A stretch of DNA of 64,000 nucleotides from Escherichia coli (GTDB taxonomy: Bacteria; Pseudomonadota; Gammaproteobacteria; Enterobacterales; Enterobacteriaceae). How positions within the stretch are numbered: position 1 is the first letter of the stretch; each line of letters starts with the position of its first letter. Position numbers and translations under genes: made by a program. Of the stretch, positions 1-64,000 are shown piece after piece. The stretch is taken from assembly GCF_013315695.1 (NCBI RefSeq), contig NZ_CP054353.1; one strand, 5' to 3'. The notes under the pieces were generated by a model that had not been told where the DNA came from, searched no databases, and saw nothing but the letters and a program-made list of their open reading frames with translations.

Positions 1-480
1 GCTAAGGTCGGAATTGAGCAGCAAAGTGCCGTGGTGGAAGCCACGATCTTTGGTTTCGCGATAGGCCGAGCCTGAGACTTTGCGATCGCCTTCGGCGGTT
101 TTCACCACCAGATCGTTACGCCCGGAAGCTTCGGCGCTGACGCCGAGCGCGTTCAGCGCATTGAGCACAATCGACGTGGAGATGGTTTTATCGTACTCCG
201 GCTTGCCAGCCATAAAGGTAAAACAGGTATTGCCGAGATCGTGGAACACTGCGCCGCCACCGCTACTGCGCCGCGCCAGGCGGACGTTATCTTCTTCCAT
301 CCGCCGGGTATTACACTCTTTCCACGGGTTCTGCGCGCGACCAATCACTACCGTGTCGGCATTGCGCCAGAGAAACAGAACGCGCTGCGTAGCCGGCATC
401 TGGCGAAAAATACACTCCTCTACCGCCAGGTTAAACCACGGGTCGTAAGAGTCAGAGATGAGCAGGCGTAATGTGGACAT
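1..480 (-). CDS. lplA: lipoate-protein ligase A, N-terminal part (3' end lies beyond window start)
   Basis: Minus-strand translation from ATG at 478-480 reads [22 protein letters not shown]..., matching LplA as recalled; reading frame runs off the window edge. Confidence 0.85.
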
Positions 481-507
481 AACGATTTCCTTTCTTGTAG
501 TAATGGG

Positions 508-1152
508 TCACTCTTTTTTCTCGCTTTCTTCCTCTTCCGGCACCGGTTTACTGGCGGTTAACAGGAAGGGCGATTGCTGCCAGCGGGTGCGTTTACCCTG
601 TAGCAGCGTGCGGGTCAGCACTACGCCGATTGCCAGCGAGAGCAGCAACATCAGGCGTAAAATGTTAGTGGTGTTATCCACCTGTTGGGCTTCGGTGGCG
701 AGCGTATGGGTGTCGAGCGTCAGGCGCAGATAGCCGAGCGGTCCGTTTTTACCCGCAATGGGTTCGACAATCTGCTGGTTAAAATAGCCGCCCGCTTTTT
801 TGCCGTCGAGCGCCAGCCGGTCGCGCACGTCGACGCTTTCGCCAGAACGGGCGATAAGATCGCCTTGCTCATCATATACGCCTGCGTCGAGAATGCGGCT
901 TTCATCCGTTAACTGATCGAGGATCGCCTGAATGCGTTTTTCATCCGGTGAGTCGGTACGCATCAGCGGTGCAACGTTTAGCGTCACCTGCCGCGCCAGG
1001 GTGCGGGCCAGTTCTTCCAGTTGCGGATTACGCTGTCGCTGGTGGTTTTGACTAAACCATGACGCCCCCTGCATCAGCGCCACTAACAAGGCAAGACAGA
1101 ACAGGACAATCACTGCCCGATGCAGCCGGAATTTCAGTTTTGTGCGAGCCAT
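508..1152 (-). CDS. ytjB: Smp/YtjB membrane protein
   Basis: 214-aa ORF with N-terminal TM segment; sequence recognised as K-12 YtjB; position between lplA and serB. Confidence 0.9.
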   Translation of the reverse strand: MARTKLKFRLHRAVIVLFCLALLVALMQGASWFSQNHQRQRNPQLEELARTLARQVTLNVAPLMRTDSPDEKRIQAILDQLTDESRILDAGVYDEQGDLIARSGESVDVRDRLALDGKKAGGYFNQQIVEPIAGKNGPLGYLRLTLDTHTLATEAQQVDNTTNILRLMLLLSLAIGVVLTRTLLQGKRTRWQQSPFLLTASKPVPEEEESEKKE

Positions 1153-1257
1153 CTTCCACCCTTTGAAAATTTGAGACTTAATGTTGCCAGAAGCAATGGA
1201 TACAAGGTAGCCTCATGCGTTATTTTCCCTGCTTCGAACGATTTTACAGGAGCCTTA

Positions 1258-2226
1258 ATGCCTAACATTACCTGGTGCGACCTGCCTGAAGATGTCTCTT
1301 TATGGCCTGGTCTGCCTCTTTCATTAAGTGGTGATGAAGTGATGCCACTGGATTACCACGCAGGTCGTAGCGGCTGGCTGCTGTATGGTCGTGGGCTGGA
1401 TAAACAACGTCTGACCCAATACCAGAGCAAACTGGGCGCGGCTATGGTGATTGTTGCCGCCTGGTGCGTGGAAGATTATCAGGTGATTCGTCTGGCAGGT
1501 TCACTCACTGCGCGGGCTACGCGCCTGGCCCATGAAGCGCAACTGGATGTCGCGCCGCTGGGGAAAATCCCACACCTGCGCACGCCGGGGTTGCTGGTGA
1601 TGGACATGGATTCCACCGCCATCCAGATTGAATGTATTGATGAAATTGCCAAACTGGCCGGAACGGGCGAGAGGGTGGCGGAGGTAACCGAACGGGCGAT
1701 GCGCGGCGAACTCGATTTTACCGCCAGCCTGCGCAGCCGCGTGGCGACGCTGAAAGGCGCTGACGCCAATATTCTGCAACAGGTGCGTGAAAATCTGCCG
1801 CTGATGCCAGGCTTAACGCAGCTGGTACTCAAGCTGGAAACGCTGGGCTGGAAAGTGGCGATTGCCTCCGGCGGCTTTACTTTCTTTGCTGAATACCTGC
1901 GCGACAAGCTGCGCCTGACAGCCGTGGTAGCCAATGAACTGGAGATCATGGACGGTAAATTTACCGGCAATGTGATCGGCGACATCGTTGACGCGCAATA
2001 TAAAGCGAAAACCCTGACCCGCCTCGCGCAGGAGTATGAAATCCCGCTGGCGCAGACCGTGGCGATTGGCGATGGAGCCAATGACCTGCCGATGATCAAA
2101 GCGGCAGGGCTGGGGATTGCCTACCATGCCAAGCCAAAAGTGAATGAAAAGACGGAAGTCACCATCCGTCACGCTGACCTGATGGGGGTATTCTGCATCC
2201 TCTCTGGCAGCCTGAATCAGAAGTAA
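1258..2226 (+). CDS. serB: phosphoserine phosphatase
   Basis: ORF track 1120..2226; true start taken at ATG 1258 (MPNITWCDLPED...), giving 322 aa; HAD motif DMDST present. Confidence 0.95.
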   Translation: MPNITWCDLPEDVSLWPGLPLSLSGDEVMPLDYHAGRSGWLLYGRGLDKQRLTQYQSKLGAAMVIVAAWCVEDYQVIRLAGSLTARATRLAHEAQLDVAPLGKIPHLRTPGLLVMDMDSTAIQIECIDEIAKLAGTGERVAEVTERAMRGELDFTASLRSRVATLKGADANILQQVRENLPLMPGLTQLVLKLETLGWKVAIASGGFTFFAEYLRDKLRLTAVVANELEIMDGKFTGNVIGDIVDAQYKAKTLTRLAQEYEIPLAQTVAIGDGANDLPMIKAAGLGIAYHAKPKVNEKTEVTIRHADLMGVFCILSGSLNQK

Positions 2227-2274
2227 TTGTCCGCCCGTCATCCTGCGGGCGGCACAGCATTAACGAGGTACATC

Positions 2275-3657
2275 GTGGCAAAAGCTCCAAAACGCGCCTT
2301 TGTTTGTAATGAATGCGGGGCCGATTATCCGCGCTGGCAGGGGCAGTGCAGTGCCTGTCATGCCTGGAACACCATCACCGAGGTGCGTCTTGCAGCGTCG
2401 CCAACGGTGGCGCGTAACGAGCGTCTCAGCGGCTATGCCGGTAGCGCCGGAGTGGCAAAAGTCCAGAAACTTTCCGACATCAGCCTTGAAGAGCTGCCGC
2501 GTTTTTCCACCGGATTTAAAGAGTTCGACCGCGTATTAGGCGGCGGCGTGGTGCCGGGAAGCGCCATTCTGATTGGCGGTAACCCTGGTGCGGGGAAATC
2601 CACGCTGTTGCTGCAAACGCTGTGCAAACTGGCGCAGCAGATGAAAACGCTGTATGTCACCGGCGAAGAGTCGCTGCAACAGGTGGCAATGCGCGCTCAT
2701 CGCCTTGGCCTGCCGACTGACAATCTTAATATGCTGTCGGAAACCAGCATCGAGCAGATCTGCCTGATTGCCGAAGAAGAGCAACCGAAGCTGATGGTAA
2801 TTGACTCCATCCAGGTGATGCATATGGCGGATGTACAATCATCGCCTGGCAGCGTGGCACAGGTGCGTGAAACGGCGGCTTATCTGACGCGCTTCGCCAA
2901 AACGCGCGGTGTGGCGATTGTCATGGTCGGGCACGTAACCAAAGATGGCTCGCTGGCTGGCCCTAAAGTGCTGGAACACTGTATCGACTGTTCGGTGCTT
3001 TTGGATGGTGATGCCGACTCACGTTTTCGCACCTTACGCAGCCATAAAAACCGCTTCGGCGCGGTGAATGAGCTGGGTGTCTTCGCAATGACCGAGCAGG
3101 GGCTGCGTGAAGTCAGCAACCCTTCGGCAATTTTCTTAAGTCGCGGCGATGAAGTGACCTCCGGTAGCTCAGTGATGGTAGTGTGGGAAGGAACGCGTCC
3201 GCTGCTGGTGGAGATTCAGGCGCTCGTCGATCACTCGATGATGGCGAATCCACGCCGCGTGGCAGTCGGGCTGGAGCAAAACCGTCTGGCAATCCTGCTG
3301 GCGGTGCTTCACCGTCACGGTGGTCTACAAATGGCCGATCAGGATGTGTTTGTTAACGTGGTCGGTGGCGTGAAGGTGACGGAAACCAGTGCCGATTTAG
3401 CGTTACTGCTGGCGATGGTTTCCAGCCTGCGTGACAGACCGCTACCGCAGGATCTGGTGGTGTTTGGTGAAGTCGGGCTGGCAGGGGAGATCCGCCCGGT
3501 GCCCAGCGGCCAGGAACGAATCTCAGAAGCGGCGAAACACGGTTTTCGCCGGGCAATTGTTCCGGCAGCTAACGTGCCGAAAAAAGCGCCGGAAGGGATG
3601 CAGATTTTTGGCGTTAAAAAACTCTCCGACGCGCTTAGCGTGTTCGACGACTTATAA
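2275..3657 (+). CDS. radA: DNA repair protein RadA (Sms)
   Basis: GTG start at 2275 (VAKAPKRAFVCNECGADYPRWQGQC zinc finger), Walker A GNPGAGKST; 460 aa. Confidence 0.92.
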   Translation: MAKAPKRAFVCNECGADYPRWQGQCSACHAWNTITEVRLAASPTVARNERLSGYAGSAGVAKVQKLSDISLEELPRFSTGFKEFDRVLGGGVVPGSAILIGGNPGAGKSTLLLQTLCKLAQQMKTLYVTGEESLQQVAMRAHRLGLPTDNLNMLSETSIEQICLIAEEEQPKLMVIDSIQVMHMADVQSSPGSVAQVRETAAYLTRFAKTRGVAIVMVGHVTKDGSLAGPKVLEHCIDCSVLLDGDADSRFRTLRSHKNRFGAVNELGVFAMTEQGLREVSNPSAIFLSRGDEVTSGSSVMVVWEGTRPLLVEIQALVDHSMMANPRRVAVGLEQNRLAILLAVLHRHGGLQMADQDVFVNVVGGVKVTETSADLALLLAMVSSLRDRPLPQDLVVFGEVGLAGEIRPVPSGQERISEAAKHGFRRAIVPAANVPKKAPEGMQIFGVKKLSDALSVFDDL

Positions 3658-3677
3658 TGAGAGATACGGAGGGAGAT

Positions 3678-4910
3678 ATGTCGTCATTTGATTACCTGAA
3701 AACTGCCATCAAGCAACAGGGCTGCACGCTACAGCAGGTAGCTGATGCCAGCGGTATGACCAAAGGGTATTTAAGCCAGTTACTGAATGCCAAAATTAAA
3801 AGCCCCAGCGCACAAAAGCTGGAGGCATTGCACCGTTATTTGGGACTTGAATTTCCCCGGCAGAAGAAAACGATCGGTGTCGTATTCGGTAAGTTTTACC
3901 CGCTGCATACTGGACATATCTACCTTATCCAGCGCGCCTGTAGCCAGGTTGACGAGCTGCATATCATTATGGGTTTTGACGATACCCGTGACCGCGCGTT
4001 GTTCGAAGACAGTGCCATGTCGCAGCAGCCGACCGTGCCGGATCGTCTGCGCTGGTTATTGCAAACTTTTAAATATCAGAAAAATATTCGCATTCATGCT
4101 TTCAACGAAGAGGGCATGGAGCCGTATCCGCACGGCTGGGATGTGTGGAGCAACGGTATCAAAAAGTTTATGGCTGAAAAAGGGATCCAGCCGGATCTGA
4201 TCTACACCTCGGAAGAAGCCGATGCGCCACAGTATATGGAACATCTGGGGATCGAGACGGTGCTGGTCGATCCGAAACGTACCTTTATGAGTATCAGCGG
4301 TGCGCAGATCCGCGAAAACCCGTTCCGCTACTGGGAATATATTCCTACCGAAGTGAAGCCGTTTTTTGTGCGTACCGTGGCGATCCTTGGCGGCGAGTCG
4401 AGCGGTAAATCCACCCTGGTAAACAAACTTGCCAATATCTTCAACACCACCAGTGCGTGGGAATATGGCCGCGATTATGTCTTTTCACACCTCGGTGGTG
4501 ATGAGATCGCATTGCAGTATTCCGACTACGATAAAATCGCGTTGGGCCACGCACAATACATTGATTTTGCAGTGAAATATGCCAATAAAGTGGCGTTTAT
4601 TGACACCGATTTTGTCACTACCCAGGCGTTCTGCAAAAAGTACGAAGGGCGTGAGCATCCGTTCGTGCAGGCGCTGATTGATGAATACCGTTTTGATCTG
4701 GTGATCCTGCTGGAGAACAACACGCCGTGGGTGGCGGATGGTTTACGCAGCCTCGGCAGTTCGGTGGATCGCAAAGAGTTCCAGAACTTGCTGGTGGAGA
4801 TGCTGGAAGAGAACAATATCGAATTTGTGCGGGTTGAAGAGGACGATTATGACAGCCGTTTCCTGCGCTGCGTGGAGCTGGTGCGGGAGATGATGGGGGA
4901 GCAAAGATAA
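3678..4910 (+). CDS. nadR: NMN adenylyltransferase / ribosylnicotinamide kinase / transcriptional repressor NadR
   Basis: ATG 3678 (MSSFDYLKTAIKQQGCTLQQVAD...), 410 aa, HTH then H-x-G-H nucleotidyltransferase motif (LHTGH). Confidence 0.95.
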   Translation: MSSFDYLKTAIKQQGCTLQQVADASGMTKGYLSQLLNAKIKSPSAQKLEALHRYLGLEFPRQKKTIGVVFGKFYPLHTGHIYLIQRACSQVDELHIIMGFDDTRDRALFEDSAMSQQPTVPDRLRWLLQTFKYQKNIRIHAFNEEGMEPYPHGWDVWSNGIKKFMAEKGIQPDLIYTSEEADAPQYMEHLGIETVLVDPKRTFMSISGAQIRENPFRYWEYIPTEVKPFFVRTVAILGGESSGKSTLVNKLANIFNTTSAWEYGRDYVFSHLGGDEIALQYSDYDKIALGHAQYIDFAVKYANKVAFIDTDFVTTQAFCKKYEGREHPFVQALIDEYRFDLVILLENNTPWVADGLRSLGSSVDRKEFQNLLVEMLEENNIEFVRVEEDDYDSRFLRCVELVREMMGEQR

Positions 4911-4943
4911 CCGTGACGAAACGGCTCAAAGGCGAGGTATAAA

Positions 4944-5228
4944 ATGAGTTTTTTTGATGAGTTGAAAACCTCTCTGGAAGAGGCTGTCGAGATTAAACAA
5001 GGTTTAAAAGAACCTGCACGGGTGACCCGCTACGAAATTGCGGATGTTAAAGCTATTCGTGAGCAACTCAACGTTTCTCAAAGTGAGATGGCAAAAGCTC
5101 TGGGAACCAGTGTAGATACCATTAAAAGCTGGGAATCGAAGCGAAGAAATCCTACGGGATTGGCTGCAAAAGTACTTGCCACAATTAAAGAAAATCTTGC
5201 CTTTTTCCGGGAACTTGCCTCCCATTAA
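4944..5228 (+). CDS. small XRE-family HTH DNA-binding protein, YiaG/MqsA-C-terminal-like (COG2944-type)
   Basis: 94-aa ORF with GAGG RBS 8 nt upstream; sequence pattern SQSEMAKALGTSVDTIKSWESKRRNPTGLAAKVL resembles E. coli YiaG / MqsA HTH domains as recalled; 33 nt downstream of nadR stop. Confidence 0.6.
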   Translation: MSFFDELKTSLEEAVEIKQGLKEPARVTRYEIADVKAIREQLNVSQSEMAKALGTSVDTIKSWESKRRNPTGLAAKVLATIKENLAFFRELASH

Positions 5229-5242
5229 TCATTTAACTATTA

Positions 5243-5274
5243 CCGGATGCGATGCTGGCGCGCCGCACCCGGCA
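5243..5274. repeat. degenerate REP-like palindromic element
   Basis: ccggatgcgatgctggcgcgccgcacccggca resembles the REP consensus (gccggatgcg...); lies between the small HTH ORF and the ettA stop. Confidence 0.4.
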
Positions 5275-5283
5275 TTTTACGCA

Positions 5284-6951
5284 TTACTTCGCAATACGCT
5301 TGTACTTGATACGCTTCGGCTCCAGCGCGTCTGCGCCCAGCGTGCGTTTTTTGTACTCTTCGTACTCGGTAAAGTTACCTTCGAAGAACTCAACTTTACC
5401 TTCATCCTGGTAATCCAGGATGTGCGTGGCGATACGGTCGAGGAACCAACGGTCGTGCGAGATAACCATCGCGCAGCCCGGGAACTCCAGCAGGGCGTTT
5501 TCCAGCGCGCGCAGGGTTTCGATATCCAGGTCGTTGGTTGGTTCGTCGAGCAGCAGCATGTTGCCGCCAACTTGCAGCAGCTTCGCCAGATGCAGACGAC
5601 CGCGCTCACCGCCGGAGAGTTCGCCAACGCGTTTACCCTGATCAACCCCTTTAAAGTTAAAGCGGCCAACGTAGGCGCGGCTTGGCATCTCGGTGTTGCC
5701 GATCTTCATGATATCCAGCCCGCCGGAAACTTCTTCCCAAACGGTTTTGCTGTTATCCATTGAGTCACGGAACTGATCAACCGATGCCAGTTTCACCGTT
5801 TCACCCAAAGTGATGGTGCCGCTGTCCGGCTGTTCCTGACCAGAGATCATACGGAACAGGGTCGATTTACCCGCACCGTTCGGACCGATGATCCCGACGA
5901 TCGCCCCTTTCGGGATCGAGAAACTCAGGTCATCAATCAGCAGACGATCGCCATAGGATTTACGCAGGTTGCTGACTTCCAGCACTTTATCGCCAAGACG
6001 CGGTCCAGGTGGAATAAACAGTTCGTTGGTTTCGTTACGTTTCTGATATTCGGTGCTGTTCAGCTCTTCAAAACGCGCCAGACGTGCTTTACCTTTCGAC
6101 TGGCGGCCTTTAGTTCCCTGACGTACCCACTCCAGCTCTTTCTCAATCGACTTACGACGCGCAGCTTCTTGTGAAGCTTCCTGCGCCAGACGTTGATCTT
6201 TCTGCTCCAGCCAGGAGGAGTAGTTACCTTCCCACGGAATACCTTCACCGCGGTCCAGTTCGAGGATCCAGCCTGCAACGTTATCAAGGAAGTAACGGTC
6301 GTGGGTAATCGCCACAACGGTGCCTTCGAAGTCGTGCAGGAAGCGTTCCAGCCAGGCCACGGATTCGGCATCCAGGTGGTTGGTCGGTTCGTCGAGCAGC
6401 AGCATGTCTGGTTTTTCCAGCAGCAGGCGGCACAACGCCACGCGACGACGCTCACCACCGGAGAGGTTAGCGATTTTCGCGTCCCAGTCCGGCAGACGCA
6501 GCGCATCCGCCGCACGCTCCAGCTGAACGTTCAGGTTGTGACCGTCGTGAGCCTGAATGATCTCTTCCAGACGGCCTTGTTCAGCGGCCAGCTTGTCAAA
6601 ATCGGCATCCGGATCGGCGTACAGCGCATACACTTCATCCAGGCGTTTCAGGGCGTTAACCACTTCAGAAACCGCTTCTTCAATGGACTCACGCACGGTG
6701 TGTTCCGGGTTCAGCTGCGGTTCCTGCGGCAGATAACCAATCTTGATATCCGGTTGCGGACGCGCTTCGCCTTCGATGTCTTTATCAATGCCCGCCATAA
6801 TGCGCAGCAGGGTGGACTTACCCGCGCCGTTCAGACCCAGGACACCAATTTTTGCCCCAGGGAAGAAACTCAGAGAGATGTTTTTCAAAATATGACGTTT
6901 CGGCGGAACAACTTTGCCGACACGATGCATGGTATAAACGAATTGAGCCAC
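5284..6951 (-). CDS. ettA: energy-dependent translational throttle ABC-F ATPase EttA (YjjK)
   Basis: 555-aa ORF with two ABC ATPase cassettes (GLNGAGKST, GPNGAGKST, two LSGGE signature motifs). Confidence 0.95.
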   Translation of the reverse strand: MAQFVYTMHRVGKVVPPKRHILKNISLSFFPGAKIGVLGLNGAGKSTLLRIMAGIDKDIEGEARPQPDIKIGYLPQEPQLNPEHTVRESIEEAVSEVVNALKRLDEVYALYADPDADFDKLAAEQGRLEEIIQAHDGHNLNVQLERAADALRLPDWDAKIANLSGGERRRVALCRLLLEKPDMLLLDEPTNHLDAESVAWLERFLHDFEGTVVAITHDRYFLDNVAGWILELDRGEGIPWEGNYSSWLEQKDQRLAQEASQEAARRKSIEKELEWVRQGTKGRQSKGKARLARFEELNSTEYQKRNETNELFIPPGPRLGDKVLEVSNLRKSYGDRLLIDDLSFSIPKGAIVGIIGPNGAGKSTLFRMISGQEQPDSGTITLGETVKLASVDQFRDSMDNSKTVWEEVSGGLDIMKIGNTEMPSRAYVGRFNFKGVDQGKRVGELSGGERGRLHLAKLLQVGGNMLLLDEPTNDLDIETLRALENALLEFPGCAMVISHDRWFLDRIATHILDYQDEGKVEFFEGNFTEYEEYKKRTLGADALEPKRIKYKRIAK

Positions 6952-7161
6952 GTTGGACTTCGCCTCTATGTTTATCGTGATGATGAGTTTTCAAAGGCGA
7001 AGTGTAGCCTGTTTCCTTATCTAATCCCAGCCGGTCGATCACCCTCGCAGTAAAAGTAAAAAAGTGTCCGTAACGTGGCGTAAACGGCAATGACTGGTTA
7101 GCATAAATCTATTACGTGGCATGACGCTGCATTGATGTATTTACACTTAGAGGATGCGCTT

Positions 7162-9099
7162 GTGGAAAAAGCCAAACACGTTACCTGGCGGCTGTTGGCT
7201 GCCGGTGTCTGTCTGCTGACGGTCAGCAGCGTGGCGCGAGCCGACTCACTGGATGAGCAGCGTAGTCGTTACGCGCAAATCAAGCAGGCCTGGGATAATC
7301 GACAAATGGATGTGGTCGAACAAATGATGCCTGGACTGAAAGATTATCCGCTTTATCCCTACCTGGAATACCGTCAGATCACCGATGACCTGATGAATCA
7401 ACCGGCGGTGACGGTCACTAACTTTGTTCGCGCTAACCCCACGCTTCCTCCCGCTCGCACGCTGCAATCTCGTTTCGTCAATGAACTGGCGCGGCGTGAA
7501 GACTGGCGTGGCTTGTTAGCCTTTAGCCCGGAAAAACCCGGAACTACCGAAGCGCAATGTAATTACTACTATGCGAAATGGAACACCGGGCAGAGTGAAG
7601 AAGCCTGGCAAGGGGCGAAAGAGCTGTGGCTAACCGGCAAGAGCCAGCCTAACGCCTGTGACAAGTTATTTAGCGTCTGGCGTGCGTCAGGTAAACAAGA
7701 TCCGCTGGCGTATTTAGAGCGTATCCGTCTGGCGATGAAAGCGGGTAACACCGGCCTGGTAACAGTGCTGGCAGGGCAGATGCCTGCCGATTACCAGACT
7801 ATCGCTTCGGCAATCATTTCACTGGCGAACAACCCTAATACGGTACTGACCTTCGCGCGTACAACCGGCGCGACCGATTTTACCCGTCAAATGGCGGCGG
7901 TGGCGTTTGCCAGCGTGGCGCGGCAGGATGCTGAAAATGCACGGCTGATGATTCCATCGCTTGCTCAGGCACAGCAGCTTAATGAAGATCAGATTCAGGA
8001 ACTGCGCGATATCGTCGCCTGGCGTTTGATGGGCAACGATGTCACCGACGAGCAGGCGAAATGGCGCGATGACGCCATTATGCGCTCGCAATCCACCTCG
8101 TTGATTGAACGCCGAGTGCGGATGGCGCTTGGCACTGGCGATCGGCGTGGACTGAATACCTGGCTGGCGCGTTTGCCGATGGAAGCGAAAGAGAAAGATG
8201 AATGGCGTTACTGGCAGGCCGATTTATTGCTGGAACGCGGACGTGAAGCTGAAGCGAAAGAGATTCTGCATCAACTCATGCAACAGCGTGGTTTCTACCC
8301 GATGGTTGCAGCACAGCGCATCGGCGAAGAGTATGAGCTGAAGATTGATAAAGCGCCGCAGAATGTTGACAGCACCCTGACTCAGGGGCCGGAGATGGCG
8401 CGCGTGCGCGAGTTGATGTACTGGAATCTCGATAACACCGCGCGTAGCGAGTGGGCCAATCTGGTGAAGAGCAAGTCAAAAACAGAGCAGGCACAGCTGG
8501 CACGGTATGCTTTCAACAACCAATGGTGGGATCTCAGCGTTCAGGCGACGATCGCCGGGAAGCTTTGGGATCATCTGGAAGAGCGATTCCCGCTGGCCTA
8601 CAACGATCTTTTCAAACGTTACACCAGTGGGAAGGAGATCCCGCAAAGCTATGCGATGGCGATTGCCCGTCAGGAGAGTGCCTGGAATCCGAAAGTGAAA
8701 TCACCGGTAGGGGCCAGCGGCCTGATGCAGATTATGCCTGGTACCGCGACCCATACGGTGAAGATGTTCTCTATTCCCGGTTATAGCAGCCCAGGGCAAT
8801 TGCTGAATCCGGAAACGAACATCAACATTGGCACCAGTTACCTGCAATATGTTTATCAGCAGTTTGGCAATAACCGTATTTTCTCCTCAGCAGCTTATAA
8901 CGCCGGACCAGGGCGGGTGCGAACCTGGCTTGGCAACAGCGCAGGGCGTATCGACGCAGTGGCATTTGTCGAGAGTATTCCATTCTCCGAGACGCGCGGT
9001 TATGTGAAGAACGTGCTGGCTTATGACGCTTACTACCGCTATTTCATGGGGGATAAACCGACATTGATGAGCGCCACGGAATGGGGACGTCGTTACTGA
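7162..9099 (+). CDS. slt: soluble lytic murein transglycosylase Slt70
   Basis: ORF track 7132..9099; start taken at GTG 7162 (VEKAKHVTWRLLAAGVCLLTVSS signal peptide), 645 aa; catalytic ES motif (ARQESAWNP). Confidence 0.9.
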   Translation: MEKAKHVTWRLLAAGVCLLTVSSVARADSLDEQRSRYAQIKQAWDNRQMDVVEQMMPGLKDYPLYPYLEYRQITDDLMNQPAVTVTNFVRANPTLPPARTLQSRFVNELARREDWRGLLAFSPEKPGTTEAQCNYYYAKWNTGQSEEAWQGAKELWLTGKSQPNACDKLFSVWRASGKQDPLAYLERIRLAMKAGNTGLVTVLAGQMPADYQTIASAIISLANNPNTVLTFARTTGATDFTRQMAAVAFASVARQDAENARLMIPSLAQAQQLNEDQIQELRDIVAWRLMGNDVTDEQAKWRDDAIMRSQSTSLIERRVRMALGTGDRRGLNTWLARLPMEAKEKDEWRYWQADLLLERGREAEAKEILHQLMQQRGFYPMVAAQRIGEEYELKIDKAPQNVDSTLTQGPEMARVRELMYWNLDNTARSEWANLVKSKSKTEQAQLARYAFNNQWWDLSVQATIAGKLWDHLEERFPLAYNDLFKRYTSGKEIPQSYAMAIARQESAWNPKVKSPVGASGLMQIMPGTATHTVKMFSIPGYSSPGQLLNPETNINIGTSYLQYVYQQFGNNRIFSSAAYNAGPGRVRTWLGNSAGRIDAVAFVESIPFSETRGYVKNVLAYDAYYRYFMGDKPTLMSATEWGRRY

Positions 9100-9173
9100 T
9101 CCGCACGTTTATGATATGCTATCGTACTCTTTAGCGAGTACAACCGGGGGAGGCATTTTGCTTCCCCCGCTAA

Positions 9174-10036
<863 letters not shown>

Positions 10037-10075
10037 TCAGAAAATTAACGTTACAGCAGTATACGGAAAAAAAGC

Positions 10076-10723
10076 ATGTTACAGGTATACCTAGTCCGCC
10101 ACGGTGAAACGCAGTGGAACGCCGAGCGACGTATTCAGGGCCAGTCTGACAGCCCGCTGACTGCCAAAGGTGAGCAACAGGCGATGCAGGTGGCGACCCG
10201 TGCCAAAGAGCTTGGCATTACGCATATCATCAGTAGCGATTTAGGACGCACCCGCCGCACGGCGGAAATCATCGCCCAGGCCTGCGGCTGCGATATTCTC
10301 CTTGATCCTCGTCTGCGTGAATTAAATATGGGTGTACTGGAAACAAGAAATATCGATTCACTCACCGAAGAAGAAGAAAACTGGCGTCGCCAGCTGGTCA
10401 ATGGCACTGTCGACGGACGTATTCCTGAAGGCGAGTCTATGCAGGAGCTCAGCGATCGTGTCAATGCGGCACTGGAATCTTGTCGGGAATTACCGCAGGG
10501 AAGCCGACCGCTGCTGGTGAGCCACGGTATTGCACTGGGATGCCTGGTGAGTACGATTCTCGGATTACCAGCATGGGCAGAGCGTCGCTTACGTCTGCGT
10601 AACTGTTCTATTTCGCGCGTGGATTATCAGGAAAGCCTGTGGCTGGCGTCTGGCTGGGTCGTTGAAACCGCAGGGGACATCTCGCATCTGGACGCCCCTG
10701 CATTAGATGAGCTGCAGCGTTAA
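10076..10723 (+). CDS. gpmB: probable phosphoglycerate mutase GpmB (YtjC)
   Basis: 215-aa ORF with histidine phosphatase RHGE motif (LVRHGETQWN). Confidence 0.93.
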   Translation: MLQVYLVRHGETQWNAERRIQGQSDSPLTAKGEQQAMQVATRAKELGITHIISSDLGRTRRTAEIIAQACGCDILLDPRLRELNMGVLETRNIDSLTEEEENWRRQLVNGTVDGRIPEGESMQELSDRVNAALESCRELPQGSRPLLVSHGIALGCLVSTILGLPAWAERRLRLRNCSISRVDYQESLWLASGWVVETAGDISHLDAPALDELQR

Positions 10724-11589
10724 CGACGGATCGGAATCAGCAGTTCACAGCGTAGATTAATTGGGCGATCTCCCGCTTTGGCATCTTCTGCCGGGTAGTA
10801 TCGCTCAATATCCTGACCTTTACGGCGCGTCAGGTTGAGCATTGGCATGCACGTTCCGTATACCGTCAGGATAAACTCCTGCACGCCGGTTCCCAGACCT
10901 TCATAGGTAAACATCACATATTCGCCGCCCTGCAGCATCACCGGATGCCCCGTCAGTACATAGCCATCTGCCTGATCCTGGGCTAACGCGGTGGTATAGA
11001 ATACCTCTTGTTCGTCGTCTTTATCCTGACTCGGACGCGTTTCATTCAGGCCGTAGAGCACCGGCGGAATGGTCGGCGCGTTGCCGAGAAAATCGTGCCA
11101 GAACTGATAACGCATTTCATGGCGGAAATCAGAGATTTGCTCCAGCGAACAGGAGTAGCTCTGGGTAACACCAATCAGCGGCGTATCTTCCAGGGTGACA
11201 AATTTGTGCTCTGGCATAGTGAATTCACCCAGGCGTAGCGGCGGGCGAATACCAAAGGCGCTCCATTCAGGAGAACGGCGGTAAAGTGCAGGAGTCTGGG
11301 CAAACTGCTTCTTGAATGCGCGGGTAAATGTCTGTTGAGAGTCGAAGCGGTATTGCAGCGCGATGTCCAGAATCGGACGCGCAGTCAGGCGTAGTGCGAC
11401 CGCCGATTTCGACAAACGACGAGCACGAATATACGCGCCAATAGCATGGCCAGTGACATCTTTAAACATTCTCTGTAAGTGCCACTTGGAATAACCTGCT
11501 TTCGCCGCTACATTGTCGAGCGACAGGGGCTGATCCAGATGACCTTCCAGCCAGATTAAAAGGTCGCGAATAATGCCGGCCTGATCCAT
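10720..11589 (-). CDS. rob: AraC/XylS-family transcriptional regulator Rob (right origin-binding protein)
   Basis: 289-aa ORF MDQAGIIRDLLIWLEGHLDQPLSLDNVAAKAGYSKWHLQRMFK... N-terminal AraC HTH; recognised as Rob. Confidence 0.95.
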   Translation of the reverse strand: MDQAGIIRDLLIWLEGHLDQPLSLDNVAAKAGYSKWHLQRMFKDVTGHAIGAYIRARRLSKSAVALRLTARPILDIALQYRFDSQQTFTRAFKKQFAQTPALYRRSPEWSAFGIRPPLRLGEFTMPEHKFVTLEDTPLIGVTQSYSCSLEQISDFRHEMRYQFWHDFLGNAPTIPPVLYGLNETRPSQDKDDEQEVFYTTALAQDQADGYVLTGHPVMLQGGEYVMFTYEGLGTGVQEFILTVYGTCMPMLNLTRRKGQDIERYYPAEDAKAGDRPINLRCELLIPIRR

Positions 11590-11799
11590 AAAATATCCTC
11601 ATCCTTTCAACAACGAGCACCTGACATCAGGTAATTGGATAATAGCATTTTTTGCTGTTTTAGCATTCAGTGTTTTTTTCTTAGTCGAGTATGTTTTAGG
11701 GCTTGACGGAAATAAAAGTATTGAGATTTTGTTCTTAATCAATATGTTATTTACCGTGACGAACTAATTGCTCGTGTAATAGATAAAAATGGTAACAAT

Positions 11800-12273
11800 A
11801 TGAAATACAAGCATTTGATCCTGTCTTTAAGCCTGATAATGCTGGGGCCATTGGCTCATGCAGAAGAGATTGGTTCGGTCGACACCGTATTTAAAATGAT
11901 CGGCCCGGATCACAAAATTGTTGTGGAAGCCTTTGATGATCCCGATGTGAAAAATGTCACCTGTTATGTGAGCCGGGCGAAAACCGGTGGTATTAAAGGG
12001 GGATTGGGTCTGGCGGAAGATACCTCCGATGCGGCCATTTCTTGTCAGCAAGTCGGGCCGATTGAACTGTCGGATCGTATTAAAAACGGCAAAGCTCAGG
12101 GCGAGGTAGTATTCAAAAAACGCACGTCCCTGGTCTTTAAGTCGTTACAGGTCGTGCGCTTTTATGATGCCAAACGCAACGCGCTCGCTTATCTGGCTTA
12201 CTCCGACAAAGTTGTAGAAGGTTCGCCGAAAAACGCGATTAGCGCGGTTCCTGTCATGCCGTGGCGGCAATAA
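11800..12273 (+). CDS. creA: CreA periplasmic protein
   Basis: 157-aa ORF with signal peptide; first gene of creABCD cluster. Confidence 0.9.
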
Positions 12274-12285
12274 CAGAGGCGATTT

Positions 12286-12975
12286 ATGCAACGGGAAACG
12301 GTCTGGTTAGTAGAAGACGAGCAAGGGATAGCCGATACTCTGGTCTACATGTTGCAACAGGAAGGTTTTGACGTCGAGGTCTTTGAGCGAGGCTTGCCAG
12401 TGCTGGATAAAGCTCGCCAGCAGGTTCCCGATGTCATGATTCTCGATGTTGGTTTGCCTGATATCAGCGGCTTTGAATTGTGCCGCCAGTTACTGGCGCT
12501 CCATCCGGCGTTACCTGTACTGTTCCTGACGGCCCGAAGTGAAGAGGTCGATCGCCTGCTTGGGCTGGAAATTGGCGCTGACGACTATGTGGCTAAACCG
12601 TTTTCACCCCGCGAAGTGTGCGCCAGGGTGCGCACCTTACTGCGTCGGGTGAAGAAGTTCTCGACGCCGTCTCCCGTCATCCGTATTGGTCATTTTGAAT
12701 TGAATGAACCCGCGGCGCAGATCAGCTGGTTTGACACGCCATTAACGCTGACGCGGTATGAGTTTTTATTGCTGAAGACGTTACTCAAGTCGCCAGGCCG
12801 CGTCTGGTCCCGCCAGCAACTGATGGATAGCGTGTGGGAAGATGCGCAGGACACCTACGATCGCACCGTCGATACCCACATTAAAACGCTGCGTGCCAAG
12901 CTGCGCGCCATCAACCCCGATCTTTCACCGATTAATACTCATCGCGGCATGGGATATAGCCTGAGGGGCCTGTAA
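12286..12975 (+). CDS. creB: two-component response regulator CreB
   Basis: 229-aa OmpR-family response regulator (receiver domain plus winged helix). Confidence 0.95.
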   Translation: MQRETVWLVEDEQGIADTLVYMLQQEGFDVEVFERGLPVLDKARQQVPDVMILDVGLPDISGFELCRQLLALHPALPVLFLTARSEEVDRLLGLEIGADDYVAKPFSPREVCARVRTLLRRVKKFSTPSPVIRIGHFELNEPAAQISWFDTPLTLTRYEFLLLKTLLKSPGRVWSRQQLMDSVWEDAQDTYDRTVDTHIKTLRAKLRAINPDLSPINTHRGMGYSLRGL

Positions 12976-14399
12976 TGCGTATCGGCATGCGGTTGTTGCT
13001 GGGCTATTTTTTACTGGTGGCGGTGGCAGCCTGGTTCGTACTGGCCATTTTTGTCAAAGAAGTTAAACCGGGCGTGCGAAGAGCAACGGAGGGGACGTTG
13101 ATCGACACCGCAACGTTGCTGGCGGAGCTGGCGCGTCCCGATTTGCTCTCTGGGGACCCAACGCATGGGCAACTGGCGCAGGCGTTTAATCAGCTACAAC
13201 ATCGCCCGTTTCGCGCCAATATCGGTGGCATTAACAAAGTGCGAAACGAATATCATGTCTATATGACCGATGCGCAGGGCAAAGTATTGTTCGATTCGGC
13301 AAATAAAGCCGTTGGACAGGATTATTCGCGCTGGAATGACGTCTGGCTAACGTTGCGTGGTCAGTATGGTGCGCGCAGCACGTTGCAAAATCCTGCCGAT
13401 CCCGAAAGTTCTGTGATGTATGTTGCCGCACCGATTATGGACGGCTCGCGGCTTATTGGCGTTTTGAGCGTAGGCAAACCGAACGCGGCGATGGCTCCGG
13501 TCATTAAGCGTAGCGAGCGGCGAATTTTATGGGCCAGCGCCATTTTGTTGGGGATTGCACTGGTGATTGGCGCAGGCATGGTTTGGTGGATCAACCGCTC
13601 TATTGCCCGGCTCACTCGCTATGCTGATTCCGTCACTGACAATAAGCCCGTTCCTCTCCCCGATCTCGGTAGTAGCGAGTTGCGTAAACTCGCGCAGGCG
13701 CTGGAAAGTATGCGCGTGAAGCTGGAAGGGAAAAACTATATTGAGCAGTATGTTTACGCATTAACTCATGAGCTAAAAAGCCCACTGGCGGCGATTCGTG
13801 GCGCGGCGGAAATTTTACGCGAAGGTCCGCCGCCGGAAGTGGTGGCTCGTTTTACTGACAACATTCTGACGCAAAATGCGCGTATGCAGGCATTGGTAGA
13901 AACGTTACTACGCCAGGCAAGACTGGAGAATCGTCAGGAAGTCGTTCTGACTGCTGTTGATGTGGCGGCATTATTCCGCCGCGTCAGCGAAGCGCGCACC
14001 GTGCAGTTGGCAGAAAAAAAAATCACTCTGCATGTTACGCCCACCGAGGTTAACGTTGCTGCTGAACCGGCGTTACTGGAGCAGGCGCTGGGAAATTTAC
14101 TGGATAACGCCATCGATTTTACCCCCGAGAGCGGTTGCATCACGCTAAGCGCCGAAGTGGATCAGGAACACGTCACGCTTAAGGTGCTGGATACCGGTAG
14201 TGGTATTCCTGACTACGCGCTTTCACGTATTTTTGAACGCTTTTACTCTTTGCCTCGTGCAAATGGGCAAAAAAGCAGCGGTCTGGGGTTGGCGTTCGTC
14301 AGTGAGGTCGCCCGTTTGTTTAACGGCGAAGTCACGCTGCGCAACGTGCAGGAAGGTGGCGTGCTGGCCTCGCTTCGACTTCACCGTCACTTCACATAG
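12975..14399 (+). CDS. creC: sensor histidine kinase CreC
   Basis: 474-aa ORF with TM segments, H-box (LTHELKSPLAAIRG) and ATPase G-box motifs. Confidence 0.95.
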   Translation: MRIGMRLLLGYFLLVAVAAWFVLAIFVKEVKPGVRRATEGTLIDTATLLAELARPDLLSGDPTHGQLAQAFNQLQHRPFRANIGGINKVRNEYHVYMTDAQGKVLFDSANKAVGQDYSRWNDVWLTLRGQYGARSTLQNPADPESSVMYVAAPIMDGSRLIGVLSVGKPNAAMAPVIKRSERRILWASAILLGIALVIGAGMVWWINRSIARLTRYADSVTDNKPVPLPDLGSSELRKLAQALESMRVKLEGKNYIEQYVYALTHELKSPLAAIRGAAEILREGPPPEVVARFTDNILTQNARMQALVETLLRQARLENRQEVVLTAVDVAALFRRVSEARTVQLAEKKITLHVTPTEVNVAAEPALLEQALGNLLDNAIDFTPESGCITLSAEVDQEHVTLKVLDTGSGIPDYALSRIFERFYSLPRANGQKSSGLGLAFVSEVARLFNGEVTLRNVQEGGVLASLRLHRHFT

Positions 14400-14456
14400 C
14401 TTCAAATTCTTCCCACATAGCCTTCGTATCCTGCTGCCATTGCAAAGGAGAAGACT

Positions 14457-15809
14457 ATGTTGAAATCCCCCCTGTTCTGGAAAATGACCACCCTGTTTGG
14501 TGCAGTATTGCTGTTGTTGATTCCGATAATGCTGATTCGGCAGGTGATTGTCGAACGTGCTGATTACCGTAGCGATGTGGAAGATGCGATTCGCCAAAGT
14601 ACCAGCGGGCCGCAAAAACTCGTTGGGCCGCTCATCGCTATTCCTGTGACCGAGCTTTATACGGTGCAGGAAGAGGATAAAACCGTGGAGCGGAAACGAA
14701 GTTTTATCCATTTTTGGTTACCTGAGTCATTGATGGTTGATGGCAATCAGAACGTGGAAGAACGCAAGATAGGGATTTATACCGGTCAGGTCTGGCACAG
14801 TGATTTAACGCTAAAAGCCGATTTCGATGTTTCGCGTCTTAGCGAACTCAACGCGCCAAATATCACCTTAGGCAAGCCATTTATTGTGATTAGCGTCGGG
14901 GATGCGCGTGGTATTGGTGTGGTGAAAGCGCCTGAAGTTAACGGAACGGCGCTGACCATTGAACCCGGCACCGGGTTAGAGCAAGGCGGGCAGGGCGTAC
15001 ATATCCCTTTACCCGAAGGGGACTGGCGAAAGCAGAACCTGAAGCTGGATATGGCACTGAATTTAAGCGGTACCGGCGATCTTTCTGTGGTGCCTGCTGG
15101 GCGTAATAGCGAAATGACCTTAACCAGCAACTGGCCGCATCCCAGTTTTTTAGGTGATTTTCTACCAGCCAAACGGGAAGTTAGCGAGTCAGGTTTTCAG
15201 GCGCACTGGCAAAGCAGCTGGTTTGCTAATAATCTCGGTGAGCGTTTTGCTTCAGGCAATGATACCGGTTGGGAAAACTTCCCGGCGTTTAGCGTCGCAG
15301 TAACGACGCCAGCCGATCAATACCAATTAACTGACCGGGCGACTAAGTACGCCATTCTGCTGATTGCGCTGACTTTTATGGCGTTCTTTGTTTTTGAAAC
15401 GCTCACCGCGCAACGTTTACACCCAATGCAATATTTGCTGGTGGGGCTTTCATTGGTGATGTTTTATTTGCTCTTGCTGGCGCTTTCTGAACATGCCGGT
15501 TTTACCGTGGCATGGATAATCGCCAGTCTGATTGGGGCGTTAATGAACGGTATTTATTTGCAGGCGGTATTGAAAGGTTGGCGCAACAGCATGTTGTTTA
15601 CCCTCGCGCTGTTGTTGCTGGATGGTGTGATGTGGGGACTGCTCAACTCTGCCGATAGCGCGCTGTTGTTGGGAACCAGTGTGCTGGTGGTGGCGCTGGC
15701 CGGCATGATGTTTGTGACCCGTAATATCGACTGGTATGCGTTTTCACTGCCGAAAATGAAAGCCAGTAAAGAAGTTACAACGGACGATGAGTTACGTATC
15801 TGGAAATAA
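14457..15809 (+). CDS. creD: inner membrane protein CreD
   Basis: 450-aa multi-TM ORF completing the cre operon. Confidence 0.9.
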   Translation: MLKSPLFWKMTTLFGAVLLLLIPIMLIRQVIVERADYRSDVEDAIRQSTSGPQKLVGPLIAIPVTELYTVQEEDKTVERKRSFIHFWLPESLMVDGNQNVEERKIGIYTGQVWHSDLTLKADFDVSRLSELNAPNITLGKPFIVISVGDARGIGVVKAPEVNGTALTIEPGTGLEQGGQGVHIPLPEGDWRKQNLKLDMALNLSGTGDLSVVPAGRNSEMTLTSNWPHPSFLGDFLPAKREVSESGFQAHWQSSWFANNLGERFASGNDTGWENFPAFSVAVTTPADQYQLTDRATKYAILLIALTFMAFFVFETLTAQRLHPMQYLLVGLSLVMFYLLLLALSEHAGFTVAWIIASLIGALMNGIYLQAVLKGWRNSMLFTLALLLLDGVMWGLLNSADSALLLGTSVLVVALAGMMFVTRNIDWYAFSLPKMKASKEVTTDDELRIWK

Positions 15810-15819
15810 GGTTGAAAAA

Positions 15820-15851
15820 TAAAAACGGCGCTAAAAAGCGCCGTTTTTTTT
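15820..15851. terminator. bidirectional rho-independent terminator between convergent creD and arcA
   Basis: aaaaacggcgctaaaaagcgccgttttttt: GC hairpin flanked by A-run and T-run. Confidence 0.7.
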
Positions 15852-15868
15852 GACGGTGGTAAAGCCGA

Positions 15869-16585
15869 TTAATCTTCCAGATCACCGCAGAAGCGATAAC
15901 CTTCACCGTGAATGGTGGCGATGATTTCCGGCGTATCCGGCGTAGATTCGAAATGTTTACGAATACGGCGGATCGTCACGTCTACAGTACGGTCGTGCGG
16001 TTTCAGCTCACGGCCGGTCATTTTCTTCAGCAGTTCAGCACGGGACTGAATTTTGCCTGGGTTTTCACAGAAGTGAAGCATGGCGCGGAACTCGCTGCGC
16101 GGCAGCTTGTACTGCTCGCCATCAGGGCCGATCAACGAACGGCTGTTGATGTCCAGTTCCCAACCATTGAACTTGTAGCTTTCAACGCTACGACGTTCTT
16201 CGCTGACAGTACCCAGATTCATGGTACGGGACAGCAGGTTGCGTGCACGAATCGTCAGTTCACGCGGGTTGAACGGTTTGGTGATGTAGTCATCTGCACC
16301 GATTTCGAGGCCGAGAATTTTATCGACTTCGTTGTCACGGCCAGTCAGGAACATCAACGCAACATTCGCCTGCTCGCGCAGTTCACGCGCTAACAGAAGA
16401 CCGTTCTTACCCGGCAGATTGATATCCATGATCACCAGGTTGATGTCATATTCAGAGAGGATCTGATGCATTTCCGCGCCATCTGTCGCTTCGAAAACAT
16501 CATAGCCTTCCGCTTCGAAAATACTTTTCAACGTGTTGCGTGTTACCAACTCGTCTTCAACGATAAGAATGTGCGGGGTCTGCAT
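15869..16585 (-). CDS. arcA: aerobic respiration control response regulator ArcA
   Basis: 238-aa [46 protein letters not shown]... recognised as ArcA. Confidence 0.97.
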
Positions 16586-16680
16586 GTTTGCTACCTAAAT
16601 TGCCAACTAAATCGAAACAGGAAGTACAAAAGTCCCTGACCTGCCTGATGCATGCTGCAAATTAACATGATCGGCGTAAC

Positions 16681-16821
16681 ATGACTAAAGTACGTAATTG
16701 CGTTCTTGATGCACTTTCCATCAACGTCAACAACATCATTAGCTTGGTCGTGGGTACTTTCCCTCAGGACCCGACAGTGTCAAAAACGGCTGTCATCCTA
16801 ACCATTTTAACAGCAACATAA
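16681..16821 (+). CDS. yjjY: small protein YjjY (46 aa)
   Basis: ATG 16681 MTKVRNCVLDALSINVNNIISLVVGTFPQDPTVSKTAVILTILTAT*; matches the annotated K-12 small ORF from memory; function unknown. Confidence 0.55.
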   Translation: MTKVRNCVLDALSINVNNIISLVVGTFPQDPTVSKTAVILTILTAT

Positions 16822-17220
16822 CAGGCTAAGAGGGGCCGGACACCCAATAAAACTACGCTTCGTTGACATATATCAAGTTCAATTGTAGCACGTTAACAGT
16901 TTGATGAAATCATCGTATCTAAATGCTAGCTTTCGTCACATTATTTTAATAATCCAACTAGTTGCATCATACAACTAATAAACGTGGTGAATCCAATTGT
17001 CGAGATTTATTTTTTATAAAATTATCCTAAGTAAACAGAAGGATATGTAGCATTTTTTAACAATTAAACCGTTAGTACAGTAAGGAAATAGTTTAGCCTT
17101 TTTTAAGCTAAGTAAAGGGCTTTTTCTGCGACTTACGTTAAGAATTTGTAAATTCGCACCGCGTAATAAGTTGACAGTGATCACCCGGTTCGCGGTTATT
17201 TGATCAAGAAGAGTGGCAAT

Positions 17221-17907
17221 ATGCGTATAACGATTATTCTGGTCGCACCCGCCAGAGCAGAAAATATTGGGGCAGCGGCGCGGGCAATGAAAACGATGGG
17301 GTTTAGCGATCTGCGGATTGTCGATAGTCAGGCACACCTGGAGCCAGCCACCCACTGGGTCGCACATGGATCTGGTGATATTATTGATAATATTAAAGTT
17401 TTCCCGACACTGGCTGAATCGTTACACGATGTCGATTTCACTGTCGCCACCACTGCGCGCAGTCGGGCGAAATATCATTACTACGCCACGCCAGTTGAAC
17501 TGGTGCCGCTGTTAGAGGAAAAATCTTCATGGATGAGCCATGCCGCGCTGGTGTTTGGTCGCGAAGATTCCGGGTTGACTAACGAAGAGTTAGCGTTGGC
17601 TGACGTTCTTACTGGTGTGCCGATGGTGGCAGATTATCCTTCGCTCAATCTTGGGCAGGCGGTGATGGTCTATTGCTATCAATTAGCAACATTAATACAA
17701 CAACCGGCGAAAAGTGACACAACGGCAGACCAACATCAACTGCAAGCTTTACGCGAACGAGCCATGGCATTGCTGACGACTCTGGCAGTGGCAGATGACA
17801 TAAAACTGGTCGACTGGTTACAACAACGCCTGGGGCTTTTAGAGCACCGAGACACGGCAATGTTGCACCGTTTGCTGCATGATATTGAAAAAAATATCAC
17901 CAAATAA
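17221..17907 (+). CDS. lasT: SpoU-type tRNA/rRNA methyltransferase LasT (YjtD)
   Basis: ORF track 17200..17907; ATG 17221 (MRITIILVAPARAENIGAAARAMKTMGF...), 228 aa. Confidence 0.9.
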   Translation: MRITIILVAPARAENIGAAARAMKTMGFSDLRIVDSQAHLEPATHWVAHGSGDIIDNIKVFPTLAESLHDVDFTVATTARSRAKYHYYATPVELVPLLEEKSSWMSHAALVFGREDSGLTNEELALADVLTGVPMVADYPSLNLGQAVMVYCYQLATLIQQPAKSDTTADQHQLQALRERAMALLTTLAVADDIKLVDWLQQRLGLLEHRDTAMLHRLLHDIEKNITK

Positions 17908-18117
17908 AAAACGCCTTAGTAAGTATTTTTCAGCTTTTCATTCTGACTGCAACGGGCAATATGTCTCTGTGTGGATTAAAAAAAGAGTGTCTGATAGCAG
18001 CTTCTGAACTGGTTACCTGCCGTGAGTAAATTAAAATTTTATTGACTTAGGTCACTAAATACTTTAACCAATATAGGCATAGCGCACAGACAGATAAAAA
18101 TTACAGAGTACACAACA

Positions 18118-18186
<69 letters not shown>

Positions 18187-18204
18187 CGCGTACAGGAAAC
18201 ACAG

Positions 18205-18240
18205 AAAAAAGCCCGCACCTGACAGTGCGGGCTTTTTTTT
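18205..18240 (+). terminator. thr operon attenuator (rho-independent terminator)
   Basis: aaaaaagcccgcacctgacagtgcgggctttttttt: GC hairpin plus T8 run immediately after thrL. Confidence 0.9.
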
Positions 18241-18266
18241 CGACCAAAGGTAACGAGGTAACAACC

Positions 18267-20729
18267 ATGCGAGTGTTGAAGTTCGGCGGTACATCAGTGG
18301 CAAATGCAGAACGTTTTCTGCGTGTTGCCGATATTCTGGAAAGCAATGCCAGGCAGGGGCAGGTGGCCACCGTCCTCTCTGCCCCCGCCAAAATCACCAA
18401 CCACCTGGTGGCGATGATTGAAAAAACCATTAGCGGCCAGGATGCTTTACCCAATATCAGCGATGCCGAACGTATTTTTGCCGAACTTCTGACGGGACTC
18501 GCCGCTGCCCAACCGGGATTCCCGCTGGCGCAACTGAAAACTTTCGTCGACCAGGAATTTGCCCAAATAAAACATGTCCTGCATGGCATTAGTTTGTTGG
18601 GGCAGTGCCCGGATAGCATCAACGCTGCGCTGATTTGCCGTGGCGAGAAAATGTCGATCGCCATTATGGCCGGCGTGTTAGAAGCGCGTGGTCACAACGT
18701 TACCGTTATCGATCCGGTCGAAAAACTGCTGGCTGTGGGGCATTACCTCGAATCTACCGTCGATATTGCTGAGTCCACCCGCCGTATTGCGGCAAGTCGT
18801 ATTCCGGCTGATCACATGGTGCTGATGGCAGGTTTCACCGCCGGTAATGAAAAAGGCGAACTGGTGGTGCTTGGACGCAACGGTTCCGACTACTCCGCGG
18901 CGGTGCTGGCTGCCTGTTTACGCGCCGATTGTTGCGAGATTTGGACGGACGTTGACGGGGTCTATACCTGCGACCCGCGTCAGGTGCCCGATGCGAGGTT
19001 GTTGAAGTCGATGTCCTACCAGGAAGCGATGGAGCTTTCCTACTTCGGCGCTAAAGTTCTTCACCCCCGCACCATTACCCCCATCGCCCAGTTCCAGATC
19101 CCTTGCCTGATTAAAAATACCGGAAATCCTCAAGCACCAGGTACGCTCATTGGTGCCAGTCGTGATGAAGACGAATTACCGGTCAAGGGCATTTCCAATC
19201 TGAATAACATGGCAATGTTCAGCGTTTCCGGCCCGGGGATGAAAGGAATGGTCGGCATGGCGGCGCGCGTCTTTGCTGCAATGTCACGCGCCCGTATTTC
19301 CGTGGTGCTGATTACGCAATCATCTTCCGAATACAGTATCAGTTTCTGCGTTCCGCAAAGCGACTGTGTGCGAGCTGAACGGGCAATGCAGGAAGAGTTC
19401 TACCTGGAACTGAAAGAAGGCTTACTGGAGCCGCTGGCGGTGACGGAACGGCTGGCCATTATCTCGGTGGTAGGTGATGGTATGCGCACCTTGCGTGGGA
19501 TCTCGGCGAAATTCTTTGCCGCGCTGGCCCGCGCCAATATCAACATTGTCGCCATTGCTCAGGGATCTTCTGAACGCTCAATCTCTGTCGTGGTAAATAA
19601 CGATGATGCGACCACTGGCGTGCGCGTTACTCATCAGATGCTGTTCAATACCGATCAGGTTATCGAAGTGTTTGTGATTGGCGTCGGTGGCGTTGGCGGT
19701 GCGCTGCTGGAGCAACTGAAGCGTCAACAAAGCTGGCTGAAGAATAAACATATCGACTTACGTGTCTGCGGCGTTGCCAACTCGAAGGCTCTGCTTACCA
19801 ATGTGCATGGCCTAAACCTGGAAAACTGGCAGGAAGAACTGGCTCAAGCCAAAGAGCCGTTTAATCTCGGGCGCTTAATTCGCCTCGTGAAAGAATATCA
19901 TCTGCTGAACCCGGTCATTGTTGACTGCACTTCCAGCCAGGCAGTGGCGGATCAGTATGCCGACTTCCTGCGCGAAGGTTTCCACGTCGTCACGCCGAAC
20001 AAAAAGGCTAACACCTCGTCGATGGATTACTACCATCTGTTGCGTCATGCGGCGGAAAAATCGCGGCGTAAATTCCTCTATGACACCAACGTTGGGGCTG
20101 GATTACCGGTTATTGAGAACCTGCAAAATCTGCTCAATGCTGGTGATGAATTGATGAAGTTCTCCGGCATTCTTTCAGGTTCGCTTTCTTATATCTTCGG
20201 CAAGTTAGACGAAGGCATGAGTTTCTCCGAGGCGACCACACTGGCGCGGGAAATGGGTTATACCGAACCGGACCCGCGAGATGATCTTTCTGGTATGGAT
20301 GTGGCGCGTAAGCTATTGATTCTCGCTCGTGAAACGGGACGTGAACTGGAGCTGGCGGATATTGAAATTGAACCTGTGCTGCCCGCAGAGTTTAACGCCG
20401 AGGGTGATGTCGCCGCTTTTATGGCGAATCTGTCACAGCTCGACGATCTCTTTGCCGCGCGTGTGGCGAAGGCCCGTGATGAAGGAAAAGTTTTGCGCTA
20501 TGTTGGCAATATTGATGAAGATGGCGTCTGCCGCGTGAAGATTGCCGAAGTGGATGGTAATGATCCGCTGTTCAAAGTGAAAAATGGCGAAAACGCCCTG
20601 GCCTTCTATAGCCACTATTATCAGCCGCTGCCGTTGGTACTGCGCGGATATGGTGCGGGCAATGACGTTACAGCTGCCGGTGTCTTTGCTGATCTGCTAC
20701 GTACCCTCTCATGGAAGTTAGGAGTCTGA
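18267..20729 (+). CDS. thrA: bifunctional aspartokinase I / homoserine dehydrogenase I
   Basis: ORF track 18225..20729; ATG 18267 ([27 protein letters not shown]...), 820 aa. Confidence 0.97.
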
Positions 20730-20730
20730 C

Positions 20731-21663
20731 ATGGTTAAAGTTTATGCCCCGGCTTCCAGTGCCAATATGAGCGTCGGGTTTGATGTGCTCGGGGCGGCGG
20801 TGACACCTGTTGATGGTGCATTGCTCGGAGATGTAGTCACGGTTGAGGCGGCAGAGACATTCAGTCTCAACAACCTCGGACGCTTTGCCGATAAGCTGCC
20901 GTCAGAACCACGGGAAAATATCGTTTATCAGTGCTGGGAGCGTTTTTGCCAGGAACTGGGTAAGCAAATTCCAGTGGCGATGACCCTGGAAAAGAATATG
21001 CCGATCGGTTCGGGCTTAGGCTCCAGTGCCTGTTCGGTGGTCGCGGCGCTGATGGCGATGAATGAACACTGCGGCAAGCCGCTTAATGCCACTCGTTTGC
21101 TGGCTTTGATGGGCGAGCTGGAAGGCCGTATCTCCGGCAGCATTCATTACGACAACGTGGCACCGTGTTTTCTCGGTGGTATGCAGTTGATGATCGAAGA
21201 AAACGACATCATCAGCCAGCAAGTGCCAGGGTTTGATGAGTGGCTGTGGGTGCTGGCGTATCCGGGGATTAAAGTCTCGACGGCAGAAGCCCGGGCTATT
21301 TTACCGGCGCAGTATCGCCGCCAGGATTGCATTGCGCACGGGCGACATCTGGCAGGCTTCATTCACGCCTGTTATTCCCGTCAGCCTGAGCTTGCCGCGA
21401 AGCTGATGAAAGATGTTATCGCTGAACCCTACCGTGAACGGTTATTGCCTGGCTTTCGGCAGGCGCGGCAGGCGGTTGCGGAAATCGGCGCGGTAGCGAG
21501 CGGTATCTCCGGCTCCGGCCCGACTTTGTTCGCTCTGTGTGACAAGCCGGATACCGCCCAGCGCGTTGCCGACTGGTTGGGTAAGAACTACCTGCAAAAT
21601 CAGGAAGGTTTTGTTCATATTTGCCGGCTGGATACGGCGGGCGCACGAGTACTGGAAAACTAA
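20731..21663 (+). CDS. thrB: homoserine kinase
   Basis: 310-aa [27 protein letters not shown]... GHMP kinase motif. Confidence 0.97.
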
Positions 21664-22950
21664 ATGAAACTCTACAATCTGAAAGATCACAATGAGCAGG
21701 TCAGCTTTGCGCAAGCCGTAACCCAGGGGTTGGGCAAAAATCAGGGGCTGTTTTTCCCGCACGACCTGCCGGAATTCAGCCTGACTGAAATTGATGAGAT
21801 GCTGAAGCTGGATTTTGTCACCCGCAGTGCGAAGATCCTCTCGGCGTTTATTGGTGATGAAATCCCGCAGGAAATCCTGGAAGAGCGCGTACGCGCGGCG
21901 TTTGCCTTCCCGGCTCCGGTCGCCAATGTTGAAAGCGATGTCGGTTGTCTGGAATTGTTCCACGGGCCAACGCTGGCATTTAAAGATTTCGGCGGTCGCT
22001 TTATGGCACAAATGCTGACCCATATTGCGGGCGATAAGCCAGTGACCATTCTGACCGCGACATCCGGTGATACCGGAGCGGCAGTGGCTCATGCTTTCTA
22101 CGGTTTACCGAATGTGAAAGTGGTTATCCTCTATCCACGAGGCAAAATCAGTCCACTGCAAGAAAAACTGTTCTGTACATTGGGCGGCAATATCGAAACT
22201 GTTGCCATCGACGGCGATTTCGATGCCTGTCAGGCGCTGGTGAAGCAGGCGTTTGATGATGAAGAACTGAAAGTAGCGCTGGGGCTAAACTCTGCTAACT
22301 CCATTAACATCAGCCGTTTGCTGGCGCAGATTTGCTACTACTTTGAAGCTGTTGCGCAGCTGCCGCAGGAAGCGCGCAACCAGCTGGTTGTCTCGGTGCC
22401 GAGCGGTAACTTCGGCGATTTGACTGCGGGCCTGCTGGCGAAATCTCTTGGCCTGCCGGTGAAGCGTTTTATCGCTGCCACTAACGTGAACGATACCGTG
22501 CCGCGTTTCCTGCACGACGGGCAGTGGTCACCCAAAGCGACTCAGGCGACGTTATCCAACGCGATGGACGTGAGTCAACCGAACAACTGGCCGCGTGTGG
22601 AAGAGTTGTTCCGCCGCAAAATCTGGCAACTGAAAGAGCTGGGTTATGCAGCCGTAGATGATGAAACCACGCAACAGACAATGCGTGAGTTAAAAGAACT
22701 GGGCTATACCTCGGAGCCGCACGCTGCCGTAGCTTATCGTGCGCTGCGTGACCAGTTGAATCCAGGCGAATATGGTTTGTTCCTCGGCACCGCGCATCCG
22801 GCGAAATTTAAAGAGAGCGTGGAAGCGATTCTCGGTGAAACGTTGGATCTGCCAAAAGAGCTGGCAGAACGTGCTGATTTACCCTTGCTTTCGCATAACC
22901 TGCCCGCCGATTTTGCTGCGTTGCGTAAATTGATGATGAATCATCAGTAA
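21664..22950 (+). CDS. thrC: threonine synthase
   Basis: 428-aa ORF MKLYNLKDHNEQVSFAQAVTQGLGKNQGLFFP... Confidence 0.97.
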   Translation: MKLYNLKDHNEQVSFAQAVTQGLGKNQGLFFPHDLPEFSLTEIDEMLKLDFVTRSAKILSAFIGDEIPQEILEERVRAAFAFPAPVANVESDVGCLELFHGPTLAFKDFGGRFMAQMLTHIAGDKPVTILTATSGDTGAAVAHAFYGLPNVKVVILYPRGKISPLQEKLFCTLGGNIETVAIDGDFDACQALVKQAFDDEELKVALGLNSANSINISRLLAQICYYFEAVAQLPQEARNQLVVSVPSGNFGDLTAGLLAKSLGLPVKRFIAATNVNDTVPRFLHDGQWSPKATQATLSNAMDVSQPNNWPRVEELFRRKIWQLKELGYAAVDDETTQQTMRELKELGYTSEPHAAVAYRALRDQLNPGEYGLFLGTAHPAKFKESVEAILGETLDLPKELAERADLPLLSHNLPADFAALRKLMMNHQ

Positions 22951-22971
22951 CATCTATTCATTATCTCAATC

Positions 22972-23006
22972 AGGCCGGGTTTGCTTTTATGCAGCCCGGC
23001 TTTTTT
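22972..23006 (+). terminator. thr operon rho-independent terminator
   Basis: ggccgggtttgcttttatgcagcccggcttttttat hairpin plus T-run after thrC stop. Confidence 0.7.
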
Positions 23007-23163
23007 ATGAAGAAAATATGGAGAAAAACGACAGGGAAAAAGGAGAAATTCTCAATAAATGCGGTAACTTAGAGATTAGGATTGCGGAGAATAACAACTG
23101 CCGTTCTCATCGCGTAATCTCCGGATATCGACCCATAACGGGCAATGATAAAAGGAGTAACCT

Positions 23164-23460
23164 GTGAAAAAGATGCAATCTATCGTAGTCGCACTTTCCC
23201 TGGTTCTGGTCGCTCCCATGGCAGCGCAGGCTGCGGAAATTACGCTAGTCCCGTCAGTAAAATTACAGATAGGCGATCGTGATAATCGTGGCTATTACTG
23301 GGATGGCGGTCACTGGCGCGACCACGGCTGGTGGAAACAACATTATGAATGGCGAGGCAATCGCTGGCACCCACATGGACCGCCGCCATCGCCGCGCCAT
23401 AACAAGCACAATGATCATCGTGGCGATCATCGTCCGGGGCCTGACAAACATCATCGCTAA
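23164..23460 (+). CDS. yaaX: secreted His/Trp/Arg-rich protein YaaX (DUF2502)
   Basis: 98-aa ORF with signal peptide and [23 protein letters not shown] repeats; GTG start. Confidence 0.85.
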
Positions 23461-23499
23461 ATATCAATGCCGGATTGCCATCCGGCATTGACTACAAAC

Positions 23500-24276
23500 T
23501 TAACGCTGCTCGTAGCGTTTAAACACCAGTTCGCCATTGCTGGAGGAAGCTTCATCAAAGAAGTAACCTTCGCTATTAAAACCAGTCAGTTGCTCTGGTT
23601 TGGTCAGCCGATTTTCAATAATGAAACGACTCATCAGACCGCGTGCTTTCTTAGCGTAGAAGCTGATGATCTTAAATTTGCCGTTCTTCTCATCGAGGAA
23701 CACTGGCTTGATAATCTCGGCATTCAATTTCTTCGGCTTCACCGATTTAAAATACTCATCTGACGCCAGATTAATCACCACATTATCGCCTTGTGCTGCG
23801 AGCGCCTCGTTCAGCTTGTTGGTGATGATATCTCCCCAGAATTGATACAGATCTTTCCCTCGGGCATTCTCAAGACGGATCCCCATTTCCAGACGATAAG
23901 GCTGCATTAAATCGAGCGGGCGCAGTACGCCATACAAGCCGGAAAGCATTCGCAAATGCTGTTGGGCAAAATCGAAATCGTCTTCGCTGAAGGTTTCGGC
24001 CTGCAAGCCGGTGTAGACATCACCTTTAAATGCCAGAATCGCCTGGCGGGCATTCTCCGGCGTGAAATCTGGCTGCCAGTCATGAAAGCGAGCGGCGTTG
24101 ATACCCGCCAGTTTGTCGCTGATGCGCATCAGGGAGCTAATCTGCGGGGGCGTCAGTTTCCGCGCTTCATGGATCAGCTGCTGGGAGTTGTCTAACAGCT
24201 CCGGCAGCGTATAGCGCGTGGTGGTCAACGGGCTTTGGTAATCAAGCGTTTTCGCAGGTGAAATAAGAATCAGCAT
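23500..24276 (-). CDS. yaaA: peroxide stress protein YaaA (UPF0246)
   Basis: 258-aa [31 protein letters not shown]... Confidence 0.93.
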
Positions 24277-24345
24277 ATCCAGTCCTTGCAGGAAATTTAT
24301 GCCGACTTTAGCAAAAAAAGAGAATGAGTTGATCGATAGTTGTGA

Positions 24346-25782
24346 TTACTCCTGCGAAACGTCATCCCACGCGTCTGGAGAAAGCTGGCGACCGATCTCC
24401 GGATAACGCAACGGATCAAACACCGGGCGCACGCCGAGTTTACGCTGGCGTAGATAATCACTGGCAATGGTATGAACCACAGGCGAGAGCAGTAATATGG
24501 CGGTCAAATTGGTAATAGCCATGCAGGCCATTATGATATCTGCCAGTTGCCACATCAGCGGAAGACTTAGCAAGGTACCGCCGATGACCGTTGCGAAGGT
24601 GCAGATCCGCAGACACCAGATCGCTTTAGGGTTGTTCAGGCGTAAGAAGAAGAGATTGTTTTCGGCATAAATGTAGTTGGCAACGATGGAGCTGAAGGCA
24701 AACAGAATAACCACGAGGGTAACAAACTCCGCACCCCAGGAACCCATTAACACCCGCATCGCCTTCTGGATAAGCTGAATACCTTCCAGCGGCATGTAGG
24801 TTGTGCCGTTACCCGCCAGTAATATCAGCATGGCGCTTGCCGTACAGATGACCAGGGTGTCGATAAAAATGCCAATCATCTGGACAATTCCTTGCGCTGC
24901 CGGATGCGGAGGCCAGGACGCCGCTGCCGCTGCCGCTGCCGCGTTTGGCGTCGACCCCATTCCTGCCTCATTGGAAAACATACTGCGCTGAAAACCGTTA
25001 GTAATCGCCTGGCTTAAGGTATATCCCGCCGCGCCGCCTGCCGCTTCCTGCCAGCCAAAAGCACTCTCAAAAATAGACCAAATGACGTGGGGAAGTTGCC
25101 CGATATTCATTACGCAAATTACCAGGCTGGTCAGTACCCAGATTATCGCCATCAACGGGACAAACCCCTGCATGAGCCGGGCGACGCCATGAAGACCGCG
25201 AGTGATTGCCAGCAGAGCAAAGACAGCGAGAATAATGCCTGTCACCAGCGGAGGAAAATCAAAAGAAAAACTCAGGGCGCGGGCAACGGCGTTCGCCTGA
25301 ACTCCGCTGAAAATTATGCCGTAAGCGATGAGCAAAAAGAGGGCGAACAGAACGCCCATCCAGCGCATCCCCAGCCCGCGCGCCATATACCATGCCGGTC
25401 CGCCACGAAACTGCCCATTAACGTCACGTTCTTTATAAAGTTGTGCAAGGGAACATTCGGTAAACGAGGTCGCCATGCCGATAAACGCGGCAACCCACAT
25501 CCAGAAGACGGCACCTGGTCCACCGGCGGTAATAGCCAGCGCAACGCCAGCCAGGTTGCCGCTACCCACGCGCGCCGCAAGACTGGTACACAATGACTGA
25601 AATGAGGTTAAACCGCCTGGCTGTGGATGAATGCTATTTTTAAGACTTTTGCCAAACTGGCGGATGTAGCGAAACTGCACAAATCCGGTGCGAAAAGTGA
25701 ACCAACAACCTGCGCCGAAGAGCAGGTAAATCATTACCGATCCCCAAAGGACGCTGTTAATAAAGGAGAAAAAATCTGGCAT
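24346..25782 (-). CDS. yaaJ: alanine/glycine:cation symporter-family transporter YaaJ
   Basis: 478-aa multi-TM ORF; contains an 8-residue Ala tract (NAAAAAAAASWPPHP) encoded by a GCN repeat at about 24918-24941. Confidence 0.9.
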   Translation of the reverse strand: MPDFFSFINSVLWGSVMIYLLFGAGCWFTFRTGFVQFRYIRQFGKSLKNSIHPQPGGLTSFQSLCTSLAARVGSGNLAGVALAITAGGPGAVFWMWVAAFIGMATSFTECSLAQLYKERDVNGQFRGGPAWYMARGLGMRWMGVLFALFLLIAYGIIFSGVQANAVARALSFSFDFPPLVTGIILAVFALLAITRGLHGVARLMQGFVPLMAIIWVLTSLVICVMNIGQLPHVIWSIFESAFGWQEAAGGAAGYTLSQAITNGFQRSMFSNEAGMGSTPNAAAAAAAASWPPHPAAQGIVQMIGIFIDTLVICTASAMLILLAGNGTTYMPLEGIQLIQKAMRVLMGSWGAEFVTLVVILFAFSSIVANYIYAENNLFFLRLNNPKAIWCLRICTFATVIGGTLLSLPLMWQLADIIMACMAITNLTAILLLSPVVHTIASDYLRQRKLGVRPVFDPLRYPEIGRQLSPDAWDDVSQE

Positions 25783-26060
25783 GCATATCCCTCTTATTGC
25801 CGGTCGCGATGACTTTCCTGTGTAAACGTTACCAATTGTTTAAGAAGTATATACGCTACGAGGTACTTGATAACTTCTGCGTAGCATACATGAGGTTTTG
25901 TATAAAAATGGCGGGCGATATCAACGCAGTGTCAGAAATCCGAAACAGTCTCGCCTGGCGATAACCGTCTTGTCGGCGGTTGCGCTGACGTTGCGTCGTG
26001 ATATCATCAGGGCAGACCGGTTACATCCCCCTAACAAGCTGTTTAAAGAGAAATACTATC

Positions 26061-27014
26061 ATGACGGACAAATTGACCTCCCTTCGTCAGTACACCACCG
26101 TAGTGGCCGACACTGGGGACATCGCGGCAATGAAGCTGTATCAACCGCAGGATGCCACAACCAACCCTTCTCTCATTCTTAACGCAGCGCAGATTCCGGA
26201 ATACCGTAAGTTGATTGATGATGCTGTCGCCTGGGCGAAACAGCAGAGCAACGATCGCGCGCAGCAGATCGTGGACGCGACCGACAAACTGGCAGTAAAT
26301 ATTGGTCTGGAAATCCTGAAACTGGTTCCGGGCCGTATCTCAACTGAAGTTGATGCGCGTCTTTCCTATGACACCGAAGCGTCAATTGCGAAAGCAAAAC
26401 GCCTGATCAAACTCTACAACGATGCAGGTATTAGCAACGATCGTATTCTGATCAAACTGGCTTCTACCTGGCAGGGTATCCGTGCTGCAGAACAGCTGGA
26501 AAAAGAAGGTATCAACTGTAACCTGACCCTGCTGTTCTCTTTCGCTCAGGCTCGTGCTTGTGCGGAAGCAGGCGTGTTCCTGATCTCGCCATTTGTTGGC
26601 CGTATTCTTGACTGGTACAAAGCGAATACTGATAAGAAAGAGTACGCTCCGGCAGAAGATCCGGGCGTGGTTTCTGTATCTGAAATCTACCAGTACTACA
26701 AAGAGCACGGTTATGAAACCGTGGTGATGGGCGCAAGCTTCCGTAACATCGGCGAAATTCTGGAACTGGCAGGCTGCGACCGTCTGACCATCGCACCGGC
26801 ACTGCTGAAAGAGCTGGCGGAGAGCGAAGGGGCTATCGAACGTAAACTGTCTTACACCGGCGAAGTGAAAGCGCGTCCGGCGCGTATCACTGAGTCCGAG
26901 TTCCTGTGGCAGCACAACCAGGATCCAATGGCAGTAGATAAACTGGCGGAAGGTATCCGTAAGTTTGCTGTTGACCAGGAAAAACTGGAAAAAATGATCG
27001 GCGATCTGCTGTAA
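26061..27014 (+). CDS. talB: transaldolase B
   Basis: ORF track 25998..27014; ATG 26061 ([40 protein letters not shown]...), 317 aa. Confidence 0.97.
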
Positions 27015-27128
27015 TCATTCTTAGCGTGACCGGGAAGTCGGTCACGCTACCTCTTCTGAAGCCTGTCTGTCACTCCCTTCGCAGTGTATCATTCTGTTTA
27101 ACGAGACTGTTTAAACGGAAAAATCTTG

Positions 27129-27716
27129 ATGAATACTTTACGTATTGGCTTAGTTTCCATCTCTGATCGCGCATCCAGCGGCGTTTATCAGGATAAAGGC
27201 ATCCCTGCGCTGGAAGAATGGCTGACATCGGCGCTAACCACGCCGTTTGAACTGGAAACCCGCTTAATCCCCGATGAGCAGGCGATCATCGAGCAAACGT
27301 TGTGTGAGCTGGTGGATGAAATGAGTTGCCATCTGGTGCTCACCACGGGCGGAACTGGCCCGGCGCGTCGTGACGTAACGCCCGATGCGACGCTGGCAGT
27401 AGCGGACCGCGAGATGCCAGGCTTTGGTGAACAGATGCGCCAGATCAGCCTGCATTTTGTACCAACTGCGATCCTTTCGCGTCAGGTGGGTGTGATTCGC
27501 AAACAGGCGCTGATCCTTAACTTACCCGGTCAGCCGAAGTCGATTAAAGAGACGCTGGAAGGTGTAAAGGACGCTGAGGGTAACGTTGTGGTGCACGGTA
27601 TTTTTGCCAGCGTACCGTACTGCATTCAGTTGCTGGAAGGGCCATACGTTGAAACGGCACCGGAAGTGGTTGCTGCATTCAGACCGAAGAGTGCAAGACG
27701 CGAAGTTAGCGAATAA
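27129..27716 (+). CDS. mog: molybdopterin adenylyltransferase Mog
   Basis: 195-aa ORF MNTLRIGLVSISDRASSGVYQDKGIPALEEWL... Confidence 0.95.
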   Translation: MNTLRIGLVSISDRASSGVYQDKGIPALEEWLTSALTTPFELETRLIPDEQAIIEQTLCELVDEMSCHLVLTTGGTGPARRDVTPDATLAVADREMPGFGEQMRQISLHFVPTAILSRQVGVIRKQALILNLPGQPKSIKETLEGVKDAEGNVVVHGIFASVPYCIQLLEGPYVETAPEVVAAFRPKSARREVSE

Positions 27717-27736
27717 AAAAATCCCCCCGGGCGGGG

Positions 27737-29162
27737 TAATGCCAGTCAGTTAAGCAACTGACTGGCTCTTTTTCGGGGCTGTGGGGTATTTCCAGGGCCT
27801 CTCCTTTACCACTCTCGGGAAGGCCCTTTCCCTTCTTGTCGGTAATTTCACAAGTTGTCCCATACTTGCAAGATCGCGCATCAGCTCCGGTATACGTCCC
27901 GGTGAAGCGCCCTGCAATGTCATCAGCATTCTCATCACCATTCCGCATGATTCTGAGAAACTCAGTTGATTCGGCCAGTAACCTTTCAGATGTTCCGCCA
28001 TTTTAATCATCTGATATCTCACCAGATTATAAGCCAGTAAGACACCCCACAGCTCTTGCTCCACAAGCTCCGGTTTTTTACTTCTCAGCGTCAGCCTGCT
28101 CAGTTGCATCGTCTGTTTTATCTCCCTGTATCCCAGTTCGATTTCCCAGCGATGACTGTACAGATCCGCCATTTCTCCTCCGGGGAAGCGCATGGCGTCC
28201 GTCATCGACGTCAGCAGATGGCAGACTTTTCCTTTGCGCGTCACGGTCAGCAGGCGGGCTGTCACTTCATTTCCCAGTCCCGGCCACTTTTTTCGTGCCT
28301 GCGGGCTGGTTTTCAGCTTCACCAGATGATCGCCTTTACCCAGTTTTCTGATCTCTTCATATTGCGCTCCCTTTCTGAGAGGTATCATCCAGTGGCGGTG
28401 TTCTCCCGCCAGGCTCCAGGCATTTAACAGTCCCAGTGAGTAATAACCTTTATCCATTAACGTCAGAGTGTTATCGCCGGTTTGTTCTATAAGTTGCTCA
28501 GCAAGCTCATTTTCGCTGTTCTTCATCGTGCCGAAGGCTGCAGCCGTCAGCAGATGGCTGGTCAGTTCCATCTGGCAGACCATTTTGACCTGCGGGTAGA
28601 GCGCCGGGTTCCCGGCATGTGTCTGGCGGGGGAAGGCTGCATCGTTCTCTGGTGTATCCGGTGTGCGCCAGAACACACCATCGATGGCCAGCAGGGTCAG
28701 GCCGCACCAGTGCGGATGCGGCGTGGCGTTATGCCAGAGCTGCGCTGTTTTCGTGAACACGCGGCGGACAGCCTCACTTCCCAGGCGCTGGCGGGCCTGA
28801 ATAACGGCACTGGGGGCAACGAAGGGGCGATTGCCCGGCAGCATGATGTCCAGGCGATTCACAATCTGGTGAAGAGGTTCTTTACGCTCAAGCGCCATGC
28901 CAACAATACACCAGACCATCATTTCGAGGGGAAGACGGCGCTTGCGTAGCGTTACAGTACCTGATTCGGCAAGGCAACGAGAGATGAGTTCGGGGTCGAG
29001 GTAATCCCCCAGAGAAGTCAGTGGGTTACGCAGAGAATCGTAACGGGATACCAGATCAAGAGCCTGTCCAATGTGCATAAAAAAATCCGGAAACAAGTGA
29101 GCGTTTCCGGATTCTTACACAGCCACTGGATCGGTCAACTGATCCTTAACTGATCGGCATTA
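27737..29162 (-). mobile_element. insertion sequence IS4 (1426 bp), complete, flanked by 12-bp direct repeats ccccgggcgggg
   Basis: Imperfect terminal inverted repeats taatgccagtcagttaag (left) / cttaactgatcggcatta (right); internal 442-aa IS4 transposase; identical 12-mer ccccgggcgggg at 27725-27736 and 29163-29174. Confidence 0.92.
27750..29078 (-). CDS. insG: IS4 transposase InsG
   Basis: ORF track 27750..29096; start at ATG 29078 ([34 protein letters not shown]...), 442 aa, recognised as IS4 transposase. Confidence 0.92.
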
Positions 29163-29188
29163 CCCCGGGCGGGGGGATCTCAAAACAA

Positions 29189-29755
29189 TTAGTGCGATTC
29201 ATCAATCGGCAGAACGGTGCGACCAAACTGCTCGTTCAGCACTTCACCCATCGCCAGATAGATTGCGCTGGCACCGCAGATCAGACCAATCCAGCCGGCA
29301 AAGTGGATGATCGCGGCATTACCGACAATGTTACCGATCGCCAGCAGGGCAAACAGCACGGTCAGGCTAAAGAAAACGAATTGCAGAACGCGTGCGCCTT
29401 TCAGCGTGCCGAAGAACATAAACAGCGTAAATACGCCCCACAGACCCAGGTAGACACCAAGGAACTGTGCATTTGGCGCATCGGTCAGACCCAGTTTCGG
29501 CATCAGCAGAATCGCAACCAGCGTCAGCCAGAAAGAACCGTAAGAGGTGAATGCGGTTAAACCGAAAGTGTTGCCTTTTTTGTACTCCAGCAGACCAGCA
29601 AAAATTTGCGCGATGCCGCCGTAGAAAATGCCCATTGCAAGAATAATACCGTCAAGAGCGAAATAACCCACGTTGTGCAGGTTAAGCAGAATGGTGGTCA
29701 TGCCGAAGCCCATCAAGCCCAGCGGTGCCGGATTAGCCAACTTAGTGTTGCCCAT
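29189..29755 (-). CDS. satP: succinate-acetate/proton symporter SatP (YaaH)
   Basis: 188-aa 6-TM ORF MGNTKLANPAPLGLMGFGMTTILLNLHNVGYF... Confidence 0.95.
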   Translation of the reverse strand: MGNTKLANPAPLGLMGFGMTTILLNLHNVGYFALDGIILAMGIFYGGIAQIFAGLLEYKKGNTFGLTAFTSYGSFWLTLVAILLMPKLGLTDAPNAQFLGVYLGLWGVFTLFMFFGTLKGARVLQFVFFSLTVLFALLAIGNIVGNAAIIHFAGWIGLICGASAIYLAMGEVLNEQFGRTVLPIDESH

Positions 29756-29903
29756 AATTCCTCAAAAATCATCATCGAATGAATGGTGAAATAATTTCCC
29801 TGAATAACTGTAGTGTTTTCAGGGCGCGGCATAATAATCAGCCAGTGGGGCAGTGTCTACGATCTTTTGAAGGGAAAATGAAAATTTTCCCCGGTTTCCG
29901 GTA

Positions 29904-30617
29904 TCAGACCTGAGTGGCACTAACCATCCGGCGCAGGCAGGCGATTTGCAGTACGGCTGGAATCGTCACGCGATAGGCGCTGCCGCTGACCGCTTTAACC
30001 CCATTTAGTGCCGCGCCTACAGGGCCTCCCAGCCCCGCGCCGCGAAGCAAACCATGCCCAAGTACGCTCATTGCTGCGTGGGTGCGTAAAATGCGGGTCA
30101 ATTGGCTGGAAAGCAAATGCGACACGCCTTTTGCCAATAATTTGTCTTTCATCAGCAGCGGCAGCAGCTCTTCCAGCTCATTCACCCTGGCATCGACCGC
30201 GTGCAGAAACTCCTGCTTATGTTCCTCGTCCATTTTCTTCCAGGTATTACGCAGAAATTGTTCCAGTAACTGTTGCTCAATTTCAAACGTAGACATCTCT
30301 TTGTCGGCTTTCAGCTTCAATCGTTTTGAAACATCGAGCAAAATGGCCCGATACAATTTACCGTGTCCGCGCAGTTTGTTGGCGATACTATCGCCACCAA
30401 AATGTTGTAATTCTCCGGCAATCAGCTGCCAGTTGCGGCGGTGTTGCTCGGGATGTCCTTCCATCGATTTAAACAGTTCGTTGCGCATCAGTACGCTGGA
30501 GAGGCGAGTTTTGCCTTTTTCATTATGAGTGAGCAGCCGGGCGAAATTTGCCAATTGTTCCTCACTACAATGCTGGAGAAAATCCAGATCTGAATCATTC
30601 AGGTAATTAACATTCAT
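29904..30617 (-). CDS. yaaW: UPF0174 protein YaaW
   Basis: 237-aa ORF MNVNYLNDSDLDFLQHCSEEQLANFARLLTHNEKGKTRLSS... Confidence 0.9.
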   Translation of the reverse strand: MNVNYLNDSDLDFLQHCSEEQLANFARLLTHNEKGKTRLSSVLMRNELFKSMEGHPEQHRRNWQLIAGELQHFGGDSIANKLRGHGKLYRAILLDVSKRLKLKADKEMSTFEIEQQLLEQFLRNTWKKMDEEHKQEFLHAVDARVNELEELLPLLMKDKLLAKGVSHLLSSQLTRILRTHAAMSVLGHGLLRGAGLGGPVGAALNGVKAVSGSAYRVTIPAVLQIACLRRMVSATQV

Positions 30618-30642
30618 TTTTTGTGGCTTCTATATTCTGGCG

Positions 30643-31047
30643 TTAGTCGTCGCCGATAATTTTCAGCGTGGCCATATCCGATGAGTTCACCGTATGACCG
30701 GAAAAGGTGATTTTTGAGACGCAGCGTTTATTGTTGTTATCGCTGTTAATGTTGATCCAGTCAGTGGTTTGCCCTTCTTTTATTTCTGAAGGAATATTCA
30801 GACTCTGACTGGCGCTACGGGCGGCTTTGAAATAAACCGATGCACCACTTAACTGTAAATCGCCATGGTCGGCAGTGAGTTGAATACGTTTAACAATGCG
30901 ACAAACAGGAAGTTTCAGCGCCAGATCGTTGGTTTCGTTACGCGGCATCGCAATGACGCCGAGGATTTTATGGTTGTTTGCCTGCGCCGTGCAGCACAGC
31001 AGCAGGCTAATCGCCAGGCTGGCGGAAAGCGTAAAAACGGATTTCAT
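30643..31047 (-). CDS. yaaI: DUF2541 periplasmic protein YaaI
   Basis: 134-aa ORF with signal peptide [23 protein letters not shown]. Confidence 0.9.
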
Positions 31048-31265
31048 AAGTATTCTCTTAGTGGGGAGAGGTAGGGGATGAATACCCGCTAGTTTACTGC
31101 TGATAAAGAGAAGATTCAGGTACGTAATATTTTCTTTTTATTACAATTTTTCTATGAATGTCTTGGCTGTCATTCATTCTCTATATGAATAAAATTGCTG
31201 TCAGTTTCATGTCTTGTCCTGCCATATCGCGAAATTTCTGCGCAAAAGCACAAAAAATTTTTGCA

Positions 31266-31301
31266 TCTCCCCCTTGATGACGTGGGTTACGACCCCATTT
31301 A
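31266..31301 (+). promoter_or_regulatory. sigma-32 heat-shock promoter (dnaK P1)
   Basis: tctcccccttgatga ... gaccccatttag matches the sigma-32 -35 (CCCTTGAA) and -10 (CCCCATnT) consensus. Confidence 0.7.
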
Positions 31302-31348
31302 GTAGTCAACCGCAGTGAGTGAGTCTGCAAAAAAATGAAATTGGGCAG

Positions 31349-31376
31349 TTGAAACCAGACGTTTCGCCCCTATTAC
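31349..31376 (+). promoter_or_regulatory. sigma-32 heat-shock promoter (dnaK P2)
   Basis: ttgaaa ... cccctatta with sigma-32-like spacing, about 50 bp upstream of the dnaK ATG. Confidence 0.6.
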
Positions 31377-31422
31377 AGACTCACAACCACATGATGACCG
31401 AATATATAGTGGAGACGTTTAG

Positions 31423-33339
31423 ATGGGTAAAATAATTGGTATCGACCTGGGTACTACCAACTCTTGTGTAGCGATTATGGATGGCACCACTCCTCGTGTA
31501 CTGGAGAACGCCGAAGGCGATCGCACCACGCCTTCTATCATTGCCTATACCCAGGATGGTGAAACTCTGGTTGGTCAGCCGGCTAAACGTCAGGCAGTGA
31601 CGAACCCGCAAAACACCCTGTTTGCGATTAAACGCCTGATTGGCCGCCGCTTCCAGGACGAAGAAGTACAGCGTGATGTTTCCATCATGCCGTTCAAAAT
31701 TATTGCTGCTGATAACGGCGACGCATGGGTCGAAGTTAAAGGCCAGAAAATGGCACCGCCGCAGATCTCTGCTGAAGTGCTGAAAAAAATGAAGAAAACC
31801 GCTGAAGATTACCTGGGTGAACCGGTAACTGAAGCTGTTATCACCGTACCGGCATACTTTAACGATGCTCAGCGTCAGGCAACCAAAGACGCAGGCCGTA
31901 TCGCTGGTCTGGAAGTAAAACGTATCATCAACGAACCGACCGCAGCTGCGCTGGCTTACGGTCTGGACAAAGGTACTGGCAACCGTACTATCGCGGTTTA
32001 TGACCTGGGTGGTGGTACTTTCGATATTTCTATTATCGAAATCGACGAAGTTGACGGCGAAAAAACCTTCGAAGTTCTGGCAACCAACGGTGATACCCAC
32101 CTGGGGGGTGAAGACTTCGACAGCCGTCTGATCAACTACCTGGTTGAAGAATTCAAGAAAGATCAGGGCATTGACCTGCGCAACGATCCGCTGGCAATGC
32201 AGCGCCTGAAAGAAGCGGCAGAAAAAGCGAAAATCGAACTGTCTTCCGCTCAGCAGACCGACGTTAACCTGCCGTACATCACTGCAGACGCGACCGGTCC
32301 GAAACACATGAACATCAAAGTGACTCGTGCGAAACTGGAAAGCCTGGTTGAAGATCTGGTAAACCGTTCCATTGAGCCGCTGAAAGTTGCACTGCAGGAC
32401 GCTGGCCTGTCCGTATCTGATATCGACGACGTTATCCTCGTTGGTGGTCAGACTCGTATGCCAATGGTTCAGAAGAAAGTTGCTGAATTCTTTGGTAAAG
32501 AGCCGCGTAAAGACGTTAACCCGGACGAAGCTGTAGCAATCGGTGCTGCTGTTCAGGGTGGTGTTCTGACTGGTGACGTGAAAGACGTACTGCTGCTGGA
32601 CGTTACCCCGCTGTCTCTGGGTATCGAAACCATGGGCGGTGTGATGACGACGCTGATCGCGAAAAACACCACTATCCCGACCAAGCACAGCCAGGTGTTC
32701 TCTACCGCTGAAGACAACCAGTCTGCGGTAACCATCCACGTGCTGCAGGGTGAACGTAAACGTGCGGCTGATAACAAATCTCTGGGTCAGTTCAACCTGG
32801 ATGGTATCAACCCGGCACCGCGCGGCATGCCGCAGATCGAAGTTACCTTCGATATCGATGCTGACGGTATCCTGCACGTTTCCGCGAAAGATAAAAACAG
32901 CGGTAAAGAGCAGAAGATCACCATCAAGGCTTCTTCTGGTCTGAACGAAGATGAAATCCAGAAAATGGTACGCGACGCAGAAGCTAACGCCGAAGCTGAC
33001 CGTAAGTTTGAAGAGCTGGTACAGACTCGCAACCAGGGCGACCATCTGCTGCACAGCACCCGTAAGCAGGTTGAAGAAGCGGGCGACAAACTGCCGGCTG
33101 ACGACAAAACTGCTATCGAGTCTGCACTGACTGCACTGGAAACTGCTCTGAAAGGTGAAGACAAAGCCGCTATCGAAGCGAAAATGCAGGAACTGGCACA
33201 GGTTTCCCAGAAACTGATGGAAATCGCCCAGCAGCAACATGCCCAGCAGCAGACTGCCGGTGCTGATGCTTCTGCAAACAACGCGAAAGATGACGATGTT
33301 GTCGACGCTGAATTTGAAGAAGTCAAAGACAAAAAATAA
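31423..33339 (+). CDS. dnaK: molecular chaperone DnaK (Hsp70)
   Basis: 638-aa [45 protein letters not shown]... Confidence 0.99.
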
Positions 33340-33427
33340 TCGCCCTATAAACGGGTAATTATACTGACACGGGCGAAGGGGAATTTCCTCTCCGCCCGTG
33401 CATTCATCTAGGGGCAATTTAAAAAAG

Positions 33428-34558
33428 ATGGCTAAGCAAGATTATTACGAGATTTTAGGCGTTTCCAGAACAGCGGAAGAGCGTGAAATCAAAAAGGCCT
33501 ACAAACGCCTGGCCATGAAATACCACCCGGACCGTAACCAGGGTGACAAAGAGGCCGAGGCGAAATTTAAAGAGATCAAGGAAGCTTATGAAGTTCTGAC
33601 CGACTCGCAAAAACGTGCGGCATACGATCAGTATGGTCATGCTGCGTTTGAGCAAGGCGGCATGGGCGGCGGCGGTTTTGGCGGCGGCGCAGACTTCAGC
33701 GATATTTTTGGTGACGTTTTCGGCGATATTTTTGGCGGCGGACGTGGTCGTCAACGTGCGGCGCGCGGTGCTGATTTACGCTATAACATGGAGCTCACCC
33801 TCGAAGAAGCTGTACGTGGCGTGACCAAAGAGATCCGCATTCCGACTCTGGAAGAGTGTGACGTTTGCCACGGTAGCGGTGCAAAACCAGGTACACAGCC
33901 GCAGACCTGTCCGACCTGTCATGGTTCTGGTCAGGTGCAGATGCGCCAGGGTTTCTTTGCCGTGCAGCAGACCTGTCCACACTGTCAGGGCCGCGGTACG
34001 CTGATCAAAGATCCGTGCAACAAATGTCATGGTCATGGTCGTGTTGAGCGCAGCAAAACGCTGTCCGTTAAAATCCCGGCAGGGGTGGACACTGGAGACC
34101 GCATCCGTCTTGCGGGCGAAGGTGAAGCGGGCGAGCATGGCGCACCGGCAGGCGATCTGTACGTTCAGGTTCAGGTTAAACAGCACCCGATTTTCGAGCG
34201 TGAAGGCAACAACCTCTATTGCGAAGTCCCGATCAACTTCGCTATGGCGGCGCTGGGTGGCGAAATCGAAGTACCGACCCTTGATGGTCGCGTCAAACTG
34301 AAAGTGCCTGGCGAAACCCAGACCGGTAAGCTGTTCCGTATGCGCGGTAAAGGCGTCAAGTCTGTCCGCGGTGGCGCACAGGGTGATTTGCTGTGCCGCG
34401 TTGTCGTCGAAACACCGGTAGGCCTGAACGAGAAGCAGAAACAGCTGCTGCAAGAGCTGCAGGAAAGCTTCGGTGGCCCAACCGGCGAGCACAACAGCCC
34501 GCGTTCAAAGAGCTTCTTTGATGGTGTGAAGAAGTTTTTTGACGACCTGACTCGCTAA
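33428..34558 (+). CDS. dnaJ: co-chaperone DnaJ (Hsp40)
   Basis: ORF track 33398..34558; ATG 33428 ([12 protein letters not shown]...), J-domain HPD motif, G/F-rich region, four CxxCxGxG zinc-finger repeats; 376 aa. Confidence 0.98.
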
Positions 34559-34661
34559 CCTCCCCAAAAGCCTGCCCGTGGGCAGGCCAGGGTAAAAATA
34601 GGGTGCGTTGAAGATATGCGAGCACCTGTAAAGTGGCGGGGATCACTCCCCGCCGTTGCTC

Positions 34662-53827: not shown

Positions 53828-54778
53828 ATGCAGATCCTGTTGGCCAACCCGCGTGGTTTTTGTGCCGGGGTAGACCGCGCTATCAGCATTGTTGAAAACG
53901 CGCTGGCCATTTACGGCGCACCGATATATGTCCGTCACGAAGTGGTGCATAACCGCTATGTGGTCGATAGCCTGCGCGAGCGTGGGGCTATCTTTATTGA
54001 GCAGATTAGCGAAGTACCGGACGGCGCGATCCTGATTTTCTCCGCACACGGTGTTTCTCAGGCGGTACGTAACGAAGCGAAAAGCCGTGATTTGACGGTA
54101 TTCGACGCCACCTGTCCGCTGGTGACCAAAGTGCATATGGAAGTCGCCCGCGCCAGTCGCCGTGGCGAAGAATCTATTCTCATCGGCCACGCCGGTCACC
54201 CGGAAGTGGAAGGTACGATGGGTCAGTACAGTAACCCGGAAGGGGGAATGTATCTGGTCGAATCGCCAGACGATGTGTGGAAACTGACGGTCAAAAACGA
54301 AGAGAAGCTCTCCTTTATGACCCAAACCACGCTGTCGGTGGATGACACGTCTGATGTGATCGACGCGCTGCGTAAACGCTTCCCGAAAATTGTCGGTCCG
54401 CGCAAAGATGACATCTGCTACGCCACGACTAACCGTCAGGAAGCGGTACGCGCCCTGGCAGAACAGGCGGAAGTTGTGCTGGTGGTCGGTTCGAAAAACT
54501 CCTCCAACTCCAACCGTCTGGCGGAGCTGGCCCAACGTATGGGCAAACGCGCGTTTTTGATTGACGATGCGAAAGATATCCAGGAAGAGTGGGTGAAAGA
54601 GGTTAAATGCGTCGGCGTGACTGCGGGCGCATCGGCTCCGGATATTCTGGTGCAGAATGTGGTGGCACGTTTGCAGCAGCTGGGTGGTGGTGAAGCCATT
54701 CCGCTGGAAGGCCGTGAAGAAAACATTGTTTTCGAAGTGCCGAAAGAGCTGCGTGTCGATATTCGTGAAGTCGATTAA
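53828..54778 (+). CDS. ispH: 4-hydroxy-3-methylbut-2-enyl diphosphate reductase
   Basis: ORF track 53744..54778; ATG 53828 ([23 protein letters not shown]...), 316 aa. Confidence 0.97.
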
Positions 54779-54843
54779 GTCATTAGCAGCCTAAGTTATG
54801 CGAAAATGCCGGTCTTGTTACCGGCATTTTTTATGGAGAAAAC

Positions 54844-55758
54844 ATGCGTTTACCTATCTTCCTCGATACTGACCCCGGCATTGACGATGCCGTCGCCATT
54901 GCCGCCGCGATTTTTGCCCCCGAACTCGACCTGCAACTGATGACCACCGTCGCGGGTAATGCCTCGGTTGAGAAAACCACCCGCAACGCCCTGCAACTGC
55001 TGCATTTCTGGAATGCGGAGATTCCGCTCGCCCAGGGAGCCGCTGTGCCGCTGGTACGCGCACCGCGTGATGCAGCATCTGTGCACGGCGAATCGGGAAT
55101 GGCTGGCTACGACTTTGTTGAGCACAACCGAAAGCCACTCGGGATACCAGCGTTTCTGGCGATTCGTGATGCCCTGATGCGTGCACCAGAGCCTGTTACC
55201 CTGGTGGCCATTGGCCCGTTAACCAATATTGCGCTGTTACTTTCACAATGCCCGGAATGTAAGCCGTATATTCGCCGTCTGGTGATCATGGGCGGTTCTG
55301 CTGGTCGCGGCAACTGCACACCAAACGCCGAGTTTAATATCGCTGCCGATCCAGAAGCGGCAGCCTGTGTCTTCCGTAGCGGAATCGAAATTGTCATGTG
55401 CGGTCTGGATGTCACCAATCAGGCAATATTAACCCCTGACTATCTCGCTACTTTGCCGGAGTTGAATCGCACCGGAAAAATGCTCCACGCCCTGTTTAGC
55501 CACTACCGTAGCGGCAGTATGCAAAGCGGTCTGCGAATGCACGATCTCTGCGCCATCGCCTGGCTGGTGCGCCCAGACTTGTTCACTCTCAAACCGTGTT
55601 TTGTCGCGGTAGAAACTCAGGGTGAATTTACCTCAGGCACGACGGTTGTTGATATCGACGGCTGCCTGGGCAAACCAGCCAATGTAAAGGTGGCATTGGA
55701 TCTGAATGTAAAAGGCTTCCAGCAGTGGGTAGCTGAGGTGCTGGCTCTGGTGCCGTAA
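54844..55758 (+). CDS. rihC: non-specific ribonucleoside hydrolase RihC
   Basis: 304-aa ORF with N-terminal DTDPGIDDA nucleoside hydrolase motif. Confidence 0.95.
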
Positions 55759-55909
55759 CCTGTCACATGTTATCGGCATGCAGTCATTCATCGACTCATG
55801 CCTTTCACTGATATCCCTCCCTGTTTATCATTAATTTCTAATTATCAGCGTTTTTGGCTGGCGGCGTAGCGATGCGCTGGTTACTCTGAAAACGGTCTAT
55901 GCAAATTAA

Positions 55910-56746
<837 letters not shown>

Positions 56747-57152
56747 CCACAAAATATTTATAGTGATGCAAAAATAACACATTTAATTCATTGAATATAA
56801 AGGGCTTTAATTTTTGGCCCTTTTATTTTTAGTGTTATGCTTTTAAATTTAATGCAAATGCCGAAAATTACATGTTTTGCATTCTGTTTTTGTTGTTTTA
56901 ATGTAAATTTTGACCATTTGGTCCACTTTTTTCTGCTCATTTTGATTTCATGCAATCTTCTTGCTGCGCAAGCGTTTTCCAGAACATGTTATATGATCTT
57001 TTTGTCGCTTAATGCCTGTAAAACATGCATGAGCCACAAAATAATATAAAAAATCCCGCCATTAAGTTGACTTTTAGCTCCCATATCTCCAGAATGCCGC
57101 CGTTTGCCAGAAATTCGTCGGTAAGCAGATTTGCATTGATTTACGTCATCAT

Positions 57153-57191
57153 TGTGAATTAATATGCAAATAAAGTGAGTGAATATTCTCT
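57153..57191 (+). promoter_or_regulatory. tandem ARG boxes (ArgR operator) overlapping the carAB P2 promoter
   Basis: tgtgaattaatatgcaaa-taa-agtgagtgaatattctct: two 18-bp sites separated by 3 bp matching the ARG-box consensus TnTGAATwwwwATTCAnw, directly upstream of the carA TTG start. Confidence 0.7.
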
Positions 57192-57201
57192 GGAGGGTGT
57201 T

Positions 57202-58350
57202 TTGATTAAGTCAGCGCTATTGGTTCTGGAAGACGGAACCCAGTTTCACGGTCGGGCCATAGGGGCAACAGGTTCGGCGGTTGGGGAAGTCGTTTTCAAT
57301 ACTTCAATGACCGGTTATCAAGAAATCCTCACTGATCCTTCCTATTCTCGTCAAATCGTTACTCTTACTTATCCCCATATTGGCAATGTCGGCACTAATG
57401 ACGCCGATGAAGAATCTTCTCAGGTACATGCCCAAGGTCTGGTGATTCGCGATCTGCCGCTGATTGCCAGCAACTTCCGTAATACCGAAGACCTCTCTTC
57501 TTACCTGAAGCGCCATAACATCGTGGCGATTGCCGATATCGATACCCGTAAGCTGACGCGTTTACTGCGCGAGAAAGGCGCACAGAATGGCTGCATTATC
57601 GCGGGCGATAACCCGGATGCGGCGCTGGCGTTAGAAAAAGCCCGCGCGTTCCCAGGTCTGAACGGCATGGATCTGGCAAAAGAAGTGACCACCGCAGAAA
57701 CGTATAGCTGGACACAAGGGAGCTGGACGCTGACCGGCGGCCTGCCAGAAGCGAAGAAAGAAGACGAGCTGTCGTTCCACGTCGTGGCTTATGATTTTGG
57801 TGCCAAGCGCAACATCCTGCGGATGCTGGTGGATAGAGGCTGTCGCCTGACCATCGTTCCGGCGCAAACTTCTGCGGAAGATGTGTTGAAAATGAATCCA
57901 GACGGCATCTTCCTCTCCAACGGTCCTGGCGACCCGGCCCCGTGCGATTACGCCATTACCGCCATCCAGAAATTCCTCGAAACCGATATTCCGGTATTCG
58001 GCATCTGTCTCGGTCATCAGCTGCTGGCGCTGGCGAGCGGTGCGAAGACCATCAAAATGAAATTTGGTCACCACGGCGGCAACCATCCGGTTAAAGATGT
58101 TGAGAAAAACGTGGTGATGATCACCGCCCAGAACCACGGTTTTGCGGTGGACGAAGCAACATTACCTGCAAACCTGCGTGTCACGCATAAATCCCTGTTC
58201 GACGGTACGTTACAGGGCATTCATCGCACCGATAAACCGGCGTTCAGCTTCCAGGGTCACCCGGAAGCCAGCCCTGGTCCACACGACGCCGCGCCGTTGT
58301 TCGACCACTTTATCGAGTTAATTGAGCAGTACCGTAAAACCGCTAAGTAA
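57202..58350 (+). CDS. carA: carbamoyl-phosphate synthase small (glutamine amidotransferase) subunit
   Basis: ORF track 57175..58350; TTG start at 57202 ([24 protein letters not shown]...), 382 aa. Confidence 0.95.
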
Positions 58351-58367
58351 TCAGGAGTAAAAGAGCC

Positions 58368-61300
58368 ATGCCAAAACGTACAGATATAAAAAGTATCCTG
58401 ATTCTGGGTGCGGGCCCGATTGTTATCGGTCAGGCGTGTGAGTTTGACTACTCTGGCGCGCAAGCGTGTAAAGCCCTGCGTGAAGAGGGTTACCGCGTCA
58501 TTCTGGTGAACTCCAACCCGGCGACTATCATGACCGACCCGGAAATGGCTGATGCAACCTACATCGAGCCGATTCACTGGGAAGTGGTACGCAAGATTAT
58601 TGAAAAAGAGCGCCCGGACGCGGTGCTGCCAACCATGGGGGGGCAGACGGCGCTGAACTGTGCGCTGGAGCTTGAGCGTCAGGGCGTGCTGGAAGAGTTC
58701 GGCGTCACCATGATTGGTGCCACTGCCGATGCGATTGATAAAGCCGAAGACCGCCGCCGTTTCGACGTAGCGATGAAGAAAATCGGTCTGGAAACTGCGC
58801 GTTCCGGTATCGCTCATTCAATGGAAGAAGCGCTGGCGGTTGCCGCTGAAGTTGGCTTCCCGTGCATTATTCGCCCATCCTTTACCATGGGTGGTAGCGG
58901 CGGCGGTATCGCTTATAACCGCGAAGAGTTTGAAGAAATTTGCGCCCGCGGTCTGGATCTCTCTCCGACCAAAGAGTTGCTGATTGACGAGTCGCTGATC
59001 GGCTGGAAAGAGTACGAGATGGAAGTGGTGCGTGATAAAAACGACAACTGCATCATCGTCTGCTCTATCGAAAACTTTGATGCGATGGGCATCCACACCG
59101 GTGACTCCATCACTGTCGCGCCAGCCCAAACGCTGACCGACAAAGAATATCAAATCATGCGTAATGCCTCGATGGCGGTGCTGCGTGAAATCGGCGTTGA
59201 AACCGGCGGTTCCAACGTCCAGTTTGCGGTGAACCCGAAAAACGGTCGCCTGATTGTTATCGAAATGAACCCGCGCGTGTCGCGTTCTTCGGCGCTGGCG
59301 TCGAAAGCGACCGGTTTCCCGATTGCTAAAGTGGCGGCGAAACTGGCGGTGGGTTACACCCTCGACGAACTGATGAACGACATCACCGGCGGGCGTACTC
59401 CGGCCTCCTTCGAGCCGTCCATCGACTACGTGGTCACCAAAATTCCTCGCTTCAACTTCGAGAAATTCGCCGGGGCGAACGACCGTCTGACCACTCAGAT
59501 GAAATCGGTTGGCGAAGTGATGGCGATTGGGCGCACGCAGCAGGAATCCCTGCAAAAAGCGCTGCGCGGCCTGGAAGTGGGCGCAACTGGCTTCGACCCG
59601 AAAGTCAGCCTCGATGATCCGGAAGCGCTGACCAAAATTCGCCGCGAACTGAAAGATGCAGGCGCAGAGCGTATCTGGTATATCGCCGATGCTTTCCGCG
59701 CGGGCCTGTCCGTAGACGGCGTGTTCAACCTGACCAACATTGACCGCTGGTTCCTGGTACAAATTGAAGAGCTGGTGCGTCTGGAAGAGAAAGTCGCAGA
59801 AGTGGGCATCACTGGCCTGAACGCTGACTTCCTGCGCCAGCTGAAACGCAAAGGCTTTGCCGACGCGCGTCTGGCAAAACTCGCGGGCGTGCGTGAAGCA
59901 GAAATCCGTAAGCTGCGTGACCAGTATGACCTGCACCCGGTTTACAAGCGCGTGGATACCTGTGCGGCAGAGTTCGCCACCGACACCGCTTACATGTACT
60001 CCACTTATGAAGAAGAGTGCGAAGCGAATCCGTCCACCGATCGTGAAAAAATCATGGTGCTCGGCGGCGGCCCGAACCGTATCGGTCAGGGTATCGAATT
60101 CGACTACTGCTGTGTACACGCCTCGCTGGCGCTGCGCGAAGACGGTTACGAAACCATTATGGTTAACTGTAACCCGGAAACCGTCTCTACCGACTACGAC
60201 ACTTCCGATCGCCTCTACTTCGAGCCGGTAACTCTGGAAGACGTGCTGGAAATTGTGCGTATTGAGAAGCCGAAAGGCGTTATCGTCCAGTACGGCGGTC
60301 AGACCCCGCTGAAACTGGCGCGCGCGCTGGAAGCGGCTGGCGTACCGGTTATCGGTACCAGCCCGGATGCCATCGACCGTGCGGAAGACCGTGAACGCTT
60401 CCAGCATGCGGTTGAGCGTCTGAAACTGAAACAACCGGCGAACGCCACCGTTACCACCATCGAAATGGCGGTTGAGAAAGCGAAAGAGATTGGCTACCCG
60501 CTGGTGGTGCGTCCGTCTTACGTTCTCGGCGGTCGGGCGATGGAAATCGTCTATGACGAAGCTGACCTGCGTCGCTACTTCCAGACAGCGGTCAGCGTCT
60601 CTAACGATGCGCCAGTGTTGCTGGACCACTTCCTTGATGACGCAGTAGAAGTTGACGTGGATGCCATCTGCGACGGCGAAATGGTGCTGATTGGCGGCAT
60701 CATGGAGCACATCGAGCAGGCGGGCGTGCACTCCGGTGACTCCGCATGTTCTCTGCCAGCCTACACCTTAAGTCAGGAAATTCAGGATGTGATGCGCCAG
60801 CAGGTGCAGAAACTGGCCTTCGAATTGCAGGTGCGCGGCCTGATGAACGTGCAGTTTGCGGTGAAAAACAACGAAGTCTACCTGATTGAAGTTAACCCGC
60901 GTGCGGCGCGTACCGTTCCGTTCGTCTCCAAAGCCACCGGCGTACCGCTGGCAAAAGTGGCGGCGCGTGTGATGGCTGGCAAATCGCTGGCTGAGCAGGG
61001 CGTAACCAAAGAAGTTATCCCGCCGTACTACTCGGTGAAAGAAGTGGTGCTGCCGTTCAATAAATTCCCGGGCGTTGACCCGCTGTTAGGGCCAGAAATG
61101 CGCTCTACCGGGGAAGTCATGGGCGTGGGCCGCACCTTCGCTGAAGCGTTTGCCAAAGCGCAGCTGGGCAGCAACTCCACCATGAAGAAACACGGTCGTG
61201 CGCTGCTTTCCGTGCGCGAAGGCGACAAAGAACGCGTGGTGGACCTGGCGGCAAAACTGCTGAAACAGGGCTTCGAGCTGGATGCGACCCACGGCACGGC

Positions 61301-61589
61301 GATTGTGCTGGGCGAAGCGGGTATCAATCCGCGTCTGGTAAACAAGGTGCATGAGGGCCGTCCGCACATTCAGGACCGCATCAAGAATGGCGAATATACC
61401 TACATCATCAACACCACCTCAGGCCGTCGTGCGATTGAAGACTCCCGCGTGATCCGTCGCAGTGCGCTGCAATATAAAGTGCATTATGACACCACCCTGA
61501 ACGGTGGTTTCGCTACCGCGATGGCGCTGAATGCCGATGCGACTGAAAAAGTAATTTCGGTGCAGGAAATGCACGCGCAGATCAAATAA
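58368..61589 (+). CDS. carB: carbamoyl-phosphate synthase large subunit
   Basis: 1073-aa [40 protein letters not shown]... with duplicated ATP-grasp halves. Confidence 0.99.
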
Positions 61590-61849
61590 TAGCGTGTCAT
61601 GGCGGATATTTTTCATCCGCTAATTTGATCGAATAACTAATACGGTTCTCTTATGAGGACCGTTTTTTTTGCCCATTAAGTAAATCTTTTGGGGAATCGA
61701 TATTTTTGATGACATAAGCAGGATTTAGCTCACACTTATCGACGGTGAAGTTGCATACTATCGATATATCCACAATTTTAATATGGCCTTGTTTAATTGC
61801 TTCAAAACGAGTCATAGCCAGACTTTTAATTTGTGAAACTGGAGTTCGT

Positions 61850-62245
61850 ATGTGTGAAGGATATGTTGAAAAACCACTCTACTTGTTAATCGCCGAATGG
61901 ATGATGGCTGAAAATCGGTGGGTGATAGCAAGAGAGATCTCTATTCATTTCGATATTGAACACAGCAAGGCGGTTAATACCCTGACTTATATTCTGTCGG
62001 AAGTCACAGAAATAAGCTGCGAAGTTAAGATGATCCCTAATAAGCTGGAAGGGCGGGGATGCCAGTGTCAGCGACTGGTTAAAGTGGTCGATATCGATGA
62101 GCAAATTTACGCGCGCCTGCGCAATAACAGTCGGGAAAAATTAGTCGGCGTAAGAAAGACGCCGCGTATTCCTGCCGTTCCGCTCACGGAACTTAACCGC
62201 GAGCAGAAGTGGCAGATGATGTTGTCAAAGAGTATGCGTCGTTAA
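61850..62245 (+). CDS. caiF: carnitine metabolism transcriptional activator CaiF
   Basis: ORF track 61745..62245; ATG 61850 (MCEGYVEKPLYLLIAEWMMAENRWVIAREISIHF...), 131 aa. Confidence 0.9.
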   Translation: MCEGYVEKPLYLLIAEWMMAENRWVIAREISIHFDIEHSKAVNTLTYILSEVTEISCEVKMIPNKLEGRGCQCQRLVKVVDIDEQIYARLRNNSREKLVGVRKTPRIPAVPLTELNREQKWQMMLSKSMRR

Positions 62246-62276
62246 TGTCATTTCGATGATACCGTGCGACCTGGTC

Positions 62277-62360
62277 GCCGGATGCGATGCTGGCGCATCT
62301 TATCCGGCCTACGGTTGCTCTCCAGCCAGGTCGGATAAGGGGTTGCGCCGCATCCGGCAA
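62277..62360. repeat. pair of REP elements in opposite orientation (BIME-like) between caiF and caiE
   Basis: gccggatgcgatgctggcgcatcttatccggcctacg and inverted copy gtcggataaggggttgcgccgcatccggca. Confidence 0.75.
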
Positions 62361-62362
62361 GA

Positions 62363-62953
62363 TCACCGTTTAGGCGTCACATCCGTCGTCCCCTGCAAAC
62401 GGGGGCGATTTTCCTCCATTTGCCTCAGTGGTTGTGTTTCATGTAACGATGCATGACAGCGCCCGACAAGATCCTGATACTCTTTGGTATTCAACCGTTT
62501 CCAGTGTAACTCGTCGTCACTAACACTGCGTACAGCGCGGGCTGGCGTACCCATCAACAACTGGCGTTTCTCGCCGCGAAAGCCCGCTTTGACAAAGCTC
62601 ATGGCGGCAACAATGCTCTCTTCGCCAATGACCGCGCCATCCATAATCACGCTGTTCATCCCGACCAGTGCATCGCGACCAATCACACAACCATGCAGGA
62701 TCGCTCCGTGCCCGATATGACCGTTTTCCCCAACGATGGTGTCAGTGTCGCAGTAGCCATGCATAATGCAGCCATCCTGAATATTGGCTCCCGCTTGCAC
62801 GATCAACCGCCCGTAGTCACCACGCAGTGAGGCGAGTGGGCCGATGTAGACACCGGCTCCCACAATCACATCGCCAATCAAGACCGCACTGGGATGGACA
62901 AACGCCGTCGGGTGAACCACCGGAATTAACCCCTCAAAGGCGTAATAGCTCAC
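62363..62953 (-). CDS. caiE: carnitine operon protein CaiE (hexapeptide-repeat transferase)
   Basis: ORF track 62363..62974; GTG start taken at 62953 ([24 protein letters not shown]...), 196 aa. Confidence 0.9.
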
Positions 62954-62958
62954 GGTTG

Positions 62959-63744
62959 TTAACGTCCTTTCCACACCGGATCGCGCTTCTCGGCAAACGC
63001 CAGCGGCCCTTCAATGGCATCTTCCGAATGCAGAACCGACGGATAGTGTTTCAACACGCCGCTGCGAATATAGCGATACGCTTCTTCTACCGGCATTTCG
63101 CTGGTGGTGCGGTAGATCTCTTTCAGCGCCGCAATCGCCAGCGGAGCGCTGTTAACCAGCTGCTGCGCCAGTTCGCGGGCGTTATCCATCAGTTCCGCCT
63201 GGCTAACCACGCGGTTGACTATCCCCCAACGCAGCGCCTCTTCTGCGCCCATTCGTCTGCCGGTCATCACCATTTCATTGACGATGGCAGGCGGCAGGAT
63301 CTTCGGCAGACGCAGCACGCCGCCGCTGTCAGGAACGATGCCCAGTTTGGCTTCCGGCAGGGCGAAGCTGGCATTATCGGCACAAACAATAAAATCTGCC
63401 GCCAGTGCCAGTTCAAAGCCGCCGCCAAAGGCATAGCCGTTCACAGCGGCGATAACTGGTTTGTCGAGATTGAAAATTTCGGTTAATCCCGCAAAACCAC
63501 CCGGGCCAAAGTCAGCATCCGGTGCTTCGCCTTCTGCTGCCGCTTTTAAATCCCAGCCCGCGGAAAAGAATTTCTCTCCGGCACCGGTAATAATGGCGAC
63601 ACGTAATTGCGGATCGTCTCGGAAATTTAGAAATACTTCGCCCATTTCAAAGCTGGTTTTTGCATCAATAGCATTCGCTTTTGGACGATCAAGGGTAATT
63701 TCCAGAATTGATCCATTGCGGGTCAGATGTAATGATTCACTCAT
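62959..63744 (-). CDS. caiD: crotonobetainyl-CoA hydratase (carnitinyl-CoA dehydratase) CaiD
   Basis: ORF track 62959..63852 (297 aa); conservative start ATG 63744 ([34 protein letters not shown]...), 261 aa; enoyl-CoA hydratase fold. Confidence 0.9.
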
Positions 63745-63852
63745 TCCTTTTCTCCATTTTTGCTTTTTCAGGGACGACAACATCCCTGTAAAAAATGCAT
63801 ATTGTTTTAGAGCGTGATTATTAGCTGGCAGGGTAGTTCCCTGCCGTTTCAT

Positions 63853-64000
63853 TTATTTCAGATTCTTTCTAATTATTTTCCCCGAGCAATTACGTGGTAG
63901 ATCTTTTCTGATCTCCAGATAAGAGGGCACTTTAAATTTCGCCATATTTTTTTCGCAGAAGCGGAAAAATTCCTCTTCGCTCAATGTTTCACCTTCATTC
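63853..64000 (-). CDS. caiC: crotonobetaine/carnitine-CoA ligase CaiC, C-terminal end (5' part beyond window)
   Basis: Minus-strand frame ending ...[27 protein letters not shown] with stop (tta on plus) at 63853-63855; acyl-CoA synthetase C-terminal motif. Confidence 0.8.

What the first reader, a model, noticed from the sequence alone, without database searches (positions are those of the whole stretch)
4944..5228. Unpaired XRE/YiaG-like HTH gene tucked between nadR and ettA
A 94-aa ORF with a good RBS and a clear HTH signature occupies what I recall as an unannotated intergenic gap in K-12 (gap here about 373 bp). Proteins of this type (YiaG, MqsA C-terminal domain, HigA-like) are usually antitoxins or partners of a small upstream toxin, but the upstream neighbour here is nadR only 33 nt away and no toxin-sized ORF is present on the same strand. 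It may be an orphan antitoxin-like regulator co-transcribed with nadR.
Basis: partly seen in the sequence, partly recalled or inferred. Interest (0 to 1): 0.45.

Follow-up and report, generated by a model that had tools for sequence, protein, structure and literature searches.

The report
Orphan HigA2-type antitoxin gene nadS
The small helix-turn-helix gene between nadR and ettA is real but already annotated as nadS; it is the surviving antitoxin half of a toxin-antitoxin pair whose toxin gene was deleted in this E. coli lineage, so it is an ordinary genomic relic.

Summary
The ORF at 4944-5228 (+, 94 aa) is real. It matches NCBIfam NF041265 "NadS family protein" end to end (177 bits, cutoff 60), and RefSeq annotates the identical gene as nadS.

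Its closest solved relative is Vibrio cholerae antitoxin HigA-2, by sequence and by predicted fold. In 673 of 5,426 complete E. coli genomes the same gene follows a RelE/ParE-family toxin gene related to HigB-2. The window lacks that toxin gene. The 33-nt nadR-nadS spacer still holds the last 10 toxin codons, stop included (4913-4942), including the ribosome-binding site for nadS. So the toxin was deleted, not absent from the start.

55 E. coli genomes, including IAI39 and CE10, share this orphan state. A K-12-serotype (O16:H48) genome has the same deletion junction plus loss of the DNA-binding domain, leaving 55 aa.

Outside Escherichia the gene is not next to nadR (1 of 80 species loci). It follows an intact toxin in 60 of 80 loci and a degraded or missing one in 20. 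A conserved GTAC-N3-GTAC motif, the likely operator, precedes the pairs and is absent from the whole window.

Novelty is low: the gene is annotated and the pair is already catalogued.

The parts
3678..4910 (+). nadR, the upstream gene. Its transcript most likely carries nadS.
   Evidence: ORF. The start is inferred from the RefSeq nadR annotation of the matching locus in strain MS 21-1 (100% identical over the 481 bases compared). No promoter-like site was found in 3400-5500.
4913..4942 (+). Scar of the deleted toxin gene. It reads GTG ACG AAA CGG CTC AAA GGC GAG GTA TAA (VTKRLKGEV*), homologous to the C-terminus LTKLLKGEI* of the E. coli RelE/ParE (HigB-2-like) toxin.
   Evidence: Alignments of the window with toxin-bearing strain 04-00955. 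Toxin protein sequence.
4934..4937 (+). GAGG Shine-Dalgarno for nadS, lying inside the toxin scar 6 nt before the ATG.
   Evidence: Read directly from the sequence. The same tail is kept in a K-12-serotype genome, Escherichia sp. MOD1-EC7003 and Pectobacterium orphans.
4944..5228 (+). nadS coding sequence, 94 aa, an orphan HigA-2-type antitoxin. The allele is WP_000007435.1, with P85L at a near-invariant proline.
4944..5045 (+). N-terminal region (residues 1-34): predicted helix 3-18 followed by a low-confidence linker. It is the inferred toxin-neutralising segment, by analogy with the HigA2 disordered region.
   Evidence: AlphaFold model. Full-length Foldseek alignments to HigA2 in 5jaa and 8a0x. 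The HigA2 disordered-region function comes from PMC11006873.
5046..5222 (+). C-terminal five-helix HTH DNA-binding and dimerisation domain (residues 35-93).
   Evidence: Pfam HTH_3. The model superposes on the HigA2 C-terminal domain 5j9i at rmsd 0.9-1.8 A over 60-68 residues.
5243..5272 (.). REP-like GC-rich hairpin between the convergent genes nadS and ettA.
   Evidence: Fold of -16.2 kcal/mol, not significant against shuffles (z = -1.2). In strain CFSAN061771, IS1397 is inserted at this spot. That IS1397 targets REP elements is my own knowledge.
5284..6951 (-). ettA, the convergent downstream neighbour. It is not part of the module.

Best explanation
The ORF is nadS, the antitoxin half of a reverse-order (toxin first) type II toxin-antitoxin module of the HigB2/HigA2 kind that once sat between nadR and ettA. 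In this lineage a deletion removed three things: the module's promoter, its GTAC-N3-GTAC putative operators, and all but the last 10 codons (stop included) of the toxin gene. The antitoxin gene and its Shine-Dalgarno were fused 33 nt behind nadR. nadS is therefore most likely transcribed by read-through from nadR and translated from the retained SD. The product would have an N-terminal toxin-binding segment and a C-terminal HTH domain. It has no cognate toxin next to it and no operator-like site in the window. It is most likely a relic with no dedicated local function. This is the intermediate stage expected when a TA module decays: the toxin must go first, because losing the antitoxin first is lethal. 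The next stage is seen in the K-12-serotype genome examined, where the HTH domain is also lost. Shown here: identity, homology, the deletion scar, the population states, and the absence of the operator motif. Inferred: co-transcription with nadR, toxin binding by the N-terminus, DNA binding to GTAC-N3-GTAC, and the lack of present function.
For: Identity: NadS family at 177 bits. HigA-2 is the best PDB match by sequence (1.8e-5) and by fold (5jaa, 8a0x, 5j9i). Partner: the gene upstream of nadS in strain 04-00955 is a 99-aa RelE/ParE toxin whose stop lies 1 nt before the nadS ATG. It matches PF06296 and HigB-2 at 1.2e-13. It is present in 673 of 5,426 E. coli genomes. Scar: 30 nt of the toxin 3' end are retained. 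An independent, larger scar of about 100 nt occurs in Escherichia sp. MOD1-EC7003. Decay series: 55 E. coli genomes have the orphan 94-aa state. The K-12-serotype genome shares the junction but has lost the HTH, and its remaining part carries substitutions at invariant residues Y30, A33 and I38 and near-invariant V35. Family-wide: in 80 species loci the toxin is intact in 60, degraded in 15 and untraceable in 5, while nadS is an open frame of about 94 aa in nearly all (79 of the 80 loci were usable as complete 282-nt coding frames). Operator: GTAC-N3-GTAC lies 30-65 nt upstream of the toxin start in 56 of 62 loci, often as two copies about 21 nt apart. It resembles the footprinted V. cholerae HigA2 operator TGTACGC-N5-GCGTACA (PMC11006873). 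It has zero matches in the 64-kb window. Expression: no promoter-like site or terminator lies between nadR and nadS, and PIRT-Seq detected translation of nadS in E. coli K-12 (PMC12350097). K-12-lineage genomes carry the truncated allele with the same upstream junction.
Against: Orphan nadS genes do not show clearly relaxed selection. Median pN/pS is 0.099 for orphans and 0.089 for paired genes (one-sided Mann-Whitney p = 0.15). One E. coli orphan that differs at 7 of the 341 compared bases still encodes the unchanged protein. This leaves room for a retained function. The full genome could not be scanned for a distant toxin gene or operator. No expression data exist for this strain. The window allele's only distinctive change is P85L at a near-invariant proline, and some orphan alleles have a TTG start. 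These point towards decay but are too few to be decisive.
Confidence: 0.75

Rival explanations
1. The orphan NadS is kept by selection as an anti-addiction or immunity factor. It would neutralise HigB2-like toxins, or repress the GTAC-N3-GTAC promoters, of incoming small Col-type plasmids that carry the complete module. The host could then lose such plasmids without being killed.
For: 614 plasmid records encode NadS homologs. 98 of them are 80-90% identical, mostly 4-5 kb mobilizable plasmids of Klebsiella, Citrobacter, Serratia and E. coli. E. coli plasmid pKMi029_4 carries an intact 110-aa toxin, nadS and the operator. Its NadS is 83% identical to the window protein, and the first 40 residues match at 34 of 40. 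Orphans show no significant relaxation of selection. Independent toxin deletions in E. coli, Escherichia sp. and Pectobacterium all kept the SD for nadS. The anti-addiction idea for orphan antitoxins is discussed in PMC7354431.
Against: No cross-neutralisation has been tested. The K-12-type state, which lacks the HTH, appears to account for most of the E. coli genomes. That state would be unexpected if the function mattered broadly. The window allele has P85L, and some orphan alleles have a weak TTG start. Retention of the SD is also explained by simple viability of the deletion event.
Confidence: 0.15
2. NadS is a functional partner of NadR in NAD metabolism or regulation, as the gene name and the K-12 small-protein survey suggest.
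For: In E. coli it lies 33 nt downstream of nadR on the same strand and is probably co-transcribed. PMC12350097 lists nadS among small proteins co-conserved with a neighbouring gene, here nadR.
Against: Only 1 of 80 species-level loci, an Escherichia sp., has nadR nearby. In Hafnia the gene sits between udp and a transaldolase-family gene. In Leclercia it sits beside azoR and paaXY. In Pectobacterium it lies between cas3 and cse1. It also occurs on small plasmids. In E. coli the ancestral state had the module's own promoter and a toxin gene between nadR and nadS.
Confidence: 0.03
3. NadS has been recruited as a stand-alone transcription factor with new chromosomal targets, for example ettA.
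For: The HTH domain is intact and the recognition-helix region (D58-R68) is nearly invariant across the family. Orphans are common, at 20 of 80 species loci.
Against: No GTAC-N3-GTAC site exists anywhere in the 64-kb window, including the ettA and nadR promoter regions (about 0.34 expected by chance). The K-12-type state loses the HTH with no known consequence.
Confidence: 0.07

Closest known systems
Vibrio cholerae HigA-2 antitoxin of the HigBA2 module (PDB 5jaa, 5j9i, 8a0x)
   Same: It is the best PDB match by sequence (E 1.8e-5, residues 33-84) and by fold (C-terminal domain rmsd 0.9-1.8 A). Size is similar (94 vs about 104 aa). The layout is the same: an N-terminal toxin-binding tail plus a C-terminal HTH. 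In complete loci the partner toxin matches HigB-2 at 1.2e-13. Gene order is toxin first. The putative operator shares TGTAC/GTACA half-sites with the footprinted HigA2 operator.
   Different: Identity is only 26-32%. The inverted-repeat spacing differs (N3 between GTAC cores, against TGTACGC-N5-GCGTACA). The residues that align with the HigA2 base-contacting residues differ: D58, K61, S62 and R67 in NadS against Arg, Glu, Asn and Arg in HigA2. In the window both the toxin and the operator are missing.
E. coli 'parE-3/yiaG-2' (TA30) of AIEC NRG857c and UPEC CFT073, in the nadR-ettA gap
   Same: It occupies the same chromosomal locus, and the antitoxin gene is 98-99% identical. PMC7232551 catalogued it by bioinformatics.
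   Different: That description covers the complete pair and states that K-12 and HS lack it. The window has the antitoxin only. The K-12-serotype genome examined here still keeps a scar and a truncated nadS. The toxin is closer to HigB-2 and PF06296 RelE than to ParE. In E. coli the toxin lacks the family's first 11 codons because of a 1-nt deletion.
Acinetobacter baumannii plasmid HigBA2 (pAB120)
   Same: It is a reverse-order higBA module on small plasmids with an HTH antitoxin that represses its own promoter (PMC5906591). Acinetobacter plasmids are the largest group of distant NadS hits, with 262 records. Most plasmid hits overall are below 60% identity.
   Different: It is a distant relative. 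It is functional and paired, and it has been shown experimentally to stabilise plasmids. Nothing of that kind has been tested for NadS.
MqsA and YiaG (E. coli XRE-type HTH proteins)
   Same: The C-terminal HTH fold is similar (3fmy and 3gn5, Foldseek E about 0.08). Sequence hits are weak.
   Different: Scores fall below the family cutoffs: YiaG NF007481 42.7 against 110, MqsA TIGR03830 34.7 against 61.8, PF15731 16.7 against 30. NadS contains no cysteine, so it cannot have the MqsA zinc-binding CxxC N-terminal domain.
Chromosomal orphan or diverged antitoxins proposed as anti-addiction modules (for example chromosomal ccd of Erwinia chrysanthemi against F-plasmid CcdB)
   Same: In both cases a chromosomal antitoxin has plasmid-borne homologous modules circulating in the same hosts.
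   Different: The ccd case was demonstrated experimentally. For NadS the idea is speculation.

Membership tests
NadS family (NCBIfam NF041265, equivalog) | Whole-protein HMM score at or above the curated cutoff (60 bits), with full-length coverage. | tested here: met
   177.3 bits, E 5.4e-53, residues 1-94 on profile positions 1-94 of 94. RefSeq names the identical protein WP_000007435.1 nadS.
HigA2-type antitoxin (V. cholerae HigBA2 class) | C-terminal XRE-type HTH domain homologous to HigA2. | tested here: met
   phmmer E 1.8e-5 to 5jaa_A. Foldseek places HigA2 chains at ranks 1-8, with rmsd 0.9-1.8 A to 5j9i.
HigA2-type antitoxin (V. cholerae HigBA2 class) | N-terminal intrinsically disordered, toxin-neutralising region ahead of the HTH. 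| tested here: inconclusive
   The model shows helix 3-18 and a low-confidence linker (pLDDT below 50 at residues 26-29). Full-length alignments to HigA2 in the complex exist. Toxin binding itself was not testable.
HigA2-type antitoxin (V. cholerae HigBA2 class) | Encoded immediately downstream of a HigB2-type (PF06296 RelE) toxin gene. | tested here: not met
   The window has only a 30-nt toxin scar. The feature is met at the orthologous locus in 673 E. coli genomes and in 60 of 80 species loci.
HigA2-type antitoxin (V. cholerae HigBA2 class) | Autorepression through an inverted-repeat operator at the module's promoter. | tested here: not met
   The conserved GTAC-N3-GTAC motif is present upstream of 56 of 62 paired loci but has 0 matches in the window. 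Actual binding is not testable with these tools.
HigA2-type antitoxin (V. cholerae HigBA2 class) | Neutralises the cognate toxin in vivo or in vitro. | not testable with these tools
   This needs a kill/rescue assay or a binding assay.
YiaG (NCBIfam NF007481, PRK10072) | HMM score at or above the cutoff of 110 bits. | tested here: not met
   42.7 bits.
MqsA antitoxin (TIGR03830 / PF15731) | HMM score at or above cutoff, and an N-terminal CxxC...CxxC zinc-binding domain. | tested here: not met
   34.7 bits against 61.8, and 16.7 against 30. The 94-aa sequence contains no cysteine.
nadR-associated functional partner (implied by the gene name) | Conserved genomic linkage to nadR across taxa. | tested here: not met
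   nadR is nearby in 1 of 80 species loci. Hafnia, Leclercia and Pectobacterium have other neighbours.
Known anti-phage defence systems (PADLOC-DB) | A specific match to a defence-system protein model. | tested here: not met
   Only generic HTH models matched, at no more than 23.8 bits.

The most novel reading that the evidence does not exclude
Orphan NadS is not a passive relic. It is kept under purifying selection as a trans-acting immunity or anti-addiction factor against the widespread small Col-type plasmids that carry the complete higB2-like/nadS module. This would account for three observations: recurrent independent toxin loss with the antitoxin and its SD preserved, family-wide pN/pS of about 0.1 even in orphans, and 83% identity to the plasmid antitoxin.
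Probability: 0.15. Interest if true: 0.45.

Novelty: already known. Interest (0 to 1): 0.15.

Why it matters
It matters little beyond annotation. The result clarifies that "NadS" is a positional name with no demonstrated tie to NAD metabolism. The family is a HigA2-type antitoxin family, so the K-12 small protein recently reported as expressed (PMC12350097) is most likely a decayed remnant of a toxin-antitoxin module. The nadR-ettA gap offers a tidy within-species series of module decay: complete pair, then orphan antitoxin, then truncated antitoxin. It also gives a predicted operator (GTAC-N3-GTAC) for the family. If the anti-addiction reading were true, the locus would be a simple system for testing chromosome-plasmid conflict.

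Tried and rejected
(1) Spurious ORF: rejected, given 177 bits to NF041265 and 1,370 homologs.

(2) YiaG or MqsA membership: rejected, because scores fall below cutoffs and the protein has no cysteines.

(3) Functional link to nadR: rejected, because linkage is seen in only 1 of 80 species loci.

(4) Apparent ettA adjacency in Enterobacter and Lelliottia loci: these were generic ABC-ATPase hits at 27-48% identity, not ettA.

(5) An own promoter for nadS, or a terminator after nadR: none found.

(6) NadS operator sites near ettA, near nadR or anywhere else in the window: none.

(7) Relaxed selection in orphans: no significant difference from paired genes. Power is low, because each comparison also includes time spent in the paired state.

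(8) Within-E. coli orphan variation: too few changes to give a dN/dS estimate.

(9) Defence-system membership: only generic HTH hits.

(10) The downstream hairpin as a strong terminator: -16.2 kcal/mol, but not better than shuffles.

(11) My first Python loader failed on file naming and one coordinate slice came back empty. Both were repeated correctly.

Full report
**Observation**

- nadR ends at 4910, which leaves a 33-nt spacer.
- ettA, on the opposite strand, ends at 5284, so the intergenic gap is 373 nt.
- A GAGG Shine-Dalgarno lies 6 nt before the ATG.
- Pfam HTH_3 matches residues 35-79 above its gathering score.
- NCBIfam NF041265 "NadS family protein" matches end to end at 177.3 bits, against a cutoff of 60.

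**Is it already annotated?**

Yes. The region is 100% identical to E. coli strain MS 21-1, where RefSeq annotates the gene as nadS (WP_000007435.1).

The K-12-serotype genome examined (O16:H48 strain PG20180050) carries a 55-aa nadS in a 307-bp gap. The alignment shows that this allele follows the window for about 38 codons. It then diverges into REP-like sequence, so the whole HTH domain is gone. A transposon-reporter study reported the first laboratory evidence that nadS is translated in E. coli K-12, and noted that it is not in EcoCyc (PMC12350097).

**What kind of protein is it?**

The closest solved structures by sequence are V. cholerae HigA-2 entries (5jaa, 5j9i; E 1.8e-5).

An AlphaFold model (mean pLDDT 74) shows three parts: an N-terminal helix at residues 3-18, a low-confidence linker, and a five-helix HTH domain at residues 35-93. 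Foldseek against the PDB ranks HigA2 chains first to eighth. The C-terminal domain superposes at 0.9-1.8 A.

YiaG and MqsA models score below their cutoffs. NadS has no cysteine, so it cannot have the MqsA zinc domain. PADLOC gives only generic HTH hits.

**The missing partner**

In strain 04-00955 the same gap holds a 99-aa "RelE/ParE family toxin" gene whose stop lies 1 nt before the nadS ATG. This toxin matches Pfam PF06296 and V. cholerae HigB-2 at E 1.2e-13. Its DNA is present in 673 of 5,426 complete E. coli genomes, including E2348/69, an ST131 strain and an APEC O1:K1:H7 strain.

The HTH half of nadS is present in 729 genomes. 55 genomes show the window's arrangement, meaning a full-length nadS directly after nadR in one aligned piece. 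They include IAI39 and CE10, which are phylogroup F by my own knowledge. Most of the remaining genomes match only part of the query, as the K-12-type truncation does.

An AIEC toxin-antitoxin survey catalogued the complete pair as parE-3/yiaG-2 (TA30) in the nadR-ettA gap, and described K-12 and HS as lacking it (PMC7232551).

**Deletion, not insertion**

The window's 33-nt spacer reads CCG followed by GTG ACG AAA CGG CTC AAA GGC GAG GTA TAA A. The 30 nt from GTG to TAA (4913-4942) align with the toxin's C-terminal codons LTKLLKGEI*. The toxin gene was therefore lost from an ancestral pair, and the scar supplies the SD for nadS.

The K-12-serotype genome shares the same junction.

Escherichia sp. 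MOD1-EC7003 has a different junction that keeps about 100 nt of the toxin's 3' end. This is either a separate deletion or an earlier step in the same decay.

The E. coli toxin is itself already damaged. A 1-nt deletion disrupts the family's first 11 codons, and the annotated ORF restarts at an internal Met.

**The family outside E. coli**

There are 1,370 homologs. The 120 best-scoring ones listed are mostly 82-98% identical and span many Enterobacterales genera.

Between genera, synonymous sites are saturated while dN is 0.07-0.10. The divergence is therefore old and purifying selection is strong.

Genomic context varies:
- Hafnia: toxin plus nadS between udp and a transaldolase-family gene.
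- Leclercia: beside azoR and paaXY, with or without the toxin.
- Pectobacterium brasiliense: an orphan nadS between cas3 and cse1.

A scan of one genome per species returned 80 loci:
- Only the Escherichia locus has nadR nearby.
- The toxin is intact in 60, degraded in 15 and untraceable in 5.
- nadS is an open frame of about 94 aa in nearly all; 79 of the 80 loci were usable as complete 282-nt coding frames.

"NadS" is thus a positional name specific to Escherichia.

**Putative operator**

In 56 of 62 loci with an intact toxin, a GTAC-N3-GTAC inverted repeat lies 30-65 nt upstream of the toxin start. It is often extended to GTGTAC-N3-GTACAC and often present as two copies about 21 nt apart. 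The six apparent exceptions have a different spacing, and there the motif lies just upstream of nadS.

The footprinted V. cholerae HigA2 operator is TGTACGC-N5-GCGTACA (PMC11006873). It shares the same half-site core. The NadS stretch aligned with the HigA2 recognition helix (D58-R68) is nearly invariant.

The E. coli pair has two copies of the motif (L002 1603-1635). The window has none in 64 kb, against 0.34 expected by chance. Its deletion removed both the promoter and the operator.

**Expression**

No sigma-70-like site was found in 3400-5500. No significant hairpin lies in the nadR-nadS spacer. A REP-like hairpin follows nadS (-16.2 kcal/mol, not significant). In one strain IS1397 is inserted there.

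I infer read-through transcription from nadR and translation from the retained SD. This is consistent with the translation of nadS reported in E. coli K-12; K-12-lineage genomes carry the truncated allele with the same upstream junction.

**Relic or retained function?**

Evidence for decay:
- The window allele differs from the toxin-linked allele by P85L at a near-invariant proline.
- Some orphan alleles have a TTG start, and one has S2G.
- The K-12-type allele has substitutions at invariant Y30, A33 and I38 and near-invariant V35, and it lacks the HTH.

Evidence for retention:
- Median pN/pS is 0.099 for orphans and 0.089 for paired genes (p = 0.15).
- One orphan that differs at 7 of the 341 compared bases encodes an unchanged protein.
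- Complete modules with 83% identical NadS circulate on 4-5 kb mobilizable Col-type plasmids in E. coli and its relatives.

The simplest reading is the standard asymmetry of toxin-antitoxin decay. Viable deletions remove the toxin while keeping the antitoxin expressed, so orphans arise often and then erode slowly. Anti-addiction remains possible but untested (PMC7354431).

**Verdict**

The gene is annotated, its family is named, and the complete pair at this locus has been catalogued. Novelty is low and interest is about 0.15. The most novel reading that remains is a selected anti-plasmid role, with a probability of about 0.15.

Noticed in passing
L010 2945-3846 (also L011, L012; Pectobacterium brasiliense): An orphan nadS sits between cas3 and cse1 of a type I-E CRISPR-Cas operon. 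The 56-nt spacer after cas3 keeps only the last few toxin codons (..TNEA*) and the SD. No GTAC-N3-GTAC motif is present in these loci. Whether it affects cas expression is unknown.
   Followed up: partly
L002 1650-1700 (E. coli 04-00955, toxin 5' end): The E. coli chromosomal HigB2-like toxin is annotated at 99 aa, but the family is 110 aa. A 1-nt deletion disrupts the ancestral first 11 codons, and the ORF restarts at an internal Met. The toxin in the 673 'complete' E. coli modules may therefore be attenuated or inactive.
   Followed up: partly
L065, L070, L072, L073, L076, L078, L088, L093 at about 2464-2475: In an Enterobacter, Lelliottia, Trabulsiella and Pseudenterobacter subgroup, the GTAC-N3-GTAC motif lies about 30 nt upstream of nadS, not upstream of the toxin. 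In most of these loci it falls in a spacer of about 65 nt after the end of toxin homology. This suggests a variant regulatory layout.
   Followed up: no
L007 and L009 at 2951-2961; L019 at 2367-2399; L029 at 2334-2344; L096 at 2468-2478: Some orphan nadS genes (Leclercia, Kosakonia sacchari, Cedecea) retain the operator motif directly in front of nadS. These would be self-regulated orphans, unlike the promoter-less orphans of E. coli and Pectobacterium.
   Followed up: partly
L016 (E. coli plasmid pKMi029_4, 4,906 bp) and L014 (K. pneumoniae p64EVAM-5): On small mobilizable plasmids (pKMi029_4 is typed Col(Ye4449)), the toxin-nadS module lies directly upstream of the replication initiator gene. 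The toxin is intact in pKMi029_4 but frameshifted in p64EVAM-5.
   Followed up: partly
L099 from 698 onward (E. coli CFSAN061771): An IS1397 (IS3-family) element is inserted immediately downstream of nadS, where the window has its REP-like hairpin.
   Followed up: no
window 34812-34964 (-), 33350-33427 (+), 18122-18241 (+), 57102-57154 (+): Rfam matches above gathering score: sok antitoxin RNA (a type I hok/sok locus), tpke11 sRNA, the threonine operon leader and ES003 sRNA. No tRNA genes were found in the window.
   Followed up: no
window 5004-5225 (-) and 5176-5763 (+): There are long antisense ORFs: 73 aa opposite nadS and 195 aa opposite ettA. RefSeq does not annotate them in the matching locus of strain MS 21-1, and I take them to be spurious.
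   Followed up: no

What the first reader, a model, noticed from the sequence alone, without database searches (positions are those of the whole stretch)
24918..24941. GCN trinucleotide repeat encoding an 8-alanine tract in the YaaJ transporter
gccgctgccgctgccgctgccgcg on the plus strand (the minus-strand coding sequence is its reverse complement) encodes AAAAAAAA in a predicted loop of YaaJ. The protein is 478 aa versus the 476 aa I recall for K-12, consistent with a two-codon expansion in this tract. It is a small slippage-prone repeat that probably varies between strains; the functional consequence is likely minor.
Basis: partly seen in the sequence, partly recalled or inferred. Interest (0 to 1): 0.15.

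Follow-up and report, generated by a model that had tools for sequence, protein, structure and literature searches.

The report
Two-alanine slippage expansion in YaaJ transporter
A six-base repeat inside the E. coli alanine/glycine transporter gene yaaJ has gained one extra copy in this strain, adding two alanines; this is a rare, recurrent and probably harmless copying slip, so the finding is real but ordinary.

Summary
yaaJ (24346..25782, minus strand) encodes 478 aa with eight alanines (A281-A288), coded (GCGGCA)3-GCGGCG at 24919..24942. K-12 and the window's closest relative MS 21-1 have (GCGGCA)2-GCGGCG, six Ala and 476 aa. The difference is one hexanucleotide unit.

Of 5,424 complete E. 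coli genomes carrying yaaJ, 7 have eight Ala and 4 have four Ala. No 5-, 7-, 9- or 10-Ala allele turned up, and every other listed row had the six-Ala length. The rare alleles sit on unrelated backgrounds. The window differs by 2 SNPs in 3.5 kb from six-Ala MS 21-1 but by about 50 from every other eight-Ala allele. The expansion is therefore recurrent replication slippage, not shared ancestry.

"Varies between strains" is true only at about 0.2%. "Loop" is half right: the tract begins in the short half-helix TM7b, just after the unwound substrate/Na+ site (FSNEAGMGS), and runs into the TM7b-TM8 linker. The spacing there is 13 or 15 residues in 96 diverse homologues; only the window has 17. AlphaFold2 local confidence falls from 95 to 79. 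The effect is untested and probably small. The exact protein is already catalogued (WP_174183202.1). Low interest.

The parts
24346..25782 (-). yaaJ, an alanine/glycine:cation symporter family gene, 478 aa allele
   Evidence: ORF. Pfam PF01235 Na_Ala_symp at 486 bits against a cut-off of 24. PDB 6CSE AgcS at E = 8e-81. The AF2 model matches 6CSE with TM-score 0.83/0.92 and rmsd 2.5. RefSeq names the orthologue yaaJ in 5,424 genomes.
24919..24942 (-). Ala281-Ala288 tract: (GCGGCA)3 GCGGCG on the coding strand, one hexanucleotide unit more than the usual (GCGGCA)2 GCGGCG
   Evidence: It is the only indel against MS 21-1 and K-12 in 3.5 kb.
24943..24972 (-). Codons for S270-N280, the conserved SNEAGMGSTPN stretch (the unwound TM7 substrate/Na+ site) directly upstream of the tract in the protein
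   Evidence: In alignment A1, N271, E272, G274 and G276 are invariant. AgcS S274 and E276 bind alanine and Na+, and the unwound region is E276-S281.
25027..25048 (-). Degenerate second copy of the tract (77% identical 22-mer, 108 nt away) encoding part of QEAAGGAAG; it is the partner arm for rare 108-nt in-frame deletions
   Evidence: the repeat finder family D1. The deletion junction in L013/P0012 lies between 8-nt AGCGGCAG repeats.

Best explanation
The 8-alanine tract is a de novo in-frame expansion by one unit of a short hexanucleotide repeat (GCGGCA) in the coding sequence of yaaJ. It was produced by slipped-strand mispairing during replication.

The ancestral and near-universal E. coli state is 2 units plus GCGGCG (6 Ala, 476 aa). 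Gain of a unit gives 8 Ala (478 aa) and loss gives 4 Ala (474 aa). Both happen repeatedly on independent lineages and stay rare.

The two extra alanines fall at the end of half-helix TM7b and the start of the TM7b-TM8 linker, just after the unwound substrate/Na+-binding segment. They lengthen that linker from 15 to 17 residues, counted from invariant G276 to the proline of the HP motif.

Shown: the repeat structure, the allele spectrum, the independent origins and the structural position. Inferred: the slippage mechanism, and a small or nearly neutral effect on transport. The small effect is plausible because YaaJ is one of two proposed alanine importers alongside CycA, and it made only a minor contribution in the cysteine-import assays of PMC7373191.
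For: - Perfect period-6 array of 3.8 copies.
- The window and 6 of the 7 other 8-Ala alleles read (GCGGCA)3GCGGCG; the seventh, JCKP02, has GCT in the penultimate codon. K-12 and MS 21-1 read (GCGGCA)2GCGGCG, and two of the four 4-Ala alleles read GCGGCA-GCGGCG (the other two carry GCT).
- Length classes among 5,424 complete genomes: 8 Ala in 7, 4 Ala in 4; none with 5, 7, 9 or 10. All differences are +/-6 nt.
- Independent origins. The window is 2 SNPs in 3,527 columns from 6-Ala MS 21-1 and 49-53 SNPs from every other 8-Ala allele. The 8-Ala alleles differ from each other by 19-39 SNPs, except two close pairs. The four 4-Ala alleles differ by 22-62 SNPs, and one is 3 SNPs from K-12.
- Not an assembly error. 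The exact 478-aa protein is WP_174183202.1 / QKM89750.1, found on 17 contigs from NCBI, ENA and Logan samples.
- Structural position. The AgcS unwound region is E276-S281, followed by 7b, and the tract aligns to AgcS A285-A289. AF2 places the helix at 278-283 in the 6-Ala model and at 282-286 in the 8-Ala model.
- Dispensability. YaaJ is one of two proposed alanine importers and contributed little to cysteine import (PMC7373191). yaaJ is listed among functions absent in Shigella (PMC2617782).
Against: - No direct measurement of slippage rate or of transport was possible here.
- Spacing between invariant G276 and the HP proline is 13 (81 sequences) or 15 (15 sequences) in 96 other family members. 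It is 11 residues between GSxP and HP in 113/113 Escherichia and Citrobacter orthologues. The window's 17 is unique.
- AF2 mean pLDDT for residues 281-290 drops from 95 (6-Ala) to 79 (8-Ala).
- Both points fit purifying selection on length, so 'nearly neutral' may be too generous. AF2 is not, however, a validated predictor of indel effects.
- The allele census rests on ranked BLAST rows rather than a full listing. Variants on very divergent flanks, or a 2-Ala allele, could have been missed.
Confidence: 0.88

Rival explanations
1. The 8-Ala allele was imported by homologous recombination or gene conversion from another 8-Ala lineage, rather than arising by slippage in this lineage.
For: E. coli recombines frequently. 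The other 8-Ala alleles carry the same or nearly the same tract sequence. ARS-C101 and W24 share one YaaJ protein accession while differing at 7 flanking sites.
Against: The window is 2 SNPs from 6-Ala MS 21-1 over 3.5 kb and about 50 from every 8-Ala donor candidate. The nearest distinguishing SNP lies about 20 nt upstream of the tract: GAGGCAGG in the window and MS 21-1, GAGGCGGG in all seven other 8-Ala alleles. Any conversion tract would therefore have to be a few tens of bases long.
Confidence: 0.04
2. The extra six bases are a sequencing or assembly artefact in a GC-rich repeat.
For: Short GC-rich repeats can be miscalled. One record in the collection (H35) spans 1430 nt where the others span 1431, which may be such an error.
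Against: The exact 478-aa protein occurs on 17 contigs from independent NCBI, ENA and Logan samples. Seven other complete genomes have the same +6 nt. The change is a clean in-frame unit.
Confidence: 0.02
3. Tract length is a selected tuning knob: in-frame 4/6/8-Ala variants change gating or kinetics of the transporter and are favoured in particular niches.
For: The tract adjoins the substrate/Na+ site in a gating helix. The family uses two discrete spacings, 13 and 15, and the 4-Ala allele restores the majority spacing of 13. Expansion and contraction both recur. The window allele was sampled 17 times.
Against: Every length variant is at a frequency of 0.13% or less, with no large clade and no host or source pattern; sources include human, cattle, calf, yak, veal and a marsupial. 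With only 2-3 repeat units, mutability is far below that of true contingency loci.
Confidence: 0.05

Closest known systems
Sodium/alanine symporter AgcS of Methanococcus maripaludis (PDB 6CSE/6CSF; AGCS family, Pfam PF01235)
   Same: 39% identity over 434 residues at E = 8e-81. LeuT fold, with the AF2 model at TM-score 0.83/0.92. Identical FSNEAG motif in the unwound TM7. Read from the alignment, the Na+/substrate residues are conserved: AgcS N80, I165, Q170, S274, E276 and D308 correspond to YaaJ N76, I157, Q162, S270, E272 and D308. An alanine run also follows the motif in AgcS (IAAAAAK).
   Different: AgcS has 13 residues between the invariant Gly and the HP proline. K-12 YaaJ has 15 and this allele has 17. 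AgcS W370, the cytoplasmic plug and part of the hydrophobic pocket, aligns to Asn369 in YaaJ. Direct transport data for YaaJ were not found in the papers read; it is called a 'proposed' alanine importer.
In-frame simple-sequence-repeat length polymorphism by slipped-strand mispairing in bacterial coding regions (established general knowledge)
   Same: A perfect short tandem repeat, changes in whole units only, recurrence on independent lineages, and a preserved reading frame.
   Different: There are only 2-3 units, so it is far less mutable than classical contingency loci. There is no on/off switching because the unit is a multiple of three.
Microhomology-mediated deletion between dispersed short direct repeats
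   Same: Rare yaaJ alleles lack 108 nt between two AGCGGCAG copies, one of which lies in the tract.
   Different: That event removes the substrate-binding segment and very likely inactivates the protein. The window allele is a clean +6 nt with the ORF intact.

Membership tests
AGCS (alanine/glycine:cation symporter) family, Pfam PF01235 Na_Ala_symp | Profile match above the curated threshold over the full domain | tested here: met
   486.4 bits against a cut-off of 24, covering profile positions 7-392 of 392.
AGCS (alanine/glycine:cation symporter) family, Pfam PF01235 Na_Ala_symp | LeuT-type fold matching the solved AgcS structure | tested here: met
   AF2 model with pLDDT 92.9 and pTM 0.92. 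Foldseek top hit is 6cse_M at E = 2.9e-23, TM-score 0.83/0.92, rmsd 2.5.
AGCS (alanine/glycine:cation symporter) family, Pfam PF01235 Na_Ala_symp | Conserved substrate/Na+ residues of AgcS (N80, Q170, S274, E276, D308) | tested here: met
   All are aligned to identical residues. N271, E272, G274 and G276 are invariant, and S270 and D308 are at least 90% conserved, in 100 sequences. The roles of these residues are taken from 10.1101/293811.
AGCS (alanine/glycine:cation symporter) family, Pfam PF01235 Na_Ala_symp | Demonstrated Na+- or H+-coupled alanine/glycine transport by this protein | not testable with these tools
   YaaJ is called a 'proposed' or 'putative' alanine importer in PMC7373191. 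No assay of the 8-Ala allele exists to my knowledge.
Slippage-type simple sequence repeat polymorphism | Perfect tandem repeat whose alleles differ by whole units | tested here: met
   Unit GCGGCA in 1, 2 or 3 copies, giving 4, 6 or 8 Ala. No +/-3-nt alleles were found.
Slippage-type simple sequence repeat polymorphism | Recurrent, independent origin of length variants | tested here: met
   The SNP distance matrix puts variants on unrelated backgrounds, and the window is 2 SNPs from a 6-Ala strain.
Slippage-type simple sequence repeat polymorphism | Elevated indel rate at the site, measured directly | not testable with these tools
   Needs mutation-accumulation or fluctuation data.
Contingency (phase-variable) locus | Long repeat tract with high-frequency reversible switching that changes expression or reading frame | tested here: not met
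   There are only 2-3 units. The unit is a multiple of 3, so the frame is kept. About 99.8% of genomes share one length.

The most novel reading that the evidence does not exclude
The TM7b-TM8 linker length of YaaJ is a functional dial. Recurrent in-frame +/-2-Ala slippage next to the substrate site changes gating kinetics or substrate preference. On this reading the 4-, 6- and 8-Ala alleles (spacings 13, 15 and 17) are niche-selected variants rather than neutral noise.
Probability: 0.04. Interest if true: 0.4.

Novelty: already known. Interest (0 to 1): 0.1.

Why it matters
It matters little. It is a tidy natural example of unit-wise, in-frame slippage at a very short repeat (2-3 hexanucleotide units) recurring across E. 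coli.

It also gives a natural 4/6/8-residue series in the linker after the unwound gating helix of a LeuT-fold transporter. That series could serve a structure-function study of AGCS transporters. For genome annotation it explains why YaaJ is 478 aa here rather than 476 aa.

Tried and rejected
- A 59-nt 6-Ala query, meant to classify all genomes by identity band, failed. Synonymous SNPs in and around the tract are common: GCT in the fifth Ala codon, GCA in the first, TCT/ACA upstream. About 900 genomes lost the 28-nt seed. I switched to synthetic 4-, 5-, 7- and 10-Ala queries with longer flanks, with N at the three common SNP sites in the 5- and 7-Ala queries.
- Hairpin-driven instability was rejected. 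DNA folds of either strand around the tract are no more stable than shuffles (z = +1.2, +0.8 and -0.2).
- An assembly artefact was rejected.
- Import by recombination is disfavoured.
- Papers mentioning yaaJ gave only context on function and dispensability, and nothing on the tract.

Full report
**1. What is in the sequence**

The ORF at 24346..25782 on the minus strand encodes 478 aa. On the coding strand the region reads AAC GCG GCA GCG GCA GCG GCA GCG GCG TCC. That is N280, then A281-A288, then S289, with the Ala codons at 24919-24942. Tandem Repeats Finder calls a perfect period-6 array of 3.8 copies with score 46. This is the second-best of 23 short arrays in the whole window. The best is at 18129-18160 and looks like the Thr/Ile-rich thr leader (that identification is from my own knowledge).

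**2. Identity of the gene**

- The protein matches Pfam PF01235 (Na_Ala_symp) at 486 bits.
- It matches the solved sodium/alanine symporter AgcS (6CSE) at E = 8e-81.
- An AlphaFold2 model built on 100 sequences (pLDDT 92.9) superposes on 6CSE with TM-score 0.83/0.92.
- RefSeq annotates the orthologue as yaaJ in 5,424 of 5,426 complete E. coli genomes.
- Neighbours are yaaX, yaaA and talB, as in K-12.

**3. Comparison with other strains**

K-12 yaaJ is 1431 nt / 476 aa with (GCGGCA)2 GCGGCG, six Ala. In a 3.5-kb alignment of the window with nine other strains, the only gapped columns are the six bases of one GCGGCA unit.

I took a census of the complete-genome collection using the real sequence and synthetic alleles.

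| Ala-tract length | Genomes | Calls |
|---|---|---|
| 8 | 7 (ECONIH4, UTAK-15, Z1323HEC0422, Z1323HEC0399, ARS-C101, W24, JCKP02) | 5, confirmed from a different flank background in 20 |
| 4 (474 aa) | 4 (30EVA1, F719, A41, MS10711) | 19, 51 |
| 5, 7, 9 or 10 | none found | 20, 39, 40 |
| 6 | every other row inspected | 3, 5, 19, 20, 39, 40 |

Length variation therefore exists, but at about 0.2%, and only in steps of one hexanucleotide unit. The six-Ala tract also carries synonymous variants, and one Ala-to-Thr variant, without any length change.

**4. Independent origins**

- Over 3,527 aligned columns the window differs by 2 SNPs from six-Ala MS 21-1 and by 49-53 SNPs from each of the other eight-Ala alleles.
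- Those eight-Ala alleles differ from each other by 19-39 SNPs, except two close pairs.
- The four 4-Ala alleles differ from each other by 22-62 SNPs, and one is 3 SNPs from K-12.
- A SNP about 20 nt upstream of the tract separates the window and MS 21-1 from all other eight-Ala alleles. This leaves almost no room for gene conversion.
- The window's exact protein is already catalogued as WP_174183202.1 / QKM89750.1. It occurs on 17 contigs from NCBI, ENA and Logan samples. It is therefore a real allele of a circulating clone and not an assembly error.

The best explanation is recurrent slipped-strand mispairing at a very short hexanucleotide repeat. Neither strand forms an unusually stable hairpin.

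**5. Where the tract sits in the protein**

- In AgcS, TM7 is broken by a non-helical stretch from Glu276 to Ser281, which links segments 7a and 7b. Ser274 and Glu276 bind the substrate and Na+ (10.1101/293811).
- YaaJ has the same FSNEAGMGS motif. Its alanine run aligns to AgcS A285-A289, the start of 7b.
- The six-Ala AF2 model has a short helix at 278-283, followed by an extended linker to TM8, which starts at 292.
- The eight-Ala model places the helix at 282-286, with TM8 starting at 294. Mean pLDDT for residues 281-290 falls from 95 to 79.

The tract straddles the end of a gating half-helix and the following linker. By analogy with LeuT TM6b, that linker is cytoplasmic (inference from the LeuT comparison in the AgcS paper).

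**6. Constraint on length**

- In the 113 Escherichia and Citrobacter proteins (of the top 120 hits) in which the motif could be found, the segment between GSxP and HP is always 11 residues, although its sequence varies (for example NAAASAASWPP).
- Across 97 aligned sequences with both anchors conserved, mostly representatives of 50%-identity clusters, the spacing from invariant G276 to the HP proline is 13 in 81 and 15 in 15.
- The window's 17 is unique in that set.
- The 4-Ala alleles return to the family-majority spacing of 13.

This argues that length is under purifying selection and that the eight-Ala form is unusual. Even so, it has persisted with an intact ORF in several lineages.

YaaJ is one of two proposed alanine importers alongside CycA. 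It made only minor contributions in the cysteine-import study (PMC7373191). yaaJ is also listed among functions absent in Shigella (PMC2617782). A mild defect would therefore be weakly selected against. The functional effect remains untested.

**7. Related observation**

The tract is also one arm of rarer, destructive events. Several E. coli proteins of 423-448 aa lack a block that ends or starts at the tract. In one of them (P0012, locus L013) the junction shows a 108-nt deletion between two AGCGGCAG copies. These correspond to the window's 24919-24940 and its 77%-identical partner at 25027-25048. That deletion removes the substrate-binding segment.

**8. Verdict**

It needs three corrections: the variation is rare, the unit is a hexanucleotide, and the location is not simply a loop.
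- The mechanism is ordinary replication slippage, the allele is already in public databases, and nothing suggests a new kind of system.
- Interest is low.

Noticed in passing
window 24919-24940 and 25027-25048; locus L013 501-1823: Rare E. coli yaaJ alleles (P0009-P0014 and P0017, 423-448 aa) carry in-frame deletions with one end at the Ala tract. In P0012 the junction is a 108-nt deletion between 8-nt AGCGGCAG direct repeats, and it removes the FSNEAGMGS substrate site.
   Followed up: partly
window 23461-23499 (yaaX-yaaA spacer): The spacer is 39 nt in the window and in MS 21-1 but 152 nt in K-12. In ARS-C101, W24, JCKP02, F719 and A41 an IS621 (IS110-family) element sits between yaaA and yaaX. 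This looks like a small variable spot, possibly a REP-type target; that was not checked.
   Followed up: no
window 24346-25782 (protein residue N369): AgcS Trp370 forms the cytoplasmic plug and part of the small hydrophobic pocket that limits substrates to Ala/Gly. It aligns to Asn369 in YaaJ, and Thr366 aligns to Ser365 (roles from 10.1101/293811). YaaJ's substrate range may therefore differ from that of AgcS.
   Followed up: no
proteins P0001, P0002, P0005-P0007: Five 758-aa E. coli proteins combine PF01235 (YaaJ) and PF03883 (YaaA). This is the length expected if the yaaJ stop codon is lost and translation reads through the 69-nt spacer into yaaA.
   Followed up: no
hits H35 (NZ_OZ121069.1) and H40 (NZ_CP148357.1); P0015/P0016, P0037/P0054/P0057: Other yaaJ lesions occur in complete genomes and assemblies: a 1430-nt span (probable frameshift or sequencing error), a 39-aa in-frame deletion of residues 107-145 (437-aa product), and a 56-aa deletion (420-aa products). 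These fit a gene that is dispensable in some lineages.
   Followed up: no
window 18129-18166: This is the highest-scoring short tandem repeat in the window (period 12, CATTACCACCAC, score 50). It is probably the Thr/Ile codon run of the thr operon leader, given thrC/yaaX/yaaA downstream. That identification is from my own knowledge and was not tested.
   Followed up: no
window 24895-24902, 24922-24929, 24934-24941: The 8-mer CGCTGCCG from the tract recurs 27 nt away in the codons for PAAQ (repeat finder family D2). It is another possible microhomology partner for small in-frame deletions.
   Followed up: no

Follow-up and report, generated by a model that had tools for sequence, protein, structure and literature searches.

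An IS4 element in the mog/satP hairpin of Escherichia coli and the target preference of IS4

Layout of the locus and identity of the element

The window, by which we mean the whole 64-kb stretch of Escherichia coli DNA that was analysed, contains an insertion sequence between the genes mog and satP. The features of the region are as follows.

27129..27716, + strand: mog (molybdopterin adenylyltransferase) coding sequence, intact (open reading frame list; RefSeq annotation of the identical region L001, CDS 2543-3130)
27714-27716, + strand: mog stop codon, TAA
27715..27721, + strand: A7 run, equal to T7 on the minus strand, followed by TCC on the + strand (sequence)
27725..27736: left 12-bp target-site duplication CCCCGGGCGGGG, the hairpin apex (4 bp, loop, 4 bp)
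27737..29162, - strand: IS4, complete, 1426 bp, with the transposase in the same direction as satP
27737..27754: IRR TAATGCCAGTCAGTTAAG, terminal inverted repeat at the transposase 3' end
27741..27773, + strand: putative inward-facing terminator-like element at the IRR end (terminator scan, fold and score)
27750..29078, - strand: IS4 transposase, InsG-type, 442 aa from ATG 29078 (open reading frame list)
29079..29113, - strand: putative inward-facing terminator-like element at the IRL end (fold and score)
29111..29138, - strand: candidate promoter-like site for the transposase (consensus scan)
29145..29162: IRL, the reverse complement of TAATGCCGATCAGTTAAG, terminal inverted repeat at the transposase 5' end
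29163..29174: right 12-bp target-site duplication CCCCGGGCGGGG, followed by GGATC
29189..29755, - strand: satP (acetate/succinate transporter) coding sequence, intact (open reading frame list, RefSeq annotation)

The span 27725-29174, to which an earlier sequence-only reading had drawn attention, thus corresponds to repeat, insertion sequence and repeat. The satP gene of the window carries a private G184D substitution (T at window position 29202). When 26800-30200 was scanned against Rfam with a permissive cut-off, a single chance-level match came back, outside the feature; no known RNA is involved.

The terminal inverted repeats are 18 bp long and match at 16 of 18 positions (TAATGCCAGTCAGTTAAG versus TAATGCCGATCAGTTAAG). 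The duplication is perfect, identity between the two flanks ending at the edges of the 12-mers, and its length of 12 bp agrees with the 11-13 bp, or roughly one helical turn, typical of IS4 and compares with 11-14 bp in other IS4 copies. The 442-aa open reading frame on the minus strand is unbroken; PGAP places its start at TTG 29096, which gives 448 aa. The transposase possesses a YREK motif (Y-x2-R-x3-E-x6-K) beginning at residue 307 (Y307), and the Pfam domains recorded for an identical protein are PF13006 (Nterm_IS4) and PF01609 (DDE_Tnp_1). The element differs from other IS4 copies at 0-10 nt (99.7-100% identity), with fully identical copies present in other genomes; 4 of its 1426 positions distinguish it from the K-12 insG-type allele. 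RefSeq annotation at loci L001-L004 reads "IS4-like element IS4 family transposase". The sequence-only reading had named the element IS4 and had reported a 12-bp duplication. Length, inverted repeats, duplication, transposase and near-identity to the insG-type allele all agree with this, and identical copies of CCCCGGGCGGGG were found at 27725-27736 and 29163-29174. Since a perfect 12-bp direct repeat surrounds a 1426-bp element 99.7-100% identical to known IS4 copies, chance is excluded, and the element is an intact classical E. coli IS4 (IS4 family, IS4 subgroup). No second IS4 end was found within the 64-kb window.

The empty site and predicted transcription after the insertion

Removal of the insertion sequence and one repeat gives GCGAATAAAAAAATCCCCCCGGGCGGGGGGATCTCAAAAC, in which an 8-bp stem (ATCCCCCC/GGGGGGAT) encloses the loop GGGC. 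Folded as RNA, this hairpin reaches -17.5 kcal/mol when read in the mog sense; in the satP sense the value is -19.1 kcal/mol. The reconstructed 318-bp empty site was at least 80% covered in one place in 5408 of 5426 complete E. coli genomes. Strain FDAARGOS_497 is identical to the reconstruction over 318 bp save for one SNP private to the window, and MG1655 has the same 34-bp mog-satP spacer with the loop GAGC and without the insertion sequence. The earlier description of the empty site as a perfect GC hairpin after an A-run was thereby upheld, as was the suggestion that MG1655 lacks IS4 at this position; the comparison with other E. coli genomes, which had been proposed as a check, yielded exact reconstructions for both loop alleles.

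In the satP-sense RNA a stem of 8-11 bp is followed by U7 (GAUCCCCCCGCCCGGGGGGAUUUUUUUAUU), and a rough d'Aubenton-Carafa-type score for this arrangement is +45. The U-tract is the A7 run at 27715..27721, which is at the same time the IRR-side T-tract, 3 bp away from the duplication. The mog-sense tail after the hairpin is AUCUCAAAAC, without a U-tract, and scores -32 on the same rough scale. By sequence, the hairpin would be a canonical intrinsic (Rho-independent) terminator for satP only; mog transcripts may also end there, through the hairpin alone or through polymerase collision. The sequence therefore does not support the proposal of a bidirectional terminator, the U-tract being present in the satP direction only. 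IS4 had also been placed in the stem of this terminator. The hairpin is indeed split, but the staggered cuts flank its apex, with 4 bp of each arm plus the loop duplicated, so the insertion is not simply in the stem.

Each copy of the duplication taken alone forms a 4-bp mini-hairpin (-5.8 kcal/mol) without an adjacent U-tract on the gene-proximal side. The insertion would thus have split a strong satP-sense terminator, with only a 4-bp mini-hairpin left beside satP. Both ends of IS4 carry hairpins which face inward and resemble terminators. At the IRR end there is an 11-bp stem, GCCAGTCAGTT-AAGC-AACTGACTGGC (27741-27766), followed on the + strand by TCTTTTT; it was flagged by the terminator scan with a rough score of about +1, which is borderline. 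A mog-sense RNA entering IS4 would read GCCAGUCAGUU-AAGC-AACUGACUGGC and then UCUUUUU (27741-27773), so that mog-sense transcripts would meet this hairpin and U-rich tail approximately 30-35 nt into the element. At the IRL end the stem AAUCCGGAAAC/GUUUCCGGAUU (29113-29086) is followed by U7 (29085-29079), which abuts the transposase ATG. In a satP-sense RNA this region would read AAUCCGGAAAC-GCUCACUU-GUUUCCGGAUU and continue U-rich up to the transposase AUG (29113-29079), and read-through from satP would meet it some 80-85 nt into the element, just upstream of the start codon. The IRL-end hairpin was folded and scored by hand, the consensus terminator scan having missed it by running the stem into the T-run; its score was +6 to +24, varying with the stem boundaries chosen. 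Both end hairpins are kept in the three IS4 alleles sampled, and the sole nearby change, at IS position 68, falls in a loop.

A promoter-like site, TTGACC, 16 nt and TG-AAGAAT (29138-29111), matches the consensus at 9 of 12 positions. The start predicted from it lies inside the 5' arm of the IRL-end hairpin, so that IS4's own transcripts would be made without the terminator stem, and only read-through from outside, on the satP side, would be terminated by that hairpin. Transposase-sense transcripts leaving IS4 would meet the residual mini-hairpin followed by the original U7, an exit structure which is weak (score about -5). The sequence-only reading had expected truncated stems, altered termination and possible read-through. 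The original terminator would be destroyed, with only the 4-bp mini-hairpins left, but read-through is predicted to be short because of the inward-facing terminator-like hairpins at both ends of IS4. For mog and satP the overall change is probably slight: 3' untranslated regions longer by about 35 nt (mog) and 85 nt (satP), and unaltered coding sequences.

Carriers of the insertion and target preference of IS4

The 5426 complete E. coli genomes were screened with a 300-bp probe across the mog/IS4 junction, and only four covered it fully: AF3 (UK, blood), MSB1_4I (Australia, rectal swab), E1 (China) and SCU-313 (USA, rectal swab). The window, AF3 and MSB1_4I are near-identical to one another, while E1 and SCU-313 share another flank haplotype, the two groups having about 45 flank differences in 4.9 kb. 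Both repeats in E1 and SCU-313 read CCCCGAGCGGGG rather than CCCCGGGCGGGG (loop GAGC instead of GGGC). When the empty site was reconstructed for E1, many uninterrupted genomes matched it at 100% identity across 800 bp, and GAGC is therefore merely the local loop allele. The IS4 of E1 is the insG-type allele, 4 nt from that of the window.

Flank haplotype, IS4 allele and both duplication copies all set the two carrier groups apart. We take this to mean that IS4 arrived twice, in independent events that hit one and the same nucleotide with an identical 12-bp stagger and a common orientation. This agreement in orientation is not significant. That all four carriers descend from one insertion, spread by homologous recombination, would account for the likeness in position, orientation and duplication length, but we regard it as extremely improbable. 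A transferred segment would bring its own duplication and IS allele, whereas here the loop allele in both repeats is the local one, four sites distinguish the IS4 alleles, and the flanks are those of the local uninterrupted haplotype right up to the insertion sequence. The insertion had been put forward as a useful strain marker. It is rare, but homoplasic, and because the site has been occupied twice independently it is unsuitable as the sole basis for assigning a lineage.

Of the 5426 complete genomes, 2686 contain IS4; the median copy number is one and the highest is 32. In AF3 and MSB1_4I, the closest relatives of the window, the junction probe matched 18 places each, which indicates an IS4 expansion in the lineage of the window comparable to that in IAI39 and CE10 (15-16 IS4 places). 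The approximately 18 copies in these sister genomes suggest recent IS4 activity, and the copy in the window is probably active.

IS4 sites were collected from a few dozen genomes containing three IS4 alleles. Sites L005-L008 came from BLAST and are flank-biased, since they were ranked by similarity to the flank of the window; sites L009-L064 came from contigs encoding exact IS4 transposase variants and were chosen blind to flank sequence. In the orientation of the transposase, the typical surroundings are an A-rich run, three mostly G/C positions, the duplication of 11-14 bp, three mostly G/C positions and a T-run. The duplication is usually the top of a GC hairpin, centred on its apex. IS4-occupied 3' regions include adhE/tdk, eno, opgH/yceK, glmS, mukB/ldtD, aroA/ycaL, bamD/raiA, rpoD/mug, degS/mdh, ssb/yjcB, finO, lpxM/pyk, fumB/fumC and several phage genes, and these are intrinsic terminators. 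The sequence-only reading had treated the location in a hairpin as incidental; the 29 flank-unbiased sites show instead that a hairpin is the preferred type of target of IS4.

A core hairpin with a dG of -10 kcal/mol or lower, together with at least six T in the ten bases from +3, was found at 16 of the first 21 flank-unbiased junction pairs and at 21 of 20000 random positions in the same DNA (0.1%). In a position matrix of 29 unbiased combinations of site and orientation, 27 have A at -6 and 28 have it at -5. T occupies +5 and +6 in 26 and 28 of the 29, and positions +4 to +8 in 23-28; positions -3 to -1 and +1 to +3 are mostly G/C. The T-tract begins 3 bp beyond the duplication at 24 sites, the A-tract ends 3 bp before it at 24, and both hold at 19; the A-tract is absent at 5 of 29. 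The tracts lie 3 bp from the duplication regardless of its length, which follows the tract spacing: a spacing of 18 bp goes with a duplication of 11-12 bp, 19 with 12-13 and 20 with 13-14. At several terminators (adhE/tdk, eno, opgH/yceK, bamD/raiA and a phage hairpin) IS4 copies lie in opposite orientations or have duplications slightly offset from one another, from which we conclude that independent insertions have occurred there repeatedly. Five intragenic copies (in bcsG, a GH31 gene, a TonB-dependent receptor gene, a DUF4049 gene and an hsd locus) keep the tracts without real hairpins.

These observations bear on whether the location merely reflects survivorship, that is, near-random insertion followed by purifying selection which spares harmless intergenic copies. 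Intergenic 3' regions are the least harmful locations for an insertion sequence, and a few intragenic IS4 copies do exist. The intragenic copies too follow the tract rule, however, and survivorship explains neither the nucleotide-exact recurrence (twice at mog/satP, several times at adhE/tdk, eno and opgH/yceK), nor the fixed 3-bp distance of the tracts, nor the excess of terminator-like sites over random positions. We therefore hold it to be very unlikely.

A second alternative is that IS4 recognises structure rather than duplex sequence, for example a cruciform extruded from the duplex, a hairpin formed by single-stranded DNA at a replication fork, or a paused or terminating RNA polymerase, the A and T tracts being only correlates of terminators. 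A strong GC hairpin (dG of -10 or lower) is present at 19 of the 29 unbiased sites, usually with the duplication centred on the apex, and used sites are richer in hairpins than are loose matches in the window. At the remaining 10 sites, including those in bcsG, the GH31 gene, the TonB-dependent receptor and the DUF4049 gene, there is little hairpin potential and the tracts are nevertheless 3 bp off. The hairpin enrichment is also confounded by selection: the loose A/T-tract pattern has about 20 unoccupied matches in the ancestral window, of which about 4 are hairpins and most are non-hairpin matches inside genes, where insertions would be purged. On this evidence we consider recognition of structure unlikely, though less so than survivorship. 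The same 20 or so unoccupied matches mean that a simple tract rule is insufficient; the sites must be shaped as well by the GC-rich palindromic core or its hairpin, or else by selection against intragenic insertions.

At mog/satP the IRR side of the site reads GGA and then T7, with the T-tract 3 bp beyond the duplication, as the rule predicts. On the IRL side the flank ends in TTTTGAGATCC, with 2 A in 5, which falls short of an A-tract. As read from its sequence, mog/satP is thus an atypical half-site containing the T-tract half only. Half-sites occur both ways, with a T-tract only, at IRR, at about 6-8 sites and an A-tract only, at IRL, at 3. The A...T pattern is its own reverse complement, and bidirectional terminators are occupied in both orientations. 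A strict orientation specificity, with the T-tract always at the 3' end of the transposase gene, was considered and was weakened as more sites were added. BLAST matches running 23-31 bp past the end of the element had raised a longer element or a carried-over flank as candidates; they represent similarity between independent target sites (AATAAAAAA plus GC) and were left out of the statistics as flank-biased.

The simplest reading of these sites is that the pattern recognised by the IS4 transpososome is a pseudo-palindrome in duplex DNA, and that terminators are its main natural carriers. IS4 would join its ends to the target at points separated by 11-14 bp, each about 3 bp inward of a tract (A on one side, T on the other), with a core between the tracts that is G/C-rich and usually palindromic; in bacterial genomes such a succession of A-tract, core and T-tract would be supplied mostly by intrinsic terminators. 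The mog/satP hairpin would offer the T-tract half (T7 on the satP strand), at a position used twice independently. We consider it very likely that a complete, probably active IS4 inserted in the mog/satP hairpin through its own target preference, entering this GC-rich structure 9 bp past the mog stop codon and leaving both genes intact.

A pseudo-palindromic target consensus for IS4, AAA-N(~20)-TTT, dates from the 1980s. Mayaux and co-workers are said to have described, in 1984, an IS4 insertion in the pheST attenuator. The terminator of this attenuator, AAAGCCTCCCAGTGGAGGCTTTTTTT, fits the tract and core pattern found here. High target specificity residing in the flanking "arms" has been published for IS4 (PMC2266710), and the work of De Palmenaer et al. 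supports the explanation preferred here.

Significance and comparison with known systems

This is a known element behaving as expected. For the genome of the window the insertion is of little consequence, both genes being intact and the effect probably limited to longer 3' untranslated regions. More generally, IS4 is to be expected in intrinsic terminators, which should allow annotators to predict and interpret IS4 junctions; its hotspots carry a risk of homoplasy in typing based on insertion sequences. The A-tract/T-tract rule is a simple sequence rule that can be tested experimentally.

Perhaps IS4 is a dedicated terminator-homing element, in which three features act together: a duplication length (11-14 bp) set by the tract spacing, with each end about 3 bp inside an A- or T-tract; inward-facing terminators at both ends in place of the one that is split; and the reuse of the target's U-tract behind the transposase gene. 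We put this forward tentatively and think it rather doubtful. If true, such a design would leave insertions almost without cost and could account for the growth of IS4 to 15-30 copies in some genomes. In the searchable, openly accessible literature none of these features was found described, nor any explicit statement that terminators are the targets of IS4, and the idea would be of moderate interest if it is not already contained in older work.

The closest known system is the IS4 of E. coli K-12 (insG), the founding member of the IS4 family, with the same 1426 bp, 18-bp inverted repeats, 11-14-bp duplications and 442-aa DDE/YREK transposase. The copy in the window occupies another chromosomal site, absent from MG1655, and is a minor allele; nothing essential differs. 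Hallet and colleagues reportedly found in 1994 that IS231A, also of the IS4 family, favours targets in which A/T tracts border a short, symmetric core rich in G/C. This reported preference resembles the succession of A-tract, S3, core, S3 and T-tract described here for IS4, although IS231A differs in subgroup, core, duplication length and hosts.

Other elements are also associated with terminators. Tn7 inserts at the glmS terminator through binding of TnsD to glmS coding DNA, and in one genome (L013) IS4 lies in this same terminator. Group IIC introns recognise the stem-loop as a nucleic-acid structure and insert after it. Unlike these introns and Tn7, IS4 moves by DDE cut-and-paste transposition into the apex of the hairpin, apparently guided by duplex sequence. 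The insertion sequences that target REP or BIME elements (IS1397, ISKpn1, ISRm22 and ISPpu9/10) likewise home to extragenic palindromes. Among them ISRm22 is itself an IS4-family member, all copies of which in Sinorhizobium meliloti 1021 lie in REPs (PMC1525189). These elements target one repeated family, whereas IS4 targets unrelated terminators that have in common only the A/T tracts and a G/C-rich core.

In Tn10 and Tn5 (IS10 and IS50), activation by transcription entering from outside is held in check by a structure which the element itself carries close to the start of the transposase gene. The arrangement at the IRL end of IS4 is alike in concept, but its sequence looks like an intrinsic terminator (hairpin and U7) and not like a structure that would sequester the ribosome-binding site.

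Elements and repeats at the mog/satP hairpin

The GC-rich hairpin between the convergent genes mog and satP, occupied in the window by IS4, carries a different element in a derivative of E. coli O127:H6 E2348/69 (comparison locus L040). In this locus ISEc13 lies in the apex of the hairpin (900-2520; window equivalent 27722-29177), with its transposase on the mog strand and an 8-bp duplication, CCGAGCGG. ISEc13 is an IS4-family element distinct from IS4, and its ends are Tn5-like (CTGTCTCTTATACACAAAT). One hairpin has therefore been struck by two different elements.

In some genomes the hairpin is followed immediately by approximately 170 bp of REP/BIME-like palindromes, as in FDAARGOS_1256 (L039, 455-640) and strain N21 (BLAST match H49), beyond which lies a degenerate second copy of the hairpin, TCCCTTCGAGCGGGGGGAGC. 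The hairpin loop allele in these genomes is AGGC.

IS4 copies and flanking differences among related loci

Two of the other genomes with IS4 at mog/satP have copies annotated with disruptions. That of MSB1_4I (L002) differs from the window copy at two nucleotides and is annotated with an internal stop, and that of SCU-313 (L004), 1430 bp in length, is annotated as frameshifted and possesses many small indels, which look like homopolymer assembly error.

Two further differences set the window apart from the loci compared. Position 29202 is T, where AF3, MSB1_4I, E1, SCU-313, FDAARGOS_497 and MG1655 all have C; this results in SatP G184D (...LPIDESH vs ...LPIGESH), five residues before the C-terminus. 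An additional GCCGCT at 24920-24925, not present in the four related loci, is, judged by its position, an in-frame two-codon insertion within yaaJ (alanine/glycine:cation symporter).

IS4 copy number, recombination and the glmS terminator

The number of IS4 copies is very unequal among complete E. coli genomes: half have none, and the median among carriers is one copy. Lineage-specific expansions are seen in AF3 and MSB1_4I (approximately 18 copies each), CE10 (16), IAI39 (15) and further genomes, the highest count being 32.

Comparison of loci L015 and L016 with L010 and L028 (GCA_052122925.1, about 1.879-1.905 Mb) revealed two IS4 copies without matching duplications, each flanked by one mukB/ldtD half-site and one aroA/ycaL half-site. 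These unmatched halves are the signature of an inversion of approximately 22-26 kb, by recombination between two IS4 copies.

IS4 also occupies the glmS terminator in L013 (GCA_000714895.1), approximately 25 bp past the glmS stop codon, with the duplication CACCGGTCGGCAG. Tn7 inserts in this same region, its attTn7.
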